Assembly: GCA_947474715.1 (NCBI GenBank)
Contig: CANJJT010000006.1
Coordinates: 12,588-76,587 of the forward strand
Reading direction: 5' to 3'
DNA from: Betaproteobacteria bacterium
Lineage (GTDB): Bacteria > Pseudomonadota > Gammaproteobacteria > Burkholderiales > SG8-39
Length of the DNA: 64,000 nucleotides
The notes under the pieces were generated by a model. That model was not told the origin of the DNA. It saw nothing but the letters and a program-made list of their open reading frames with translations, and did no database searches. Shown here piece by piece: positions 1-64,000 of the stretch. Made by a program: the position numbers and the translations under genes. Each line of letters begins with the position of its first letter. Position 1 is the stretch's first letter.

Positions 1-2
1 GA

Positions 3-230
3 CTGCCGCCACCCACACCCGAAGCAGTGGTGCAGTGGTCGTGGGACAAGGTGGCGCCAGCACAGATCATCCAGCGCATGCAGGACAGCCATGCCGTGTG
101 CCGGCTGAGCGGCTCGGCACTGGCGCAGCTGCGCGCGCAGGGCGTGGAGGATGCCGTGATCGACCATATGCATGAAACCCATCTCGCCGCAGTGCGGCGG
201 GAAGCGGCAGCACATTGTTTCGACCATTGA
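3..230 (+). CDS. hypothetical protein, C-terminal fragment (gene begins left of the window)
   Basis: The frame is open from nt 3 to the TGA at 228-230. The listed ORF 27..230 is only its GTG-initiated tail. No motif recognised. Confidence 0.3.
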   Translation: MPPPTPEAVVQWSWDKVAPAQIIQRMQDSHAVCRLSGSALAQLRAQGVEDAVIDHMHETHLAAVRREAAAHCFDH

Positions 231-236
231 TTCCCA

Positions 237-506
237 ATGTTTCCCTGTGAAGCATGGCCGCCCGGGCTGGCCTATTATCCGGGCCGCTTGGGCGCCGTCT
301 TTATTCCTGGGGATGGGAGCCCTCCGTGTTCGTGTCCGCCTCTGGCGAGGCAGCGGCCGGCATGCTGGTGGCATTGGCGCAACCGGCCTGGTCACGAGGC
401 GCTGGCCCAGGCCCGGCTGGTGCTGATCGCGCTGCATGTGGCCGCAGTGATCCTCTCCTCGCGCCGCAATGGCCAGAACCTGGTTGCAGCCGGTGATGTC
501 AATTAA
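237..506 (+). pseudogene. possible decayed remnant of a membrane b-type cytochrome (C-terminal helix only)
   Basis: The tail of ORF 237..506 (HEALAQARLVLIALHVAAVILSSRRNGQNLVAA) resembles the last helix of di-haem cytochrome b / b561-type proteins. The upstream part continues only in another frame (ORF 254..496) and there is no intact N-terminus. Confidence 0.2.
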
Positions 507-578
507 TATCAAATTTGTGCGATGACATCGATCTTCATTAATCAATAGATATGATTGTTATCAGATTATCAATGATAT

Positions 579-1481
579 TCACGGTGCGGCGCCGGGGACC
601 ATGCTGCCTGCGGCTCCGGCGCAGGGGTCTGTGCGCGGCGTGGGCGCCGTGAACCAGGCGATGTCCAGTCCCGACAGGGCATACCCGGTCGGTGAGGGCT
701 GTCCCGGCTGCGTTTCGATAAAGCCGATCACCAGCGCTTCGACGCCATCCGGCAGGTAACGGGGCACGCCCATGTCGCGTCGCACGTGGCCTGCGCCGGC
801 AATGAACACCACCGGGTGGCCCCGCCCCAGCGCCTCGCGCAATGCTGTCGCCATGTGTGCATCGCGTGCCCGCTGCGCGGCGACCATGCGCGGCATCTGC
901 GGCGCTGGCAGCCGATAGCCGCAATGGCCGCGTACCAGCGCATCTTCCAGCATGGTGAGCTGCACGGCATCCACCGGCGGCAGTTGCGGCGTCGTGCGTC
1001 CCTGGGCGATCTCGCGCGCCCGCTCGCGAGACAGGTTGGTCGCCACCAGCGGCCAGCTGTAAGTGGCAGCGTGGGCGACCAGATCACGGTAGGCAGGCCA
1101 GCCCCAGGCCTGGCGATCCAGTCGGCCGGCATCGGCCAGTCCTTCGGCATCGCGCATGCCGGTCGCTCGTGCTGCGTCGAGCGTTGCCTGATGCTCGGTG
1201 TCGAACTGCTCCATGGCCAGTACCGGACGCCGGCCAGGGACTGCTCCGGCCTGCAGTGCCTGCAGCATCTGCAACTGCAGCCGGTGGTGCTCGGCACTGT
1301 CATGCAGTTCCCCCAGCATGAGGTAACGGCTGTGTGCGGCGCGCTGCTGCAGGGCTTGCAGCGTCATGAATGCTCCGGCCTGCACATTCCAGATGCGGCC
1401 CTCCAGACTGGTGTCGCCGGACTGCGTTTGAGGGCTTGAGCAGCCTGCCAGTAACAACAGGATCAGGAACAACAGTTTCAT
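579..1481 (-). CDS. ChaN-family (haem-binding uptake, Tiki superfamily) lipoprotein
   Basis: Internal ATG at 1481 gives MKLLFLILLLLAGCSS, a lipoprotein signal with lipobox. The body matches the ChaN/DUF399-type pattern (GELHDSAEHH ... HVRRDMGVPRYL). The longer listed ORF start at 1634 is unlikely. Confidence 0.75.
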   Translation of the reverse strand: MKLLFLILLLLAGCSSPQTQSGDTSLEGRIWNVQAGAFMTLQALQQRAAHSRYLMLGELHDSAEHHRLQLQMLQALQAGAVPGRRPVLAMEQFDTEHQATLDAARATGMRDAEGLADAGRLDRQAWGWPAYRDLVAHAATYSWPLVATNLSRERAREIAQGRTTPQLPPVDAVQLTMLEDALVRGHCGYRLPAPQMPRMVAAQRARDAHMATALREALGRGHPVVFIAGAGHVRRDMGVPRYLPDGVEALVIGFIETQPGQPSPTGYALSGLDIAWFTAPTPRTDPCAGAAGSMVPGAAP

Positions 1482-1578
1482 GGGCTGTACACCGTGCGAC
1501 GGCCAAAGCGGGGAGGATACCGTGGCGAGCCAAACAGGGCAGCCGTCGCTGGCACTTGAGAAGAGGCTGGATGGTGTG

Positions 1579-2676
1579 ATGAGCCAAGCGGCTATGATGT
1601 CAATCCGGGTTGCAGCCAGCATGGACACAGGCATGGGCAGTGAAGTCGTGGGGGGAACCGATCAGGTTGACGAGGGCCGACGCGGTCTGCCGGTGACACT
1701 GGTGCGCCTGCTTTCCACGGTGGACGCCCGCACCCCAGACTGGCTGGCTGCCCAGGCGGCCGTATCGGTCGGGGCGGTGATCGAGGTCTTGCGCTTGTTG
1801 CCCTCGCTGGGGGTGGCGCTGACCGGATCGGCCGACGCTGTTCGCCTGGCCTCGCCGGTGGATCTGATCTGCAACAACGAACTGGACACCTTGCTGCAGG
1901 ACCAGTCCGGCTTGCAGGTGGAACTGTTGGATGAATGCGACTCGACCAATGCCCGCCTGTCCGGGCGTCGTGACGCACCTGGGGGTAGCGTACTGGCCTG
2001 CGAGTACCAGTCTGGAGGCCGCGGCCGACGCGGGCGCGCGTGGAACTCCGGCATCGGCGCCGCGCTGACCTTCTCGCTGTTGTGGCGGTTTGCCGCACCA
2101 CCGGCGGCCCTGGGTGGGCTATCGCTTGCTGTGGCGGCGATGCTGGTGGGTGCGCTCGAGCAACAGGGCTGCCATGGCATCGGGTTGAAGTGGCCGAATG
2201 ACCTGTTGTACCGGGAAGCCAAGGTGGGCGGCATCCTCATTGAACTGGCCGGTCGTCAGCAGGCGCCCGGCACGCTCGATCCGATGCGGCGCGAGAGCGA
2301 CTGCATCATCGGCATCGGCCTCAACGTGCGTCTGCCCCTGGCCGTGGCACGGGACATCGATCGCCCGGTGTCCGACCTGGCGGCCACCTGCATCAGTGGC
2401 GCATCGCTGCCCACCCGCACGCAGTTGCTGGCTGCCGTGCTGCGTGAACTGGCCACGCAACTGCCCGTGTTCGAGGCTGAGGGTTTTGCCGCTTTCCGTG
2501 AGCCGTGGCTGCAACGGCATGCCCATCAGGGCCGTGAGGTATCCATCGTGCTCGATGGCCGCACGTTGATGCAGGGGCGCGTCGAAGGCATCGGCATGGA
2601 TGGCACATTGTTGCTGCAATCACAGGGCAGGCTGATCCCCGTGCACAGCGGCGAGGTGTCGCTGCGCATAGAATAA
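1579..2676 (+). CDS. birA: biotin--[acetyl-CoA-carboxylase] ligase BirA
   Basis: GRGRRGRAW biotin-protein-ligase motif and KWPNDLL motif, and the gene sits directly upstream of coaX. The start is uncertain (candidates 1579, 1621). The listed 1480 start would overlap the divergent chaN start. Confidence 0.85.
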   Translation: MSQAAMMSIRVAASMDTGMGSEVVGGTDQVDEGRRGLPVTLVRLLSTVDARTPDWLAAQAAVSVGAVIEVLRLLPSLGVALTGSADAVRLASPVDLICNNELDTLLQDQSGLQVELLDECDSTNARLSGRRDAPGGSVLACEYQSGGRGRRGRAWNSGIGAALTFSLLWRFAAPPAALGGLSLAVAAMLVGALEQQGCHGIGLKWPNDLLYREAKVGGILIELAGRQQAPGTLDPMRRESDCIIGIGLNVRLPLAVARDIDRPVSDLAATCISGASLPTRTQLLAAVLRELATQLPVFEAEGFAAFREPWLQRHAHQGREVSIVLDGRTLMQGRVEGIGMDGTLLLQSQGRLIPVHSGEVSLRIE

Positions 2677-2680
2677 GCGT

Positions 2681-3412
2681 ATGAGAATCCTTGCCATCGA
2701 CAGCGGCAATACGCGCATCAAATGGGGTTTGCGCGAGGGCGATGCCTGGGAGCGCGTGGGAGTGCTTACCCACGACGAGGGGGACGCTCTGGAACCGGCG
2801 CTGGCCTCGCTGGCCAGGCCGGATCGCATCGCCGTGGCCAATGTGGCCGGTGCCGGCGCCGAACAGCGGATCAGGCACGCCTGTGCCGCATTGTCAGCGC
2901 CCATGCTGTGGGCGCAAGGCCAGCCACACCAGTGCGGGGTGGTCAATCATTACGAGCAGCCGGCGCAACTGGGCGTGGACCGCTGGGCGGCGCTGATCGG
3001 CGCCTGGCGCCGGCTGGGGCGTGCCTGCCTGGTGGTCGGGGCGGGCACTGCAACCACCGTCGACCAGTTGTCTTCGCAGGGAGAATTCCTGGGTGGCGTG
3101 ATTATTCCGGGGTTGGCTCTGATGAAGCGCTCGCTGGCCGAGAACACCGCGCAACTGCCGTTTGCCGAAGGTGCCTGGACCGAGCATCCGCGCAACACCG
3201 CCGATGCCATCGAGTCCGGTGTGCTGCATGCCCAGGCCGGTGCCATCGAGCGCCTGTTTGCGCGCCTCGCCGCCAGCCAGGGCGGCAGCCCTGCCTGCTT
3301 GCTCTCAGGCGGTGCCGCAGCGGCCATCGCCCGTTGCCTGGACATCCCCCATGGCGTAGCCGATCACCTGGTGCTGGATGGTCTTGCCCACATGGCGGGA
3401 GATGCGCCATGA
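2681..3412 (+). CDS. coaX: type III pantothenate kinase (CoaX/Baf)
   Basis: N-terminus MRILAIDSGNTRIKWGL is the typical CoaX ASKHA-fold phosphate-1 motif. The birA-coaX pairing is conserved in betaproteobacteria. Confidence 0.9.
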   Translation: MRILAIDSGNTRIKWGLREGDAWERVGVLTHDEGDALEPALASLARPDRIAVANVAGAGAEQRIRHACAALSAPMLWAQGQPHQCGVVNHYEQPAQLGVDRWAALIGAWRRLGRACLVVGAGTATTVDQLSSQGEFLGGVIIPGLALMKRSLAENTAQLPFAEGAWTEHPRNTADAIESGVLHAQAGAIERLFARLAASQGGSPACLLSGGAAAAIARCLDIPHGVADHLVLDGLAHMAGDAP

Positions 3413-3435
3413 GTTCACCGGGGAGTCACTGAGGC

Positions 3436-4194
3436 ATGCGCGCATTCCTGCTGTTGCTGCTGCTGGCCAATGTGGCATTTTTTGCCTGGTCTCTGCATCT
3501 TTCGCCGGCGGCCGGTCCGTCCCCTGAAAGTCATCTGCTGAACCAGCAGATCCAGCCTGAGGCCATCAAGCTGCTGCCCGCGGATGTGGTTCTCGAGGCA
3601 GCACCCGTGGGCGCAGCATCGGTTGGAGCAGCGGCGGCTTCTGCGGATGGGGCGCCGGCCAGAGTGCCTGCTCAGCCCGCCAGTGCAAAGGCAGTTGCCG
3701 CGATCCCGCCGGCCGCAAGCGTCTGCCTGGAGTGGGGGGCATTCTCCCCCGGCGATATGCGTGGCGTGCTCGATGCGCTGGCCAAGGTCCTGCCGGAGGC
3801 CAGGGTGACGCAGCGGCGCGTGGTCGATGAAAGCGGCCAGTACTGGGTCTTCATGCCGCCGCAACCATCGCGGCAGGGCGCGCTGCAGAAAGTCGGGGAG
3901 CTGCGCCGTCTGGGGGTGGAGGAAATGTTCATCATCCAGGACGACAGCAAGTACCGATACGCCATTTCGCTGGGCGTGTTCCGCACCCAGGAAGCGGCGC
4001 GTAATTACCTCGAGAAATTGCGTGCCCAGGGGGTGCGGACGGTCCAGGTGGCGCCGCGTGACACCTCGGCGCAGCGCGTATTCGTGCAGGTGCGTGCGCC
4101 GGCCGATGTGGCCCGCGCCGAACTCGGCGCCCTGAGGACTGACTATCCGGGGGCAGACGTGCGTTCCTGCGTCGCCGCGAATGGCAGGACCTGA
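3436..4194 (+). CDS. SPOR domain-containing membrane protein
   Basis: N-terminal TM helix (FLLLLLLANVAFFAWSL), an Ala/Pro-rich linker and a C-terminal SPOR-like repeat (YAISLGVFRTQEAARNYLEKLRAQGV). Confidence 0.7.
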   Translation: MRAFLLLLLLANVAFFAWSLHLSPAAGPSPESHLLNQQIQPEAIKLLPADVVLEAAPVGAASVGAAAASADGAPARVPAQPASAKAVAAIPPAASVCLEWGAFSPGDMRGVLDALAKVLPEARVTQRRVVDESGQYWVFMPPQPSRQGALQKVGELRRLGVEEMFIIQDDSKYRYAISLGVFRTQEAARNYLEKLRAQGVRTVQVAPRDTSAQRVFVQVRAPADVARAELGALRTDYPGADVRSCVAANGRT

Positions 4195-4239
4195 GGTCGG
4201 ATCTGTGTCGCGGCACGGATCCGAGACGGGATTTTCGCG

Positions 4240-4752
4240 ATGACGGCATTCGCAGGGCCCTCGCGCATCGACATTCGTCAGGTGACCCGTTCGATGGAGT
4301 TCGCGCAGACGCGTGAACTGTTTCTCGAATATGCCGCCTGGCTCGGCGTGGATCTTTGCTTCCAGCATTTCGACGAGGAGCTGGCCGGTCTGCCGGGTGC
4401 CTATGCCTTGCCCCGCGGACGGCTGCTGCTCGCCGATGCCGACGGACAGGCAGCGGGCTGCGTGGCGCTGCGTCCCGTGTCGATTGATGGGGCGCAGGAC
4501 TCGGCGGTGGCCGAGATCAAGCGCTTGTGGGTGCGCCCGGCTTTCAGGCGCCTGCGCCTGGGGCATCAACTGGTGTCCGAGGCCATCGAGGCCGCGCGTG
4601 CAGCCGGCTATCGCCGCGTCGTGCTCGACACGCTGCCGCAGATGGAAGCGGCACGGGCCCTGTACAGGTCATTCGGATTCGTGCCCATGCATCCCTATTA
4701 CGATAATCCGCTGCCTGGCGTGATGTATCTCGGTCTTGATATTTTTTGCTGA
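4240..4752 (+). CDS. GNAT family N-acetyltransferase
   Basis: Acetyl-CoA binding motif region IKRLWVRPAFRRLRLGHQLV, with typical size of about 170 aa. Confidence 0.8.
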   Translation: MTAFAGPSRIDIRQVTRSMEFAQTRELFLEYAAWLGVDLCFQHFDEELAGLPGAYALPRGRLLLADADGQAAGCVALRPVSIDGAQDSAVAEIKRLWVRPAFRRLRLGHQLVSEAIEAARAAGYRRVVLDTLPQMEAARALYRSFGFVPMHPYYDNPLPGVMYLGLDIFC

Positions 4753-4789
4753 TGGGACGGGAGCTGCCAGGCCGGCGGTCTGCCGGTTG

Positions 4790-5197
4790 CTAGCCCTGCT
4801 TGTCGATGCGCGTGGCGATGCCGGCGAGGTCATTGACCCAGGGCAGGGCCGAGCGGCACCAGATCTGCCTGTGTGGTGGCAACTGGGCGCGCTGGCGTGA
4901 GGTCGATACGCGCACGCCATACACCTTCGGATCGGACACCGAGGTGGCATACAGGGCGGTGCCGCAGTCTGCGCAAAAGGCCTGGGCGCGCTGGTTGCCG
5001 CTTTCGGCCGTTTTTATGTAGATTCTGGGCGTGCCCTGCAGCAGCCGGAACTGCTCGCGCGGAACCGGCGCTGTGATGCGGAAAGCCGAGCCGGAGAAAA
5101 TCTGGCAGTCGGTGCAATGGCAGATGCCGACGCTTTTCGGATTGATGTCGGCTTCGTAGCAGATCGCGCCGCAGTGACAACTTCCGTCTATCTTCAT
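4790..5197 (-). CDS. GFA family (glutathione-dependent formaldehyde-activating enzyme-like / CENP-V) zinc protein
   Basis: CHCGAICYE ... CHCTDCQ ... FCADCG cysteine pattern characteristic of GFA domains. Confidence 0.85.
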   Translation of the reverse strand: MKIDGSCHCGAICYEADINPKSVGICHCTDCQIFSGSAFRITAPVPREQFRLLQGTPRIYIKTAESGNQRAQAFCADCGTALYATSVSDPKVYGVRVSTSRQRAQLPPHRQIWCRSALPWVNDLAGIATRIDKQG

Positions 5198-5247
5198 GCC
5201 TGCCTCCTTGTCGATGCCGTTACCGCCAGGGGCACGGCGCCTGCGCT

Positions 5248-5739
5248 TCAGGCGCCGCGGATGCGCTTCACCAGAGCGCTGGTAGAGCGCTCGTGCTGGA
5301 AGGGGATCGAATGCACGTTGCCGCCCCAGCCACGCACTTCGCCGGCGCCAACGATGGACTCGGGTTTCCAGTCGCCGCCCTTTACCAGGATGTCCGGCCG
5401 GCTCGCCAGTATCAGTCGCAGCGGCGTGTCCTCGTCGAACCAGGTCACCAGGCTGACCGAATCGAGCGAGGCGGCCACTGCCATGCGATCGGCCAGCATG
5501 TTGATGGGACGGTCATCGCCCTTGCCCAGGCGTTTCACCGAGTCGTCGCTGTTGAGCGCGAGCAGCAGGCTGGCACCCAGTTGGCGAGCCTGCGCCAGGT
5601 AGGTGACATGGCCGCGGTGCAGGATGTCGAACACGCCGTTGGTGAAGACCAGCGGACGTGGCAGTGCCGCCAGTCGTTTGCCCAGATCCTCGGGCATGCA
5701 GCACTTGATTTCGAAGGTGGGTCTGGAGTATTCCGTCAT
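5248..5739 (-). CDS. hldC: D-glycero-beta-D-manno-heptose 1-phosphate adenylyltransferase (RfaE domain II type)
   Basis: FTNGVFDILHRGHVTYL cytidylyltransferase H-x-G-H motif. ATG at 5739 (MTEYSRPTFEIK) is preferred over the listed 5838 start, which reads through a 9-bp tandem repeat. Confidence 0.85.
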   Translation of the reverse strand: MTEYSRPTFEIKCCMPEDLGKRLAALPRPLVFTNGVFDILHRGHVTYLAQARQLGASLLLALNSDDSVKRLGKGDDRPINMLADRMAVAASLDSVSLVTWFDEDTPLRLILASRPDILVKGGDWKPESIVGAGEVRGWGGNVHSIPFQHERSTSALVKRIRGA

Positions 5740-5798
5740 GACATGTCTGCCTGGATGACCACGCAGCAAGTATAAGTCAATCATCAGTGCCTGCTGAC

Positions 5799-5836
5799 GC
5801 CTGGCACGCCTGGCACGCTTGGCACGCCTGGCACGC
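5799..5836. repeat. 9-bp tandem repeat GCCTGGCAC x4 (third unit GCTTGGCAC)
   Basis: Direct reading of gcctggcac gcctggcac gcttggcac gcctggcac gc in the hldC/chrA divergent intergenic region. Each unit contains TGGCAC. Confidence 0.9.
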
Positions 5837-5971
5837 ATCGCGCGCGGTGAATGTCAGCAGCCGGGTCCGGTCCATCCCGTACAATGTGCACTGCTGATTG
5901 CCCTTCCGGACACTGTTCCGAAACGCAGGTGCGGTCCGGCATTCCATTCGTCTCCGTCCCGAAAGCCCAGC

Positions 5972-6598
5972 ATGTCCGAGCCTGACGCCAAGCCGGCGCC
6001 TGCAACGATTCCACCACCGGCTTCTCCTGCTGCGCCGACTGCCGGTAGCCATGGCGGACGTTCCTGGGAACGCATCGGCCCGCTGCGGCTGCTCATCATC
6101 TTCAGCCAGATCACCCTCGTGGGCTTCGGCGGCGTGTTGCCCTTTGCCTACCGCGAACTGGTCGAGCGCCGGCGGCTGCTCAGCAACGCGGCCTTTTCCG
6201 AGATGTTCGCTTTCGGGCAGGTCATGCCGGGCCCGGCCATCGCCAATTTCGCGCTCACCGTCGGCTATCGCGACAGCGGTGCGCTGGGTGCCGTAGCCGC
6301 AGTCGCGGGCATCGTCACGCTGCCCTTCCTGCTGCTGTTGGTGGTGGGCATTTTCTACTTCCGCAATGCCGACCTGCTGCTGGTGCGCCAGGCCCTGCAT
6401 GGCATGGCCGTGGTGACCGGCGGGCTGGTGGTGGCAGTGGCGCTGAAAATGACTCGCGGCATGCACCGGAACAAGCAGGCAATGTTTCTGCTGGTGGGTG
6501 TCTTTCTCAGTTTCGGCCTGATGCGCTGGCCCTTCCTGGCGGTGATCGCGGTGGCCGGTCCGCTGGCCTTCTGGCTGTCCTGGCGGGAGCAGCGCTGA
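5972..6598 (+). CDS. chromate transporter family protein (short CHR, first of a pair)
   Basis: FGGVLPFAYRELVERRRLLS ... GQVMPGP CHR-domain motifs. ATG at 5972 (MSEPDAKP) is preferred over the listed start. Confidence 0.8.
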   Translation: MSEPDAKPAPATIPPPASPAAPTAGSHGGRSWERIGPLRLLIIFSQITLVGFGGVLPFAYRELVERRRLLSNAAFSEMFAFGQVMPGPAIANFALTVGYRDSGALGAVAAVAGIVTLPFLLLLVVGIFYFRNADLLLVRQALHGMAVVTGGLVVAVALKMTRGMHRNKQAMFLLVGVFLSFGLMRWPFLAVIAVAGPLAFWLSWREQR

Positions 6599-7152
6599 TG
6601 GTGGAGGGCGGCACCGGTTTCGATACGCCCATCTGGCTGCTGCTGGTGCAGCTGATGATCCTGTCGTTTGCCGCAGTGGGTGGCGGGCTGGCGATGCTGA
6701 TGCCGGAGCTGCAGCGCTTCATCGTCATCGAGCACGGCTGGATGACCAATGCCGATTTCATTGCCGCCTTCACCCTGGGGCAGGCGGCGCCCGGGCCGAA
6801 CTTCCTCTACGTGGCGCTGGTGGGCTACCACCTGGCCGGTTTCAAGGGTGCACTGATGGCGGCCATCGCCGTGGTGGTGCCGCCGGGCCTGCTGGTCTAC
6901 CTGGTGCTGCGGTTTGGTGAATCGCGCGTGAGCGCGCGCTTCCAGCGCGCCATGCGCGAAGGCCTGGCGCCGGTGGCAGCCGGGCTGATGATGTCCTTCG
7001 GCTGGGTGATGTGCTCACAGGTGGACACCAACTGGCGCGCGGCGGCGGTGACATTGATTGTCGTGGCAGTGAACTTTCGCACCCGCCTCAATCCGGTGTG
7101 GCTGGTGCTGGCCGGGGCGCTGCTGGGGATGGCGGGAATCGTTTCTGACTGA
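6598..7152 (+). CDS. chromate transporter family protein (short CHR, second of a pair)
   Basis: ATGA start/stop overlap with the upstream CHR gene. LGQAAPGPN motif and multiple TM helices. Confidence 0.8.
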   Translation: MVEGGTGFDTPIWLLLVQLMILSFAAVGGGLAMLMPELQRFIVIEHGWMTNADFIAAFTLGQAAPGPNFLYVALVGYHLAGFKGALMAAIAVVVPPGLLVYLVLRFGESRVSARFQRAMREGLAPVAAGLMMSFGWVMCSQVDTNWRAAAVTLIVVAVNFRTRLNPVWLVLAGALLGMAGIVSD

Positions 7153-7207
7153 TCATAATCAGTCAGCCCAGCCAATGATAACGGCGCCTCTGTCACGAAT
7201 ATGATCA
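7149..7207 (+). repeat. 59-bp conserved intergenic element, copy 1 (TGATCA-terminated)
   Basis: CTGATCATAAT-N14-CAATG-N3-ACGG-N16-ATGATCA. The same block order and spacing recur at 28706 and 39661. The TGA at 7150-7152 is the stop codon of the upstream CHR gene. Confidence 0.75.
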
Positions 7208-7263
7208 CATGATCTGGTGTGGCCAATGTGATCGCCGTGGCCAATGTGGCTGGGGTGTTGCGC

Positions 7264-8636
<1,373 letters not shown>

Positions 8637-8900
8637 TCAGAACAGGCAGGCAGCAGCGCAGAAAGTTGCAGGCGGGCAGCTGGTGCCTGCCCTGTCCCGA
8701 AAGTGCCGGTCGTGGGCGGTGGTCTCCGTGATCATTCCTCGCCGGGAGAAGATGCCTTTTCGGGCATGCCATGTCCGGGACTGCATCCGCGTCTCCCTAG
8801 GGAAACACTGATCCAGTCTCGAATCGAGGATCACCGTTCAAATGTTTGCTCTGACTTGGGGGATATGCAAGGGCGCGCAGCCCGCTTGCTCAGTGCTTTC

Positions 8901-9317
8901 CTAGTCCATGTAGACCTCGAAGGCCACGCGCCTTGCCGGACTGCGGTGCCGCTGCAGGCGGCTGATGCGCGCCGACAAGGGCTCGCCGTTGTCGAGGGCC
9001 CAGGCCAGGGCGGCATTGCGCGCCTGCGGCACGTAGCCCAGCTTGCGTGCTTGCCACTCGACGCGCACGGCATTGCCGTCGTGGGGGTTGTCCGGCTCCC
9101 GCACCAGCACCAGTTCGTCGCCGACGCGCATCGCGGTGAAGGCGCGGGCGGCCTCATGGTAGTTGTAGCCGGCCAGCGGCGAGTCCTGCACCAGCAGGCG
9201 CACCTGTTGTGCCTGCGCCAGCTGGCAGGGCAGCCAGGCGAGCATCGCGGTCGCCAGCAGCACCGGCTGGAGCGATGGACTGATCTTCAGCAGCGCTGGT
9301 TCAGAACTGGAATGCAT
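8901..9317 (-). CDS. HIRAN domain-containing protein with N-terminal signal-like segment
   Basis: LVREPDNPHDGNAVRVEW...KLGYVP HIRAN signature, and a hydrophobic N-terminus ending AQAQQ. The start is uncertain (9317 overlaps the yraN end by 17 nt; the alternative is 9245). Confidence 0.65.
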   Translation of the reverse strand: MHSSSEPALLKISPSLQPVLLATAMLAWLPCQLAQAQQVRLLVQDSPLAGYNYHEAARAFTAMRVGDELVLVREPDNPHDGNAVRVEWQARKLGYVPQARNAALAWALDNGEPLSARISRLQRHRSPARRVAFEVYMD

Positions 9318-9645
9318 TGCGTATCCACTCGATGTCCCGGCCTTGTTCGTCGCCCAGCAGTACCACATCGAAGCGGCAGGGTGATGAGGGCCGGCGCGCG
9401 AGATAGAGTTGCGCGGCGGCGGTCAGCCTCGCCTGCTTGCGACGGTCTATGCTGGCTGCTGCACCGCCGAAACGGGCAGAGGAGCGCAGCCGCACCTCCG
9501 CTATAACGATCACCGGGCCGTCCTGGAGGACAAGGTCGAGTTCGCCGAAGCGGCAATGCCAGTTGCGCTCGATCACGCGCAGCCCCTGGCGCTCCAGCCA
9601 GGCGGCGGCCAGGGCCTCGGCGGCGGCACCCTGGGTGCGGCTCAT
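9301..9645 (-). CDS. yraN: YraN family protein (UPF0102, PD-(D/E)xK-like)
   Basis: MSRTQGAAAEALAAAWLERQGLRVIERNWHCRFGELDLV...VIAEVRLR is the typical YraN pattern. ATG at 9645 is preferred over the listed 9858. Confidence 0.85.
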   Translation of the reverse strand: MSRTQGAAAEALAAAWLERQGLRVIERNWHCRFGELDLVLQDGPVIVIAEVRLRSSARFGGAAASIDRRKQARLTAAAQLYLARRPSSPCRFDVVLLGDEQGRDIEWIRNAFQF

Positions 9646-9856
9646 GCCGGAGCAGAATGAAAAACGGGTGCCTGCCGATCCATGCAGCGATCTTTCACGA
9701 GGCGGTAACCCGGTTATGGTAGCGCCACTGCGCGCGCAGGTGGTGTGGGCAAGCGGAGCAGGTTGTTGACGAGGTGGCGAGACGGCGTAGCGCACCTGAT
9801 GGTGAGCAGGCCGGATCTGGCCGGGACGGGCTGGCAGCCTCCAGCCCGTAAACGAC

Positions 9857-9902
9857 AAATCCCTCCGAAGAGGGATTTGCGAAAGCCGCTTGAAAGCGGC
9901 TT
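9857..9902 (-). terminator. tandem hairpin terminators downstream of the pilin gene
   Basis: Two perfect hairpins, aagccgct-tgaa-agcggctt (9883-9902) and aaatccctc-cgaa-gagggattt (9857-9878), lie immediately 3' of the pilin stop on the minus strand. Confidence 0.7.
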
Positions 9903-9908
9903 AGTGGC

Positions 9909-10325
9909 TTAGCGGCAGGTGGCCGGCATGTAGCGGGCCGGGGTACCGGCGCAGGACCAGGTGATGGTGCCCGTTGCGGTGTCCGCCGTTGGCGTGACCG
10001 TGATCGTCACGGCTGCGCCGGTGGAAGACGATGTGTTGCTGCCGATGACGGTGACGATGCCCACGTCTGAAACGGTGGCGCCGGCGATCTTGCCCACCAC
10101 GTTGATGGTGACACCTACGCCCATGGAACTGGTGGCGCTGGGATCGGACTGCAGCTTCTCGGCAATCGCGGTGCGCGCGCTGGATGCGGCCAGGATCAGT
10201 TCCGAGACCTTCGCCCGGATGGTGTAGTCCTGATAGGCGGGCAGGGCGACAGCTGCCAAGATGCCGATGATCGCGACTACGATCATCAGTTCGATCAGCG
10301 TAAAGCCCTTCTGTACGAATTTCAT
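9909..10325 (-). CDS. type IV pilin (PilA/PilE-like major pilin)
   Basis: [34 protein letters not shown] prepilin leader with the N-methyl-Phe motif, and a C-terminal Cys pair (WSCAG...ATC). ATG at 10325. Confidence 0.9.
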
Positions 10326-10382
10326 GTTTGATCCCTTTGTACTTTGTGATCGGTCCACGGAGTGGGCCGTGGTTCCTTGCTA

Positions 10383-10398
10383 GCAAACATCAGGCCCG
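10383..10398 (-). promoter_or_regulatory. candidate sigma-54 (-24/-12) promoter for the pilin gene
   Basis: The minus strand reads cGGGCCTGatgtTTGCT versus the consensus YTGGCACGrNNNTTGCW (GG and TTGC correctly spaced), about 55 nt upstream of the pilin ATG. Confidence 0.35.
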
Positions 10399-10489
10399 TT
10401 GCGTCATTTCCATGTCAGTTGGGCAAGCTGCTGGAAACGTTCACTATATTGGGGCGGGGAAGGAGCGCGGCGGGGTGCTTGCCAAATTC

Positions 10490-10506
10490 GGGTCACAATG
10501 TGACCC
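10490..10506. promoter_or_regulatory. perfect 8-1-8 palindrome GGGTCACA-A-TGTGACCC upstream of the pilin gene
   Basis: Read directly. It lies about 165 bp upstream of the pilin start, a position compatible with an enhancer-binding-protein or other operator site. Confidence 0.35.
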
Positions 10507-10621
10507 CAGAGGGCATATCAGCCTGCCGGCGCAGGGCCGTCCTTTCCCGCCCGAATGGGGGCCAGGCCGCCAGGCATAAGGCCTGAATGCCTGTGGCAGC
10601 GGGGGATTCTCCCTCCCTTCT

Positions 10622-11665
10622 TCAGATGGAAAGCCGGTATTCCCGTGCCGCCGTGTCGTGGTACATCGCGGCCTTTTCCGCGGCCGAACAGCCTGCGGTG
10701 ATGCGCTTGAGCGCGTTCCACAGCACGTCATAGCCGCAGGTGTTCTTGTCCACCGGGTAATTGCTTTCCATCATGCAGCGATCCGGACCGAAAGCCTCGA
10801 TGCAGAATTCGATATACGGTTTCCAGGCTGCAGCCAGCGCCTCCGAGGAGGGCGGCTTTGCGCGCAGGTGGAAATCCCAGCCGCAGCGCGGCATGCCCAG
10901 GCCCCCGACCTTGCAGGTAATGTTGGGGCGGCGGGCCAGCTCGCGGATGTGCACGCTCCAGACCTTGAACACCTCTTCGCGCTTTCCCTCGTAGGGCTCG
11001 ATGCCGAGCAGGCCGCCGACATGGTTGAGGATCATCGGCACTTCGGGGAAGGCATCGGCGAGGTCAGCCAGTTCCGGCAGCTGTGGGTGGAACAGCCAGG
11101 CATCGAATGACAGGTTCAGCGCCTGCAGGCGAGCCAGTCCCTGGCGAAAGGCCGGGTCGAGTGCCAGATGACGCACCTGATGCGGGGCGAACTTCGCATT
11201 GCCGACATCCCAGGCCATGCCGTGGCGGATCCCGCGCAGCCGGCCGTTGCCCGCGGCCATCAGCGCTTCGAGCACCGGCTGCACCCTGTCCCCCAGCGTC
11301 AGGTCTGCATAGCCGACGATGCCGGCACACAGTTTCGCCTTGCCGAAACGGCCGCTGGCGCTCATGGCCGCAATGCCGTTGACGAACTCGACTTCGCCCA
11401 CCGGCTTCATTTCTTCGGGACCGTCGGCGCGATACTGGTTCGGCCCTGTCTGCACGAATACCGTTGCCACAACGTTGTGGCCACCATGGACGTCGGCCGA
11501 CAACTCGTCGATCAGGTAGCAGCCGCGATTGTCATGCCACACATGGTGGTGGGGATCGATGATGGGCAGTTCCGGCTCGAGAGCCGCCTCACGGCCCAGT
11601 CTTGTCCAGCTGTCCAGTTCAGCCAGGGTTCTCAATGTCGTTCGGAGCGGTTCATTGGCAGCCAT
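10622..11665 (-). CDS. amidohydrolase family protein (amidohydrolase_2 / metal-dependent hydrolase)
   Basis: PIIDPHHHVW metal-binding H-x-H motif. ATG at 11665 (MAANEPL) is preceded by the purine-rich SD ggaagaggaaga. The listed longer N-terminus is unlikely. Confidence 0.8.
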   Translation of the reverse strand: MAANEPLRTTLRTLAELDSWTRLGREAALEPELPIIDPHHHVWHDNRGCYLIDELSADVHGGHNVVATVFVQTGPNQYRADGPEEMKPVGEVEFVNGIAAMSASGRFGKAKLCAGIVGYADLTLGDRVQPVLEALMAAGNGRLRGIRHGMAWDVGNAKFAPHQVRHLALDPAFRQGLARLQALNLSFDAWLFHPQLPELADLADAFPEVPMILNHVGGLLGIEPYEGKREEVFKVWSVHIRELARRPNITCKVGGLGMPRCGWDFHLRAKPPSSEALAAAWKPYIEFCIEAFGPDRCMMESNYPVDKNTCGYDVLWNALKRITAGCSAAEKAAMYHDTAAREYRLSI

Positions 11666-11928
11666 TCTTCCTCTTCCTTTCTTGTTGTCGTTCCTCGCCA
11701 TCGGTTCGGGCATGGCACTGCCGGCCCTGGTCGTGTTCTCGTTGGTGGGCCGCAGGTTAAGTGAGGGGCAGCGCGTGGTCAATTGCGTGCGGGGCTTGAC
11801 GCACGGGATGGCGATGGGCGGAACGCGATTTACAGCCTGTTTGAATTCTGTCATTCTCGCCGCCACCCCGGGGCACCGGAGTGCAACAACAATCAATCAT
11901 GCGGCGCGAGCAGCGCAGGAGGGGCAGC

Positions 11929-13191
11929 ATGTCGGCGGTGCATGACAAGGCAGGCAACGGTGCCGCAGCAATTGCGCCATCCGGCGATCAGACCAGCACC
12001 TGGCGCGCGCCCAGCTCGGCCGGCCCGCGCGTGTTGCGCAGCATCCTGTCTCTGGATGATTTCGAGGCGCCGGCGCGACGCTACATCCCGCGGCCCATCT
12101 TCGGCTATGTGGTGGCCGGGGCCGATACCGGTTCTTCCATACGCGCCAATCGAGCGGCGTTCGAAGAGCTGTCCTTTGTGCCCAGGGTGCTGGTGGGCAC
12201 ATCGGGACGTCAGCAGAAGGCCACACTGTTCGGTCACACCTACGATTCGCCCTTCGGTTTTTCGCCCATGGGCGGGGTGAGCCTGGCCGCCTACCAGGGT
12301 GACCTGGTGCTGGCGCGGGTGGCTGCGCGCAACAACCTACCCATGATCCTTAGCGGTGCGGCACTGACCACGCTGGAAGCGGTGCGCCGCGAAGGAAAGA
12401 CAGCCTGGTTCCAGGCCTACCTGCCCGGGGACGAGGCCGCCATACGCAAGCTGATCCAGCGCGTGAAGGATGCCGGCTACGAGACCCTGGTGGTGACGGT
12501 GGATGTTCCGGTTGCCTCCAATCTGGAAGTGGGTGTGCGCAGCGGCTTTCGCAAGCCCTTCGAGCCCAGCCTGCGCCTGGCCTGGGACGGCATCACCCGC
12601 CCACGCTGGTTGTTCGGCATGTTCCTGCGCACCCTGCTGCTGCATGGCATGCCGCATGTGGAGAACATGACCTCGCCGCGTTCGCCCATGATCTCCTTTG
12701 GCGGCGGGCGCGAGCGCGGGCACCTCGACCGTCTCAACTGGGATCACCTGAAGCTGGTGCGCGACCTCTGGCCCGGCAACCTGGTGGTGAAGGGCATACT
12801 GAACAGGGCCGATGCGGCGTGCGCGAGCGCTGCCGGTGTCAACGGCATCATCGTTTCCAACCACGGCGGCCGCCAGCTGGATGGCTCGATATCTCCCATC
12901 CGCGTGCTGCCCGGCATCGTCGCTGAAGCCGGTGACATGACAGTCATGCTGGACAGCACCGTGCGCCGCGGCACCGACGTGTTGAAGGCTCTCGGCCTGG
13001 GCGCGAAATTCGTCTTCTTCGGCCGGCCGGCCCTGTATGCCGCGGCGGTTGCCGGCGAGGCCGGCGTCCAGCACGCCATCAAGCTCATGCACGATGAGAT
13101 CCATCGCGACATGGGCCTGATCGGCATCAACAGCCTGGCGGAGATGACGCGCGAGCGGCTGCGGCGGACCCGGGACTTTGACGGATTCTGA
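11929..13191 (+). CDS. FMN-dependent alpha-hydroxy acid dehydrogenase/oxidase (LldD/mandelate dehydrogenase family)
   Basis: SLDDFEAPARRYIPRPIFGYV and IIVSNHGGRQLD motifs. ATG at 11929 follows AGGAGG at the correct spacing. Confidence 0.85.
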   Translation: MSAVHDKAGNGAAAIAPSGDQTSTWRAPSSAGPRVLRSILSLDDFEAPARRYIPRPIFGYVVAGADTGSSIRANRAAFEELSFVPRVLVGTSGRQQKATLFGHTYDSPFGFSPMGGVSLAAYQGDLVLARVAARNNLPMILSGAALTTLEAVRREGKTAWFQAYLPGDEAAIRKLIQRVKDAGYETLVVTVDVPVASNLEVGVRSGFRKPFEPSLRLAWDGITRPRWLFGMFLRTLLLHGMPHVENMTSPRSPMISFGGGRERGHLDRLNWDHLKLVRDLWPGNLVVKGILNRADAACASAAGVNGIIVSNHGGRQLDGSISPIRVLPGIVAEAGDMTVMLDSTVRRGTDVLKALGLGAKFVFFGRPALYAAAVAGEAGVQHAIKLMHDEIHRDMGLIGINSLAEMTRERLRRTRDFDGF

Positions 13192-13329
13192 GACGGGTTT
13201 TGCTGACTGTTCCGGGCAGGCCACCGGCGGTGCAGTGCTGGTCATTCACTATTTCAGTCGCGCCATTGCCTTGGGCAGTGGATAGAACAAGCGGCGGCCG
13301 GGAAAACAGAGAGTCGAAAAGGAGGTTTC

Positions 13330-14355
13330 ATGCAGCAGCATCTCGAGACAACGCTTCCGCGCATTGATGTTCGTTGGAAATGGACATCACGAATGGTTTT
13401 GCTGCCAGCCCTGATGATGACGGCGTTGGCGTGGGCTGCCCCGACCTGGGCACAAGGCTACCCTGCCCGTCCCATCCGGCTGGTGGTGCCCTTTCCGCCC
13501 GGCGGTGCCATCGATATCGTCGGGCGTATCGTCGCCCAGGGATTGGCCCCGCGCGCCGGCCAGTCGGTGCTGGTCGAAAACCGTGCCGGGGCGGGCGGGC
13601 TGGTCGGTGCGGAAGCCGTGACCAAAGCCCCGGCCGACGGCTACACCCTGTGCTTTTGCAGCGCCGGCAGCGTCATTACCGGACCGCTGATTGCTGCCCG
13701 GCCGCCCTATGATCCACGCCGCGATTTCGCGCCGGTATCGCTGGTTGCATCGGTGCCCTATCTGGTATTGGCTCACCCGGTGGAGGGGCCGCGCAACATC
13801 GCAGAATTGCTGGCGCGAGCCCGCCAGAATCCGGGGGCGCTGAATTACGGATCGGCGGGTGTGGGTAGCACCTCGCACCTGGCGGGGGCCTTGTTCGTGT
13901 CCGCGGCCGGGGTCGATGTGGTGCATGTGCCGCACAAGGGCAGCGCCCAGGCGGCCGCCGAGTTGATGGCAGGCCGACTGCAATTCGTCTTCGAGGCGGT
14001 GGGCGGCAGCGTCCAGTACACCCAGGCAGGACGTTTGCGAGGCATCGGCATCAGCAACCTGAAGCGCTCCCCCATGCTGCCTGAGATCCCGACCATTGCA
14101 GAGCAGGTCCCGGGTGGCTTCGAATTGAACGTGTGGCATTCGGTGATGGCGCCAGCCGCCACGCCCCGCAGTGTCATCGACTGGCTGAACCGCGAGATTG
14201 CCGGAGTCATCGGCACGGCCGAGGTGCGCGAGCGCTTTGCGGCGGCGGGCGCCGAGCCCAGCCCAAGCACACCGGAGCAGTTGCGCGAGCGGGTCGAGCG
14301 TGAACTCGCGCGCTGGGAGCCCGTCCTCACCAGACTCGGCCTGCGCGAAAAATAG
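13330..14355 (+). CDS. Bug family (TctC-like) tripartite tricarboxylate transporter substrate-binding protein
   Basis: Signal peptide, then YPARPIRLVVPFPPGG...NRAGAGG...YGSAGVGSTSHL...VHVPHKG Bug-family motifs, and an SD of aaaggagg. Confidence 0.9.
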   Translation: MQQHLETTLPRIDVRWKWTSRMVLLPALMMTALAWAAPTWAQGYPARPIRLVVPFPPGGAIDIVGRIVAQGLAPRAGQSVLVENRAGAGGLVGAEAVTKAPADGYTLCFCSAGSVITGPLIAARPPYDPRRDFAPVSLVASVPYLVLAHPVEGPRNIAELLARARQNPGALNYGSAGVGSTSHLAGALFVSAAGVDVVHVPHKGSAQAAAELMAGRLQFVFEAVGGSVQYTQAGRLRGIGISNLKRSPMLPEIPTIAEQVPGGFELNVWHSVMAPAATPRSVIDWLNREIAGVIGTAEVRERFAAAGAEPSPSTPEQLRERVERELARWEPVLTRLGLREK

Positions 14356-14418
14356 CGCTGCGCCTGGTCTGCGGATGCGCCGACCCATCCGAACATAAAA
14401 ACGATATTCAAGGGGTGC

Positions 14419-15486
14419 ATGATGAAAAGAGCGTCAAGGGGCTATCTGTTCGCAGGGGCAGGATATGGCAAAGCGCGTGATGGGTCCGCGTTGCGCGGGG
14501 GACTGTTCCGCATCGATCGCGCCGACGGCAGTGTCACCGAGGTGACGGCCGGCCTGCCGCCCCTGGCCGAGGCTCGCGCCTTCGCCATCGCACTGGGGGA
14601 TCCCGATCATGTGTTTGCGGGCACCCAGGATGGACCCTACCGCAGTCAGGATGCCGGCGGGCACTGGGAACGCATGAATTTCCCGGTGCGCAATGCCCAG
14701 ATATGGTCGCTGGTGTTCCATCCCGCGCGTCCGGATGTCATGTTCGCAGGGGCCGCGCCGGTGGCGATCTACCGTAGCGATGACGCCGGACGCTCATGGC
14801 GGCATCTGGACGGGGTCGTGTCCCCCGAGCATTGCCCCATGCGCTTTCCGACCCGGGTGACCGGCATCGCCCTGGACCGCGCGCGTCCCGACGACATCTT
14901 TGCCGCCCTCGAGGTGAGCGGCGTGATCGTCAGCCGCGATGGTGGCCAGACCTGGGCGGATGTCTCCGCGCCCTTGATCAAGCTGGCCGAGCAGCCCCAC
15001 CTGATGAGCCGCGAAAGCAGCGAGCGGGATGATTCGGGGATGCTCGACTCGCATACCATCGTGGTCAATGGTGGAACGGCACTGCTGGGCGTGCGCATGG
15101 GCATCTTTGCCACGCCTGATCATGGTACGAGCTGGATGGATTTCGGCATCGGGCAATTTTCCGCCCCCATGAATTACTGCCGCGACCTCATCGTCTGTCC
15201 GCATGATCCGCAGGTCATGTATGCCTGCCAGTCGGCCTCTTCTCGCGGCACGGTGGGGTCCCTCTATCGCACTGCCGATGCGGGGCGTACCTGGACGCGC
15301 ATCGATCATGGATTCACCGCGCGGGCCACCATGATGAGCGTGGCTGTGGACCCGGTCGATCCGGCGCGCATCGTGTGCGCTTCGCGCTGTGGCCAGGTGT
15401 TCGAGACCTGCGACACCGGCGCAAGCTGGCGCGAATACGCCTTGCCCGAGGGCGTGCACGATGTCTACGCGGTGGCCTGTCTCTGA
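14419..15486 (+). CDS. Asp-box (BNR) repeat beta-propeller protein, sialidase/Ycf48-like fold
   Basis: Six S/T-x-D-x-G-x-(T/S)-W type Asp-boxes: SQDAGGHW, SDDAGRSW, SRDGGQTW, TPDHGTSW, TADAGRTW, TCDTGASW. Confidence 0.7.
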   Translation: MMKRASRGYLFAGAGYGKARDGSALRGGLFRIDRADGSVTEVTAGLPPLAEARAFAIALGDPDHVFAGTQDGPYRSQDAGGHWERMNFPVRNAQIWSLVFHPARPDVMFAGAAPVAIYRSDDAGRSWRHLDGVVSPEHCPMRFPTRVTGIALDRARPDDIFAALEVSGVIVSRDGGQTWADVSAPLIKLAEQPHLMSRESSERDDSGMLDSHTIVVNGGTALLGVRMGIFATPDHGTSWMDFGIGQFSAPMNYCRDLIVCPHDPQVMYACQSASSRGTVGSLYRTADAGRTWTRIDHGFTARATMMSVAVDPVDPARIVCASRCGQVFETCDTGASWREYALPEGVHDVYAVACL

Positions 15487-15544
15487 TCGCTACAGGACGA
15501 GTTTGTGCGTGCCGGGCCTGTTGCGATTACGGTTTCGTCGCCGC

Positions 15545-16552
15545 TCAGTCTGGCTGCACGTTGCCGCGCTTGAACAGGTCGGCCAGCGTCGTCATTTCGC
15601 GGCGCACGAAGGTGCCATAGTCAGTCGGGCTGCTGCCGACGATGATGGCGCCCAGGTCATTTACCTTCTTCGCGATGTCGGGTTTCTTCAGTGCGGCGAC
15701 GGCGGCGCGATTGAGCACGCCGATGCTGGCCTCGGGGGTCTTCGTCGGCACCATCAGGCCGAGCGAATTGGCGAAGTCGATGTCCTTGATCCCCAGTTCG
15801 GCCAGCGTGGGCAGGTCGGGCATGAGGGGCAGTTTCTGCACGCTGGTAAGAGCCAGGGCCCGCACCAAACCCTGCTTGATGGGCGGGACCGCGGTGAGCG
15901 AGGGGGCGAAATAGGCCTGCACCTGGCCCGCGATGATGGCCTGCAGCGCTGGGCCGCCGCCCTTGTAGGGCACGTGCACGATGTCCACATCAGCCACACG
16001 CTTGAAGATTTCCGCGGGGATGAAGGCCGAGGTGCCGGAACCAGGCGAGGAATAGTTGATGGTGCCGGGTTTGGCCTTGGCGAGCTTGATGAACTCGGCC
16101 ACGCTGTTCACCGGCAGCGATGGATGCACCACCAGCACATGCGGGGTGAGCGCAAGCTGGGTCACCGGCGCCAGGTCACGGGCGAGGTCGTAGCCGAGGT
16201 TCTTGTACAGGCTGGCATTGGCCGATAGCGTGGTGCTCACCGCGAGCATGGTGTAGCCGTCAGCGGCTGAGCGCGCCACGAATTCGGCGCCCAGGTTGCT
16301 GGAGGCTCCGGCGCGGTTGTCGACGATGACCTGCTGGTTCAGGGCTTCGGTCATGCCCGATGCCACCAGGCGGCCCATGATGTCCCCGCCCGAGCCCGGG
16401 CTGTCGGGCACGACATAGCGAACCACCTTGCTCGGAAAAGTCTGACCGAAGGTGGCTGGCGCCAACAGGGCCATGCTGCAACCCAGTACCAAAGAACGAA
16501 GCAAGGGCAATGAGGGTCGCGAAAACCACTGGAACAATGAATATGGCTGCAT
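15545..16552 (-). CDS. Bug family (TctC-like) substrate-binding protein
   Basis: FPSKVVRYVVPDSPGSGGD...NRAGASSNLG...YSSPGSGTSAF...VHVPYKGGGPA motifs. Confidence 0.9.
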   Translation of the reverse strand: MQPYSLFQWFSRPSLPLLRSLVLGCSMALLAPATFGQTFPSKVVRYVVPDSPGSGGDIMGRLVASGMTEALNQQVIVDNRAGASSNLGAEFVARSAADGYTMLAVSTTLSANASLYKNLGYDLARDLAPVTQLALTPHVLVVHPSLPVNSVAEFIKLAKAKPGTINYSSPGSGTSAFIPAEIFKRVADVDIVHVPYKGGGPALQAIIAGQVQAYFAPSLTAVPPIKQGLVRALALTSVQKLPLMPDLPTLAELGIKDIDFANSLGLMVPTKTPEASIGVLNRAAVAALKKPDIAKKVNDLGAIIVGSSPTDYGTFVRREMTTLADLFKRGNVQPD

Positions 16553-16693
16553 GTCTTCCTCCTTGTGATGGCGCAGGCTGGATCAGATGCGTCCGCCTTC
16601 TTTGTTGGTGACACGGACAGGCCGGACTGTCTTTGCGCATCATAGCGGTTTATGGAACACCGCTACTGCGGTATCGTCCGTGGCTGGCCTCGG

Positions 16694-17969
16694 TCAGGGC
16701 GGGGTGGATTCGGACGTGGCGGGGGGCGCCGCCGCGGGATCGGCAAAAATGGCCATCACCGGTTCCCGCTGTATCGCGGCGCCACTGCCATCGCCGGGGA
16801 TGCTCAGCTGCAGCCGGCCGGTCACGCCATCCAGCTCGATCGGGTTGCGCCCCTGCATCAGTGCGTCGGCCATGCGGCAGGCATCGATGCCCAAGGCATG
16901 GAAGCGCTGCAATTCGGGCCTGGCATAGACTGGACGCGGGTAGACCATAACTGCGGGATGGTCGGCCTGTATCATCCAGGGCATGTCGACAAAGCGTATG
17001 CCCCGGAGGTCCACATTCGCCCCCGCATCCTGACGCGCGTCATTCACCATGGAGGTGGCGTAGATGGCCGCACTGCTGCCCAGGTAAGGGCGCATGTGCC
17101 GGGCGCCAGTGCCATCGGCGCTGAGGAAGACCATGTCGACTTCGCCGTCCGCGATGCGCGACTTGAGCCGGCCAAAAGGGTTTGCGGCAGGGCCGGCCGC
17201 GTCGCTGGTGCTGCTGATGTCCTCGGCGTCAACGATGCGCCCCCCCCAGCGCCAGCCACTCCGCTGCAAAGGCCTGGCTGGTTCTGCGCGCGAGCGCATG
17301 CGTGGCCTGCACGACGTAGGCGGTGCGTGCCTTGTCGGCCCAGGCCATGCGTGCAACCGCACGCGCCTCCTGTTCCATCACCAGGCCGAAGGTGTAAAAG
17401 CGCAGTGGCAGCGCACCGGCTTCTTCCGATGCATTCAGCGTAATCGTAAGCGGCGGGCGGGCAATGCTGTCGGACGTGGCAGAGGCGGGGAAGCTGGCTC
17501 GATTGACAGGCGAGCGCGCCAGCTGTGCCGCAAGGGCCGACACCGCGTCGCGGGTGAGCGGGCCGATGATCACGGCCGCATCGCGTTCGGCGGCTGCCGT
17601 CCACGCGGCGGTGATGCCGGCCGGATCGGCGTTGGTGCGGGCAATGTCCAGGCGCGTCCCGTTACCGGACAGTGACAGCGCGGCTTCGCAGCCTTTCTGG
17701 ATGGCGGTCGCGGGTACCTGGAACGCCGCGGCGTCCAGCGGCAGCAGCAGGGTCACCATCGGAGCGGACATTGCGCCCGGCGTCAGACTCAACATGGGGG
17801 CCGACATCGGGGATACCATCGGTGCTGCTGGTGCAAGGCTTGCCGGCTGCGCCACTGCGTGCAAGGGCAGCCAGAGTAGCCAGAGTAGCGCGCACCATGA
17901 CAGCAACGATGGCCATGGCGGCAGCGACACGGGCTGCTGTTGCCGTGCAGGTCGCGGGGCGGCCTGCAC
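16694..17969 (-). pseudogene. lpoA: penicillin-binding protein activator LpoA-like (YraM/LppC family), interrupted by a +1 frameshift in a G8 run
   Basis: ORFs 17229..17969 (N-terminal part) and 16694..17362 (C-terminal part) join into one reading frame if one G is removed from the C8/G8 run at 17240-17247 (EWLALGG|RIVDAEDI). The locus is divergent from rsmI, as in E. coli yraL/yraM. Confidence 0.6.
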
Positions 17970-18232
17970 GGGCGCACAGGAGTGGCGCCATTTTTTCTAT
18001 ACAGCCTCCAGGCAGACACGCAGGGCGACACTAGTGTTCCGAATCGCAAATTCGCCGAATCAAAGCGCCGAGAATCGCCGCCACACGGATACGGCGTTGC
18101 AAATGCTCGCCAGCCAGCCAGGCTTGCTCCGCTTTGCGCCTTGTCTGGCACCGACTTCGGCACTTTCCCGACGGATGTCGACTTATGCATGCCAAATCAG
18201 AATTCAACGAACTTACGATTCGGGACACCAGC

Positions 18233-19159
18233 ATGCAACAGCAAAGTGACGGGAAAACTACGATGCAGGTGGATGCAGCAGGTCATCAGGAGCGGGGCCG
18301 ACAGGGGGGCGGCGCATTGTATGTGGTGGCCACTCCCATCGGTAACCTCGATGACTTCAGCCTGCGCGCCATCGCCACGCTGCGCCAGGTTGCGCTGATT
18401 GCCGCGGAAGACACGCGCATGAGTGCGCGCCTGCTGGACCGGCATGGCATTGCCACGCGCATGCTGTCACTGCACGAACACAATGAGCGCCGCCGCGCGG
18501 AGGAGATCATCTCGCGCCTGGGGCAGGGCGAGGACATCGCGCTGATCAGCGATGCCGGTACGCCGGCGGTATCCGACCCCGGCGCACTGCTGGTGGCCGA
18601 GGTGCATCGCGCCGGACATCGCGTGATTCCGGTGCCTGGGGCAAGCGCGCTGATCGCCGCACTGTCGGTGTCGGGATTCCCCGGCCCCTTTCATTTCACC
18701 GGTTTCCTGCCGGAGCGCGGCGCGGCACGGCGTAAGGCCATCGCCGCCCTGGCCAAGCTGGAATGCACACTGGCCTTCTATGAGGCGCCGCATCGGGTGG
18801 TGGAGTGCGTGGCCGATCTGGCGGCGGGCCTGCCGGGTGAGCGCGAGATCGTGATCGCCCGCGAAATGACCAAGCTGTTTGAGACCGTGCACCGAGGCCC
18901 TCTCGCCGAGGCACTGGCATGGCTGGAGGCCGATTCCGACCGGCGGCGCGGCGAATTCGTGCTGCTGGTATCCGCCGGTGGCGCTGCCGCAGCCAGCCTC
19001 ACGGTCGACAGCGATGCCGTGCTGAAGGCCCTGCTGGCGCAACTGCCGTTGGCGCAGAGCGTGAAACTGGCCTGTGCCATCACCGGACTGCGGCGCGGTG
19101 AACTCTACCCCAGGGCGCTGGAGCTGGCGGGTGAAAAACTGGTGCGCGGTACACCCTGA
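18233..19159 (+). CDS. rsmI: 16S rRNA (cytidine1402-2'-O)-methyltransferase RsmI
   Basis: LYVVATPIGNLDDFSLRAIATLRQVALIAAEDTR tetrapyrrole-methylase-like RsmI N-terminus. The start is at ATG 18233 or 18263. Confidence 0.9.
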   Translation: MQQQSDGKTTMQVDAAGHQERGRQGGGALYVVATPIGNLDDFSLRAIATLRQVALIAAEDTRMSARLLDRHGIATRMLSLHEHNERRRAEEIISRLGQGEDIALISDAGTPAVSDPGALLVAEVHRAGHRVIPVPGASALIAALSVSGFPGPFHFTGFLPERGAARRKAIAALAKLECTLAFYEAPHRVVECVADLAAGLPGEREIVIAREMTKLFETVHRGPLAEALAWLEADSDRRRGEFVLLVSAGGAAAASLTVDSDAVLKALLAQLPLAQSVKLACAITGLRRGELYPRALELAGEKLVRGTP

Positions 19160-19361
19160 ATCGGTGCACGCAAGCAGCCGCGGGGCCGTGCTAAATTCCT
19201 CCGGTCTGACCATTGGGTTGATCGGGTGCAAGGGTTCATCCATGATGGCAGCACAATAGAAAAAAGCCGGCAGTCAAGAAAGGGCCGGCAGTCGCCCATC
19301 ACGGGCCAGCCGGCAGACTCAGGCAAGCAAGCTTCCCGTCTGCAGTCCAAAGGAGGAATAC

Positions 19362-20336
19362 ATGAAGCTTTCATTCCGCAAGTCGCTCTGCCTGCTCGCC
19401 GCAGGCCTGGGCATCACGGGGCCGGCAGCCGCGCAGACGGACTTCCCTGCCAAACCGCTGCGGCTGGTCATCCCCTTTGCCCCGGGCGGCTCGGCTGACC
19501 TGGCGGCCCGCGTGCTGGGCCAGAAGATGGGCGAATTCCTCGGCCAGCCGGTGGTGAGCGAGAACCGCGCCGGGGCCAACAGCAATCTGGGCGCCGAAGC
19601 CGTGGCCAAGTCGGCGCCGGATGGTTACACCATGCTCTACAACACCTCGGGCGTGGTGTTCAACATGTCGCTGTATGACAACCCGGGCTATGACCTCATG
19701 CGCGATTTTTCGCCGGTTGCCCTGACCGCCACGGTGCCGCAGATCCTGGTGGTGAACCCCTCCCTGCCGGTGAAGAACCTGCGTGAGTTCATCGCCTACG
19801 TGAAAGCCAATTCCGGCAAGCTCAACTACCCGTCGGTGGGGCAGGGCAACATCGGTCACCTCACCACCGAAATGTTCCTCGCCGCCAACGGCGCCACCGC
19901 CGTGCATGTGTCCTACAACGGCAGCGCCCAGGCTTATGTCGATCTCATCTCGGGGCGCACCCAGTTCTATTTCGGTACGGTCAGCGCTTCGATGGGCCAC
20001 GTGAAGGACAAGCGCCTGCAGGCCATCGCCGTCACCAGCATGGAGCGGACCAAATCGCATCCGGACATTCCCACCATGAATGAGTCGGGCATGCCCCGGT
20101 TCGAGGCGGGGGCCTGGCAGGGCATGCTGGTGCCGGCCCGCACCCCGGCTGCGGTGATCGACCGCCTCAATGCCGATGTCAACAAGGCTTTGAAGAGTCC
20201 GGACCTGTTGAAGCAGTTCGATGCCCAGGGCACGCAGGCGCTGGGCTCGACGCCGCAGCAGTATGGTGCCTACCTGAAGTCGGAACTGGACCGCTGGGGC
20301 AAGATCATCCGTGACCTCAAGCTGACCATCAATTGA
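19362..20336 (+). CDS. Bug family (TctC-like) substrate-binding protein
   Basis: FPAKPLRLVIPFAPGGSAD...NRAGANSNLG...VHVSYNGSAQA motifs, with an SD of aaaggagg. Confidence 0.9.
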   Translation: MKLSFRKSLCLLAAGLGITGPAAAQTDFPAKPLRLVIPFAPGGSADLAARVLGQKMGEFLGQPVVSENRAGANSNLGAEAVAKSAPDGYTMLYNTSGVVFNMSLYDNPGYDLMRDFSPVALTATVPQILVVNPSLPVKNLREFIAYVKANSGKLNYPSVGQGNIGHLTTEMFLAANGATAVHVSYNGSAQAYVDLISGRTQFYFGTVSASMGHVKDKRLQAIAVTSMERTKSHPDIPTMNESGMPRFEAGAWQGMLVPARTPAAVIDRLNADVNKALKSPDLLKQFDAQGTQALGSTPQQYGAYLKSELDRWGKIIRDLKLTIN

Positions 20337-20381
20337 ACCGACGCACTGAACCGACGCACTGAACCGACGCACTGAACCGAA
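20334..20381. repeat. 13-bp tandem repeat TGAACCGACGCAC x3 plus a partial unit
   Basis: Direct reading. The first unit begins with the TGA stop of the Bug gene, and the array ends 14 nt before the cupin-rubredoxin ATG. Confidence 0.9.
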
Positions 20382-20394
20382 CGAGGAGCGCAAC

Positions 20395-21321
20395 ATGCCG
20401 GAAATCGTATCCACCTCGGACAAGCCGTGGAAGCACTATTCGACCAAGATGGGCGGCAGTTACCGACGCATGCAGCTGATCGACCATCCGCCGGAGCTGC
20501 TCGATGCACCCGAGGCCTTCATCATCGAGGGCGATCCGGGGCGCCAGCTGCCGACGCATTTTCATGACGTCGACCAGTTCCAGATCATCACCAGCGGCAC
20601 TGGCACCGTGGGCCGGCATGGCCTGGCCCCGCGGGGCGTGCACTTCGCGCGCGCCTACACGCCCTATGGACCCATCGTCTCCGGCGAGGAGGGCCTGGGC
20701 TACCTCACCCTGCGGGCGAAGCGTGATCCGCTGCTCGCCCAGTACGTGCCGGCGTGCCGTGACAAGCTGAAGGCCATCCCCGATCGCGCCCCGTGGCAGC
20801 ACACGGCCATGCCGGCCTTTCCGACATTGCGGCCCGGCGAGTCACAGGCCGTCAACGCGGTGCCCGGGCTGGAGGATGGTGGCGGGCTGTTCGTGCACGC
20901 CGTGACCCTGGCCCCTGGTGCCAGCATGCGTGCGCCGGATCCCTCTGTCGGGGGCGGGCAGTTCATCGTCGGCCTCAAGGGCGGGCTGGTGCAGCAAGGC
21001 AGGCTGCGCGAAGCCATCGTGGTGGTGTTCGTGGCGAACCATGAACCGGCCTTCGAACTGCAGGCCGGCCCGCAAGGGCTGGAGGTGCTGATGTTCGGTT
21101 TTCCTCGCAGCCGTGCCCTGGCCGTGCCGGCGAAGGCCGCAGCGACCCGGGAGGAACTGAAGACCTGGCAGTGTGCACTGTGCGCGTTTGTCTACGATGA
21201 GGCGGCCGGACTGCCTGAGGAAGGTATCGCAGCGGGGACGCGCTGGGCGGATGTGCCGGCGAGTTGGGGGTGTCCGGATTGTTCGGCGATGAAGGCGGAT
21301 TTCGAGATGGTGGAGATCTGA
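20395..21321 (+). CDS. cupin-like protein fused to a C-terminal rubredoxin domain
   Basis: The N-terminal part has the cupin metal motif [17 protein letters not shown]. The C-terminal ~50 aa carry both rubredoxin knuckles, WQCALC and WGCPDC (..[17 protein letters not shown]..). Confidence 0.75.
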
Positions 21322-21370
21322 TTCGTTCTTGCGTGCAGCAAGCACGAGGGTGAGTGGCGGACAGCCAGTG

Positions 21371-22016
21371 CATTGTCATTGTTTCGGCTATCGGCGAGTT
21401 TTTGGGTATTCGGGGCATTGTTTCGCCCTATCGGTCGAGTTCCTTACTTATTGGTCCATTGTTTCGCCTTTCGGCGAGTGACTTTCTTTGCTTCGCCAAA
21501 GAAAGTCACCAAAGAAAGGCGACCCCGGAGGGGACGGCCCTTCCGCTTCGCTACAGGGCTGCCCTACGATGCTCGCGTCCCTCATTTACGAAAATGCGGG
21601 CGCCTGCGGAACTCGCAAAGACCGGAGAAGCCGGTCTTTGCTCAGACAGTCCTCGGCGACATCCCCTCAGGACGCTGCGCTTCTCGGCGTCCCCAACGGG
21701 GGCCCCAAAGGCGAACACACCGAGGGGATGCGATGGCATTTGCCCCCTGCATGCCATCGGTTTTGACCTGCCGGTGTTGGGGCCCCTTAAGCGTCGCCGA
21801 GGAGCGGAGCTGCGGACGGGGGCTGTCGGCGAGGACTGTCTGAGCCCGGACCAGTTTCATCGGGCCGGGCGAGTTCCGCAGCCGCCCGGCCGCAGTGAGC
21901 ACCGCAGGGCATTCCGTAGCGAAGCGGAGGAACGATGCGCCGGGGTGCCCTTTTCTTTGGTACCTTTCTTTTGGGGGCAAGCAAAAGAAAGGTACTCGCC
22001 CGAAAGGGCGAAATGA
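21371..22016. repeat. composite interspersed-repeat region: hairpin units plus two ~220-bp diverged arms in inverted orientation
   Basis: Three direct cattgtttcgSc..tcggYgagt units (21377, 21416, 21457) and one inverted (21994-22015). Arms at ~21480-21705 and ~21779-21995 are reverse complements of each other with many mismatches. Terminal hairpins gactttctttg/caaagaaagtc and gtacctttctttt/aaaagaaaggtac. Confidence 0.8.
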
Positions 22017-22168
22017 TCCCCACTGAAACAGAAAACTAACTCGCTGGCAGACGAAGGAATTCTTCAGAAAGCTGCAGGAAGCGGCGCACCCGACAGCGCA
22101 AAGTAAAAACTCAATAAACCTCGCGTGTCCAAAATGAAGAAGCAAAAAAACACCTATCATTACACCCC

Positions 22169-23209
22169 ATGGACACCCAAACCCTCACCCTCACCACCCC
22201 CGATGACTGGCACCTCCACCTGCGCGACGGCGATGCGCTGCAGGCAGTGCTGGCCCATACCGCCCGGCAGTTCGCCCGCGCCATCGTCATGCCCAACCTC
22301 AAGCCACCGGTCACCACGGTGCAGCAGGCCGAGGCTTATCGCGACCGCATCCTGGCCGCGCGGCCGGCGGGCTCGTGTTTTGAGCCGCTGATGACCTTGT
22401 ACCTGACCGACCTCACTTCGCCCGCCGAGATTGCCGCGGCGAAGGCGAGCGGTTTCGTGCATGCGGTGAAGTACTACCCGGCCGGCGCCACCACCAATTC
22501 CGATGCCGGGGTGACGCAGATCGACAAGGCCTTCGGCACGCTCGAGGCCATGGAAAAGCACGGCTTGCCGCTCTTGGTGCATGGCGAATCCACGGCGCCC
22601 GAGGTGGATGTCTTTGATCGTGAAAAGGCCTTCATCGACAGCACGCTGACGCAGATACGCGCGCGCTTTCCGGCGCTGCGCCTGGTGTTCGAGCACATCA
22701 CCACGCGTGAGGCGGCAGCGTACGTGGCCGAAGCGCCCGCCAATGTCGCGGCGACCATCACGCCGCAGCACCTGCTGTTCAACCGCAATGCCATTTTCCA
22801 GGGCGGCATACGCCCGCACTATTACTGCCTGCCGGTGCTCAAGCGCGAGGTGCATCGCGTCGCCCTGGTCGCGGCGGCCACCAGCGGCAGCCCGAAATTC
22901 TTCCTCGGCACCGACAGCGCGCCACACGCGAAGAACCTGAAGGAACATGCCTGCGGCTGCGCCGGCTGTTTCAATGCGCATGCCGCGCTGGAACTGTATG
23001 CCGAGGCGTTCGAAGCGGCGGGTGCATTGGACAAGCTGGAAGGTTTCGCCAGCTTTCACGGGCCGGATTTCTACCGGTTGCCGCGCAACACCGGCACGGT
23101 GACCCTGCGTCGGGAGAGCTGGACACCACCGACCCAATACGCCTTCGGCGGCGAAACCCTGGTGCCCCTGCGTGCCGGTGAGGCCCTGCGTTGGCGCCAC
23201 GTCACCTGA
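22169..23209 (+). CDS. pyrC: dihydroorotase (homodimeric type)
   Basis: [11 protein letters not shown] and MPNLKPP motifs, about 346 aa. Confidence 0.9.
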
Positions 23210-23240
23210 TCCGTGCCTGAAGGGCCTGTGCGCAGCCGGC

Positions 23241-24032
23241 ATGGATGAATCGCCCTGGAAAGAGCGGCTGGCATCCCCGGCGCAGGACTGGATGCAGCCC
23301 TGGGTGGCGCGATTGCCCGGGCACTTCCCCACGTGCGACGACCTCAATGCATTGCTCGATGCGCGCGAGCACCATACCGCCTCGGACCATGCCGTGCGCT
23401 TTGTTGCCGCAGATGCCCTGCCGGCACTGGAGGGTTATGAAGCCCAGGTGCATGCCAGCGGTGAGGTGCCCACGCGCGCGCAAAGCTGGCACGACCTCTT
23501 CAATGCGCTGGCCTGGCTGGCCTTCCCGCGCACCAAGCGCCGCATCAATGCCCTGCACCTGCAGCATTTGAACGAGGCGGCAGGCGGGCGCCGTGGCACG
23601 GCGCGGGATGTGCTGACGCTGCTCGACGAAAGCGGCGTGCTGGTCGCCTGCGCCGATGAATCGCTCGCCGAACTGCTGCGCGGCTTCCAGTGGCAGTCGC
23701 TGTTCCAGGCGCGTCGTGCCGATGTCCTGGCCGGCATGCGCTTCGTGGTGTTCGGCCACGCGCTGCAGGAGCAGGCGCTCAATCCCCGTCCGGGCATCAC
23801 CGGCAAGGCCCTGTTCATCCACTGCAGTCAGGCGTCGCTGTCTGAGCCTTTGCCTGCACTGCTCGACCGGCTGGATGCCGGCACGGCCTCGCTGCTCGAA
23901 GAACCCGGGCTGCTGGCCAGCACGCGATCACTGGCACCGCTGCCGCTGCTCGGTATCCCCGGCTGGGATGCGGCCAGTGAATGCGACAGTTACTACGACA
24001 ATCGCGCGGTGTTCCGCCCCGGCCGGCGATGA
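23241..24032 (+). CDS. DUF3025 domain-containing protein
   Basis: WHDLFNALAWLAFPRTKRRINALH region recalled as DUF3025. ATG at 23241. A position downstream of pyrC is common in Burkholderiales. Confidence 0.6.
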   Translation: MDESPWKERLASPAQDWMQPWVARLPGHFPTCDDLNALLDAREHHTASDHAVRFVAADALPALEGYEAQVHASGEVPTRAQSWHDLFNALAWLAFPRTKRRINALHLQHLNEAAGGRRGTARDVLTLLDESGVLVACADESLAELLRGFQWQSLFQARRADVLAGMRFVVFGHALQEQALNPRPGITGKALFIHCSQASLSEPLPALLDRLDAGTASLLEEPGLLASTRSLAPLPLLGIPGWDAASECDSYYDNRAVFRPGRR

Positions 24033-24074
24033 AAGCGGCGGCCGGAGCCGGCTTACGCCTTACAATGACTGCGT

Positions 24075-24465
24075 GAAGTCAGCCGGACGGTCGCTGCATG
24101 ACTCGTTCATGTGGAGGAAAGTCCGGGCTCCGCAGAGCAGGGTGCTGGGTAACGCCCAGACGCTATAAGCCGGTGGCAACACCGGCCCAAGGCGATGACA
24201 GGGCAACAGAGAGTAGACCGCCGATGGCCATGCAAATGGATCAGGCAAGGGTGAAACGGTGCGGTAAGAGCGCACCGCGGACGTGGGAACACGGACGGCA
24301 CGGTAACCTCCACCCGGAGCAACACCAAATAGGCGGATGATGACGCGGCTCGCCGAGTCCGCGGGTAGGTGGCTAGAGCCCGGAGGCAACTCCGGGCCCA
24401 GAGGAATGATCGTCACGGTGTCCGCAAGGGTGCCGACAGAACCCGGCTTACAGGCTGACTTCACA
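24075..24465 (+). ncRNA. rnpB: RNase P RNA (bacterial type A)
   Basis: Universal core GGAGGAAAGTCCGGGCTCC...CAGGGTGCTGGGTAACGCCCAG...GGTAAGAGCGCACCG...ACAGAACCCGGCTTA. The 5' GAAGTCAGCC pairs with the 3' GGCTGACTTC (P1). Ends are approximate to within a few nt. Confidence 0.95.
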
Positions 24466-24797
24466 GTTTCATCGAATCGGATAATGTTGCACCGCAGCGT
24501 GTCATTTCGCGCGGCCGATTCGTGTGTCTCCCCCCGCGCCGGGACGCACCATTGCGAGGCGGTGTGCCCAATTCTGGCGTGCCCAGCCGCGTTTTTTCCT
24601 GTTGTTTTCGAGTGCCTCCTGCGGGTGCATGCCATTCGTTCGGTCGGCCCGGACTCCCGAGCCCCGGCTTGAAACGCATGGCATTCCCCTTGCTAATCAG
24701 GCAAGGGCCGGAAGTCCTCAGTGTTCCTTTCCAGTGCTGCCGCCCCCTGCGGGTGGTGCGGTGCAGCGACCAGGGAGAGGCCAGATGGGATGCCCGC

Positions 24798-25802
24798 ATG
24801 GAGAACGCCATGAATTTCGCACCCTTGATACGCGCCATTGCTGGGGTTGAAGCGGATGCATCACCGCTTCCTGTCCAGGAGATCCGGCAATTGTTCGCCG
24901 CCATGCTGGAAGGCGGACTGCCCGACCTGGAAATGGGCGCGCTGCTGGTGGCCATGGGCACCGGGACGCTGCCGCAGTGGGCCTTGTTGGGATTCGACGC
25001 CGCCCTGGCCGACAACGTGCTGCAACTGATGCCGCCGGTGTGCGACCGCGATGGCGCAAGGCCGGTGGTGATTCCAGCCTACGGTGGTGCGCGCACGCAG
25101 CACAATCTCACGCCACTGCTGGCACTGCTGTTGCAGCGTCTGCGGGTGCCGGTGCTGGTGCATGGCACCCTGGAAGGGCACGGTCGCGCGGCCACCGCCT
25201 ATGTCTTTCGCGAACTGGGCATCATGCCCTGCCTGACGCTGGGTCGTGCGCAAGCGGCACTGGACAATGAGGGCCTGGCCTTTGTGCCCACCGGGGTGTT
25301 ATCGCCGGGGCTGGCAAGCCTGCTATCCCTGCGCCATCGTATCGGTGTGACCGGCGTGGTCCCGGCCATGGCCTTGTTGATCGATCCCTTCCTGGGCAAG
25401 AGCATGCGGCTGGTGAGCGCGGCGCCCGGAGTGGAGCTGGAGATGCTGCGTGATCTGCTGCTCGCCTCCGGGCAGGATGCGCTGGTGATGGCCGGTACCG
25501 AGGGCGAAGCCTTTGCCAACCCGCGGCGTCGGCCGCGCATGGAACTGGTGAGTGACGGTGCTTCGCTCATGCTGTTCGACCAGGAAGCGCCGCATGATCA
25601 TGTCGGCAACGACGTCGCGTTCGATGTCAGTCCCAGGGCTACTGCAGCAGTGATCCGGCAGATGCTCGATGCGCCGGCTTCGGTGCCGGCGCCGATTTCC
25701 CACCAGCTGGCTTGTTGTCTGTTTGCCGCCGGCCATGCGCAGGATTTCAACGAGGCCAAGGCCATCGTTGCCGTGCACATGCGCAGCCTTGCCGCTGCCT
25801 GA
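24798..25802 (+). CDS. TrpD2/YbiB-like protein (glycosyl transferase family 3, anthranilate phosphoribosyltransferase paralogue)
   Basis: The N-terminal helical domain (LFAAMLEGGLPDLEMGALLVAM) and PAYGGARTQHNLTPLLALLL resemble YbiB-type proteins. The start is at ATG 24798 or 24810. Confidence 0.6.
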   Translation: MENAMNFAPLIRAIAGVEADASPLPVQEIRQLFAAMLEGGLPDLEMGALLVAMGTGTLPQWALLGFDAALADNVLQLMPPVCDRDGARPVVIPAYGGARTQHNLTPLLALLLQRLRVPVLVHGTLEGHGRAATAYVFRELGIMPCLTLGRAQAALDNEGLAFVPTGVLSPGLASLLSLRHRIGVTGVVPAMALLIDPFLGKSMRLVSAAPGVELEMLRDLLLASGQDALVMAGTEGEAFANPRRRPRMELVSDGASLMLFDQEAPHDHVGNDVAFDVSPRATAAVIRQMLDAPASVPAPISHQLACCLFAAGHAQDFNEAKAIVAVHMRSLAAA

Positions 25803-25821
25803 GGGCGTGCTGGCCGGGCGG

Positions 25822-26841
25822 TCAGGCCGCCTCGATGGCCTGGATGTCACGCAACACCTGTTCCGGCCCGATCTCCTTCATGCAGCGCCAGTGGCCCAGC
25901 GGACACTCGCGCTTGAAACAGGGGCGGCAATCCAGGCCCTGGATTTCCACGATGCGTGCCTGTTCCGGCGCCGCCAGCGGCGGGGTGTGCCGGCTGTCGG
26001 ACGAGCCATAGATCGCAATCAGCGGCCGGCCGGTGGCGGCGGCCACGTGCATCAATCCGGAATCATTGCTCACCACCAGGGAGGCGGCCGCGATCAGGTC
26101 TATCGCCGAGGCGAGGTCGGTGCGCCCGCACAGGTTCAGCGCCGCGCCACCGGAAAGGGCGGCGATGGCCTCGCCCACCGGGGCGTCCTTGGGAGAGCCG
26201 ATCAGCCAGACCTGCCTGCCCTGGTCCGTCAGGCGGCGGGCCAGCGCTGCGTAGTGTTCTGCCGGCCAGCGCTTGGATGGGCCGAATTCCGCACCGGGGC
26301 AGAACACCACTACCGGTCGCTGGCGGCTGATGCCCAGGCGCGCCATGGTGATCAGCTGGTTGGTTTCATCCACGCGCAGGCGTACCACCTCCAGCGGACG
26401 TGTCACCGGCTCGCCCGGCGTTTCGGCCAGCTGGGCATAGCGTTCCGACATCAGGGGCAGGGCCTCGCGCTCGAGCTTGTGCAAGACATTGAGCAGGCCA
26501 TAGCGCGATTCGCCGACGTAACCCACGCGCAGGCGGATGTCGGCAAAGAAGGGGATGAGCGCCGACTTGAAGCTGTTGGGCAGCACGACCGCCTGGCTGT
26601 AGCCGCGCTCGCGCAGTGACTGCCCCAGGCGCCAGCGCTCCTTCAGCCTCAGTTCGCCATGGGCAAAGGGCGCATCCAGCACCTCATTGATCTCCGGCAT
26701 GCGTGCCAGCACCGGGCCGGTCCAGGGCGGTGCAAGCGCGTCGATGATCAGGTCGGGCAGGCGCCGGTGCAGCCGGGCGAACAGGGGCTGCGCGAGCAGT
26801 GCATCGCCGATCCAGTTGGGGGCAACCACGAGTACACGCAT
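25822..26841 (-). CDS. waaF: ADP-heptose--LPS heptosyltransferase II
   Basis: MRVLVVAPNWIGDALLAQPLF GT9 N-terminus, and SNDSGLMHVAAA near the C-terminus. Confidence 0.85.
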   Translation of the reverse strand: MRVLVVAPNWIGDALLAQPLFARLHRRLPDLIIDALAPPWTGPVLARMPEINEVLDAPFAHGELRLKERWRLGQSLRERGYSQAVVLPNSFKSALIPFFADIRLRVGYVGESRYGLLNVLHKLEREALPLMSERYAQLAETPGEPVTRPLEVVRLRVDETNQLITMARLGISRQRPVVVFCPGAEFGPSKRWPAEHYAALARRLTDQGRQVWLIGSPKDAPVGEAIAALSGGAALNLCGRTDLASAIDLIAAASLVVSNDSGLMHVAAATGRPLIAIYGSSDSRHTPPLAAPEQARIVEIQGLDCRPCFKRECPLGHWRCMKEIGPEQVLRDIQAIEAA

Positions 26842-26945
26842 GGGGGAACGCATCGTGGCGGGCCTCAGTTTCGCGCCAGACACGGCGTCAAGGCCGGGGC
26901 CTGATCAGGCCGGCTGGCCGGCACCGCAGGCTCGGCCACCAGGCT

Positions 26946-27155
26946 TCAGTGACCGGTGGGCAGTTCGCCCTTGAACACATAGTGAGTGCCGCAGTACGGG
27001 CACAGGATGTCGCCGGTCCTGGTGATCTCGAGGAAGACGCGGGGGTGCATGTTCCACAACGGCGTGGCCGGCGTGGGGCAGTGCAGCGGCAGGTCGGCCG
27101 CGGTGATTTCAACCGTGCTGGCTGCTCCGGCCACCGTCGTGGTGGACGTGCTCAT
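26946..27155 (-). CDS. small zinc-finger (CHCC-type) protein
   Basis: LHCP...CPYCG cysteine/histidine pattern. 4-nt ATGA overlap with the end of ilvE. Confidence 0.6.
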
Positions 27156-28123
27156 TTGCGGCCCCCGGCCTTCTTGGCACTTTTCTTTGCCGGCTTGGTC
27201 TTGCCCACCTGCGTGAGCCAGTGCTTGTACTTGGGTACCTTGCCGTTGACCACGTCGAAGAACAGCTTCTGGATCTTGGTGGTGATAGGTCCGCGCTTGC
27301 CGGCGCCGATGACCCGGCCATCCAGTTCCCGGATCGGTGTGATCTCCGCGGCGGTGCCGGAGAAGAAGGCCTCGTCGGCGATGTAGACGTCGTCGCGGGT
27401 CATGCGCTTGGAGATGACTTCGTAACCGAGGTCCTTCGCCAGGGTGATGATGGTGTCGCGCGTGATCCCCATCAGTGCCGAGGCAATTTCCGGCTCGTAG
27501 ATCTTGCCCTTCTTCACGATGAAGAGGTTCTCGCCCGCGCCCTCGGCAACGAAGCCGTCGACGTCGAGCAGCAGCGCCTCGTCGTAGCCATGCTCGGTGG
27601 CTTCCATGTTGGCCAGGATGGAGTTGGCGTAGGTGGCGGAAAACTTGGCGCGCGCCATGGTGACGTTGACATGGTGGCGTGCAAAGGAGGCGGTCTTCAC
27701 GCGGATGCCCTTTTCCAGGGCTTCGGGGCCGAGGTAGGCGCCCCAGGGCCAGGCGGCGATGGCCACATGCACCGACGCACCCTTGGGGGAGACCCCCATC
27801 TTCTCCGAGCCGTAGAAGGCGATCGGGCGGATGTAGCAGGAGTCCAGCTTGTTGGCGCGCACCACCTCGCAGTGCGCCTCCATCAGCGTCTTCATGTCAT
27901 AGGGCATCTTCATCAGGTAGATCTTGGCCGAATTGAACCAGCGCTCGGCGTGCTCCTCGAGGCGGAAGATGGCCGGGCCGCTGGCGGTCTTGTAGGTGCG
28001 CAGGCCCTCGAATACGGCCAGGCCGTAGTGCAGCGAATGGGTGAGGACGTGGATGTTGGCTTCACGCCAGGGCACCAGCTTGCCGTTGAACCAGATGAAG
28101 CCGTCACGATCGGCCATGGACAT
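27152..28123 (-). CDS. ilvE: branched-chain amino acid aminotransferase
   Basis: Class IV aminotransferase pattern ([21 protein letters not shown]). ATG at 28123 follows GGAG. Short Lys-rich C-terminal tail. Confidence 0.9.
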
Positions 28124-28300
28124 GGGAAATACTCCGGAAATATTGGGGCGACTCAATTCATGATTTTAACGGAAGTGGCTGTGGTCGCGGCCTGGCAGGC
28201 GCCCGGTTGATGGGGGCGGGCGGGCAACAGGGACGCGCCGCCCCGGGGGGTAAGATGCAATGCGGTGGATGTTCCGATGGATCAAGCGCAGGAGATGGCA

Positions 28301-28684
28301 ATGACCCCGACGATGACGACGGCGTACTGGTGTGTGCTGGCGGCGGCGATGCTGCCCTATGCAGCGGTGGGGCTGGCCAAGGCCAGGCCGGGATTCGACA
28401 ACCACGCGCCGCGCGAATGGCTGGCCCGCCTGTCCGGATGGCGCCAGCGCGCCCACTGGGCGCATCAGAACAGTTTTGAGGCATTCCCTGCGTTTGCTGC
28501 CGCGGTGATCATTGCGCACCTGGCGCAGGCGCCACAGGGCCGCATAGACCTGCTGGCCGTGGTGTTCGTGGTGGCCCGCGGGGCCTACATCGCTGCCTAT
28601 GTGGCCGATGCGGCGATCCTGCGCTCACTGGTCTGGAGCGTGGGCCTGCTGTCGGTGGTGGGGCTGTTCGTGGTCTCCGCCTGA
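28301..28684 (+). CDS. MAPEG family membrane protein
   Basis: MTTAYWCVLAAAMLPY...HQNSFEAFPAFAAAVIIAH pattern. The start is ambiguous (28295, 28301, 28313). 28301 has the best SD spacing. Confidence 0.7.
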   Translation: MTPTMTTAYWCVLAAAMLPYAAVGLAKARPGFDNHAPREWLARLSGWRQRAHWAHQNSFEAFPAFAAAVIIAHLAQAPQGRIDLLAVVFVVARGAYIAAYVADAAILRSLVWSVGLLSVVGLFVVSA

Positions 28685-28705
28685 GACGGGCTGGCCAGAT
28701 TGGTG

Positions 28706-28764
28706 GTGATTACAATTTCTTTGTTGATTCAATGTCCACGGCGCCTGCCATCCGGAAATGATCA
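28706..28764 (+). repeat. 59-bp conserved intergenic element, copy 2
   Basis: GTGATTACAAT-N14-CAATG-N3-ACGG-N16-ATGATCA with the same spacing as copies 1 and 3. Its right-hand TCA (28762-28764) is the glnE stop codon on the minus strand. Confidence 0.7.
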
Positions 28765-31572
28765 TTTCTTTCCGAGAACGGCCTGCCACAGGGACCGCGT
28801 TGCGCGCACCGCCGCGGCCACCTCGGACCGCGCTACCCGGGCGTAGCGCGCCCCGGCCAGGCGCAGCGAGTGCTGCAGCCTGCGAAACACCCGATAGGCT
28901 TCCTGCACTTCGGTCGCCAGCGCCGCATCGATGAGGCCCAGGCTGGCTGCGTGGCCGAGCAGCGCGATGTTGCCGTCGTTGCGGGCGAGCACGCCATGGG
29001 CATGGGCGTGGGCCAGCACCAGGTATTGCACGATGAACTCGATGTCGACCATGCCGCCGCGGTCATGCTTGATGTCGAATTCCTTGCTGGTATTGGGATG
29101 GCCTTCGGACATGGTCTTGCGCATCTTGCGCACTTCATCGGCCAGCGCCTGCGGATCGCGCCGGGTGCGCAGGATGGACTGGCGCTCTGCTTCGAAGGCG
29201 GCGCCGGTGGCGGCCTCGCCGGCGCAGAAGCGCGCGCGCGTAAGCGCCTGGTGTTCCCAAACCCAGGCCGACTCGCGCTGGTAGCGGCGAAAGGCGGTGA
29301 GTGAACTCACCATGAGGCCGCTGGCGCCATCCGGACGCAGCCGCAGGTCGGTCTCGAACAGCACGCCGGCCGCGGTGCGGCTGGTGAGCCAGGTGTTGAG
29401 CCGCTGGGCGAGGCGGGCATAGGCTTCCGCCGTGCCATTGCCATTGCTGTCGGCGTCGCCGTGTTCCCCGCCATCGTCATACAGAAACACGATGTCGAGG
29501 TCGGAGGCGTAGCCCAGTTCCTTGCCGCCCAGCTTGCCGTAACCGATGATGGCGAAGTGCGGCTTCTCGGGCAGCGTCGGCGTGCGTGTGCGCAGGCCGC
29601 TCCAGCACAACTCCAGCGTGACCTGCAGCACCAGGTCGGCCAGATCCGAAAGGTGATCAGCCAGGCTCTCCACGCTGAGTGCGCCGGCCAGGTCCTGCAG
29701 CAGCAGGTGAAACAACTGGGTGTGGTGGGTTTCGCGCAAGGCATCCATCTGCCTTTCCATGTCGCCTTCGGCTTCCATGAGCGTGCGGCGCAGTTCCTGG
29801 CCGACCTGGTGCCAGTCCGGCTTGGCCATCAGCAGGTTGGCGTCCAGCAGTTCGTCGAGCAGCACCGGATGGCGGTTGAGGAATTCGCCAGCCCAGGGTG
29901 AGGCCGAGACCAGCCCGGTCAGCCGTTCCAGAGCCACCGGATGTTCGTCCAGCAGCGCCAGATAGGCGGCGCGCCGGCTGATGGTTTCGATCAGGTCGAG
30001 GGCGCGCGCCAGGGTGGCATCGGGGCCGGGGCGCTTGGCCGACTGTTCCAGCAGCCGCGGCACCAGGGCATCGACGCGCTCGCGGCTGGATTCGGGCAGT
30101 GACTGATAGCGGCTGCCGGTGCGTATGCCTGCCAGTCGCGCTGCCACCGCGTCCGGCTCCGCATAGCCCAGCTCGCTCAGGCGGCGCAGCCGGGAAGCGG
30201 CAGCATCCTCCGCAGTGTCGGTCCACAGCGAGGCGAGCGCATGGCGCTGTTGAGCCTGGGTGGAGAAAATGCGCTCGAAGCGCAGGGCGACGGCCGTGCG
30301 ATGCATGGCCAGTGTCTTCTGGAAGGTGCCAGTGCTGCGGTATCCCATGGATTGGGCCAGCAGCTTTGCATCGACCGCGGCCTTCGGCAGCTCGTGAGTC
30401 TGGGCGTCATCCAGATACTGGATGCGATGCTCGACCCGCCTGAGGAAGTCGTAAGCGGCGCACAGCACCTGTACGTCCTCCGCCGTGAGCAGACGCTTTC
30501 GAGCGAGCAGATCCAGCACCTGCAGGGTAGGACGCGTCTGCAGTTCCGTTTCCCGCCCGCCACGGATCAGCTGGAACACCTGGGCGATGAATTCGATTTC
30601 GCGGATGCCGCCCGGGCCGAGCTTGACGTTATTGGCCAGTTCCCGCCGCGCCACCTCTTCGCGTATCTGTGCGTGCAGTTCGCGCATGGCCCCGAAGGCG
30701 CCGTAGTCGAAATACTTGCGGAACACGAAGGGCCGCACCGTGGCGGCCAGCGCCTGCTGCGCGGTGTTGCTGCCGGTCAGCGGCCTCGCCTTGATCCAGG
30801 CATAGCGTTCCCACTCGCGGCCCTGGCTCACCAGATACTGCTCCAGGGCGTCGTAGCTCATGGCCAGCGGACCGGGGTCACCCCAGGGGCGCAGGCGCAT
30901 GTCGACGCGAAATACATAGCCTTCATCGGTGGGCTGGTTGATCAGGCCAATGAGGCGTTTGCCGGCAGCCGAGAAGAACTCATGGTTGCTCACGCAGCGC
31001 GTGCCTTCACCCCGGGTTTCACCTTCCTCGGGATAGACGAAGATGAGATCGATGTCGGAGGAGACGTTGAGTTCGCCGCCGCCCAGCTTGCCCATGCCGA
31101 CCACCACCAGTTCCTGGCGTTCGCCCGCTTCCGAGCACGGCATGCCCAGCGTCTGCTGCAGCTCCTCCATGACGCAGGCGAGAGCGCGTTCGATGGCGAC
31201 TTCGGCCAGCAGGGTCATGGTCGAGCAGACTTCTCCCAGGCTGGCGCAGCCAGCCAGGTCGCGCTCCATCAGCGTGAGCAGTACCCGCTTGCGCAGGCGC
31301 CGCAGGCTGACGCCCAGGTCCGCACCCTCCTCGGCATCCAGGCAGGCGTGCATGGCAACGCGGGTCCACCCGATATCCAGTTGCGGCGCAATGTCCTCAA
31401 GCAGTGCCGGATGGGCCAACACCAGACTGCAGGCATAGCGCGAATGCCTGCGCGACAGTTCCAATGCGGCAGACATCTTCAACGCGGACGCCTTCGAGGG
31501 GCGGCGGGCAGCCGCCGGCCGGGCAATGGGTGCACCGGAATGACTGTCATCGGATGAGCGGGAACGTGACAT
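28762..31572 (-). CDS. glnE: bifunctional glutamine synthetase adenylyltransferase/adenylyl-removing enzyme
   Basis: Two nucleotidyltransferase modules (SSDIDLIFVYPEEGE and ASDLDIVFLYDDGGE), about 936 aa. Confidence 0.9.
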   Translation of the reverse strand: MSRSRSSDDSHSGAPIARPAAARRPSKASALKMSAALELSRRHSRYACSLVLAHPALLEDIAPQLDIGWTRVAMHACLDAEEGADLGVSLRRLRKRVLLTLMERDLAGCASLGEVCSTMTLLAEVAIERALACVMEELQQTLGMPCSEAGERQELVVVGMGKLGGGELNVSSDIDLIFVYPEEGETRGEGTRCVSNHEFFSAAGKRLIGLINQPTDEGYVFRVDMRLRPWGDPGPLAMSYDALEQYLVSQGREWERYAWIKARPLTGSNTAQQALAATVRPFVFRKYFDYGAFGAMRELHAQIREEVARRELANNVKLGPGGIREIEFIAQVFQLIRGGRETELQTRPTLQVLDLLARKRLLTAEDVQVLCAAYDFLRRVEHRIQYLDDAQTHELPKAAVDAKLLAQSMGYRSTGTFQKTLAMHRTAVALRFERIFSTQAQQRHALASLWTDTAEDAAASRLRRLSELGYAEPDAVAARLAGIRTGSRYQSLPESSRERVDALVPRLLEQSAKRPGPDATLARALDLIETISRRAAYLALLDEHPVALERLTGLVSASPWAGEFLNRHPVLLDELLDANLLMAKPDWHQVGQELRRTLMEAEGDMERQMDALRETHHTQLFHLLLQDLAGALSVESLADHLSDLADLVLQVTLELCWSGLRTRTPTLPEKPHFAIIGYGKLGGKELGYASDLDIVFLYDDGGEHGDADSNGNGTAEAYARLAQRLNTWLTSRTAAGVLFETDLRLRPDGASGLMVSSLTAFRRYQRESAWVWEHQALTRARFCAGEAATGAAFEAERQSILRTRRDPQALADEVRKMRKTMSEGHPNTSKEFDIKHDRGGMVDIEFIVQYLVLAHAHAHGVLARNDGNIALLGHAASLGLIDAALATEVQEAYRVFRRLQHSLRLAGARYARVARSEVAAAVRATRSLWQAVLGKK

Positions 31573-31833
31573 GTTGCCGGGAGGGACTGCAGGGGATTGC
31601 GGTTAGAATGTGCAGGTCGCGTCATAGAACCGCACACCGGTCATCGCAACGCATGCAGATAGGTAGTCCCCAAATGATGTTATGGGTGGTTCGGGATTAT
31701 TTTGCGTTGTTCTGGCTGCTGTCTCGCATTTTAGGCGAATCGGTGCCAGCCATGATCCCTGTAGTGTCTGCGCCAGCCATTCTCCCCACCGCCGCCATGG
31801 CACCCACCGCGTGTATCCGCTGCGGTTGACCTT

Positions 31834-34800
31834 GTGAACGACCCCCAGAAACCCTTCAGTGATTCGGTGCACGCTGCGGCCGATGCCATTGCCGCGGCTG
31901 GCACTGCGGCGGCCAGGCTGGAGCATGCCGCTGTCGAGGTGATCGAGACGGAACTGGCGCGGCGGCCGCGCTGGCGTGTGGCGCTGTCAGTGCTGGGCTG
32001 GACCATTATTTCCATCTATTTCCTGTTTGCCGCGATGGTGCTGGGCCTGCGCTACTGGATCCTGCCCAACATCGGCCAGCACACCGGGCTCATCGAGCAG
32101 AAGATCTCCCAGGTGGTGGGGGAACGCGTCACCATCGGCGAACTCACGGCCGGCTGGGATGGGCTGCGCCCGGAACTCGATCTGCGTGACCTGCGCGTCT
32201 ACGACGGGGCGGGCCATGTCGTGCTGGCCCTGCCTGCAGTGGAGGCGGTGCTGTCCTGGACGTCGCTGCTGGTCAATTCGATCCGCTTTCATTCGCTGAC
32301 CATCGACCGTCCCGACCTCGCCATGCGACGCGATTCGCAGGGCGACTTCCATGTCGCCGGCCTGCGGCTGACCAAATCAGCCCCGGATGAACCGGGATTC
32401 GCGGACTGGCTGCTGCGCCAGAGCGAGGTCAGCGTACGCAGTGCCCGCATCACCTGGGCCGATGAGCAGCGCAGTGCGCCCATGCTGGAGCTCTCCGGTG
32501 TCGGGCTGGTCTTGCGCAACAGCGGCAGCGCGCATCGCTTCGCACTGCGGGCATCCGTGTCGCGCGAACTGGCGTCGATGCTGGACGTGCGCGGGGAACT
32601 CAACGGCCGTGACATTGCCGATTCCGCCGGATGGAGCGGCCGGCTGTTCGCCGAGCTCGATTACATCAACCTTGGTGCCTGGCGCCGCTGGGTGGATTTC
32701 CCCGTCGAGTTGCGTTCCGGTGAAGGCGGAATGCGGATGTGGATCAGCTTTGCCAAGAATCGCATCACTGAAGCAACGGCCGATGTGACGCTGGCGCGCG
32801 TGGAGGCACGCCTGGCTCCGGAACTGCCGGTGATGGAGCTCGACTTCCTGAGCGGACGCCTGGGCGGCAAACGCAGTGCCACCCAGACGGAGTTGCTGGG
32901 ACGGAAACTCACCCTGCGTAGCCGTGGCGGCGTGGCGTTGCCGCCGGCCGAGTTGGTATTCCGGCTGCAGGCGGCGGCTGGCCAGCAGAAGGCCAGGGGC
33001 GAGTTCACCGCAGACACGCTGGAACTGGAGCCGCTGGCCAGGCTTTCCGCTTATCTGCCCCTGCCCCAGCCGATGCGCCAATGGCTGGATGCGGCGCAAC
33101 CGCGCGGGCATGTCCAGGACCTGAAGCTCAGCTGGAGCGATACGGGTGACCGCATAGACGAATACGTCGTGCGCAGCCGCTTTGCCGGACTGGGCATGCG
33201 GCCGCATGCCGGCATCCCGGGACTGTCCGGGCTGGCAGGCACGCTGAATGTCACGGAAAAGGCGGGCAGCGTATCGCTGGCCCGTGCGTCGTCGGCGACG
33301 GCCAAACCGCGCACCGAGCGCATCGCCATCGACCTGGGGAGCGTGCTGGGCGGATCGTTGCAACTGGACAGCCTCAGCGGAGAACTGGGCTGGACCATTG
33401 CCGCTGACAAGCGGGAGCTGAAGTTCCGTGACGTGGCCTTTGCCAATGCCGACGTGGCCGGGACAGTGGCGGGCAGCTACGCCACACGGGCCGGTTCCCC
33501 GGGCGTCATCGATCTCACCGGCAGTCTCACTCGTGCCGACGGTCGCGCAGTGTGGCGTTACATCCCGTACCTCTCGGACGGCTTGCGTAACTACCTCAAG
33601 GCGGCCATTGTCGCCGGCCAGTCGCGCGACGTGCAGTTGCGCCTGAAGGGCGATCTTGCCCAGTTTCCCTTCGATGACCCGAAACAGGGGCGATTCTCCG
33701 TGGTGGCGCGCGTTACGGACGCCGAGCTGAATTATCTGGATGGCTGGCCGCGCATCAGCGCCATTGCCGGTGAGGTCATCGTCGAAGGCAAGCAGCTTTC
33801 GGTGCGTGCCCAGCGCGGCATCGTGCTGGGCACGCGCCTGAGCAATGTGCGGGCAACCATCCCCGACATGATCCACCATGAAGAGCAGCTGCTGGTCGAA
33901 GGCCAGGCCGATGGCCCGTCTGCCGAGTTCCTGCGCTTCGTCGATGCTTCCCCCGTGGGTGGCTACATCGATGGCGTCACCCGGGACATGCGCGCGACCG
34001 GCACTGCGCGGCTGCAGTTGAAACTGGATGTGCCCTTGCGCAAGCCGGAGGCGACCAGGGTCGCGGGCAATGTGCAAGTGCAGAACAGCCAGTTGACCTT
34101 CGATCCCGATCTGCCGCCGCTCACCCAGGCCAACGGCCGATTTGACTTCAGTGAAAGCGGCTTCGCCATCAAGGGCGTGAGTGCGCAGTTCCTCGGCGGG
34201 CCGGTCACGGTGAATGCACAGACGCGCGAGGGCGGTGTGGTCATCAATGCCCAGGGCATCGCGACGGTGGCGGCAGTACGGCGTGTAATCGCCATGCCCG
34301 GCATCGAGTATGCGGGTGGGGCTGCACCCTGGCGCGGCACCATCACCGCGCGCCGCGGCATCATCGATGCGGTGATCGACTCGCCGCTGCAGGGTGTGAC
34401 CATCGACCTGCCACCGCCCTTCTACAAGAGCGCGCAGGAGACCCTGCCCCTGCATGTCGAGCGCAGCAACAGTGCCGATGCGGAAACCTCGAAGCGATTC
34501 CGCGGCCTGCGGCCGCCGGCAAAGGGAGACGTGATTTCGGTGACATTGGGATCGGGATTGGGCACGGGATCTGGCACGGGTACGAGTACTGTCACGGGGA
34601 CGGGCGCGGGCCGCAGCATGAACGCCCTGCTGTTGCGCCGCGCCGAGGGCAAAGGCTATGCGCTGGATCGCGCCAGTCTGGGACTGAACGAAACCGCGGT
34701 CTTGCCGACTACGGCAGGCCTGGCGGTGAATGGCAATCTGGACTACGTCGACATGGACCGCTGGCAGCCCTTGCTGTCGGGCAGCGCCTCCACGCCGGCA

Positions 34801-35934
34801 CCGGTGCCGGCCGTCGTCGCTGGTGCCGGGGCATCTACGCCAGCGGCAGGTCAGCGAACCACGGCGCTCAATTCGGTGAGCCTGCGCATCGGCACGCTGG
34901 ATGTGGCGGGCAAGCGCATCCACGACCTGGTGTTGCGCGCGCAGCCGCGTGGCGCCCAGTGGAATGCCAGCATCGATGCGAGTGAAATGAAAGGCGAGGT
35001 GAGATGGCGGCCGGAGGGGCGCGGCGTGGTGCAGGCACGACTGGCCCACCTGATCACCCCGGGTGATAGGCCCGGTCCGGTGGCGCCGGTCGGGGAAACC
35101 GCCCGCGAGTTGCCGGCGCTGGATGTGGTCGCCGAATCCTTCACCCACAGGGACCGGCAACTGGGCCGGCTGGAACTGGTGGCCGTGAATGACGCGCGCG
35201 ACTGGCGCATCGAGAAGCTGCAACTTAGCAATCCCGAGAGCAGTCTGAATGTGGACGGCATCTGGCAAAGCTGGGCAGCGCGCCCCAGCCTCAGCCTGAA
35301 TGTCAAACTGGAGACCAGCGACATCGGCCGTTTCCTCACCAGGATGGGCTATCCCGGCGTGATGGCCAATGGATCTTCACGCCTTGAGGGCAAGATAGGC
35401 TTGGCTGGCAGTCCGCAGGCGCCCGATTTCAGCACCCTGACCGGTAATCTGAAATTGACGGCAGATCGCGGCCAGTTTCTCAAGGCCGACCCGGGCGTGG
35501 CCAAGTTGCTGGGCGTGCTATCGCTGCAATCGCTGGTGACGCTGGACCTGCGCGACCTGTTTCGCGAGGGGTTTGCCTACGACAGCATTACCGGCACGGC
35601 GGCCATCACCAAAGGCGTGCTGGGCACCACCGATTTCTTCATGAAGGGCGCCTCGGCCCAGGTGCGTCTGTCCGGGACCATCGACCTGGCGCGCGAAACG
35701 CAGACCCTGCATCTGCGCGTGGTGCCTGCATTGGGTGATGGCGCTTCCACGGTGGCCGGCCTGATTCTGGCCAACCCGATCTTCGGCCTCGGAGCGACGC
35801 TGCTGCAGCGTTTGCTGAAGGACCCCCTCGGCCAGGTATTCGCGGTCGAGTACGATGTCACCGGCACCTGGGATGACCCCAAGGTTGCACGCACACGCGT
35901 GGACACGCCGGCGGCCGGGACCAACAGGGAGTGA
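31834..35934 (+). CDS. yhdP: YhdP family (AsmA-like, TIGR02099-type) large envelope protein
   Basis: 1366 aa with an N-terminal TM anchor and a long beta-rich body. The conserved neighbourhood glnE / yhdP / C-N hydrolase / tldD supports the call. GTG start. Confidence 0.75.
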   Translation: MNDPQKPFSDSVHAAADAIAAAGTAAARLEHAAVEVIETELARRPRWRVALSVLGWTIISIYFLFAAMVLGLRYWILPNIGQHTGLIEQKISQVVGERVTIGELTAGWDGLRPELDLRDLRVYDGAGHVVLALPAVEAVLSWTSLLVNSIRFHSLTIDRPDLAMRRDSQGDFHVAGLRLTKSAPDEPGFADWLLRQSEVSVRSARITWADEQRSAPMLELSGVGLVLRNSGSAHRFALRASVSRELASMLDVRGELNGRDIADSAGWSGRLFAELDYINLGAWRRWVDFPVELRSGEGGMRMWISFAKNRITEATADVTLARVEARLAPELPVMELDFLSGRLGGKRSATQTELLGRKLTLRSRGGVALPPAELVFRLQAAAGQQKARGEFTADTLELEPLARLSAYLPLPQPMRQWLDAAQPRGHVQDLKLSWSDTGDRIDEYVVRSRFAGLGMRPHAGIPGLSGLAGTLNVTEKAGSVSLARASSATAKPRTERIAIDLGSVLGGSLQLDSLSGELGWTIAADKRELKFRDVAFANADVAGTVAGSYATRAGSPGVIDLTGSLTRADGRAVWRYIPYLSDGLRNYLKAAIVAGQSRDVQLRLKGDLAQFPFDDPKQGRFSVVARVTDAELNYLDGWPRISAIAGEVIVEGKQLSVRAQRGIVLGTRLSNVRATIPDMIHHEEQLLVEGQADGPSAEFLRFVDASPVGGYIDGVTRDMRATGTARLQLKLDVPLRKPEATRVAGNVQVQNSQLTFDPDLPPLTQANGRFDFSESGFAIKGVSAQFLGGPVTVNAQTREGGVVINAQGIATVAAVRRVIAMPGIEYAGGAAPWRGTITARRGIIDAVIDSPLQGVTIDLPPPFYKSAQETLPLHVERSNSADAETSKRFRGLRPPAKGDVISVTLGSGLGTGSGTGTSTVTGTGAGRSMNALLLRRAEGKGYALDRASLGLNETAVLPTTAGLAVNGNLDYVDMDRWQPLLSGSASTPAPVPAVVAGAGASTPAAGQRTTALNSVSLRIGTLDVAGKRIHDLVLRAQPRGAQWNASIDASEMKGEVRWRPEGRGVVQARLAHLITPGDRPGPVAPVGETARELPALDVVAESFTHRDRQLGRLELVAVNDARDWRIEKLQLSNPESSLNVDGIWQSWAARPSLSLNVKLETSDIGRFLTRMGYPGVMANGSSRLEGKIGLAGSPQAPDFSTLTGNLKLTADRGQFLKADPGVAKLLGVLSLQSLVTLDLRDLFREGFAYDSITGTAAITKGVLGTTDFFMKGASAQVRLSGTIDLARETQTLHLRVVPALGDGASTVAGLILANPIFGLGATLLQRLLKDPLGQVFAVEYDVTGTWDDPKVARTRVDTPAAGTNRE

Positions 35935-35938
35935 ATGC

Positions 35939-36751
35939 ATGAGCAATGCAATGCCTTTCAGGGTGGCGGCCCTGCAGATGGTGTCGGAGCCGGATGTGGC
36001 GGTGAACCTGAGGCGTGCGGGTGCGCTGATTGCCGAAGCTGCGGCTCAAGGGGCGCGTCTGGTCGGCCTGCCGGAATACTTCTGCCTGTTGGGGCGCCAG
36101 GACAGTGACAAGGTTCGCGTGCGCGAGCCCGAGGGGGATGGCCCGATACAGACATTCCTGGCCGAGCAGGCGGCCCGCCATGGCATCTGGCTGGTGGGCG
36201 GCACGGTCCCGCTGGCCTGCCCTGATCCGGACAGGGTCTGGAACAGTTGCCTCGTGTTCGATGATCAGGGCCGTCGGGTGGCCCGCTACGACAAGATCCA
36301 CCTGTTCGGATTCGACAATGGTACGGAGCGCTACGAGGAGAATCGCAGCATCAGCGCCGGCTCGCAACCGGTGGCCTTCGATTCGCCGTTCGGAAAGATC
36401 GGCCTGTCGATCTGCTATGACCTGCGTTTTCCCGAGTTGTACCGCAGCTTGGCGCCGGTGGACCTGATTTTCGTGCCGGCTGCGTTTACTGCAGTGACCG
36501 GCGAGGCGCACTGGGAACCGCTGCTGCGTGCCCGCGCCATCGAAAGCCTGGCCCATGTGATTGCTCCGGCCCAGGGCGGCCTGCATGCCAATGGCCGCAA
36601 AACCCATGGTCATAGCATGGTCATCGATCCCTGGGGCCGCATACTGGCCGAGCGGCCGGCCGGCGAGGGCATCGTGATGGCAGAGGTGGACCCTGCCGTG
36701 ACCGCCCGATGCCGTGAGATGCTGCCGGCACTGCAGCACCGGGTGCTCTAA
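35939..36751 (+). CDS. carbon-nitrogen hydrolase (nitrilase superfamily) protein
   Basis: FRVAALQM...LPEYF...KIHLF...ICYDLRFPE catalytic E-K-C pattern. ATG at 35939 lies just after the yhdP stop. Confidence 0.85.
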   Translation: MSNAMPFRVAALQMVSEPDVAVNLRRAGALIAEAAAQGARLVGLPEYFCLLGRQDSDKVRVREPEGDGPIQTFLAEQAARHGIWLVGGTVPLACPDPDRVWNSCLVFDDQGRRVARYDKIHLFGFDNGTERYEENRSISAGSQPVAFDSPFGKIGLSICYDLRFPELYRSLAPVDLIFVPAAFTAVTGEAHWEPLLRARAIESLAHVIAPAQGGLHANGRKTHGHSMVIDPWGRILAERPAGEGIVMAEVDPAVTARCREMLPALQHRVL

Positions 36752-36854
36752 GACCGGACACCAGACATCTGGACCCCGCCCGGAAGTGCCCTGCCACTCC
36801 GATAGAATCGGTCTTCTCCTGATGAACGCGCATCGCGCATTTTGATCGGCCTAC

Positions 36855-38300
36855 ATGAACGCATCCGACGCCCTGTTCCAGACTGCCAGCAGCTACCTGC
36901 TCGCGCCCAACCAGTTGCAGGTGGAGCAACTCTCCGGCGTGTTCGGATCGATGCTTGCGCACAAGCTCGATTACGCCGACCTCTACTTCCAGTACACCCG
37001 CTCCGAGGGCTGGAGCCTGGAGGAGGGCATCGTCAAGTCCGGCAGCTTCAACATCGATCAGGGCGTGGGCGTGCGCGCGGTGAGCGGCGAGAAGACGGCC
37101 TTTGCCTACTCCGACGAGATCAGTCTGCCTGCGCTCAGGGATGCGGCCGCTGCGACGCGTGCCATTGCCAGGCAGGGCGGCACTTCGGAAGCAGGCCTGG
37201 TGCGACGCGGCACCGGCCGCGAGCTGTACACCGGGCTCGATCCTCTGGCCTCGCTGCCCGATGCGGAGAAAGTGAAGCTGCTGGAGCGACTGGAGCAGAT
37301 GTGCCGCGCACGTGACACACGCGTGTCCCAGGTGATGGCGTCGCTGGCCGGCGAATACGAAGTGATGTTGATCGCGCGCTCCGATGGTCTGGTGGCCGCT
37401 GATGTGCGCCCGCTGGTGCGGCTGTCGGTGCAGGTGATTGTCGAGCAGAATGGCCGGCGCGAGCAGGGCTCCGCAGGCGGTGGCGGACGCACCGACTACA
37501 GCATGTTCGATGACACCTGCCTTGCCGAGTTCGCCGAGCGCGCCGTATCGCAGGCGCTGATCAACCTCGACTCGCGTCCGGCGCCGGCCGGGCCGATGAC
37601 CGTGGTCCTGGGGCCGGGATGGCCCGGCATCCTCCTGCATGAGGCCATAGGCCACGGGCTGGAGGGTGACTTCAACCGCAAGGGCAGTTCGGCTTTCTCC
37701 GGCCGCATCGGTGAGCGAGTGGCTGCACCTGGCGTCACCGTGGTCGATGACGGCACGCTGGCCGGCAGGCGCGGTTCGCTCAACATGGATGACGAAGGCA
37801 ATCCGACCCAGTGCACCACGCTGATCGAGGATGGCATCCTGCGCGGCTATATCCAGGACACGCTGAATGCGCGCCTCATGGGCGTGCCGGTCACTGGCAA
37901 TGGCCGTCGCGAATCCTTCGCCCATGTGGTGATGCCGCGGATGACCAACACCTACATGCTGAATGGCACGCGGGATCCGGGCGAGATCATTGCTTCGGTC
38001 AAGAACGGACTGTATGCGGTGAACTTCGGCGGCGGTCAGGTGGACATCACCAGCGGCAAGTTCGTATTCTCCGCCTCCGAGGCCTACATGGTCGAGAACG
38101 GGAAGATCACCCATCCGGTGAAGGGCGCCACGCTGATCGGCAACGGCCCGGACGTGCTGACGCGCGTGTCAATGATCGGCAATGACCTCGCGCTGGACAC
38201 TGGCGTGGGCACTTGCGGCAAGGAAGGCCAGAGCGTGCCGGTGGGTGTGGGGCAGCCGACGCTGCGCATCGACGGTCTCACCGTGGGCGGCACCGCCTAA
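36855..38300 (+). CDS. tldD: metalloprotease TldD
   Basis: [11 protein letters not shown] zinc motif and a glycine-rich C-terminus, 481 aa. Confidence 0.9.
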
Positions 38301-38428
38301 ACGCAGCGCTGGACTGATCGCGCGCGTTTGCGCTTTCCGGGGACTCGTCTCGGCCCGAAGCGGCCGGCGCGGGCCTGCCCCTCCAAATTCTCGTAGAATC
38401 GCCGCTTTCCTCCAGGGTCGAAGCCACC

Positions 38429-39664
38429 GTGGCCACGTCCTCTACTGCTGCAAACTCTCCGCTGCTCAATAAACGTATCCTGCTCGGTCTCACCGGCGGA
38501 GTCGCTGCCTACAAGGCTGCCGAACTGACGCGTCTGTTCATCAAGGCCGGCGCCGACGTGCGCGTGGTGATGACCGAGGCCGCGACGCGCTTCATCGGGC
38601 CGGTCACCATGCAAGCCCTGTCCGGGCAGCCAGTCCATACCGATCTGTGGGATGCGCGCATCGCCGACAACATGGCGCACATCGAACTCTCGCGCGACCG
38701 CGACCTGATGCTGATTGCCCCGGCCAGCGCCGATTTCCTCGGCAAGCTGGCCAATGGCCTGGCCGACGATCTGCTCTCGACCTTGTGCATCGCGCGGCGC
38801 TGTCCGCTGGCGGTGGCGCCCGCCATGAACGTGGAGATGTGGTCCAGTCCGGCGACCCGGCGCAACGTGGCCCTGCTGCAGGGGGATGGCGTTCAGGTCC
38901 TGGGCCCGGCGGCAGGTGAGCAGGCCTGCGGCGAGACCGGCATGGGACGCATGCTCGAGCCCGAGGATCTGTACGCGAAGGTGCTGGCATTGCTCGGCAG
39001 TCAGGGCGCGCAGAGCCGGCCGCTCAAGGGGCGCAAGGTGCTGATCACGGCGGGGCCGACCTTCGAACCCATTGATCCGGTGCGCGGCATCACCAATACC
39101 AGTTCTGGGAAGATGGGCTATGCCGTGGCACAGGCGGCGGCCAGTGCCGGCGCCGAAGTGACGCTGGTGTCGGGCCATACCGCGCTGGCGGTGCCCCCGG
39201 GTGTCAGTCGCATCGACGTGAAAACGGCGCAGGACATGTATAACGCGGTGCTGCCGCGGGCGAAGAAGAACGACATCTTCATTGCGGTGGCCGCGGTTGC
39301 CGACTATCACGTGGTTGATGCCAAGGATCAGAAGATTAAGCGTGGCCACGGCAACATGACCATCAGGCTTGCCCCGAACCCGGACATCCTGGCCGCCGTT
39401 GCGAAACTGGCAAAGCCCCCGTTCTGCGTGGGCTTTGCCGCCGAGACCGAGAACCTGCGCGAGTATGCCCAGGCCAAGCGCAAGAAAAAGGGCATCCCGC
39501 TGCTGGCCGCCAACCTCGCCCAGCACGCCTTCGGACGTGACGACAATGCGCTGACGCTTTTCGATGACCAGGGCGAGCATGTCCTGCCGCGCACCTCCAA
39601 GGTGGAACTGGCGCACCAACTGATCACGCATATTGCCGGGATGCTTGAGCGTCGAGGTCGCTGA
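38429..39664 (+). CDS. coaBC: bifunctional phosphopantothenoylcysteine decarboxylase / phosphopantothenate--cysteine ligase
   Basis: ILLGLTGGVAAYKAAEL flavoprotein N-domain and ITAGPTFEPIDPVRGITNTSSGKMG CoaB motif. Confidence 0.9.
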   Translation: MATSSTAANSPLLNKRILLGLTGGVAAYKAAELTRLFIKAGADVRVVMTEAATRFIGPVTMQALSGQPVHTDLWDARIADNMAHIELSRDRDLMLIAPASADFLGKLANGLADDLLSTLCIARRCPLAVAPAMNVEMWSSPATRRNVALLQGDGVQVLGPAAGEQACGETGMGRMLEPEDLYAKVLALLGSQGAQSRPLKGRKVLITAGPTFEPIDPVRGITNTSSGKMGYAVAQAAASAGAEVTLVSGHTALAVPPGVSRIDVKTAQDMYNAVLPRAKKNDIFIAVAAVADYHVVDAKDQKIKRGHGNMTIRLAPNPDILAAVAKLAKPPFCVGFAAETENLREYAQAKRKKKGIPLLAANLAQHAFGRDDNALTLFDDQGEHVLPRTSKVELAHQLITHIAGMLERRGR

Positions 39665-39719
39665 TCATAATCAGTTTCACTGTCCAATGAAGACGGATAT
39701 GTGCTCGAAAAAATGATCA
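39661..39719 (+). repeat. 59-bp conserved intergenic element, copy 3
   Basis: CTGATCATAAT-N14-CAATG-N3-ACGG-N16-ATGATCA. The TGA at 39662-39664 is the coaBC stop codon, and the element ends 37 nt before the dut ATG. Confidence 0.75.
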
Positions 39720-39755
39720 TATTCTTATTTCACCATGGACGTTGGCAGACCAGCC

Positions 39756-40205
39756 ATGCAACAACTTGATGTAAGAATCCTCGATGCCCGCATGCAGGGT
39801 CACCTGCCTGCCTATGCCACTTCAGGTGCCGCCGGCCTGGATCTGCGCGCCTGCATCGATGCACCCCTGGAATTGCAGCCTGGCAGCACCATGCTGGTTC
39901 CGACCGGGCTGGCCATACACATCGGCAACCCGGGGCTGGCCGCAGTCATCCTGCCGCGCTCGGGTTTGGGCCACAAGCATGGCATCGTGCTCGGCAATCT
40001 GGTGGGCCTGATCGATTCGGATTACCAGGGCCAGTTGATGGTGTCGATGTGGAATCGCGGCAGCGCCCCCTTCACCATCCAGCCCATGGAGCGCGTCGCC
40101 CAACTGGTGGTGGTCCCGGTGGTGCAGGTCAGCCTGAACGTGGTGGAAGACTTCGCCGCCAGCGCACGCGGTGAGGGCGGCTTCGGCAGCACCGGCAAGC
40201 GCTGA
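39756..40205 (+). CDS. dut: dUTP diphosphatase
   Basis: AAGLDLRA and [25 protein letters not shown] motifs. ATG at 39756 (MQQLDVRIL). Confidence 0.9.
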
Positions 40206-40210
40206 GTCCC

Positions 40211-41533
40211 TCAGCCTGCGGGCTGTTCTCCCAGTGTGTCGTCCCACAGGGTGCGCGCCCAGGCCAGGCCATACAGTCCTTCGACGTCATTATGGCGTGC
40301 TGACACCCCGCCTGCCCCGGTCACCGGCAGCATGCTCTTGCGTGCGACATCGTAGCGATGCACCGAGGCGACGTGCATGGCCTCCCGATCGGAGACGAAG
40401 CTGTAGCAGGTGTTGATGATGCCGGGTGCCGCGGCAGGATCGACGGGGCGCCCGTTCATGATCTCGATGATGGCGGCAGCGGCAATCTTGCCGTGCTGGT
40501 TGGCCATCTGACCCGACTTGGGCATGCCCTGGGCAGACAGGGTGGCATCCCCCAGCACGTGCACGCCCTGGCTGACGGTCGATTCCATGGTCAGCCAGTC
40601 GACATCGCACCAGCGTCCGGTCTTGCCGGTCAGGCCGATGGCGCGCGCAATGCCGGCCGCCTGCATGGGGGGCAGGATGTTGAGTACATCGCCGCGGATG
40701 GTTTCGAAGTCGGTCCTGACGGTGCTCGTGCGCGCATCCACGGATTTCACTTCACTGTTCGGCCGGTAGTCGATGATGCCGCCATACAACTCCTTCCACG
40801 CCGCCTTGAACAGTCCGGGCTTGGAGGTGACATCCGGGTTGGCATCGAGGATCAGCACTTTCGAGCGTGGCTTGGCCTGTTTGAAATACCAGGCCACCTG
40901 GCAGGCGCGCTCGTAGGGGCCGGGCGGGCAGCGGTAGGGCGCCAGCGGAATGGAGAGGATGTAGGTGCCGCCATCGCGCATGGCTTCGAGCTGCCGGCGC
41001 AAGGCCACGGTCTCGGCGCCGGCCTTCCACGCGGCCAGGACGGTTTTGCGCGCAGCTTCGTCGTAGCCTTCGATCTGCTCGTGCATGTAGTCGATGCCCG
41101 GGGCGATGACCAGCCGGTCGAATGACAGGTCGGCAAAGCGATGGGCGAACTTGATGCGCTTGCGTTCCAGGTCGATGGCCGCGACCTCGTCGCCCATCAC
41201 ACGCACGCCGGCGGCCCGCAGCCCGTCGTAGCTGCGGGTGATGTTCTCCATGCGGCGCGAACCACCCAGCACCAGATTGGAGATGGGGCAGGAGACGAAT
41301 TGGTGCTCGCGGTCGACCAGCATCACCTCGATGGATTCACGCGACCACAGGCGCAGGTAGCGCGCTGCCGTGGCGCCGGCAAAGCCGGCCCCGACGATCA
41401 TCACACGGCCTACGGATTTCGCGGGAGGCGGCGATGAAGGCGCAGCGCAACCCGCCAGCCAGGCGCTGCCGATCGCACCGGTGGCCTTCAGGAAATGTCG
41501 CCGTCCCCGGCCTTGTTGCTGGTGCATGCTCAT
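40211..41533 (-). CDS. fccB: flavocytochrome c sulfide dehydrogenase flavoprotein subunit (FccB/SoxF-like FAD oxidoreductase)
   Basis: Tat signal GRGRRHFLKATGAIG, the FAD fold VMIVGAGFAGATAARYL, and translational coupling to an upstream c-type cytochrome gene. Confidence 0.75.
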   Translation of the reverse strand: MSMHQQQGRGRRHFLKATGAIGSAWLAGCAAPSSPPPAKSVGRVMIVGAGFAGATAARYLRLWSRESIEVMLVDREHQFVSCPISNLVLGGSRRMENITRSYDGLRAAGVRVMGDEVAAIDLERKRIKFAHRFADLSFDRLVIAPGIDYMHEQIEGYDEAARKTVLAAWKAGAETVALRRQLEAMRDGGTYILSIPLAPYRCPPGPYERACQVAWYFKQAKPRSKVLILDANPDVTSKPGLFKAAWKELYGGIIDYRPNSEVKSVDARTSTVRTDFETIRGDVLNILPPMQAAGIARAIGLTGKTGRWCDVDWLTMESTVSQGVHVLGDATLSAQGMPKSGQMANQHGKIAAAAIIEIMNGRPVDPAAAPGIINTCYSFVSDREAMHVASVHRYDVARKSMLPVTGAGGVSARHNDVEGLYGLAWARTLWDDTLGEQPAG

Positions 41534-41862
41534 GGCCGCGCCTCCCCAGAGTACCAGGCGGCGATGGCCTCGATCTGCCGGTCGTCATAGCCGCGTGCCA
41601 GCTGCGGCATGAGGGTGCCGCTGCGACGCCCGTCGCGAAAGTCCTTCATCGTTTGTGACAGATAGGCGCGTGGCTTGCCGGTGAGCACCGGCAGTCCGCC
41701 GGCACTGGTGTCCCGGGCGGCATGGCAACTGGCGCAGGCGGCGGCAAGGTTGCGCGCGAAATCGTGATTGGCGGTGATGCGATCCTGCGCATTCGCGGGC
41801 AGGGCATGTGCCAGTGCAGTCAGCGCAAGCGCGCTGGCGAGTAGGGTCAGCTGGGGTTTGAT
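41530..41862 (-). CDS. fccA: monohaem c-type cytochrome (FccA-like partner of FccB), not in the ORF track
   Basis: Hand translation gives (I/M)KPQLTLLASALALTALAHALPANA-QDRITANHDFARNLAAACASCHAAR...LMPQLARGYDDRQIEAIAAWYSGEARP*. It has a signal peptide and a CxxCH haem motif, and the TGA overlaps the fccB ATG (ATGA). The only sensible start is ATC 41862, 8 nt after GGAGG. Confidence 0.7.
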   Translation of the reverse strand: MKPQLTLLASALALTALAHALPANAQDRITANHDFARNLAAACASCHAARDTSAGGLPVLTGKPRAYLSQTMKDFRDGRRSGTLMPQLARGYDDRQIEAIAAWYSGEARP

Positions 41863-42036
41863 GGGAAGTTCCTCCGGACGCGCACCGATCCCCTGGTGGG
41901 GTGTGCCTGTTCATGGCTTGTTGGTAGCTTCGCCCGCCGGCGTCGCTGGTTGCCTTGTTGTGCCGGGAGTTTCACGGCAGCGGCGCCGACTGTCAAGGAT
42001 GCATCGGACGGGGAAGTCGCAGGCCCCGAAATGGAA

Positions 42037-42056
42037 ACGGGGGCCGCAGCCCCCGT
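42037..42056 (-). terminator. hairpin terminator downstream of clpA
   Basis: acgggggc-cgca-gcccccgt perfect 8-bp GC-rich stem about 30 nt past the clpA stop, followed on the minus strand by a T-rich stretch (tttccattt). Confidence 0.55.
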
Positions 42057-42085
42057 TGTGAGACGACTCGACGCGTACCGGGTTG

Positions 42086-44383
42086 TCAGGCTTCGGGGGT
42101 AACTTCCTTGACCTTCTCCTCTTCGAACCTGAGGACGACCTTGCCGGCGGCATCCGCATCCACCGTCACCTTGCCCCCGGAGGCAAGGCGGCCGAACAGC
42201 AACTCGTCGGCCAGCGCCCGGCGTATGGTGTCCTGGATCAGGCGTGACATCGGGCGCGCACCCATGAGTGGGTCGAAACCTGCCTTGGACAGGTGCTCGC
42301 GCAGCGCATCGGTGAAGACCGCATCCACCTTCTTCTCGTGCAGCTGGGCTTCCAGTTGCATGAGGAACTTGTCGACTACACGGACGATGACGTCATGGTC
42401 GAGCGAGCTGAAGGATATGGTGGCATCCAGCCGGTTGCGGAACTCCGGGGAGAACAGCCGCTTGATCTCGGCCATTTCATCGCCCATCGCCCGGCTGTTG
42501 GTGAAGCCCATGACGGTCTTGTTCAGCGCCTCCGCTCCGGCATTGGTGGTCATGACGATGATGACGTTGCGGAAGTCGGCCTTGCGGCCGTTGTTGTCGG
42601 TGAGCGTGCCGTGGTCCATCACCTGCAGCAGGATGTTGTAGATGTCCGAGTGCGCCTTCTCGATCTCGTCGAGCAGCAGCACGGCATAGGGCTTCTTGGA
42701 GATGGCCTCGGTAAGCAGTCCACCCTGGTCGAAGCCGACATAGCCGGGCGGGGCGCCGATCAGGCGGGACACGGTGTGTCGTTCCATGTACTCGGACATG
42801 TCGAAGCGGTGCAGCTCTATGCCCATGCAATAGGCGAGCTGCCGGGCCACTTCGGTCTTGCCGACGCCGGTCGGGCCGGAAAACAGGAAGGCGCCGATGG
42901 GCTTTTGCGGGTTGCCCAGGCCCGAGCGTGCGGTGCGGATGGCCGACACCAGCGCGTCGATTGCCTTGTCCTGGCCGAATACCACGGCTTTGAGGTCGCG
43001 GTCGAGGTTCTTGAGCGCGTTGCGATCGTTCTGGGACACCGAGGCTGGCGGGATGCGGGCGATCTTGGCGATGATTTCCTCGATCTCCGCCTTGCCGATG
43101 AGCTTCTTCTGCCGTGACTTGGGCAGGATCTTCTGCGCCGCGCCGGCTTCGTCTATCACGTCAATGGCCTTGTCCGGGAGGTGGCGGTCGGTGATGTAGC
43201 GCGCCGAGAGTTCTGCTGCGGTTGACAGGGCATTGGCGCTGTACTTCACGCCATGGTGCAGCTCGAAGCGCGATTTCAGGCCGCGCAGGATCTGCACGGT
43301 CTCGTCTATGGTGGGCTCCGGCACGTCGATCTTCTGGAAGCGCCGCGACAGCGCATGGTCCTTCTCGAAAATGCCCCGGTACTCGTTGTAGGTGGTTGCG
43401 CCGATGCACTTGAGGGCGCCCGAGGAGAGCGCCGGCTTCAGCAAGTTGGATGCGTCGAGCGTTCCACCCGAGGCGGCACCCGCGCCGATGATGGTATGGA
43501 TCTCGTCGATGAACAGGATGGCATTGGGATTGTCGACCAGCTGCTTGAGCACGGCCTTGAGGCGTTGCTCGAAATCGCCGCGGTACTTGGTGCCGGCCAG
43601 CAATGCGCCCATGTCCAGGGAATGGACCTGGCAATTGGCCAGGATCTCCGGCACCTGGCCATCCACGATGCGCTTGGCCAGGCCTTCGGCAATGGCGGTC
43701 TTGCCCACGCCGGCTTCGCCCACCAGCAACGGGTTGTTCTTGCGCCGTCGGCACAGTGTCTGGATCACGCGCTCCAGCTCATGCTCGCGGCCGATCAGCG
43801 GATCGATCTTCCCGGCCAGGGCCTGGGTGTTGAGGTTCTGGGTGTAGGTCTCCAGAGCGCCGCTGCCCTGCTGTTCCTCGGCGCCGGCTTCCTGCTCCTG
43901 CCCGGCGCCAGCCTTGGCATCCTTGCCCTGGGGGGACTTGGTGATGCCGTGGGAGATGAAATTGACCACATCCAGCCGCGTCACACCCTGCTGGTGCAGG
44001 AAGTAGACGGCATGGGAATCCTTCTCGCCGAATATCGCGACCAGCACGTTGGATCCGGTCACTTCCTTCTTGCCGGAGGACTGAACGTGGAGGATGGCGC
44101 GCTGGATGACGCGCTGGAACCCGAGCGTCGGCTGGGTGTCGATCTCCTCGCTGCCGGCCACGGTCGGGGTGTGGGCGGTGATGAAGTCCGAGAGAGCCTT
44201 GCGCAGCCCATCGATGTTGGCGGCGCAGGCGCGCAAGGCCTCCACGGCGGTGGGATTGTCCAGCAGTGCGAGCAGCAGGTGCTCCACAGTGATGAACTCG
44301 TGCCGCTTCTGGCGCGCCTCCACGAAAGCCATGTGCAGGCTGACTTCCAGTTCCTGGGCGATCACGTTTCCTCCATTAGACAT
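42086..44383 (-). CDS. clpA: ATP-dependent Clp protease ATP-binding subunit ClpA
   Basis: Two AAA+ modules ([13 protein letters not shown] and [15 protein letters not shown]) and a Clp N-domain. The start may be a few codons downstream (..[14 protein letters not shown]). Confidence 0.95.
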
Positions 44384-44670
44384 TGCAGGGGATGTTGGTG
44401 CTTGTGTGCGTAGGCGATGACCTGGTCCCGCTTGGTAGTGGCGATGTCGCGGGGGTAGATCCCGCAGACACCCATTCCCTCGCGGTGCACCTTGAGCATG
44501 ACCTGGGTCGCCTGTTCGCGGCTCATGGCAAAAAACTGCTGCAGGACAATGATCACGAATTCCATCGGGGTGTAATCATCATTCAGCAGCATCACCTTGA
44601 AAAGTGGCGGTGGCTTGAGCCTGGCTTTCTGGGCTTCAAGTATTGTGGCATCTCGAGAACGGGTAGCCAT
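44362..44670 (-). CDS. clpS: ATP-dependent Clp protease adaptor ClpS
   Basis: [19 protein letters not shown] core motif, immediately upstream of clpA. Confidence 0.95.
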
Positions 44671-45111
44671 ATTGTCAAAAACTGTCCTGCAAAGCGTACC
44701 CCGGGTGCCGTGGAGCGGTCACTGCCACTGCCTGTTACACCCGGTTGGACAACAATCATGCGTTGTAATTCCCGGGGAGCGGGCATCGCATGGCCCACCT
44801 AGCTGCATCTGCGCAATGCAAATGCGGTTCGACTTCTACTGTACTGATTGTTACTGGCAAACACAATGTCCCTGGTGGATCAGTCCCGCTTCAATTCCCG
44901 GCCTTTCAGGCAGGGTATCGCGACTTGAGAAAGGCCGATATTTCACTTGACAGAATGAAAAAAGCCACATTGACGCGTTTTTACAATGGGCGTATAAGGC
45001 TGTCCTGTGTTTGTCCTCCAAGCCCTATAGGGGATGGAAAACCCTGCGGCCACGTGAGGAACAGACATGGTTCCGGGCTTTTCCGGTTATTTCGATTCGA
45101 GGATGGGTTCT

Positions 45112-45315
45112 ATGCCAACAGGTACGGTGAAGTGGTTCAATGATGCAAAGGGGTATGGCTTCATCACCCCGGATGATGGTGGTGAAGATTTGTTCGCGCA
45201 TTTTTCGGCTATCCAGATGAGTGGTTTCAAGACGTTGAAGGAAGGCCAGAAGGTCCAGTTTGAAGTGACCCAGGGTCCCAAGGGCAAGCAGGCCTCGAAT
45301 ATTCAGGCCCCATGA
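45112..45315 (+). CDS. cspD: cold-shock domain protein (CspD-like by position)
   Basis: [32 protein letters not shown] motifs. ATG at 45112 follows GAGGA. Divergent from clpS as in E. coli cspD. Confidence 0.9.
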
Positions 45316-45328
45316 CGATATTCTCCAG

Positions 45329-45352
45329 ACGGGCGTGATGCGCCCGTTTTCT
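45329..45352 (+). terminator. rho-independent terminator of the csp gene
   Basis: acgggcg-tgatg-cgcccgt hairpin followed by tttt, 14 nt after the stop. Confidence 0.7.
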
Positions 45353-45381
45353 TTGCAGGCTCTGTGGCATTCGGGCTCAGC

Positions 45382-45410
45382 AAAAAAGGCCGCGCATGCG
45401 GCCTTTTTTT
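45382..45410. terminator. second, bidirectional-looking terminator hairpin
   Basis: aaaaaa-ggccgc-gcat-gcggcc-ttttttt, with an A-tract before and a T-tract after a GC stem. Confidence 0.7.
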
Positions 45411-45735
45411 CTTGGTGATGACGCAATTGTCCTGCTGTCCATATGTCTGAAATATTTCGATGGAATGGCGTGGAGTCTGCCAGTGAGCAATGGCCGTAGC
45501 CCTAGAAGTTGGAGGGACTGACGGCCATATTTGCCCATTCGGAGCTAATCGGTTGTTCCTGAAACGGAAAATCCCTTGCTCGATTGCAATCATCACTTTC
45601 CTTGATTAGAATGATGCGTCCCAAAATTTTGCCGGGTGTGTCAACCGGCCTTGAGCAGGGGCGTTAGGAGGAGGGACTGGTCCGAAAAGCCGGTCGTTCC
45701 GAAAATTTCGCATCATCAAAGAGAGAGGAAAAACC

Positions 45736-45894
45736 ATGCAAAAGTTCATCGCTATCGTTCTGGCTTCCATGTTCGCCGCTGTCTCCTTCAGCGCTGTTGC
45801 CGCTGATGCCAAGAAGGACGATAAGAAGGCTGAAGCCAAGAAGGACGACAAGAAGGCTGATGCCAAGAAGGCTGATGCCAAGAAGGCTAATTAA
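45736..45894 (+). CDS. small secreted Lys/Ala/Asp-rich repeat peptide (52 aa), not in the ORF track
   Basis: SD agagagga, then ATG. Translation is MQKFIAIVLASMFAAVSFSAVAA-DAKKDDKKAEAKKDDKKADAKKADAKKAN*. It has a signal peptide with an AVA-A site and a strong terminator directly downstream. The listed antisense ORF 45606..45881 is the mirror artefact. Confidence 0.65.
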   Translation: MQKFIAIVLASMFAAVSFSAVAADAKKDDKKAEAKKDDKKADAKKADAKKAN

Positions 45895-45920
45895 TTCGTC
45901 TTCTGACGAATCGCTGAAAA

Positions 45921-45947
45921 GGCAGGGGTGTTCCCCCTGCCTTTTTT
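45921..45947 (+). terminator. rho-independent terminator of the small ORF
   Basis: ggcagggg-tgttc-cccctgcc followed by tttttt. Confidence 0.8.
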
Positions 45948-46001
45948 CATTTCTGGGCCTTGATCAATGCACTACCCTGATCCCGACATCGCCAGCCTGG
46001 G

Positions 46002-46463
46002 TTGACCAACGTGAACAGTTTGACTAGACGCTTTCTTGGCATTTCTGCCGCAGCTGCAGCCTTGTACTGCCTGCCAGGCTGGGCCCAGATGCCCCGCATG
46101 ACCTTGGGTGCCGGCATGCACATCATCAACGCCGAGGTGGCCCACACCATGGATAACCGGACACAGGGGCTGATGTACCGCAAGACCCTGCCTGGCAACG
46201 AGGGCATGCTGTTCGTCTTCACCGAGGAAGAGCGTCACTGCATGTGGATGAGGAACACCTATGTGCCGCTTTCCGTTGCCTTCGTTGATGCCCGCGGAAA
46301 GATCGTCAGCATCCATGACATGGAGCCGTTGACCGAGAACAGCCACTGCGCGGCGGCCCCGTCCCGATTTGCCCTCGAGATGAGCAAGGGCTGGTTCAAG
46401 TCGCGTGGCATAGCCGCGGGTGCCAGCCTGCGCGGTCTGGAGACAGCACCCAAGCCTCAGTAA
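46002..46463 (+). CDS. DUF192 domain-containing protein
   Basis: GLMYRKTLPGNEGMLFVF...MWMRNTYVPLSVAFVD...ALEMSKGWF pattern with a signal peptide. Start at TTG 46002 or GTG 46011. Confidence 0.75.
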   Translation: MTNVNSLTRRFLGISAAAAALYCLPGWAQMPRMTLGAGMHIINAEVAHTMDNRTQGLMYRKTLPGNEGMLFVFTEEERHCMWMRNTYVPLSVAFVDARGKIVSIHDMEPLTENSHCAAAPSRFALEMSKGWFKSRGIAAGASLRGLETAPKPQ

Positions 46464-46498
46464 ATGGCGGCCAGCTTACCGCCGACACCAACGAAAAA

Positions 46499-46519
46499 GG
46501 GCCCTCACGGGCCCTTTTT
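46499..46519. terminator. bidirectional terminator between convergent genes
   Basis: aaaaa-gggccc-tcac-gggccc-ttttt perfect hairpin between DUF192 (+) and the membrane protein gene (-). Confidence 0.8.
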
Positions 46520-46540
46520 CATGGCGCTCCAGTTGCCTGA

Positions 46541-47122
46541 TCAGAGGCCGCCGTTTTGTTGCGCCACCATGCAGTACAGCATGGGGATGGAGAGCATGGT
46601 GTTGAAGCGCGAGGTCAGCATGGCCACACGTGCAGCTTTGGCCTTGGCCTCGGCATCCACCTGGACGATGCCCAATGCCTTCTTCTGATTCGGCCAGATG
46701 ATGAACCAGACATTGAAGGCCATGATCAGGCCGAGCCACATGCCGATCGCGATAGCCGTGAACGGGCGGGCAAAGGTGAACAGGTTGCCGAGGTAGCCGT
46801 TCATGCCAGCCAGCAGCAGGCCGGTCACCACGGTCGCCAGTGCGGCCCACCTGAACCAGAACAGCGCAGTCGGGGCGATAACCTTGCCGATGGCCGGTTT
46901 CTGCTCATCCGGAATCTTGGGCATCGAAGGTATCTGCACGAAGTTGAAATACCACAGCAGGCCAATCCACATCACGCCGGCCAGCACGTGGAACCAGCGC
47001 ATGACAAAGGCACCCCAGGCATGGTTGAACTCGATGCCTGAGCCGGAGGCTGCAATGAGTATGATGACGAGTACGACACCGGCGGTTACCGTGCGCCCCA
47101 GGGATTGGAAAATCGCTCCCAT
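46541..47122 (-). CDS. integral membrane protein resembling the transmembrane domain of PuuD-type urate hydroxylases (function unknown)
   Basis: WFHVLAGVMWIGLLWYFNFVQIP motif and several TM helices. ATG at 47122 follows AGGAG. No cytochrome c domain is present. Confidence 0.5.
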   Translation of the reverse strand: MGAIFQSLGRTVTAGVVLVIILIAASGSGIEFNHAWGAFVMRWFHVLAGVMWIGLLWYFNFVQIPSMPKIPDEQKPAIGKVIAPTALFWFRWAALATVVTGLLLAGMNGYLGNLFTFARPFTAIAIGMWLGLIMAFNVWFIIWPNQKKALGIVQVDAEAKAKAARVAMLTSRFNTMLSIPMLYCMVAQQNGGL

Positions 47123-47271
47123 GACAGAATCTCCTTCGTGATGAATTGGTTTTTGCTGGTTTTCGACGGATGCGAAAACAGGGCTGTCAAGCAAACCGAG
47201 TGTAGCACAGCAGGGCGATTCTCATTCTCAAGGACATGCTTGTTCTGATCTCATGTCGGCTTGGGCCCGAG

Positions 47272-48618
47272 TCAGGTGTTCTCGACGCGCGCACGTGCCG
47301 AGCCCCTGGCGAAGTGCAGATCCAGCAGGTCGCCAGCGCGTACCTGCTCCGCTTCGAGGATGATGCTGCCGGATGCGTCACGGACCACGCTGTAACCGCG
47401 TTCCAGCACGCGCTGGGGATTGAGGTGTTCGAGTGACCCGGTCAGCGCCCGAAGGCGCGTCATCCGCAGCGTCTGGCGCGAGGATAATGACAGAACCAGC
47501 CGATGATTGAGGGCGGCAATTGCGTCGAGGCGGTCCATGGGGCGCGGGCGCCGTTCCATCTGCCGGCGCATCAAGGCACTGAGGGCATGCTGATGATACG
47601 CCAGCGACTGTCCCATGCAGCGAGCCAGTCGAGCCCTGGCGGATGCCAGTTTTTCCCCCTGCCGGTGCAGCCGTTCTCCCGGATGCTGCAGGCGCGCGCC
47701 GAAGCTGTCCAGGCGCTGCATGCGGCGTTCCATGCCCCGGGCCTGGCATTGCTGCAGCCGGCGGCTGAGCGCGTCCAGCCGGTGCAGCAACGCCTCCCGG
47801 TCGGGGCTGACCAGTTCAGCTGCGGCAGTGGGTGTCGGTGCCCGGCAATCTGCAGCGAAATCGGCGATGGTGAAGTCGGTTTCATGCCCCACCCCCGATA
47901 CCACCGGCACGGCGCAGGCGCGGATGGCGCGTGCCACCACTTCCTCGTTGAATGCCCACAGGTCTTCTATGCTGCCGCCGCCACGGGCCAGGATGATGAC
48001 GTCGCAGCGTCCGCTGTCACCAAGCACTTGCAGCGCCCGGGCGATGCGCGGTGCGGCGTCCCTGCCCTGCACTGGTGTCGGCTGGACGATCACCGGGATG
48101 GCCGGATTGCGGCGCGCCAGCGTGCTCAGGATGTCCTGGAGTGCTGCGGCATCCCGCGAGGTGACGATGCCTATGCAGCGTGGATGTGTCGGGAGGCTGC
48201 GCTTGGCTTCCTGGCTGAACAGGCCTTCGGCAGCAAGTTTGTCCCGCAGGCGCTGGAATTGTTCGAACAGCTGTCCGGCGCCGGCACGGCGCATGGATTC
48301 CACCGTCAGTTGCACGTCGCCGCGCGCCTCGTACAGGCCGAGGGTGGCGCGCAGCTCGACCTGATCACCATCCTGAGGGCGCCATTCGACCTGCTGATGG
48401 CGCTGGCGGAACATGACGCAGCGCACCTGCGCCTGCTGGTCCTTGAGGACGAAATAGGCGTGTCCTGAGCGCGCCAGCATGTAGTTGGATATTTCCCCCT
48501 TGACCCACAACAGGGGGAAACGGTGTTCGAGCAGGTCCCGCAGGCTGCGCATCAGTGCCGACACGCCGATGGCGCCGGGGACTGCCAAGCCGTCGTTTCC
48601 GGAAATAGAATCAGTCAT
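47272..48618 (-). CDS. xseA: exodeoxyribonuclease VII large subunit
   Basis: N-terminal OB-fold (WVKGEISNYMLARSGHAYFVLKD), a catalytic core (GGGSIEDLWAFN) and a coiled-coil C-terminus. Confidence 0.9.
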   Translation of the reverse strand: MTDSISGNDGLAVPGAIGVSALMRSLRDLLEHRFPLLWVKGEISNYMLARSGHAYFVLKDQQAQVRCVMFRQRHQQVEWRPQDGDQVELRATLGLYEARGDVQLTVESMRRAGAGQLFEQFQRLRDKLAAEGLFSQEAKRSLPTHPRCIGIVTSRDAAALQDILSTLARRNPAIPVIVQPTPVQGRDAAPRIARALQVLGDSGRCDVIILARGGGSIEDLWAFNEEVVARAIRACAVPVVSGVGHETDFTIADFAADCRAPTPTAAAELVSPDREALLHRLDALSRRLQQCQARGMERRMQRLDSFGARLQHPGERLHRQGEKLASARARLARCMGQSLAYHQHALSALMRRQMERRPRPMDRLDAIAALNHRLVLSLSSRQTLRMTRLRALTGSLEHLNPQRVLERGYSVVRDASGSIILEAEQVRAGDLLDLHFARGSARARVENT

Positions 48619-48789
48619 GCGGGGATACTAAACCATGGCGCTATGCGAGGCGGGGGCCTGCTTGCCGCGCGCTGTCAGCGGGGCCCGTGCGCGGCAGCCC
48701 TGAGGCGGCTTTCCTTGCCGAAGTGCCCCTTGCGCGATAAAGTGTCGCTGGATTTTTTGACGCAGACAGGCTCTGCGACGGGAGACACG

Positions 48790-49428
48790 TTGTTCGCAAT
48801 CATCCAGGCTGCCGGCTGGCCTATCTATCCGCTTCTGGTCGCATCCATCATCGCCGTGGCGCTGATCATCGAGCGCCTCGTCACCTTGAGGCAGCACAAG
48901 ATCGTCCCTGCGGGCCTGCTGGATCAGGCTGTCAACGCCTACAGCAAGCAGGGCATCACGCCCGAACTGCTGTCGGCCTTGGCCAATGACTCGGCGCTGG
49001 GCCGCGTGCTGGCCGCTGGCCTGCGCAACGTGAAGAGCTCGCGCTACGTCATGAAGGAGTCGATCGAGGAAGCCGGTCGCGCGGTAACCCATGACCTGGA
49101 GCGCTTTCTCACCACCCTCGGCACCATCGCCTCCATCACGCCCCTGATGGGCCTGTTCGGCACGGTGGTGGGCATGATCGAGATCTTCGGCTCGCAGGCG
49201 CCCACCGGCACCAATCCCCAGGCACTGGCCCACGGCATTTCGGTGGCGCTGTACAACACCGGCTTCGGCCTGGTCATCGCCATGCCGGCGATGATTTTCT
49301 TCCGTCATTTCCGTGGCAAGGTGGAGAGCTTCGTGGTTGAGATGGAGCAACAGGCCTCCAAGCTGGTCGACATCGTTCACGGTGAGCGGCTGGATTACGC
49401 ATCCGGCGCACGGCCGCCGCAGTCCTGA
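48790..49428 (+). CDS. exbB: MotA/TolQ/ExbB proton-channel family protein
   Basis: LGTIASITPLMGLFGTVVGMIEIF motif. The TTG start at 48790 follows GGGAG. The listed 48523 start would overlap xseA. Confidence 0.85.
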   Translation: MFAIIQAAGWPIYPLLVASIIAVALIIERLVTLRQHKIVPAGLLDQAVNAYSKQGITPELLSALANDSALGRVLAAGLRNVKSSRYVMKESIEEAGRAVTHDLERFLTTLGTIASITPLMGLFGTVVGMIEIFGSQAPTGTNPQALAHGISVALYNTGFGLVIAMPAMIFFRHFRGKVESFVVEMEQQASKLVDIVHGERLDYASGARPPQS

Positions 49429-49440
49429 TCGCAGGCCATC

Positions 49441-49857
49441 ATGAATTTTCGCAGCAACACCAAGGAAGATCCGGAAATCAACCTGATTCCGCTGATCGAC
49501 GTGCTGCTGGTGATCATCATCTTCCTGATGCTGACCACGACCTATTCGCGTTTTGCCGAACTGCAGATCCAGTTGCCCACCGCTGAGGCGGAGAAACAGC
49601 TGGAGCGTCCGAACGAGATCGCCATCGTGGTGAGTGCCGGAGGGCAATACCTGGTCAACCGGAGGGCCGTCGCCTTTCGTGACGTGCCCGCGTTCGCGGA
49701 AGAACTGCGGCGTGCCGGCTCCGGGATGAAGAATCCGGTGGTTGTCATCAACGCCGACAACAATGCGACCCATCAGTCGGTCATCCGGATGATGGACGCC
49801 GCGCGCCAGGCCGGCTACAGCCAGATCGCATTCGCGGTCGAGCAGACCAGCAAGTAA
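49441..49857 (+). CDS. exbD: ExbD/TolR biopolymer transport protein
   Basis: EINLIPLIDVLLVIIIFLM TM segment and an ExbD-type periplasmic domain. Confidence 0.9.
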   Translation: MNFRSNTKEDPEINLIPLIDVLLVIIIFLMLTTTYSRFAELQIQLPTAEAEKQLERPNEIAIVVSAGGQYLVNRRAVAFRDVPAFAEELRRAGSGMKNPVVVINADNNATHQSVIRMMDAARQAGYSQIAFAVEQTSK

Positions 49858-49882
49858 CGCCCCGGTCCAGGGCGGCACCAAC

Positions 49883-50893
49883 GTGCCAGACTCCCGAAAG
49901 AATCCTCGCGGCGGGTTTCCCGACTGCTGGTCCCGCACCACTGCACTGACCCTGTTGCTGCTGCCCTTTGCCGGCCTGTTCTCGTTGCTGGTGGCTGTGC
50001 GCCGGCTGCTTTTCCGCTGTGGCGTACTGCGCAGTCACAGGCTGCCCGTGAAGGTGATCGTGATCGGCAATCTCACAGTGGGTGGCGTCGGCAAGACCCC
50101 TCTGGTCCTCTGGCTGGCGCAACTGCTGCAGGCCTCCGGGCTGCGCCCCGCGGTGCTGTTGCGGGGCTATGGTGGCAGCCATTACCTGCCGCGGCCGGTA
50201 TCGGGCACCGATGACCCGCTGCTTGCCGGTGACGAGGCCGTCCTTCTGGCCGGGCGGGCCGGATGTCCGGTGTGGGCGGGGCGGGACCGGGCAGCCACCG
50301 GCCGGGCCTTGCTGCAGGCCCACCCTGATTGCAGCGTCATCATCTGTGACGATGGCTTGCAGCACTATCGGCTGGTGCGCGATGTGGAAATTGCCGTCGA
50401 GGACGAGCGTGGCCATGGCAACGGGTGGATGTTGCCCGCAGGCCCCTTGCGCGAACCAGTTTCCCGGGCCGTGGATGCCACTGTGGTCAATGGGTTGTCC
50501 CTTTTCCCCGGCGGGGGGGGCGACCGTCGTTACGGCATGCGGCTGCGGCCCGCGGGCTTCGAGACCCTGTCGGGCGTTCCGGTCGAGACCAGTCGCTTCA
50601 ACGGACTGCGGCTGCATGCGGTCGCTGGCATCGGCCATCCAGCCCGCTTCTTCGCCACCCTTTCCGGCCTGGGTCTGACATTCACGCCGCATGCCTTCCC
50701 CGACCACCATGCCTTTGTGCCCGCCGACCTGCAGTTCCCGGACTGTGACGCCATCCTGATGACGGAAAAGGATGCGGTAAAATGTCGGGCATTCGCCAGC
50801 GACGGCTGCTACATGTTGCGTGTGGCTGCGGAAGCGGATCCTGCCTTCGCCGATTTTTTGCTGGAAGCCATCCATGGACGCCAGACTGCTTGA
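49883..50893 (+). CDS. lpxK: tetraacyldisaccharide 4'-kinase
   Basis: [19 protein letters not shown]-loop. Conserved exbBD-lpxK-ycaR-kdsB order. Confidence 0.9.
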
Positions 50894-51056
50894 TATCCTC
50901 GTCTGCCCGGTTTGCAAGGGCCCGCTGGTGTACCGCAAGAAAGAAGGCGAGCTGATCTGTCGCGCCGACCGCCTTGCCTATCCCGTTCGTGACGACATCC
51001 CCATCATGCTCGAAGACGAGGCGCGCAAGCTCGCTCCCGCAGAAGAAGTCGAGTAG
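50874..51056 (+). CDS. ycaR: Trm112/YcaR family zinc-ribbon protein
   Basis: [18 protein letters not shown]...[18 protein letters not shown] at 50874 overlaps the lpxK end. Confidence 0.85.
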
Positions 51057-51065
51057 GACTGCAGC

Positions 51066-51914
51066 GTGAAGGATGTCCCGCCGTTTGTCGTGGTGATACC
51101 AGCACGCCACGCGTCCACGCGCCTGCCGGGTAAACCGCTTGCCGACATCGCCGGCAAACCCATGGTGGTGCATGTGGCCGACCGGGCCCGCCGGAGCGGT
51201 GCCCGCAGCGTGTGCGTTGCCACTGACCATGAAGATATTGCCGCAGCCTGTCGCAAGCATGGCCACGAGGCCGTGATGACGCGTGCGGATCATCCATCCG
51301 GAACGGACCGCATTGCTGAAGTTGCCCGGCAGCTGCGCCTTGCGCGCGGCACCATCGTGGTCAATGTGCAGGGCGACGAACCACTCATGGAGCCGGCACT
51401 GATACGCGCGGTGGCATCCCTGTTGCATGAGGACCGCAGCGCCGCCGTGGCAACCGCCTGCTGTCCCATCGGCAAGGCTGCGGAATTGTTCAATCCGAAC
51501 GCCGTCAAGGTGGTGCTCGATGCGCGGGGACAGGCGCTCTATTTCAGCCGGGCGCCCATCCCCTGGGACCGCGATCGCTTCGCAAAGTCCGCCGGAGCTC
51601 GCACCAGCATGGCTGGTGCCGTGGCCAACTGGTATCGGCACATCGGGATCTATGCCTATCGGGTGTCCTTTCTCGAGCGCTATGGCGCGCTGGCGCCGTC
51701 GCCGCTGGAGCAGGCGGAAGCCCTGGAGCAGTTGCGGGTGCTCTGGCATGGGTTTCAAATTGCGGTGGCTGTGCGCAGCAAGGCGCCGCCGGCCGGGGTG
51801 GACACCCCGGCCGACCTGCGCCGGGTGCGAGCCGCGTTGAAGAAGCCCGCGGCTGCAACGCGCAAGGCCGTCTCTCCCGAAAAGTCCGTCCGGGCGCCGC
51901 GGTCGCTGCGTTGA
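51066..51914 (+). CDS. kdsB: 3-deoxy-manno-octulosonate cytidylyltransferase
   Basis: [29 protein letters not shown] and VNVQGDEPL motifs, with a short basic C-terminal extension. Confidence 0.9.
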
Positions 51915-52004
51915 AATTGACCGGTCTGCCAAAGCGAGCTATGGTCTTTCCTCCCTGCATAAATATCCGGAACGCCACACATCAGGTGTTTCCCCCGAAC
52001 ATAA

Positions 52005-52682
<678 letters not shown>

Positions 52683-52687
52683 ACATC

Positions 52688-53686
52688 GTGAAGCAAGTCA
52701 CCCTTACCCAGTACCTCATTGAGATGCAGCGCGAAAAGGGCTGCGTGTCCGCCGAGTTGCGTCTTTTGATCGAAGTCGTTGCCCGAGCCTGCAAGCGCAT
52801 CAGTCATGCCGTGTCCAAGGGAGCTCTGGGCGGCGTGCTCGGTTCGGCCGGTACCGACAACATTCAGGGGGAGGCCCAGAAGAAACTGGATGTGATCGCC
52901 AATGAAGTGTTGGTCGAGGCCAACGAATGGGGCGGCAGTCTCGCCGCCATGGCCTCGGAGGAAATGGAGCATCCCCATCGCATCCCCAGTCATTATCCAA
53001 GCGGTGAGTTCCTGCTGCTGATGGATCCGCTGGACGGATCGTCCAACATCGATGTGAACGTGTCGATAGGTACCATATTCTCGGTGTTGCGCTGCCCGAA
53101 AGGTGTTGAGCCGGATGAACAGGCTTTCCTGCAGCCTGGCTCCCAGCAGGTTGCGGCAGGGTTTGCCGTCTATGGTCCCTCCACCGTGCTGGTCCTCACC
53201 GTGGGTTGTGGCACCGTCGCATTCACGCTGGACCGGGAACTGGGGAGTTTCGTCATGACCGAGCCGTCCATGCGGCTGGAGCCGGCAACCCAGGAATTCG
53301 CCATCAATGTCTCGAACATGCGCAATTGGCACCCGCCGGTGAAGCGCTATATCGACGAGTGCCTGGCCGGCAAGAGCGGCCCGCGTGGCAAGGATTTCAA
53401 CATGCGCTGGGTCGCCTCCATGGTGGCCGATGTCTTTCGCATCCTGACCCGGGGCGGGGTATTCATGTACCCCTGTGATGCCAAGCATGTGGCCGGCCGC
53501 CTGCGGCTGATGTACGAGGCAAATCCCATGGCATTCGTGGTCGAGCAGGCCGGTGGTGCTGCCACCAACGGCCAGATGCGCATCCTCGACATTCAGCCCA
53601 AGGCCCTGCATGAGCGGGTTGGTGTCATCCTGGGCTCCAGCGAAGAGGTGGATCGGGTGACGCAGTACTGCCAGCAGGCCTCCTGA
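52688..53686 (+). CDS. fbp: class 1 fructose-1,6-bisphosphatase
   Basis: (V)[16 protein letters not shown]-terminus and [23 protein letters not shown] metal-binding motif. The GTG start at 52688 avoids the ~100-nt overlap with adk implied by the listed ORF. Confidence 0.9.
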
Positions 53687-53796
53687 CGCTGCGGCTGCTC
53701 GCCCTCGGGGGGGCAGCTTGGTTATAATTCGAAACTTTACGCAATTCTGCCCACGCTTATAGCGTCGGGCGGTTATACCAATTCAGCGGAGGATTT

Positions 53797-55860
53797 ATGG
53801 AAGCAGGGCTCTGGTTCGCGCTCGCCTGTGCCGTCGTGGCCATTCTTTACGGCGCGATTTCAACTAAATGGATATTGGCCCAGCCAGCCGGCAATGATCG
53901 GATGCAGGAGATTGCCGGAGCGATACAGACCGGCGCCATGGCTTACCTGAATCGCCAGTACTTCGCCATATCGGTGGTCGGTGTGGTCCTGTTCTTCGTG
54001 GTTGGCTTCACTCTGGGCTGGATGACCGCCATTGCCTTCGCTGTCGGCGCGCTGCTCTCTGGGGCCACCGGCTATATCGGCATGAACGTCTCGGTGCGTG
54101 CCAACGTGCGCACTGCTGAAGCGGCCCGCACCGGGTTGAACGAAGCCCTCACCGTGGCCTTCCGCGGCGGCGCCATCACCGGCATGCTGGTGGTTGGCCT
54201 GGGCTTGCTGGGCGTGGCCGGTTTCTACGCCTACCTGGTAGCAGCCTCCCCCAACCTGCCGCTGTCCGATGTGATCAAGCCGTTGGTGGGCTTCGGCTTT
54301 GGCGGTTCTCTCATCTCCATCTTCGCGCGTCTGGGTGGTGGCATCTTCACCAAGGGCGCCGATGTCGGTGCCGACCTGGTGGGCAAGGTCGAGGCCGGCA
54401 TCCCCGAGGACGACCCGCGTAATCCCGCCGTGATCGCCGACAACGTCGGTGACAACGTTGGTGACTGCGCAGGCATGGCCGCCGACCTGTTCGAGACCTA
54501 TGCCGTGACCCTGATTGCCACCATGATCCTGGGTGCGCTGATCGTGAAGACGGCTTCCAGCGCAGCCGTCGTGTATCCCCTGGTCATCGGCGGCTTCTCC
54601 ATCATCGCCTCGATCGTCGGCTGCATGTTCGTCAAGGCCACGCCGGGGAAGAAGATCATGAACGCCCTCTACCGCGGCCTGATCGTGGCCGGTGTCATGG
54701 CCCTGATCGCCTTCTACCCGATCACCGACTGGATCATGGGCGACCTGCTCAAGCAGGTGACCTTCGATATTTCCGGCAAGGCGGTCAGCCTCACGGTCAT
54801 GCACCTGTATGGCGCGGCCGTGATCGGCCTGGTCCTGACGGCGCTGATGGTGGTGATCACCGAGTACTACACCGCCACCGAATATGCACCGGTGCGCCAC
54901 GTCGCCCAGGCCTCCACCACCGGTCACGCCACCAACATCATTGCCGGCATCGGCGTGTCGATGAGATCCTGCGCCTGGCCCGTGCTGGCGGTCTGCGCTT
55001 CGATCTGGTTCGCCTATGATCTGGCCGGCCTGTACGGCATCGCGATTGCGGCAACCTCCATGCTGTCCATGACTGGCATCATCGTGGCTCTGGACGCCTA
55101 CGGCCCCATCACCGACAACGCTGGCGGCATTGCCGAAATGGCGAACCTGCCCGAGTCCGTGCGTGCCATCACCGATCCGCTGGATGCCGTGGGTAACACC
55201 ACCAAGGCTGTCACCAAGGGTTATGCCATTGGTTCGGCGGGCCTGGCCGCCTTGGTGCTGTTTGCCGACTACACACACGCTCTGGAGCATGCTGGCCAGA
55301 CCCTGTTGTTCGACCTTTCCGACCACAAGGTGGTGGTCGGCCTGCTGATTGGCGGCCTGATTCCCTACCTGTTCGGCGCCATGGCCATGGAAGCGGTCGG
55401 GCGTGCCGCTGCCTCGGTGGTGGTTGAAGTACGCCGCCAGTTCAAGGAGATTCCCGGCATCATGGAAGGCACCAGCAAGCCCGAGTATGGCCGCGCCGTG
55501 GACATGCTGACCAAGGCTGCCATCAGGGAAATGATCGTCCCCTCGTTGCTGCCAGTGCTGGTGCCCATCGTCGTGGGTCTGGTACTCGGACCGCAGGCGC
55601 TGGGCGGCGTGCTCATGGGGTCCATCGTGACCGGCCTGTTCGTGGCGATCTCGATGACCACTGGTGGTGGCGCCTGGGATAATGCCAAGAAGTACATTGA
55701 AGATGGCCATCATGGCGGCAAGGGTTCCGACGCCCATAAGGCGGCAGTGACCGGCGACACCGTTGGCGATCCTTACAAGGACACTGCGGGCCCCGCCATC
55801 AATCCCTTGATCAAGATCATCAACATCGTTGCATTGCTCATCGTTCCCCTGATCGTTTAA
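53797..55860 (+). CDS. hppA: membrane-bound proton/sodium-translocating pyrophosphatase
   Basis: [53 protein letters not shown] signature, 687 aa, polytopic. Confidence 0.95.
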
Positions 55861-55896
55861 TCGTTCAGGGCACTACGGCGGTACGGCGGGTCTTGA

Positions 55897-57489
55897 GTGA
55901 GATTTCACGAAAGGCTCGCCGCCCTTGTCTCCGGCAGGCGCTCTCCGCAAGCGCTATGTCAGGACGGCGCGCAGCGGCAGATGGCCGGGGATAACGCAGG
56001 CGCCCTGCGTTGTTATGAGGCAGCCCTTCAGCATTCACCGAGCTTCCCACCCGCCCTGCACGGTGCGGGTGTCATTGCACTTTGCGAAGGCCGTATAGCC
56101 GACGCCTGCAGGCTGTTGGGCGATGCTGCACGGGCTGACCAGAGTGACGTGCAGATCCAGTATGACCTGGCCGAGGCCTGCCGTCTGGGTCTGGACTGGA
56201 AGGCCGCCGCCGACCAATACCAGCGTGTGCTGGATGCAAGGCCCGGCATTCTGGCGGCCCGGCAGGGATTTGCCGAGAGTCTCCTGCGCCTGGGCCGGTA
56301 CGAGGATGCGCGCGAGCCTTGCCGGCTGGCACTTGAGGCCGGGCCGAACGACCCGCGCAGTCTGTTGCTCGCTGCCGAAATGGCCATGCACCTGGACGTC
56401 CCCTCGCTCGCCGAGCGTCACGCCCGCGATGCCATGTTGCTCGATCCCTCGGACCGCCGGGCTGGCAAGTGCGTGGTGCAGGCACTGATCGCGCAGCAGC
56501 GCCATGACGAGGCAGAGGAATTGCTGCTCCCCCTTCTGGACCCCGTCGATCAGGACACGCAGCAGTTTCTTGTGGAGCTCGTCGCTGGCAGGGCCCGGTT
56601 GGACCCTTCGTTTGATCCAGTGGTGGCTTCGGCAACTCCCGGCGTTGCTGCTGCGGCGGCGGCGATTGCAGAGCGGCCTTCCTTTTCCATCATCATCTGT
56701 AGCGTGGATCGGGCCAAATTTGATGCCGTGGTTGGCAACTACAGGACCTTGCTCGGGGGCTCGGTCGAGATTATCGGCATCCACGATGCGCGCTCACTGT
56801 GCGAAGGCTACAACCGTGGGACCAGGCAGGCCAGGGGCGATCTGCTGGTGTTTTCACACGATGACATCGAAGTGCTGACACCGGATTTTGACGAGCGTTT
56901 GAAGCACCACCTGTCTGTGCATGACGTGGTGGGAGCGTGCGGCACGAACCGGCTGGTGAAGGGGGAGGCCGCGGGACACTGGATGGGAGCGGGCTGGCCG
57001 CATCTGCGCGGACTGGTTGCACATCACTATCCGTCCTGGCACGAAATGGCCGGCTGGTATCGCGTCCTGGTGCTGGACACCCTGGATGAACCTGCCAGTG
57101 GCGGTCTCCAGGGCCTGGACGGCATGTTCATGGCGGCGCGGCGCGAGGTGCTTGAGCGCTGCCGTTTCGACGAGGATACCTTCGATGGATTCCACTTGTA
57201 TGACCTCGATTTCAGCTTTTCCGCTTATCAGGCAGGCTTTGATGTAGCGGTGTTCCGTGACATCAGCATGATCCACTACACCTACGGAGAGAGCCCCGGT
57301 TATCAGCAGGCCTTCGAGCGCTATCAGGCGCTCTTCGAAGCCAAGCACGCCGGCAGCCTGGTCAGTCCGGCTTTCGTGTCGCGCCGGTTCATCCCGGCGC
57401 TGTGCCGGACAAAACGGCAGGTTCGCAGATTCTGCGAGGATCTGCTGACCACCCGCCGCAAGGCGGCCGGAATCCGGATGCCCGACTGA
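55897..57489 (+). CDS. TPR-repeat protein fused to a GT-A-like glycosyltransferase domain
   Basis: The N-terminal half has repeated A-x-x-x-Y/A-x-x-A-L TPR-like helices. The C-terminal half has SFSIIICSVDR...GYNRGTRQARGDLLVFSHDDIEV (GT2-like with a DD motif). GTG start is uncertain (alternative ATG 55981). Confidence 0.6.
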   Translation: MRFHERLAALVSGRRSPQALCQDGAQRQMAGDNAGALRCYEAALQHSPSFPPALHGAGVIALCEGRIADACRLLGDAARADQSDVQIQYDLAEACRLGLDWKAAADQYQRVLDARPGILAARQGFAESLLRLGRYEDAREPCRLALEAGPNDPRSLLLAAEMAMHLDVPSLAERHARDAMLLDPSDRRAGKCVVQALIAQQRHDEAEELLLPLLDPVDQDTQQFLVELVAGRARLDPSFDPVVASATPGVAAAAAAIAERPSFSIIICSVDRAKFDAVVGNYRTLLGGSVEIIGIHDARSLCEGYNRGTRQARGDLLVFSHDDIEVLTPDFDERLKHHLSVHDVVGACGTNRLVKGEAAGHWMGAGWPHLRGLVAHHYPSWHEMAGWYRVLVLDTLDEPASGGLQGLDGMFMAARREVLERCRFDEDTFDGFHLYDLDFSFSAYQAGFDVAVFRDISMIHYTYGESPGYQQAFERYQALFEAKHAGSLVSPAFVSRRFIPALCRTKRQVRRFCEDLLTTRRKAAGIRMPD

Positions 57490-57653
57490 GCCTGTTCAGC
57501 CCAATTTTCGCCGGACAGGCAGCAGCAGGCTTGCGCGGTGGCCGGCTGTAAAATGGCGGCTTCCATGGCAGGCAATCAGAGGGCTTGATCCGAGAAATGC
57601 CCCCGATTGCCTTCCGCCGTTGATTACCTGTTGACCAGAGAGGGGAGCAATCC

Positions 57654-60047
57654 ATGAGCGCAGCGAGCAATGCCGCACCCGCACACGGGAGTGGCCAGAC
57701 CGATGAGCAGCGCATGCTGCAGGATGCCGTCACCACCTTCGTGGCCCGCGCCACCAGCCTGAAGCGCGTGCGTGCCTTGCGTGGCACTGAGCCCGGCTAT
57801 GACCGCAAATTGTGGGAACAGCTCGCCGAGCAGGGATGGCTGGGCATCGTCATACCCGAACAGTATGGCGGCCAGGGACTGGGTTTCACCGAGATGCGGG
57901 CTGTGGCCGAAGGCCTCGGCGGTGCGCTGATTCCCGAGCCCGTGACGGCCTGCGCGGTGCTGGCGAGCCGTGCCCTGCTTCATGGTGACAATGAGGCCCT
58001 CAAGAAGAAATTGCTGCCGCAGATGGCCCAGGGGCGGCTGATCGTGTCGCTGGCCTGGCAGGAGGGTGACACCGGCACGGACCTCGCGCCGAAGCTGTCT
58101 GTCACGAAGAGTGCTTCGGGCCTGGTGCTCAATGGGCAGAAATGCTTCGTCACGCCGGCATCGGGCGCCGACGGCTTCCTGGTGACCGCCAGCGAGGGCG
58201 GCAGGACCGCCATCTACTACGTGGCGGCTGGCACTGCGGGCATCACCATCACCCTCGACAAGCGCGCCGACGGCAGTTCCTTCGGGCGCATGAACTTCAA
58301 GGACGTCGTGGTTACTGCCGATGCCGTTGCCGCTTCGACACAGGCTGGTGATGCTGCGCTCAGTCGTGCCATCGATGAGGCGACGGTGATGGCCAGCGCC
58401 GAGCTTTACGCGGTGACCTGCAAGGCACTGGACCTGACCTTCGATTACATGAAGACCCGGGTGCAGTTCGGCAAGCCCATCGGCAGCTTCCAGGCGCTGC
58501 AGCATCGCGCGGTGGATCTGTGGATACAGAAGGAACTGGCTTCGGCCATCGTCGATGAGGCAGTGCGGGTGCTGGACCAGCCCTATGACAAGATGCGCGT
58601 GTCGGAAGTGGCAAGCCGCGTGAAATCGCGCTGCTCGGATGCCGGCATCGACCTCACCCGCGACTGCATCCGCCTCCACGGCGCCATCGGCTTCACCGAC
58701 GACTACGACGCCGGCCTGCACCTGCAGCGCGCGGTCGTGCTGCAGGCCTGGCTGGGCAATGGCGCCGAGCACCGTCGCTGCTTTGATGCCACGCGCGCGT
58801 TGCACGAGCGGACTGAACTGGACAGCGCCGGCATCCTGGCACAGATCAAGCCGGCCAGGCTTCCCGGTGAACCGGGTGAGCGGCCGAAAGACACCGACTG
58901 GAACGCGCTCACCGACGAGGAGTTCCGCTACGAGGCCATTGCCTACTACGAAAAGCACTATCCCAAGCACCAGCTGTTCATGCTCAAGCGCCCGCGCAAG
59001 CACAACATCTACGACTACATGAAGGTGTGCTCCGATCACGGCTGGCTGGCTCCGAACTGGCCGCGCGAGTGGGGTGGCATGGAGTTGTCCGCCTCCAAGC
59101 AGGTGATCCTGTTCGAGGAGCGCGAGCGCATCGGCGTGTCGCGGGTGCTGGAGCACGGCCTCAACCTGCTCGGCCCGGCGCTGATGAAGTTCGGCACCGA
59201 GGAGCAGAAGCAGAAGTACCTGCCCAAGATCCTCTCGGTGGATTACATCTTCTGCCAGGGCTATTCGGAGCCCAACGCCGGCTCCGATCTGGCCAGCCTG
59301 CAGACCAAGGCCGAACTGGATGGGGATCACTATGTGGTGAATGGTTCCAAGATCTGGACTTCCCTGGCACAGGACGCCAACCACATGTTCCTGCTGGCAC
59401 GCACCGATCCGGATGCCAAGCGCCAGGCCGGCATCAGCTTCTTCATCCTCGACCTGAAGACGCCGGGGGTGACCATCAAGCCGATCACCAACATCACCGG
59501 TGAGCCCGAGTTCTGCCAGTGCTTCTTCGACAATGTGCGTATCCCGAAGGAGAACATCGTCGGCGGGTTGAACAATGGCTGGACGGTTGCCAAGGGCCTG
59601 CTTGGTTTCGAGCGCCTCAACAGCGGCAGCCCGCGCCGCCCGCAGTACCCGATGAACAAGACGCGTGAGATCGCCAATGCCCGCGGCCTGTGGGAGGACG
59701 CCGAGTTCCGTTCCAAGTACACCAGGCTGGAACTTGATGTGTCCGATCTGGCGCTGCTCTATCAGCGTTATGCCGACTTGATCTCGCGCGGCGAAACCCC
59801 GGGGCCGGGCATGTCCATGCTCAAGATCTGGTCGTCGGAGACCACCATGCGCATGAACGCATTGATGATGGAAATCGCTGGATCCTCGGGCTGCCTGGCC
59901 TCGGAGAAGGTGGCGTTCGGCGAGGATGGCAGGGTCAAGGTGAACATCATGGGCTCCTTCTACATCCTGTTTCCGGCCACCATTGCCGCCGGTGCCAACG
60001 ATATCCAGCGCAACATTCTGGCCAAGCGTGCGCTTGGCCTGCCCTGA
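57654..60047 (+). CDS. tandem (double) acyl-CoA dehydrogenase fusion protein
   Basis: Two complete ACAD-like modules in one 797-aa frame. Module 2 has the canonical YSEPNAGSDLASL...NGSKIWTS FAD/substrate motifs. Module 1 has a degenerate equivalent (WQEGDTGTDLAPK). Confidence 0.8.
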   Translation: MSAASNAAPAHGSGQTDEQRMLQDAVTTFVARATSLKRVRALRGTEPGYDRKLWEQLAEQGWLGIVIPEQYGGQGLGFTEMRAVAEGLGGALIPEPVTACAVLASRALLHGDNEALKKKLLPQMAQGRLIVSLAWQEGDTGTDLAPKLSVTKSASGLVLNGQKCFVTPASGADGFLVTASEGGRTAIYYVAAGTAGITITLDKRADGSSFGRMNFKDVVVTADAVAASTQAGDAALSRAIDEATVMASAELYAVTCKALDLTFDYMKTRVQFGKPIGSFQALQHRAVDLWIQKELASAIVDEAVRVLDQPYDKMRVSEVASRVKSRCSDAGIDLTRDCIRLHGAIGFTDDYDAGLHLQRAVVLQAWLGNGAEHRRCFDATRALHERTELDSAGILAQIKPARLPGEPGERPKDTDWNALTDEEFRYEAIAYYEKHYPKHQLFMLKRPRKHNIYDYMKVCSDHGWLAPNWPREWGGMELSASKQVILFEERERIGVSRVLEHGLNLLGPALMKFGTEEQKQKYLPKILSVDYIFCQGYSEPNAGSDLASLQTKAELDGDHYVVNGSKIWTSLAQDANHMFLLARTDPDAKRQAGISFFILDLKTPGVTIKPITNITGEPEFCQCFFDNVRIPKENIVGGLNNGWTVAKGLLGFERLNSGSPRRPQYPMNKTREIANARGLWEDAEFRSKYTRLELDVSDLALLYQRYADLISRGETPGPGMSMLKIWSSETTMRMNALMMEIAGSSGCLASEKVAFGEDGRVKVNIMGSFYILFPATIAAGANDIQRNILAKRALGLP

Positions 60048-60069
60048 TGCACGCAGAAAGGATAAGCAG

Positions 60070-61080
60070 ATGAACATGACCCGCAATACCGGCGCCGTCC
60101 TCGGCGTCTTGCTGGCCTGCCTTTACGCCGGCATCCCGCAGGCTCAGGCTCAGGCTCAGGCGCAGGCGCAGAAGGGGGCCGAGTCCTATCCCAACAAGCC
60201 GATCCGCTTTCTGGTGGCCTCCATCCCCGGCGCAGCCAGCGATGTGGTGGTGAGACTGGTGGCTCCCAGGGTGTCGGAGCGACTGAAGCAGTTACTGGTG
60301 ATCGAGAACCGCGGCGGCGCCAACGGCATTCCGGCACTCAACGCGGCAGCCCAGGCTGCACCGGATGGCTACACCATCCTCAACTCCGGCAATCTGCTGG
60401 TCCTGAATGGTGTCACGGGCAAGCTGTCCTATGACATCCGCAAGACCTTCGACCCGATCGTGCTGCTGTCTTCGCAGCCCTACATCCTGATATCCCACCC
60501 GTCACTGTCGGTCGGTTCGGTGAAGGAACTGGTGGCGCTGGCCAAGGCCAAGCCGGGTGCCATCAGTTACGGCTCATCCGGACTGGGTGCGGTCAACCAC
60601 CTGGGCATGGCCTTGTTGGCCAACCGCACCGCGACCGACATGGTCCACGTGCCCTACAAGGGCAATGCCCAGGCCATCCCGGACCTGCTGAGTGGCCGCA
60701 TCCAGCTCCTGTTTGCCTCCGGTCCCAGCGCGGCACCGCACATCAAGAGCGGCAAGGTGAGGGCGCTTGGCGTGTCCAGCCTGAATCGCTCGACGGCCTT
60801 CCCCGACCAGCCGACCGTATCTGAAACGGTGAGCGGCTTCGAGCTGACCAATTCCTATTCGGTTTACGCGCCGGCGGGCACGCCGCAGGCCATGCTGCAA
60901 TTGCTCAACAAGGAATTCACCGACGCTGCCAATGCGCCGGATGTGAAGGCCAAGCTCACCCCGGATGGCATGGAAATGGGGCCGGGCACTTCGCCGGCTG
61001 CCCTCAAGCAGGCCTTCCTGAAGGAGTATGAGGTGTGGGACAACTTCATCAAATCAAGCGCGCTGAAGCTGGGTGATTGA
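60070..61080 (+). CDS. Bug family (TctC-like) substrate-binding protein
   Basis: Signal peptide ending in an (AQ)5 repeat, then YPNKPIRFLVASIPGAASD...NRGGANG...VHVPYKGNAQA motifs. ATG at 60070. Confidence 0.9.
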   Translation: MNMTRNTGAVLGVLLACLYAGIPQAQAQAQAQAQKGAESYPNKPIRFLVASIPGAASDVVVRLVAPRVSERLKQLLVIENRGGANGIPALNAAAQAAPDGYTILNSGNLLVLNGVTGKLSYDIRKTFDPIVLLSSQPYILISHPSLSVGSVKELVALAKAKPGAISYGSSGLGAVNHLGMALLANRTATDMVHVPYKGNAQAIPDLLSGRIQLLFASGPSAAPHIKSGKVRALGVSSLNRSTAFPDQPTVSETVSGFELTNSYSVYAPAGTPQAMLQLLNKEFTDAANAPDVKAKLTPDGMEMGPGTSPAALKQAFLKEYEVWDNFIKSSALKLGD

Positions 61081-61116
61081 GTGGTGGCTGTCAAGGCCAT
61101 TATTGTCGTTTTAGAT

Positions 61117-62145
61117 ATGATGGCCAGACGGCTAATAAATCATTCGCTTGATTGTGATCATCGTCATTGGGTCGATGGGGTGGCCAGGGGAGTGATTTCG
61201 CTGGCCTTGTTGCTGGCGCCCGTGATGGCGGCAGCCCAGGATGCCTTCCCGGCACGCCAGGTGCGCCTGGTGGTGCCGGTCGAGGCCGGTGGTGCCACAG
61301 ACGTCCAGGCGCGCATGTTTGCTGCCGAGTGGGCGAAAGGTCTGGGTGGCCAGCCTGTCATCATCGACAACCGGCCGGGTGCCGGCGGGGCCATCGGCGC
61401 GGACGTGGTGGCGAAATCCCGGCCCGATGCCCATACCGTCTGTTTCTGCTCCACCAGCCAGCTGGTGCTGCTGCCCCTCACCGAAAAGCAGTATCCCTTC
61501 GTGCCATTGCGTGACCTGCAGCCGGTGACGCCGGTCTATCTCGCCGATGGCACCATCGCCGTGCGGGTGGACATGGGCGTGAAGTCGCTTGCCGATTTCG
61601 TCGCCCTGGCCAAGGCCAACCCGGGCAGATTCACTTACGGATCGACCGGGACAGGGGGCATCATCCATCTCACCGGCGCGCTGATAGGCAACCTGACGGG
61701 CATCAACATCGTCCATGTGCCTTACAAGGGGGAGCAGCCCGCGGCCAATGACCTGATGACCGGCCGCATCGACATGCTGCCGCTGTCGGCCCTGCTGGCT
61801 GAGCGTCTGGCCAGAAGTGGCAAGGTGCGGGTGCTGGCGGTGCGCGGTGTGACGCGCAATCCACTGCTGCCTGATGTGCCCACCATGGCCGAGTCAGGCT
61901 TCCCTGGTGCCGAGACCCCCAATCATGGCGGCCTGCTGGTGGCCGCCGGGTCACCCATGCCAGCTGTCGAAAAGCTTTACAGCGCTGCCGCGGGCGTACT
62001 CAACCAGGCAGACATCAAGGATCGCTTCGTGCAGGCTGGCCAGCGTGCTTTCCTGCTGAAGCCGGACGCCTATGCGGATTTCCTGCGCCAGGAGACCGAA
62101 AAGTGGCGCAAGGTCGTGCGCAGCCTTCCTCCGCTCAGGGAATAG
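61117..62145 (+). CDS. Bug family (TctC-like) substrate-binding protein
   Basis: FPARQVRLVVPVEAGGATD...NRPGAGGAIG...VHVPYKGEQPA motifs. The start is uncertain (61081 GTG, 61117 or 61120 ATG). Confidence 0.85.
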   Translation: MMARRLINHSLDCDHRHWVDGVARGVISLALLLAPVMAAAQDAFPARQVRLVVPVEAGGATDVQARMFAAEWAKGLGGQPVIIDNRPGAGGAIGADVVAKSRPDAHTVCFCSTSQLVLLPLTEKQYPFVPLRDLQPVTPVYLADGTIAVRVDMGVKSLADFVALAKANPGRFTYGSTGTGGIIHLTGALIGNLTGINIVHVPYKGEQPAANDLMTGRIDMLPLSALLAERLARSGKVRVLAVRGVTRNPLLPDVPTMAESGFPGAETPNHGGLLVAAGSPMPAVEKLYSAAAGVLNQADIKDRFVQAGQRAFLLKPDAYADFLRQETEKWRKVVRSLPPLRE

Positions 62146-62148
62146 CTT

Positions 62149-63369
62149 TCAGTGTCGTGTGGCATGCGCATTGCGATGGGCGTGCCATTTCCCCCGGCCG
62201 GCATAGCAGCCCGCTGCCAGCAGTGCGGCCACCGCCCAGAACACCGGGCCGACGCCCAGCGCCGCACCGATCATCCCGGCCGTGAGCGGCACGGCAGTCT
62301 GCAGGCCGTTGATGATGGCCAGCCGCAGCCCCTGCACTTCGGCCATGCGATCGGCCGGCGAGGCTTCGTGTATCAGGGCGAGGGATATGGGGGCGCTTAT
62401 GCCCAGCGCCAGTCCCATCCAGAAGGCCAGCGAGATCAGCACCCCCATCTGTGCAAAGAAGGAGGTCGCCACAAACCCGATCGCGGCCATCAGCAGCGAG
62501 CCGATCAGTATCTGCCAGTGGGTGTATCGGCGCGAGCATACCGGCGCCAGCATGCGCGAGACGACGGAGGCAAGGGAGTAGGTGCTCATGATGATGCCGA
62601 TCTGCGAGGCGCTCAGGTGGATCTGGCTGCCGTACAGTGGCATGAGGAAGGTGTAGAGGTTCCAGCCGACGTTGGTCAGCAGCGCCATCATGAATATCTC
62701 GCGCAAGGCCGGCTTGCGCAGCAATTCGCCGACACCCCCGCCGGGCCTCGCCTGCTTCTGTTCGGCGCGCCCGTGTGAGGGCAGTTCCAGCTTGTTGAGT
62801 GAAATCACCAGTGTGGGCACCAGCGGCAGCAGGGCGAGCAGCAGGAAGGTATCGCGGTAGCCGATCTCGTCGATGGCGAAACCGGCGACCAGCGGCGCAA
62901 TAAAGCTGGCCATGGCATAGCCCTGCATGGCCAAACTGAAGTTGCCGACCTTGTCCTCAGGGCGGCCGTAGTGGCCGATCTGCAGCTGGTTACCGATGAA
63001 GTAGACGTTGTAGGCGGTGCCGACGACGATGCTGAGGATGAACAGCGCGTAAATGCCCTCCCAGAACCAGGCCACGGCGGTGGCTGCGGCCATGAGCAGG
63101 GAGCAGATGATCATCGGATAGCGCGGGCCGATGCGGTCGATCCAGCGTCCGGTGGCCACCGAGGTCGTGATGCCGAGCACCGAGAAGAGGGCGGTCAGCA
63201 CGCCCACTGTGGCGGGGGAGGCCTCCAGGTGCACTGCATAGAGGAGCACCGCGAAGCGCGCTCCGACGAAGTTGACATGGTTCGTCGCGGTGATCGCGAT
63301 GAGGAGGTGTAGAGGCTTCAATGGAGAGGCCGGGAACGCGTCCTGGCGATGAGGGAAAACCTGCCCCAT
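62149..63369 (-). CDS. MFS transporter
   Basis: About 12 predicted hydrophobic helices and an MFS-type loop motif (GRWIDRIGPR) between TM2 and TM3. Confidence 0.8.
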   Translation of the reverse strand: MGQVFPHRQDAFPASPLKPLHLLIAITATNHVNFVGARFAVLLYAVHLEASPATVGVLTALFSVLGITTSVATGRWIDRIGPRYPMIICSLLMAAATAVAWFWEGIYALFILSIVVGTAYNVYFIGNQLQIGHYGRPEDKVGNFSLAMQGYAMASFIAPLVAGFAIDEIGYRDTFLLLALLPLVPTLVISLNKLELPSHGRAEQKQARPGGGVGELLRKPALREIFMMALLTNVGWNLYTFLMPLYGSQIHLSASQIGIIMSTYSLASVVSRMLAPVCSRRYTHWQILIGSLLMAAIGFVATSFFAQMGVLISLAFWMGLALGISAPISLALIHEASPADRMAEVQGLRLAIINGLQTAVPLTAGMIGAALGVGPVFWAVAALLAAGCYAGRGKWHAHRNAHATRH

Positions 63370-63491
63370 TATAGCGGCGGGTCGGTGGGCGTCCCGGGCC
63401 GGCCCGGTCAGGCTAGCGTAGTCAGAGCCGCGTGGTCAAAGTCGGCCCGGCATGTGGTAGTTCGCGTCGGCTTCTTCGCCCGGTCTCCGGC

Positions 63492-64000
63492 TCATTCCTC
63501 CGGCTTGACGCCAGCCTTCTTGATCACGCCCTCCCACTTGGCGTAGTCGGCGATATAGGCCGACTTCAGTTCCGCAGGTGTCAGCGGTGGTGCAGGCACC
63601 GCGCCATCGGCTGCCATCTTGTCCTTGATGTCGGGGACTGCAATGACCTGCACCAGTTCGCGATTGAGTGCGGTCACGATGGCCGATGGCATCTGGGCGT
63701 GCGCATACAGCATGTAGGTGTTGGCCACGTCGTAACCGGGGATGCCCGATTCGGCAATGGTGGGAATGTCGGGAAACTCCGGCACGCGCTGCGGACGCGT
63801 GGTCGCGAGGATCCTGGCCTTGCCGGCGCGCACCGACTGGATGCCGGAAACCGATGCCAGTGCCACATTCAGCCGGCCGGCCACCAGGTCGAGGTAGACC
63901 TGCGCATTGCCCTTGTAGGGGACATGGATCATGTCCAGGTTGGCGCCCAGTTCGATCAGTTCCAACCCGAGGTGGATCACCGAGCCCACGCCGTTGGAGC
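63492..64000 (-). CDS. Bug family (TctC-like) substrate-binding protein, C-terminal part (gene continues beyond the right window edge)
   Basis: IHVPYKGNAQVYLDLVAGR and downstream Bug motifs. The frame is open to nt 64000. Confidence 0.85.
   Translation of the reverse strand, partial: SNGVGSVIHLGLELIELGANLDMIHVPYKGNAQVYLDLVAGRLNVALASVSGIQSVRAGKARILATTRPQRVPEFPDIPTIAESGIPGYDVANTYMLYAHAQMPSAIVTALNRELVQVIAVPDIKDKMAADGAVPAPPLTPAELKSAYIADYAKWEGVIKKAGVKPEE

Follow-up and report, generated by a model that had tools for sequence, protein, structure and literature searches.

What dispersed extragenic elements such as REP and BIME do is still a matter of debate, decades after they became known. In Enterobacteria and Pseudomonas, host proteins bind to them; the sequence is specific to the species, and the location can be shared. 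They are short and occur where genes end, often between convergent genes (PMC1525189). Here, we describe an element that resembles REP/BIME in lying at gene ends and between convergent genes and in being absent from divergent spacers: its seven independent junctions comprise four convergent and three tandem gene pairs and no divergent one, although the chance of finding no divergent junction among only seven is estimated at about 0.13. The likeness does not extend to the sequence itself. REPs are GC-rich imperfect palindromic hairpins conserved over their full length, whereas the present element is AT-rich and consists of two direct boxes with a free interior of 42 nt.

Several other described systems share some of its features. 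Paired operators and nucleation sites, such as two NrdR boxes about three helical turns apart or paired high-affinity H-NS sites, are likewise spaced by whole turns with unconstrained DNA in between. However, those paired sites are located in the promoters of regulons and are usually palindromic, whereas here direct repeats are separated by five turns at the 3′ ends of unrelated housekeeping genes. Also about 60 nt long are integron attC sites ('59-base elements'), which lie just after or overlap a stop codon and have short conserved ends around a variable middle. Their ends are, however, the inverted core sites RYYYAAC and GTTRRRY within a hairpin, instead of TGATNAYAAT in direct orientation at both ends, and attC flanks mobile cassettes near an integrase, whereas the present element is surrounded by syntenic housekeeping genes. 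It is like a MITE in being small, intergenic and present in several copies, with apparent TGATCAT...ATGATCA ends in two of them. In contrast to a MITE, it has no target-site duplication, its interiors are unrelated between species, even at the same junction, and its ends are perfectly kept, and thus it appears stable rather than mobile at these junctions. The Fur box is a 19-bp palindrome of 7-1-7 inverted half-sites in the promoters of iron genes, whereas only one half-site is found here, at the 3′ ends of genes.

Two direct boxes at a fixed distance

The starting point was a preliminary description of three 59-nt copies in the window, that is, in the whole 64,000-nt stretch of DNA analysed. 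All three 59-mers are present on the + strand, starting at 7149 (copy 1), 28706 (copy 2) and 39661 (copy 3), and align without gaps. Copies 1 and 3 are identical at 38 of 59 positions, exactly as had been counted by hand, copies 1 and 2 at 35 and copies 2 and 3 at 31. Four blocks had been described as separated by spacers of 14, 3 and 16 nt; the first of these, from sTGATyAyAAT to CAATG, is actually 13 nt, which is why the pattern with N14 gives no match. The corrected 19-base pattern, TGAT-N19-CAATG-N3-ACGG-N17-TGATCA, matches the window at exactly the three known sites, against 0.01 expected from shuffled sequences, and at no further site even when up to three mismatches are allowed. CAATG-N3-ACGG occurs three times on both strands of the window, each time within a copy. 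The copies are indeed AT-rich patches (37–48% GC in a window of 64% GC). Two TGATCA hexamers 52 nt apart are found in copies 1 and 3, but not in copy 2, where the left one is TGATTA.

Block-wise conservation with fixed spacing is thus borne out among these copies, as is the view that they are not a recent duplication. The number of conserved blocks is not: CAATG and ACGG are kept only among the copies of this genome and are missing from the same-junction elements of other species. The conserved unit is instead a two-box element. A box of about 10 nt, (T/A/C)GAT-N-A-Y-A-W-T with the consensus TGAT-H-A-Y-A-A-T, is followed 52 nt downstream by a second copy in direct orientation, and the 42-nt interior between them varies freely across elements. 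When the rest of the contig and related genomes are included (about 83 kb of the window genome and about 100 kb of close relatives), the spacing is 52 nt in 15 of 16 elements and 53 nt in one. In a profile of 15 elements, information is confined to columns 1–10 and 47–62, with invariant G2, A3, T4, A6, A8, G54 and A55 and a short A-rich run directly before the second box; the interior is near zero.

The spacing was examined in a held-out test, in which the scoring matrix was made from the six boxes of the three original copies only and those copies were masked. In 166 kb of clade DNA, 44 box pairs were found at distances of 11–150 nt, ten of them at 52 nt and two at 53 nt, and every other distance was represented at most twice. 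Nearly all high-scoring boxes in the loci of the clade have a partner at 52 nt, and singles are very rare. The same matrix found no box pair at 52 nt in 1.18 Mb of more distant relatives.

This result leaves virtually no room for the view that AT-rich intergenic spacers resemble one another by chance or through their composition, a reading that could appeal to the AT-enriched intergenic DNA of high-GC genomes and to the over-representation of TGATCA throughout the window (35 found against 16.8 expected) but is already refuted by the three matches against 0.01 expected, by the sharp held-out peak at exactly 52 nt and by recurrence at four shared junctions in other species.

Copies and their gene junctions

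The window organism has six copies in about 83 kb, or about one per 14 kb. Element c1 (7150..7211, + strand) is copy 1 lengthened by 4 nt, with its left box TGATCATAAT at 7150-7159 and its right box TGATCACATG at 7202-7211, 42 nt apart. It lies between the convergent chrA and BON-domain genes: TGA at 7150-7152, within the left box, terminates the second CHR gene (6598-7152), and the BON-domain gene stops at 7264. Two relatives (L086 and L087) carry elements at the chrA/BON junction that agree with c1 in orientation and in the spacing of 52 nt. Element c2 (28707..28768, +; left box TGATTACAAT at 28707-28716, right box TGATCATTTC at 28759-28768) takes up almost all of the gap separating the convergent MAPEG gene (stop at 28682-28684) and glnE (28762-31572), whose reverse-strand stop, TCA at 28762-28764, is within the right box. 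This junction also carries an element in L005 (222-283) and L007 (273-334), neither of which was part of the training set of the scoring matrix. Element c3 (39662..39723, +) has a left box identical to that of c1, TGATCATAAT at 39662-39671, which holds the TGA (39662-39664) terminating coaBC (38429-39664), and a right box, TGATCATATT, at 39714-39723; dut starts 11–32 nt beyond it, at 39735 or 39756. The coaBC/dut junction has an element also in L004, L005 (the one with the spacing of 53), L006 and L007.

Two further copies in the window are new. Element c5 (502..563, − strand; left box TGATAACAAT at 563-554, right box TGATATTAAT at 511-502; nhmmer E = 1.7e-9) begins 15 nt past the stop of a minus-strand haem-binding (PF04187) gene at 579-1481, and its opposite neighbour is convergent. 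Element c6 (61099..61160, −; left box TGATCACAAT at 61160-61151, right box CGACAATAAT at 61108-61099) separates two tandem tctC genes of the + strand, 18 nt past the stop of the first (61080). The called start of the second tctC, 61081, is probably too early, because its signal peptide appears to begin near 61180. The remaining copy, c4, is at the miaA/tctC junction and has a counterpart in L088. Elements c4 and c6 and the L088 counterpart are antisense to both flanking genes.

At each of the seven independent junctions, a stop codon is no more than about 36 nt from the element. It had been stated that a terminal TGA or TCA of the element serves as the stop codon of a flanking gene; this is true of the three original copies, but in relatives the stops lie 0–28 nt from the boxes, and overlap with a stop codon is not a conserved property.

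Conservation, age and loss

Relatives were sampled through neighbouring proteins 70–86% identical to those of the window. Across species of uncultured freshwater Burkholderiales, elements occupy the chrA/BON, MAPEG/glnE, coaBC/dut and miaA/tctC junctions, and the order of the flanking genes chrA, BON, glnE, coaBC, dut, miaA and tctC is kept. At these same junctions, the interiors of different species match at 12.75 of 42 positions, against 12.9 of 42 for unrelated elements. This pattern points to purifying selection on the boxes and on the spacer length.

In a comparison of CoaBC, the window organism is the outgroup to L004–L007, and therefore the element is older than this clade. The MAPEG/glnE junction of L004 has no element, the two stops being 9 nt apart. 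Parsimony on the CoaBC comparison makes this empty site a loss rather than a gain elsewhere, and the element is dispensable at this one junction.

Outside the group the element was not found. A two-box search of coaBC/dut spacers in the more distant relatives L008–L019 gave none, and the block pattern with up to seven mismatches, together with an nhmmer profile of five copies, returned only the copies of the window genome from 1.3 Mb of relatives. The strict 19-base block pattern had no match in 185,579 GTDB genomes and one in JGI metagenomes, which is a chance match because it lies inside a coding region. Since the strict pattern is over-fitted to the CAATG and ACGG centre blocks of the window genome, these two scans say little about the two-box family. 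The element appears to be specific to this group of uncultured freshwater Burkholderiales, and the more distant relatives examined lack it.

A putative protein-binding site at gene ends

A distance of 52 bp corresponds to about five turns of the helix, which places the two boxes on one side of it. We tentatively prefer to regard the element as a clade-specific bipartite putative protein-binding DNA site that presents both boxes on the same helix face and marks gene ends. A protein-binding architecture was one of the possibilities raised in the preliminary description, and it is the reading left standing after the tests. A sequence-specific DNA-binding protein of the clade would occupy both boxes jointly, and two subunits or two dimers would bridge or wrap the 42-bp spacer, so that the length of the spacer would matter and its sequence would not. 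It is our inference that a protein mediates the constraint on the DNA. For a single protein, direct repeats at a distance of 52 bp are an unusual arrangement. Because the sites are in short spacers at gene 3′ ends, the bound complex would most likely mark or insulate the ends of transcription units, and we speculate that it acts as a boundary or terminator, either by blocking the path of RNA polymerase or by anchoring a chromosome-organising protein.

One result is not predicted by a pure model in which only spacer length matters. Within the window genome, interiors match at 17.2 of 42 positions (41%; between-species baseline, 30%; permutation p < 2e-4). This likeness may be a sign that copies exchange sequence or that there is a third contact, specific to the lineage.

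A bolder version, which we consider doubtful, makes the element the cis part of an undescribed clade-specific system, in which a protein would bind phased direct repeats and set the boundaries of transcription units, maybe replacing hairpin terminators by factor-dependent, sequence-addressed termination or insulation, and the interiors would be kept alike by active copy correction. Canonical intrinsic terminators in the window genome are no commoner than in shuffled sequence, and thus the two-box system might stand in for hairpin terminators. No terminator-like site (a GC-rich hairpin and a T run) is found within 250 nt of c1–c3, and among the interiors a terminator-like hairpin is found only in the L007 element at MAPEG/glnE.

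Alternative explanations

Could the boxes be promoters? They might be sigma-70-type −10 elements (N-A-Y-A-A-T after TGAT) driving short or antisense transcripts at gene ends, with the right box of c3 as the dut promoter. Positions 5–10 of the box match TATAAT at the key A-11 and T-7, in five species the right box at coaBC/dut precedes the dut ATG by 28–45 nt, and the −10 of the rnpB promoter in the window is TACAAT. However, GCCT rather than TGAT stands before the rnpB −10. In the boxes, T-12 is unconserved while G-A-T at −15 to −13 is invariant, and the TG is shifted by one position from where an extended −10 would have it. No −35-like hexamer is found 16–18 nt upstream of either box, where the interior columns 34–39 carry no information. 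The distribution of the boxes also argues against promoters: convergent pairs, at four of the seven junctions, have no downstream gene to transcribe, single boxes are never found upstream of genes, and in L009 dut follows coaBC after 12 nt without a promoter. A promoter scan of c1–c3 gave no + strand promoter and one weak site on the other strand. We consider this explanation unlikely.

Equally unlikely, in our judgement, is that the element is, or derives from, a small mobile or recombining unit, either a decayed MITE or a 52-nt cassette with the boxes as sites of cleavage or crossover. The MITE-like inverted termini of the preliminary description do not hold, as both ends are one box in direct orientation; they look inverted because the TGATCA in the box is a palindrome. 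Beyond this palindrome there are no terminal inverted repeats, and even terminal pairing is lost in relatives with TGATTA or GATAAT boxes. In the cassette version, a nicking enzyme or recombinase acting at the boxes would fix the length and spread interiors between loci, and here the greater likeness of interiors within the genome than at the same junction between species is in its favour. The sharing is mosaic: c2 resembles c4, c3 resembles c5, and c1 and c2 have ACGGCGCCT in common. The MAPEG/glnE junction differs in presence and absence of the element, and some boxes read TTGATA or TTGAT, which presumably resemble the cleavage motifs of rolling-circle and IS200/IS605 elements. Against mobility, however, the same junctions are filled across species by elements with fully diverged interiors, and therefore the boxes are not decaying like neutral target duplications or transposon ends. 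Target duplications are absent from the 20-nt flanks of 15 elements, there are no subterminal hairpins, the empty L004 site is a loss by parsimony, and no transposase is nearby in the about 83 kb of the genome examined.

It is somewhat less probable still that the boxes are weak sites of a known global regulator, either Fur, one half of whose box they resemble, or an H-NS-like silencer drawn to AT-rich patches. TGATAAT and GATAAT equal the Fur half-site, and a text search with the box words yielded mainly papers on Fur boxes. For an H-NS-like silencer, the low GC content of the copies would be suitable, and the boxes resemble the published high-affinity 10-mer of H-NS (tCGATAAATT-like). However, the second, palindromic half of the Fur box is unconserved here (columns 11–17, information content at most 0.5), the sites are at the 3′ ends of non-iron genes, and what is probably a true Fur box, located before hemP in L087 (TGATAATAGTTCTCATT), is a single unpaired scoring hit. 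Invariant G, A and T together with tolerance of C at positions 5 and 7 argue for base-specific readout over a general attraction to AT. An FNR/CRP-like palindrome, TGAT-N4-ATCA, is present at the left box of c1, c3, c5 and c6 only and not in c2, c4 or other species. By-eye comparison with the motifs of the Fur box, IHF, the DnaA box, LexA, ArcA, PhoB, dif, boxA, Ter and rolling-circle nick sites gave partial likenesses, none of which fits all boxes. A literature search on the five commonest boxes and on phased direct repeats at convergent genes returned nothing relevant.

We give little credence to the idea that the element acts in RNA, whether as a structured small RNA, as an element of a 3′-UTR or of RNA processing, or as a mini-ORF of nine codons (ATG-N3-ACG...TGA). 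Elements c1 and c3 fold slightly better than shuffled sequences (z = −2.4 and −1.7), four of the six copies share the orientation of the upstream gene, and copies 1, 2 and 3 and c5 have an ATG, nine codons and a TGA in one frame. Over 14 elements, however, the z-scores scatter around zero without a consistent signal (mean about −0.6, seven of them −0.3 or higher). The structured RNA suggested earlier would have a 7-pair terminal stem, which is 69% paired over the 14 elements with no compensatory change, that is, without covariation, and 68 of 500 shuffles are equally good. In Rfam, RNase P alone passes the gathering threshold, and none of the nine hits at E ≤ 10 overlaps an element; the element matches no known repeat or RNA family, in agreement with the preliminary description. 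As for the mini-ORF (MITAPLSRI, MSTAPAIRK, MKTDMCSKK and MKIDVIAQI), its ATG is present in only four of 15 elements and no Shine-Dalgarno sequence is found. The three elements that are antisense to both neighbours speak against an RNA role, and a direct repeat that is spaced strictly to the nucleotide around a free interior is more in keeping with DNA geometry than with RNA.

Significance

The two-box element is a solution different from that of REP/BIME in an uncultured lineage, in which an exact five-turn geometry is kept while the interior turns over, a very clean signature of selection on geometry. The case also shows that a palindromic hexamer inside a direct repeat can imitate transposon-like inverted ends. 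A 62-mer with mutable boxes and mutable spacing would be a sharp bait for a new DNA-binding factor. If such a factor marks the ends of operons, it would be relevant to the question of how transcription units are delimited in high-GC bacteria that have few hairpin terminators.

Recurrence in the Window

Three 59-mers that the preliminary description had picked out on the + strand, corresponding to the elements c1 (7150–7211, chrA/BON junction), c2 (28707–28768, MAPEG/glnE) and c3 (39662–39723, coaBC/dut), are present where it placed them and align without gaps. Copies 1 and 3 are identical at 38/59 positions, exactly as had been counted, copies 1 and 2 at 35/59, and copies 2 and 3 at 31/59. The fixed block spacing also holds, except that the first spacer, between sTGATyAyAAT and CAATG, is 13 nt rather than 14 nt, and the pattern written with the longer spacer has no match in the window. 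The corrected 19-base skeleton, TGAT-N19-CAATG-N3-ACGG-N17-TGATCA, hits exactly the three sites, against 0.01 expected from shuffles; allowing up to three mismatches adds no further site in the window, and CAATG-N3-ACGG is confined to the three copies on either strand. The recurrence of three copies is far beyond chance. They are indeed AT-rich patches (37–48% GC versus 64% for the window), and their reported overlap with stop codons is borne out for chrA and coaBC, and for glnE on the reverse strand.

Other repeats are found in the same DNA. Immediately after c1 and ahead of the BON gene stop, the segment 7219–7250 (+) carries two occurrences of GTGGCCAATGTG at a distance of 16 nt; CCAATG is a motif found within c1 too, and these 60 nt hold another two TGATC motifs. 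Across the whole window there are 35 TGATCA hexamers, as compared with 16.8 expected from dinucleotide shuffles, and just six of these are in elements; the surplus elsewhere may reflect codon usage (xTG-ATC-Axx).

Two Boxes at a Fixed Distance

In the four closest relatives (loci L004–L007), the spacer between coaBC and dut contains a box, TGAT[TA]ACAA[AT], followed downstream at a distance of exactly 52 nt (53 in L005) by a second box, [TCA]GAT[AC]ATA[AT]T, with nothing recognisable in the interior. It follows that both ends of the element are the same box of about 10 nt in direct orientation, and not the inverted termini of the preliminary description: the ends of copies 1 and 3 appear inverted because their boxes contain the palindrome TGATCA.

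When a position matrix was used to score pairs of boxes across 1.3 Mb, 10 pairs were found at 52 nt, one at 53 and essentially none otherwise; two of them, L005 222–283 and L007 273–334, are outside the matrix training set, and both lie at MAPEG/glnE, the position of c2. As a control for circularity, the matrix was rebuilt from the six boxes of the three original copies alone, with those copies masked. In 166 kb of clade DNA it found 10 pairs at 52 and two at 53, out of 44 pairs at 11–150 nt, every other distance having at most two, while the 1.18 Mb of DNA of more distant relatives yielded zero pairs at 52. Altogether 16 elements have been collected, with a spacing of 52 in 15 and 53 in one. 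In a profile built from those 15, the information is confined to columns 1–10 (T G A T H A Y A A T) and 47–62 (C.AAWW followed by [TC]GAT[CA]A[TC]AWT), with G2, A3, T4, A6, A8, G54 and A55 invariant. Lone high-scoring boxes are almost absent.

Further Copies and Their Location

The window belongs to a metagenome contig of 122 kb (ENA ERZ27277814 k141_3664357), which was extended on both sides, the right extension (L084) being 100% identical to the window across the 11.9-kb overlap. A relaxed pattern revealed three more copies: c4 (+), beyond the right end of the window (L084 8569–8630, equivalent to about 64740–64801), c5 (502–563, minus strand) and c6 (61099–61160, minus strand). All three keep both ends, and the CAATG and ACGG blocks, which had been taken as general, are lost or only partly kept. 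Six copies per about 82.8 kb correspond to one per 14 kb, which by extrapolation would give a few hundred copies genome-wide.

The gene caller's start for the second tctC is GTG 61081, directly after the first tctC stop; since its translation has the look of a signal peptide only from about 61180, the first ~100 nt of the called gene (61081–61180), which house c6, are probably intergenic. In another tctC coding region (63492–64490, minus strand), ARAGORN calls a tRNA-Arg (GCG) at 63754–63831 (+), probably a false positive because it is antisense within the gene.

Seven independent junctions comprise four convergent, three tandem and no divergent ones, and a stop codon lies within about 36 nt of every element. 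Several convergent spacers are hardly more than the element itself. In tandem spacers the element is near the upstream gene's stop, not the downstream start; c4, for example, lies 32 nt away from the stop of miaA but 250 nt from the start of tctC. Orientation relative to flanking genes is mixed, c4, its L088 counterpart and c6 being antisense to both neighbors.

Conservation and Divergence

The closest GTDB genomes are bins of uncultured freshwater Burkholderiales/Betaproteobacteria whose CoaBC is only about 80% identical, and other junctions in relatives were retrieved via protein homologs. The element is present at chrA/BON in L086 (BON 82% identical) and L087 (72%), oriented as c1, and at miaA/tctC in L088 (MiaA 84%), oriented as c4; at an additional locus, in L089, it fills the 75 nt that separate convergent UDG and tctC genes. 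The chromate transporter upstream of c1 is split into two adjacent half-size CHR genes (5972–7152, +; stop/start overlap at 6598), a pair also present in L087. The two-box pair was not found in the coaBC/dut spacer of more distant relatives (L008 onward, CoaBC at most 78% identical to clade members). The strict 19-base skeleton had no match in 185,579 species genomes and a single one, within a coding region, in JGI metagenomes; these scans are nearly empty because the pattern is over-fitted, not because relatives are absent.

When CoaBC sequences are compared, the window organism falls as outgroup outside (L004, L006, (L005, L007)), so the element at shared junctions predates the clade and is ancient within it. 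At a shared junction, interiors from different species are no closer to each other than those of unrelated elements, matching at 12.75/42 positions versus 12.9/42. The preliminary description was right that this is no recent duplication. As the 42-nt length has been kept despite diverged interiors, selection acts on the boxes and spacing.

Two observations complicate this picture. In L004 (380–410), the MAPEG and glnE stops are 9 nt apart and the element is missing, while the coaBC/dut element is retained in the same genome; by parsimony this looks like a loss, resembling clean removal of the whole unit. In addition, interiors within this genome (c1 7160–7201, c2 28717–28758, c3 39672–39713, c5 512–553, c6 61109–61150 and c4 L084 8579–8620) are more alike than expected (17.2/42, permutation p < 2e-4), with a mean identity of 41% versus 30% for same-junction elements in other species. 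The sharing is mosaic: c2 and c4 have TTGATT(C)AAT(G/A)TCCACG in common, c3 and c5 AATGAAGA..GAT.T, and c1 and c2 ACGGCGCCT. The CAATG and ACGG blocks are part of this genome-specific layer, which may stem from sequence exchange among the scattered copies, or from a center motif or extra contact specific to the lineage.

Alternative Explanations

A structured RNA, one of the two possibilities raised initially, is rejected by the lack of any Rfam match to an element even at E ≤ 10, the lack of covariation in the terminal stem and the scatter of fold z-scores (−4.7 to +1.6 in 14 elements, seven of them at or above −0.3), the sole strong fold being an ordinary terminator hairpin inside the L007 element at MAPEG/glnE.

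Intrinsic termination is likewise rejected, as scans found no terminator at c1–c3. A classical bidirectional terminator, with an A-run, a stem of CCGCGGAC/GTCCGCGG and a T-run, does lie between convergent miaA and H+-pyrophosphatase genes in L091 (6017–6076), a relative outside the clade, whose members have two-box elements beside miaA instead. Terminator-like sites across the window are no commoner than in shuffles; the only strong one (45916–45946, +; 13-pair stem) follows a cspA thermoregulator (RF01766) match that stays below threshold (44918–45353, +; 41.8 bits, gathering score 78) in a low-GC stretch (44000–46000; 0.545 versus about 0.64).

A standard promoter would require a −35, which is missing, and the invariant GAT does not sit in the register of an extended −10; moreover, the rnpB promoter has no TGAT, and at most junctions there is no downstream gene to be transcribed. 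A Fur box is rejected because only one half-site is present. A palindrome in L087 (13590–13640; TGATAATAGTTCTCATT), about 35 nt upstream of the hemP-tonB-exbBD cluster and probably a genuine Fur-type box, serves as a natural control: it matches the box matrix singly, with no partner at 52 nt. A MITE has been rejected for want of true inverted ends and target duplications, and because shared junctions remain occupied from species to species. An attC site is excluded by the direct end motifs and the syntenic housekeeping neighbors.

A Putative Protein-Binding Element at Gene Ends

By location the closest analog is REP/BIME, which is similar in gene-end location, density and absence from divergent promoter spacers (PMC1525189), and by architecture it is paired phased operator sites; however, the two-box element departs from both in defining features, and no described family fitting it was found. 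It is a dispersed extragenic element, real and putatively protein-binding, and its conserved bipartite architecture very probably reflects selection. The initial interpretation was partly right, its protein-binding architecture fitting the direct-repeat boxes, the exact 52-bp spacing and the free interior. Because an information-rich 10-bp direct repeat is combined with that spacing (4.95–5.0 helical turns) and a free interior, a protein is proposed to recognize double-stranded DNA, touching both boxes on one helix face. The combined proposal, in which the element acts in DNA via a bound protein and the resulting complex somehow marks gene ends, is tentative and a little short of evenly balanced; any specific boundary or terminator function is improbable. 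Still, the element's position at gene ends, its density and its absence from spacers between divergent promoters suggest that it has a role at the boundaries of transcription units, where the complex might act as a roadblock or insulator, handle supercoiling, or anchor a chromosome-organizing protein.

Follow-up and report, generated by a model that had tools for sequence, protein, structure and literature searches.

An ATC codon conserved behind a Shine-Dalgarno sequence as the probable start of an fccA-like cytochrome c gene in a Burkholderiales-type clade

The stretch of DNA that was analysed (64,000 nucleotides, hereafter the window) carries on its minus strand a gene for an fccA-like monohaem cytochrome c (41530..41862), which reads as 110 codons plus a TGA when translation is begun at an ATC. 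Comparison with orthologous loci suggests that translation of this cytochrome starts at that ATC, a conserved AUC in the mRNA (41862-41860), a reading to which we assign a probability of about 0.75. The earlier note on this DNA had listed rare AUC initiation as one of several options, and this is the one favoured by the comparative data, as an ATC with a Shine-Dalgarno sequence in front of it was found in 9 of 9 lineages. We infer the use of the initiation codon, the start of the transcript and any regulatory purpose from these sequence comparisons. The best reading is that the AUC start of fccA is a newly recognised case of a known but rare type of near-cognate start, similar to that of infC.

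Translation of the minus strand from 41862 to 41530 gives IKPQLTLLASALALTALAHALPANAQ...CASCH...MPQLARGYDDRQIEAIAAWYSGEARP*, and both the coordinates and the translation of the 110-codon frame with signal peptide and CASCH site described before were thereby confirmed. By inspection, the N-terminus shows a Lys, a 16-residue hydrophobic core and then AHA or ANA, and it was judged by eye to be a Sec-type signal peptide, (M/I)KPQLTLLASALALTALAHA (41803..41862, minus strand), with predicted cleavage after AHA or after ANA (41788). The orthologues are built in the same way, with Lys or Arg in the n-region and a hydrophobic core that ends in A-x-A or AAQ. The haem c attachment motif CASCH (C43-H47; 41722..41736, minus strand) was read from the translation; alignments A1, A4 and A5 show no variation at C43, C46 and H47. 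The same holds for Met85 in TLMPQLA (41608..41610, minus strand), which, judging from what is known of class I cytochromes c, is likely the sixth haem ligand. The protein matched the Pfam families PF13442 (27.7 bits, cutoff 27) and PF00034 (25.2 bits, cutoff 21.3). Its matches in the PDB included 5n1t_B (5.8e-10), 3vrd_A (2.1e-08) and 1fcd_C (2.3e-08), with cytochromes c4 slightly outscoring the cytochrome subunits of flavocytochrome c sulfide dehydrogenase (FCSD). GC3 by frame was consistent with the frame of the cytochrome, at 0.76 in the gene and about 0.6 upstream of it, over a stretch too short to place the onset of coding.

The adjoining gene is fccB, encoding the flavoprotein subunit of FCSD (40211..41533, minus strand; Pfam PF21706, PF09242 and PF07992). 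As had been noted, the TGA of the cytochrome gene (41532-41530) overlaps the ATG of fccB (41533-41531) to form ATGA. The Shine-Dalgarno sequence of fccB, GGGGAGG (41541..41547, minus strand), falls within the 3′ end of the cytochrome gene, 7 nt before ATG 41533. The N-terminus of FccB harbours a Tat motif, RRHFLK, and a lipobox-like LAGC, and the protein matched 1fcd_A (1.8e-95) and 5n1t_A (1.7e-90) in the PDB. The match of FccB to 1FCD_A, together with that of the cytochrome to 5N1T_B, a monohaem FCSD partner, shows that the earlier assignment of the gene as fccA-like was right. The best explanation of the locus is a functional fccA, hitherto without annotation, encoding the monohaem cytochrome c subunit of FCSD, FccAB activity being predicted.

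The gene order clpA-cyt-fccB-dut is common to the window and eight other orthologous lineages. Upstream of the cytochrome gene we found a terminator-like hairpin of clpA, ACGGGGGC-UGCG-GCCCCCGU followed by UUU (42037..42056, minus strand), which is kept in 7 of 7 aligned lineages; its short T tract kept it from being called in a terminator scan. Cross-lineage conservation also revealed a promoter-like element (41968..41996, minus strand) that consists of TTGACA (41996-41991), 17 nt and GAAACT (41973-41968). In seven lineages CTTGACAG and AAACT are invariant and the spacing is fixed. From this conservation we infer that TTGACA-N17-GAAACT is a promoter with a weak -10 box; a consensus promoter scan did not call it, the -10 matching at only 3 of 6 positions. 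Read-through from clpA could place codons further upstream on an mRNA. An Rfam search of the cytochrome leader gave no match and the leader folded no better than shuffled sequences (z = 0.08), so we propose neither a riboswitch nor a structured leader.

In the window, the proposed initiation codon (ATC, 41860..41862, minus strand) heads the signal peptide and follows a Shine-Dalgarno sequence, GGAGG (41871..41875, minus strand), at a spacing of 8 nt. The nearest in-frame stop upstream is TGA 41913-41911. None of the 16 codons between this stop and the ATC (ACA GGC ACA CCC CAC CAG GGG ATC GGT GCG CGT CCG GAG GAA CTT CCC) is ATG, GTG, TTG or CTG, and the first in-frame CTG is found downstream, at 41850-41848. 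This codon listing bears out the earlier account, in which the upstream frame is closed by a stop, no ATG, GTG or TTG precedes the signal peptide and the ATC sits 8 nt after a perfect GGAGG. The accompanying statement that the list of open reading frames held only a wrong-frame ORF at this place stood in part: the wrong-frame ORF 41585..41914 is listed, but so is a right-frame fragment of 52 aa that begins with GTG (41530..41688). The ATC nine codons upstream (-9; 41889-41887) was also considered as a start and rejected, as it has no Shine-Dalgarno sequence at a working spacing and is replaced by GCG in L104.

We then aligned the starts of orthologous genes, the check that the earlier note had proposed, in nine DNA-verified lineages (the window, L104, L012, L105, L095, L096, L097, L098 and L099). 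All homologues come from metagenomes or MAGs, the closest named loci being Burkholderiales MAGs. Cytochrome identity of the eight orthologous lineages to the window ranges from 42 to 90%, the highest value being that of L104, and FccB identity goes down to 68%. The Shine-Dalgarno sequence and the ATC were kept in the eight other lineages, so that in 9 of 9 a GGAGG or GAGGAG is located 3-8 nt before an ATC that heads the signal peptide. The spacing between the two elements varies across lineages (8, 7, 5 and 6 nt) and the length of the 5′ UTR is 38 nt in L096 versus 39 nt in L097. These differences are not multiples of three, so the stretch upstream of the ATC is not a conserved coding frame.

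Five of the nine lineages (the window, L104, L105, L096 and L097) have no in-frame ATG, GTG, TTG or CTG upstream of the ATC within the transcript. In the same five, the first downstream ATG, GTG or TTG, if there is any, lies inside or past the hydrophobic core, and in-frame CTGs are found 7-20 nt or more beyond the ATC. In-frame upstream starts are present in the other four lineages, namely GTG at codon -8 in L012, TTG at -5 in L095 and GTG at -6 in both L098 and L099. A different upstream start in orthologues had been named as evidence against the proposal; upstream GTG or TTG codons do occur in these four lineages, but at non-homologous positions, and P0132, a relative of L099, has an Ala where L099 has its GTG. 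In L012 and L097, the ATGs found upstream fall within the conserved TTGACA-N17-GAAACT element or ahead of it.

As an outgroup, we collected homologues from a metagenome scan with the cytochrome alignment, in which the matches listed were all distant relatives with at most 55% identity. Among these matches, a canonical start was found at the equivalent place in 77 of 77 distinct homologues. The outgroup context GAGGAG-N6-ATG ATC CGN aligns with GAGGAG-CGC-ATC ATC AAR and ATC ATT CGT in the clade. The layout of Shine-Dalgarno sequence and ATC in eight further lineages, set against a canonical start in all listed outgroup homologues, shows that the arrangement is more than chance. Gene-caller products vary between 82 and 184 aa in the clade, whereas those of the outgroup measure about 104 aa. 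Wherever a call in the clade is extended, an Ile stands at the position of the ATC (EERIIK, EEHIIN, RRRRIIR and RRRNIIR); five extended protein calls with this Ile thus add to the nine DNA-verified lineages.

Several alternatives to AUC initiation have to be weighed. A start elsewhere is unlikely, whether at CTG 41850, at the lineage-specific GTG or TTG codons, or through a -1 frameshift from a short GTG uORF (MRVRRNFPSNPS*) at A_AAC_CCC, which overlaps the ATC. CTG is an allowed start in translation table 11, and L012, L095, L098 and L099 do harbour a GTG or TTG in frame at 5-8 codons before the ATC. In the window, moreover, an out-of-frame GTG ORF ends 4 codons past the ATC and holds a heptamer that by eye resembles X_XXY_YYZ. 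However, the upstream GTG and TTG codons lack a Shine-Dalgarno sequence and, besides being non-homologous, are missing in five lineages. Initiation at CTG 41850 was rejected: as had been pointed out before, it would delete the charged n-region, and the codon lies 20 nt from the Shine-Dalgarno sequence and is not conserved, being ATC in L012 and ACT in L105. The frameshift was rejected as well, since both the uORF and A_AAC_CCC are missing in L096 and L097 (ATCAAGCCC and ATCAAATCC) and in L012. The conserved combination of uORF and slippery site that programmed frameshifting or fusion to an upstream ORF would call for was thus not found, and the UTR lengths differ by non-multiples of three.

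It is also quite improbable that the true start is an ATG further upstream (41912..41914, minus strand), which in the window is out of frame with the cytochrome and heads a spurious ORF of 109 aa (41585..41914) without a Pfam match. A GGGG run in the 5′ leader (41890..41893, minus strand) would bring ATG 41914 into frame if it were one G shorter. On this view, the window would have gained 1 nt (GGGG as opposed to GGG), either by misassembly or by a genuine frameshift, and the protein made natively would be P0001 (127 aa), whose n-region is long. Indeed, P0001 (100% identical over 110 residues) reads MNRHTPPGIGARPEELPIKPQ, exactly as predicted by removal of one G; its junction, MNRHTPPG followed by IGARPEELPIKPQ, is known from the protein alone. 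In addition, ATG 41914 and the codons after it (ATGAACNGGCACACCCCA) also occur in L104. Against this, L094 and the independent assembly L093 agree with the window in having GGGG. In L104 the distance between the ATG and the ATC is 52 nt, out of frame as in the window, which makes P0001 the outlier. The source of P0001 is a single contig of 1092 bp, which also has one base less than the window in the spacer between clpA and the ATG. Furthermore, no purine-rich Shine-Dalgarno sequence precedes ATG 41914, a homologous in-frame extension is found in no other lineage, and the ATG is missing in L096 and L097, whose 5′ UTRs are short, with only about 38 nt between the -10 box and the ATC.

Inactivation of the gene, by which loss of the start codon would deprive FccB of its cytochrome, was another option of the earlier note and appears very unlikely. 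A canonical start is absent from the cytochrome frame, initiation at AUC is very weak in E. coli, and fccB has its own Shine-Dalgarno sequence and could be made alone. Nevertheless, the open frame, the haem motif, the Met ligand and the overlap of stop and ATG are intact in 9 of 9 lineages. The dN/dS of the cytochrome was 0.19-0.51, with one pair at 0.77, at a dS of 0.4-1.7. A ratio well below 1 at a dS of about 1, together with the intact frames, makes a pseudogene unlikely, as a dead gene would not survive such divergence, and the Shine-Dalgarno sequence before the ATC is itself conserved. By these comparisons the cytochrome gene is under purifying selection, real and intact. The last option, an error made in sequencing or assembly or an ATG-to-ATC substitution private to the strain, needs a change of only one base and is nonetheless excluded by L093 (same ATC and Shine-Dalgarno sequence; 96.3% identity to the window over 7.3 kb), by L094, whose sequence at the ATC is also identical to that of the window, and by the ATC in eight other lineages, whose samples and assemblers differ.

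For initiation at the AUC, we propose that fccA and fccB would be transcribed from their own promoter downstream of the clpA terminator. The GGAGG 8 nt upstream would position the ribosome at the AUC, with the AAA second codon helping, and initiator tRNA would decode the AUC as fMet to give the precursor MKPQLTLLASALALTALAHA..., which would be exported by Sec, cleaved and loaded with haem in the periplasm. The ATC probably arose from an ATG in the last common ancestor of the Burkholderiales-type clpA-fccA-fccB-dut clade and has been kept since. A likely consequence would be low or IF3-sensitive synthesis of FccA, while fccB retains its own Shine-Dalgarno sequence and ATG. In E. coli, initiation at AUC reaches 1-2% of the level seen with AUG and yields an N-terminal Met (10.1101/063800). 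An efficiency of 1-2% seems hard to square with a 1:1 FccA:FccB enzyme. What also counts against the AUC reading is that ATC is the preferred Ile codon at a genomic GC content of about 65%, so the codon would be conserved even as an internal Ile.

infC uses AUU or AUC across bacteria, and this class of start codons is discriminated by IF3 (PMC5499595). Tentatively, the AUC of fccA could be selectively maintained, so that FccA synthesis and the electron output of sulfide oxidation would hang on IF3 or ribosome status, a possibility that we regard as distinctly less than even. If true, fccA would be the second independent conserved AUC start with a regulatory role beside infC, here in a respiratory gene, and the G-run variant of P0001 would act as a naturally occurring switch to constitutive translation from an AUG.

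Like infC, fccA would have a near-cognate AUH start behind a good Shine-Dalgarno sequence that is kept across many species. Unlike infC, it encodes an exported respiratory cytochrome and not a translation factor, has no obvious autoregulatory logic, and shows its ATC in a single clade, the sister lineages having ATG instead. In E. coli pcnB, a gene other than infC, a weak AUH start (AUU) holds expression down (10.1101/063800). In ebpA of Enterococcus faecalis, a weak ATT start limits expression of a secreted protein, and gene callers chose a downstream ATG (PMC4447247). The starts of pcnB and ebpA are AUU or ATT and were verified by mutagenesis, whereas the probable AUC start of fccA is deduced from sequence comparison.

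Literature searches for a non-canonical fccA start found no prior report. To our knowledge, very few genes other than infC have a conserved non-canonical start, and in even fewer is that start AUC. If the exported cytochrome does begin at AUC throughout the clade, it would provide a clean natural example and would imply selection for weak or IF3-sensitive initiation. Gene callers limited to ATG, GTG and TTG leave the gene out, shorten it so that the signal peptide is lost, or begin it within the promoter. Because the cytochrome is mis-called, genomes of the clade seem to have FccB without a cytochrome partner, which may mislead reconstructions of sulfide oxidation.

As in the FCSD enzymes of known structure (5N1T chain B, 1FCD and 3VRD), a small class I cytochrome c is encoded directly upstream of the flavoprotein gene, although the cytochromes of the solved complexes show only distant sequence similarity to that of the window. 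In contrast to the dihaem FccA of 1FCD and 3VRD, the cytochrome of the window has one haem. The clade also differs from the compared FCSD systems in the Tat signal and lipobox of its FccB and in the non-canonical codon at which its fccA probably starts.

The minus-strand frame 41862..41530 translates to IKPQLTLLASALALTALAHALPANAQDRITANHDFARNLAAACASCHAARD...TLMPQLARGYDDRQIEAIAAWYSGEARP*, and its product carries the Pfam domains PF13442 (Cytochrome_CBB3) and PF00034 (Cytochrom_C), both over the cut-off. Its matches include 5N1T_B, a monohaem partner subunit (5.8e-10), and, in 1FCD_C and 3VRD_A, the first haem domain, in agreement with the earlier note, which had described a small, fccA-like c-type cytochrome. 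Compared with known flavocytochrome c sulfide dehydrogenases (FCSD), it is, as an enzyme component, an ordinary monohaem FCSD cytochrome. The locus is arranged clpS-clpA-cyt-fccB, and the opposite strand carries dut, coaBC and pmbA. The stop TGA (41532-41530) shares bases with the fccB ATG (41533-41531), and upstream the frame is closed by TGA at 41913-41911. ATG, GTG, TTG and CTG are all absent from the 16 codons between this upstream stop and the ATC at 41862-41860, which is placed 8 nt 3′ of a Shine-Dalgarno (SD) sequence, GGAGG, at 41875-41871. The earlier note had placed the frame, its stops, GGAGG and ATC at these positions, and had reported the stop-start overlap and the lack of ATG, GTG or TTG before the signal peptide; all of this held when the strand was read and translated.

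Orthologous loci were collected via FccB homologues and close cytochrome matches, and were compared with the beginning of the signal peptide as anchor. Eight further lineages share the clpA-cyt-fccB(-dut) layout, with cytochromes 90% (L104), ~73-74% (L012, L105), 51-57% (L095, L096, L097) and 42-44% (L098, L099) identical to that of the window. Aligning orthologous fccA starts, as had been proposed as a check, placed ATC behind an SD of the same design in 9/9 lineages: GGAGGaacttccc ATC AAA CCC in the window, GGAGGaacatccc ATC AAA CCC in L104, GGAGGaattccc ATC AAG CCG in L012, GGAGGaataccc ATC AAG CCC in L105, ttGGAGGagcgcatc ATC AAA in L095, gtcGAGGAGcgcatc ATC AAR in L096 and L097, and cGGAGGaga(a/g)cc ATC ATT CGT in L098 and L099. 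In the window, L104, L105, L096 and L097, the stretch from the upstream stop or promoter to the ATC is free of in-frame ATG, GTG, TTG and CTG codons, and the first downstream ATG, GTG or TTG, if any, lies inside or past the hydrophobic core. The other four lineages have an in-frame GTG or TTG at -8, -5 or -6. These codons are at non-homologous positions and on or adjoining the SD, none behind one; P0132, a protein from a relative of L099 (...SAAPRRRNIIRHH...), has Ala at the position of the L099 GTG. Database gene calls for this clade give proteins of 82, 84, 95, 96, 98, 99, 103, 106, 109, 110, 117, 124, 127, 130, 135, 148, 158 and 184 aa, and every call extending upstream has Ile at the ATC position. 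Between fccB and dut, L098 and L012 carry a guanylate-cyclase/FHA gene.

As outgroup we used the other family members fetched among the matches listed (L002-L092 and L103; 77 distinct N-termini). Here the signal peptide is headed by a canonical start codon in 77/77 cases (65 ATG, 6 GTG and 2 TTG by rule, 4 more by eye), and database calls give proteins of ~104 aa. The usual context is tcGAGGAGnnnnnn ATG ATC CGN, encoding MIR..., and the clade counterparts read GAGGAGcgcATC ATC AAR or ATC ATT CGT. Because the outgroup ATG shares both SD and position with the ATC, the latter sits where the ancestral ATG was. The lineage of L001 (a Burkholderiales MAG; 2538-2620) and the protein P0128 is nested in the clade and has regained a canonical start through rearrangement. 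Its clpA-cytochrome spacer is only ~30 nt, the intergenic region being lost together with the hairpin and promoter described below, and the L001 cytochrome begins ATG GTT CTC (MVLAALLLSLPAAAQ), without a charged n-region.

The conservation of a cytochrome gene under selection, the conserved SD, the homology of ATC to ATG and the lack of a canonical alternative in most lineages support the rare AUC start considered earlier, and we put the probability that cytochrome translation starts at AUC 41862-41860 at about 75%. A strong SD and AAA or AAG as second codon raise initiation efficiency. GGAGG would position the 30S subunit and fMet-tRNA would initiate on AUC, giving MKPQL...; the precursor would be exported by Sec and loaded with haem in the periplasm. 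Initiation at AUC in E. coli reaches 1-2% of that at AUG and the product has an N-terminal Met (10.1101/063800), and in infC the AUU/AUC start is a conserved feature, such starts being rejected by IF3 (PMC5499595). By comparative sequence evidence, the fccA ATC would join infC in the small group of conserved near-cognate starts, like pcnB (AUU) and ebpA (ATT). Literature searches found no report of a near-cognate start for fccA. The organism is known from metagenome assemblies alone, the closest named loci being Burkholderiales MAGs. A weak start might be favoured by low FccA demand, by matching to haem-maturation capacity or by IF3-linked control. Initiation by another route is unlikely.

Three upstream blocks keep a fixed geometry in 7/7 aligned lineages: a hairpin after clpA (42037-42056, minus strand; ACGGGGGC-UGCG-GCCCCCGU, also given as ACGGGGGC...GCCCCCGTTT), CTTGACAG and GAAACT. 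The last two form an invariant element, CTTGACAG-N17-GAAACT (41968-41996, minus strand), which may be a sigma-70-type promoter, its -35 perfect and its -10 weak. Since consensus scanners called neither this element nor the hairpin, we infer the promoter from its conservation; if this is right, the far-upstream ATGs chosen by gene callers for L012, L097 and L098 fall within it or upstream of it. Downstream, the SD-to-ATC spacing varies over lineages (8, 8, 7, 7, 5, 6 nt), the -10-like box and ATC are 38 versus 39 nt apart in L096 and L097, which hardly differ otherwise in this region, and a GGTGCGC block common to the window and L012 differs in frame. Judged by these comparisons, the upstream stretch is non-coding. 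From the promoter-like element to the SD, the leader of L098 (1480-1650) measures 187 nt versus 65 nt in its relative L099; being ~120 nt longer, it contains an insertion in the 5′ UTR.

A native start at ATG 41914, with a frameshift in the window, is suggested by P0001, a 127-aa homologue known as protein only from a single, near-identical 1092-bp contig. It reads MNRHTPPGIGARPEELPIKPQ... and corresponds to the window sequence with GGG for GGGG at 41893-41890, which brings this ATG in frame. However, ATG 41914 has no SD, the ATG-to-ATC distance in L104 is 52 nt and out of frame as in the window, and a similar in-frame extension is absent from all other lineages, making this start quite improbable. 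We treat the variant as a presumed indel or assembly slip within the non-coding leader, although such an indel could produce an AUG-initiated cytochrome in that strain. The clpA-ATG spacer of the P0001 contig is apparently one base shorter (170 versus 171 nt). The out-of-frame ORF beginning at this ATG (41585-41914, minus strand; L104 956-) starts with MNRHTP in both the window and L104 (ATGAAC[A/C]GGCACACCCCA); its first six codons are conserved, the AGG/CGG change being synonymous. It has neither an SD nor a family match and is probably a GC-rich chance ORF.

The earlier note had also considered an inactivated gene. In 9/9 lineages the frame runs uninterrupted from the ATC to the stop that overlaps the fccB ATG, the haem-site residues C43, C46 and H47 as well as M85 are invariant in the orthologue alignments, and pairwise dN/dS is 0.19-0.51 (one pair 0.77), which makes a pseudogene very unlikely. 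With dS of 0.4-1.7, the SD and ATC have persisted through ~1 substitution per synonymous site.

Exactly this FccB is present in two public assemblies. Over 6.4 kb, L094 matches the window at 100% identity and is probably the same assembly; for L093 the identity is 96.3% across 7.3 kb, and its mismatches are concentrated in clpA, which makes it independent. All three are identical across the 601 nt of leader and cytochrome gene, including the ATC and the GGGG run, so that an ATG-to-ATC sequencing error, one possibility raised earlier, is practically excluded by L093 and by the ATC of the eight further lineages. Between ~38815 and 42627 (dut, fccB, cytochrome gene, leader and clpA 3′ end), L093 and the window are identical, but L093 then diverges sharply within clpA (42628-44518), with ~270/278 mismatches beyond 42628. 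Strains may have recombined here, or the metagenome contig may be chimeric.

The fccB product (440 aa) carries three FCSD flavoprotein domains (Pfam), and its matches to the flavoprotein chains in 1FCD, 3VRD and 5N1T are in the range 1e-90 to 1e-95. Because fccB has its own SD (GGGGAGG-N7-ATG), its expression may not require translation of fccA. FccB residues 1-31 (41440-41533, minus strand) contain the twin-arginine motif GRRHFLKATG and, after it, LAGC, which resembles a lipobox; this suggests a Tat-exported, lipid-anchored flavoprotein. A Tat signal with (Q/W/I)(L/I)AGC is found in most clade orthologues (P0125, P0006, P0007, P0010, P0011, P0015, P0016), and in P0008 and P0009 an AAAQ-type cleavage site takes the place of the lipobox-like motif.
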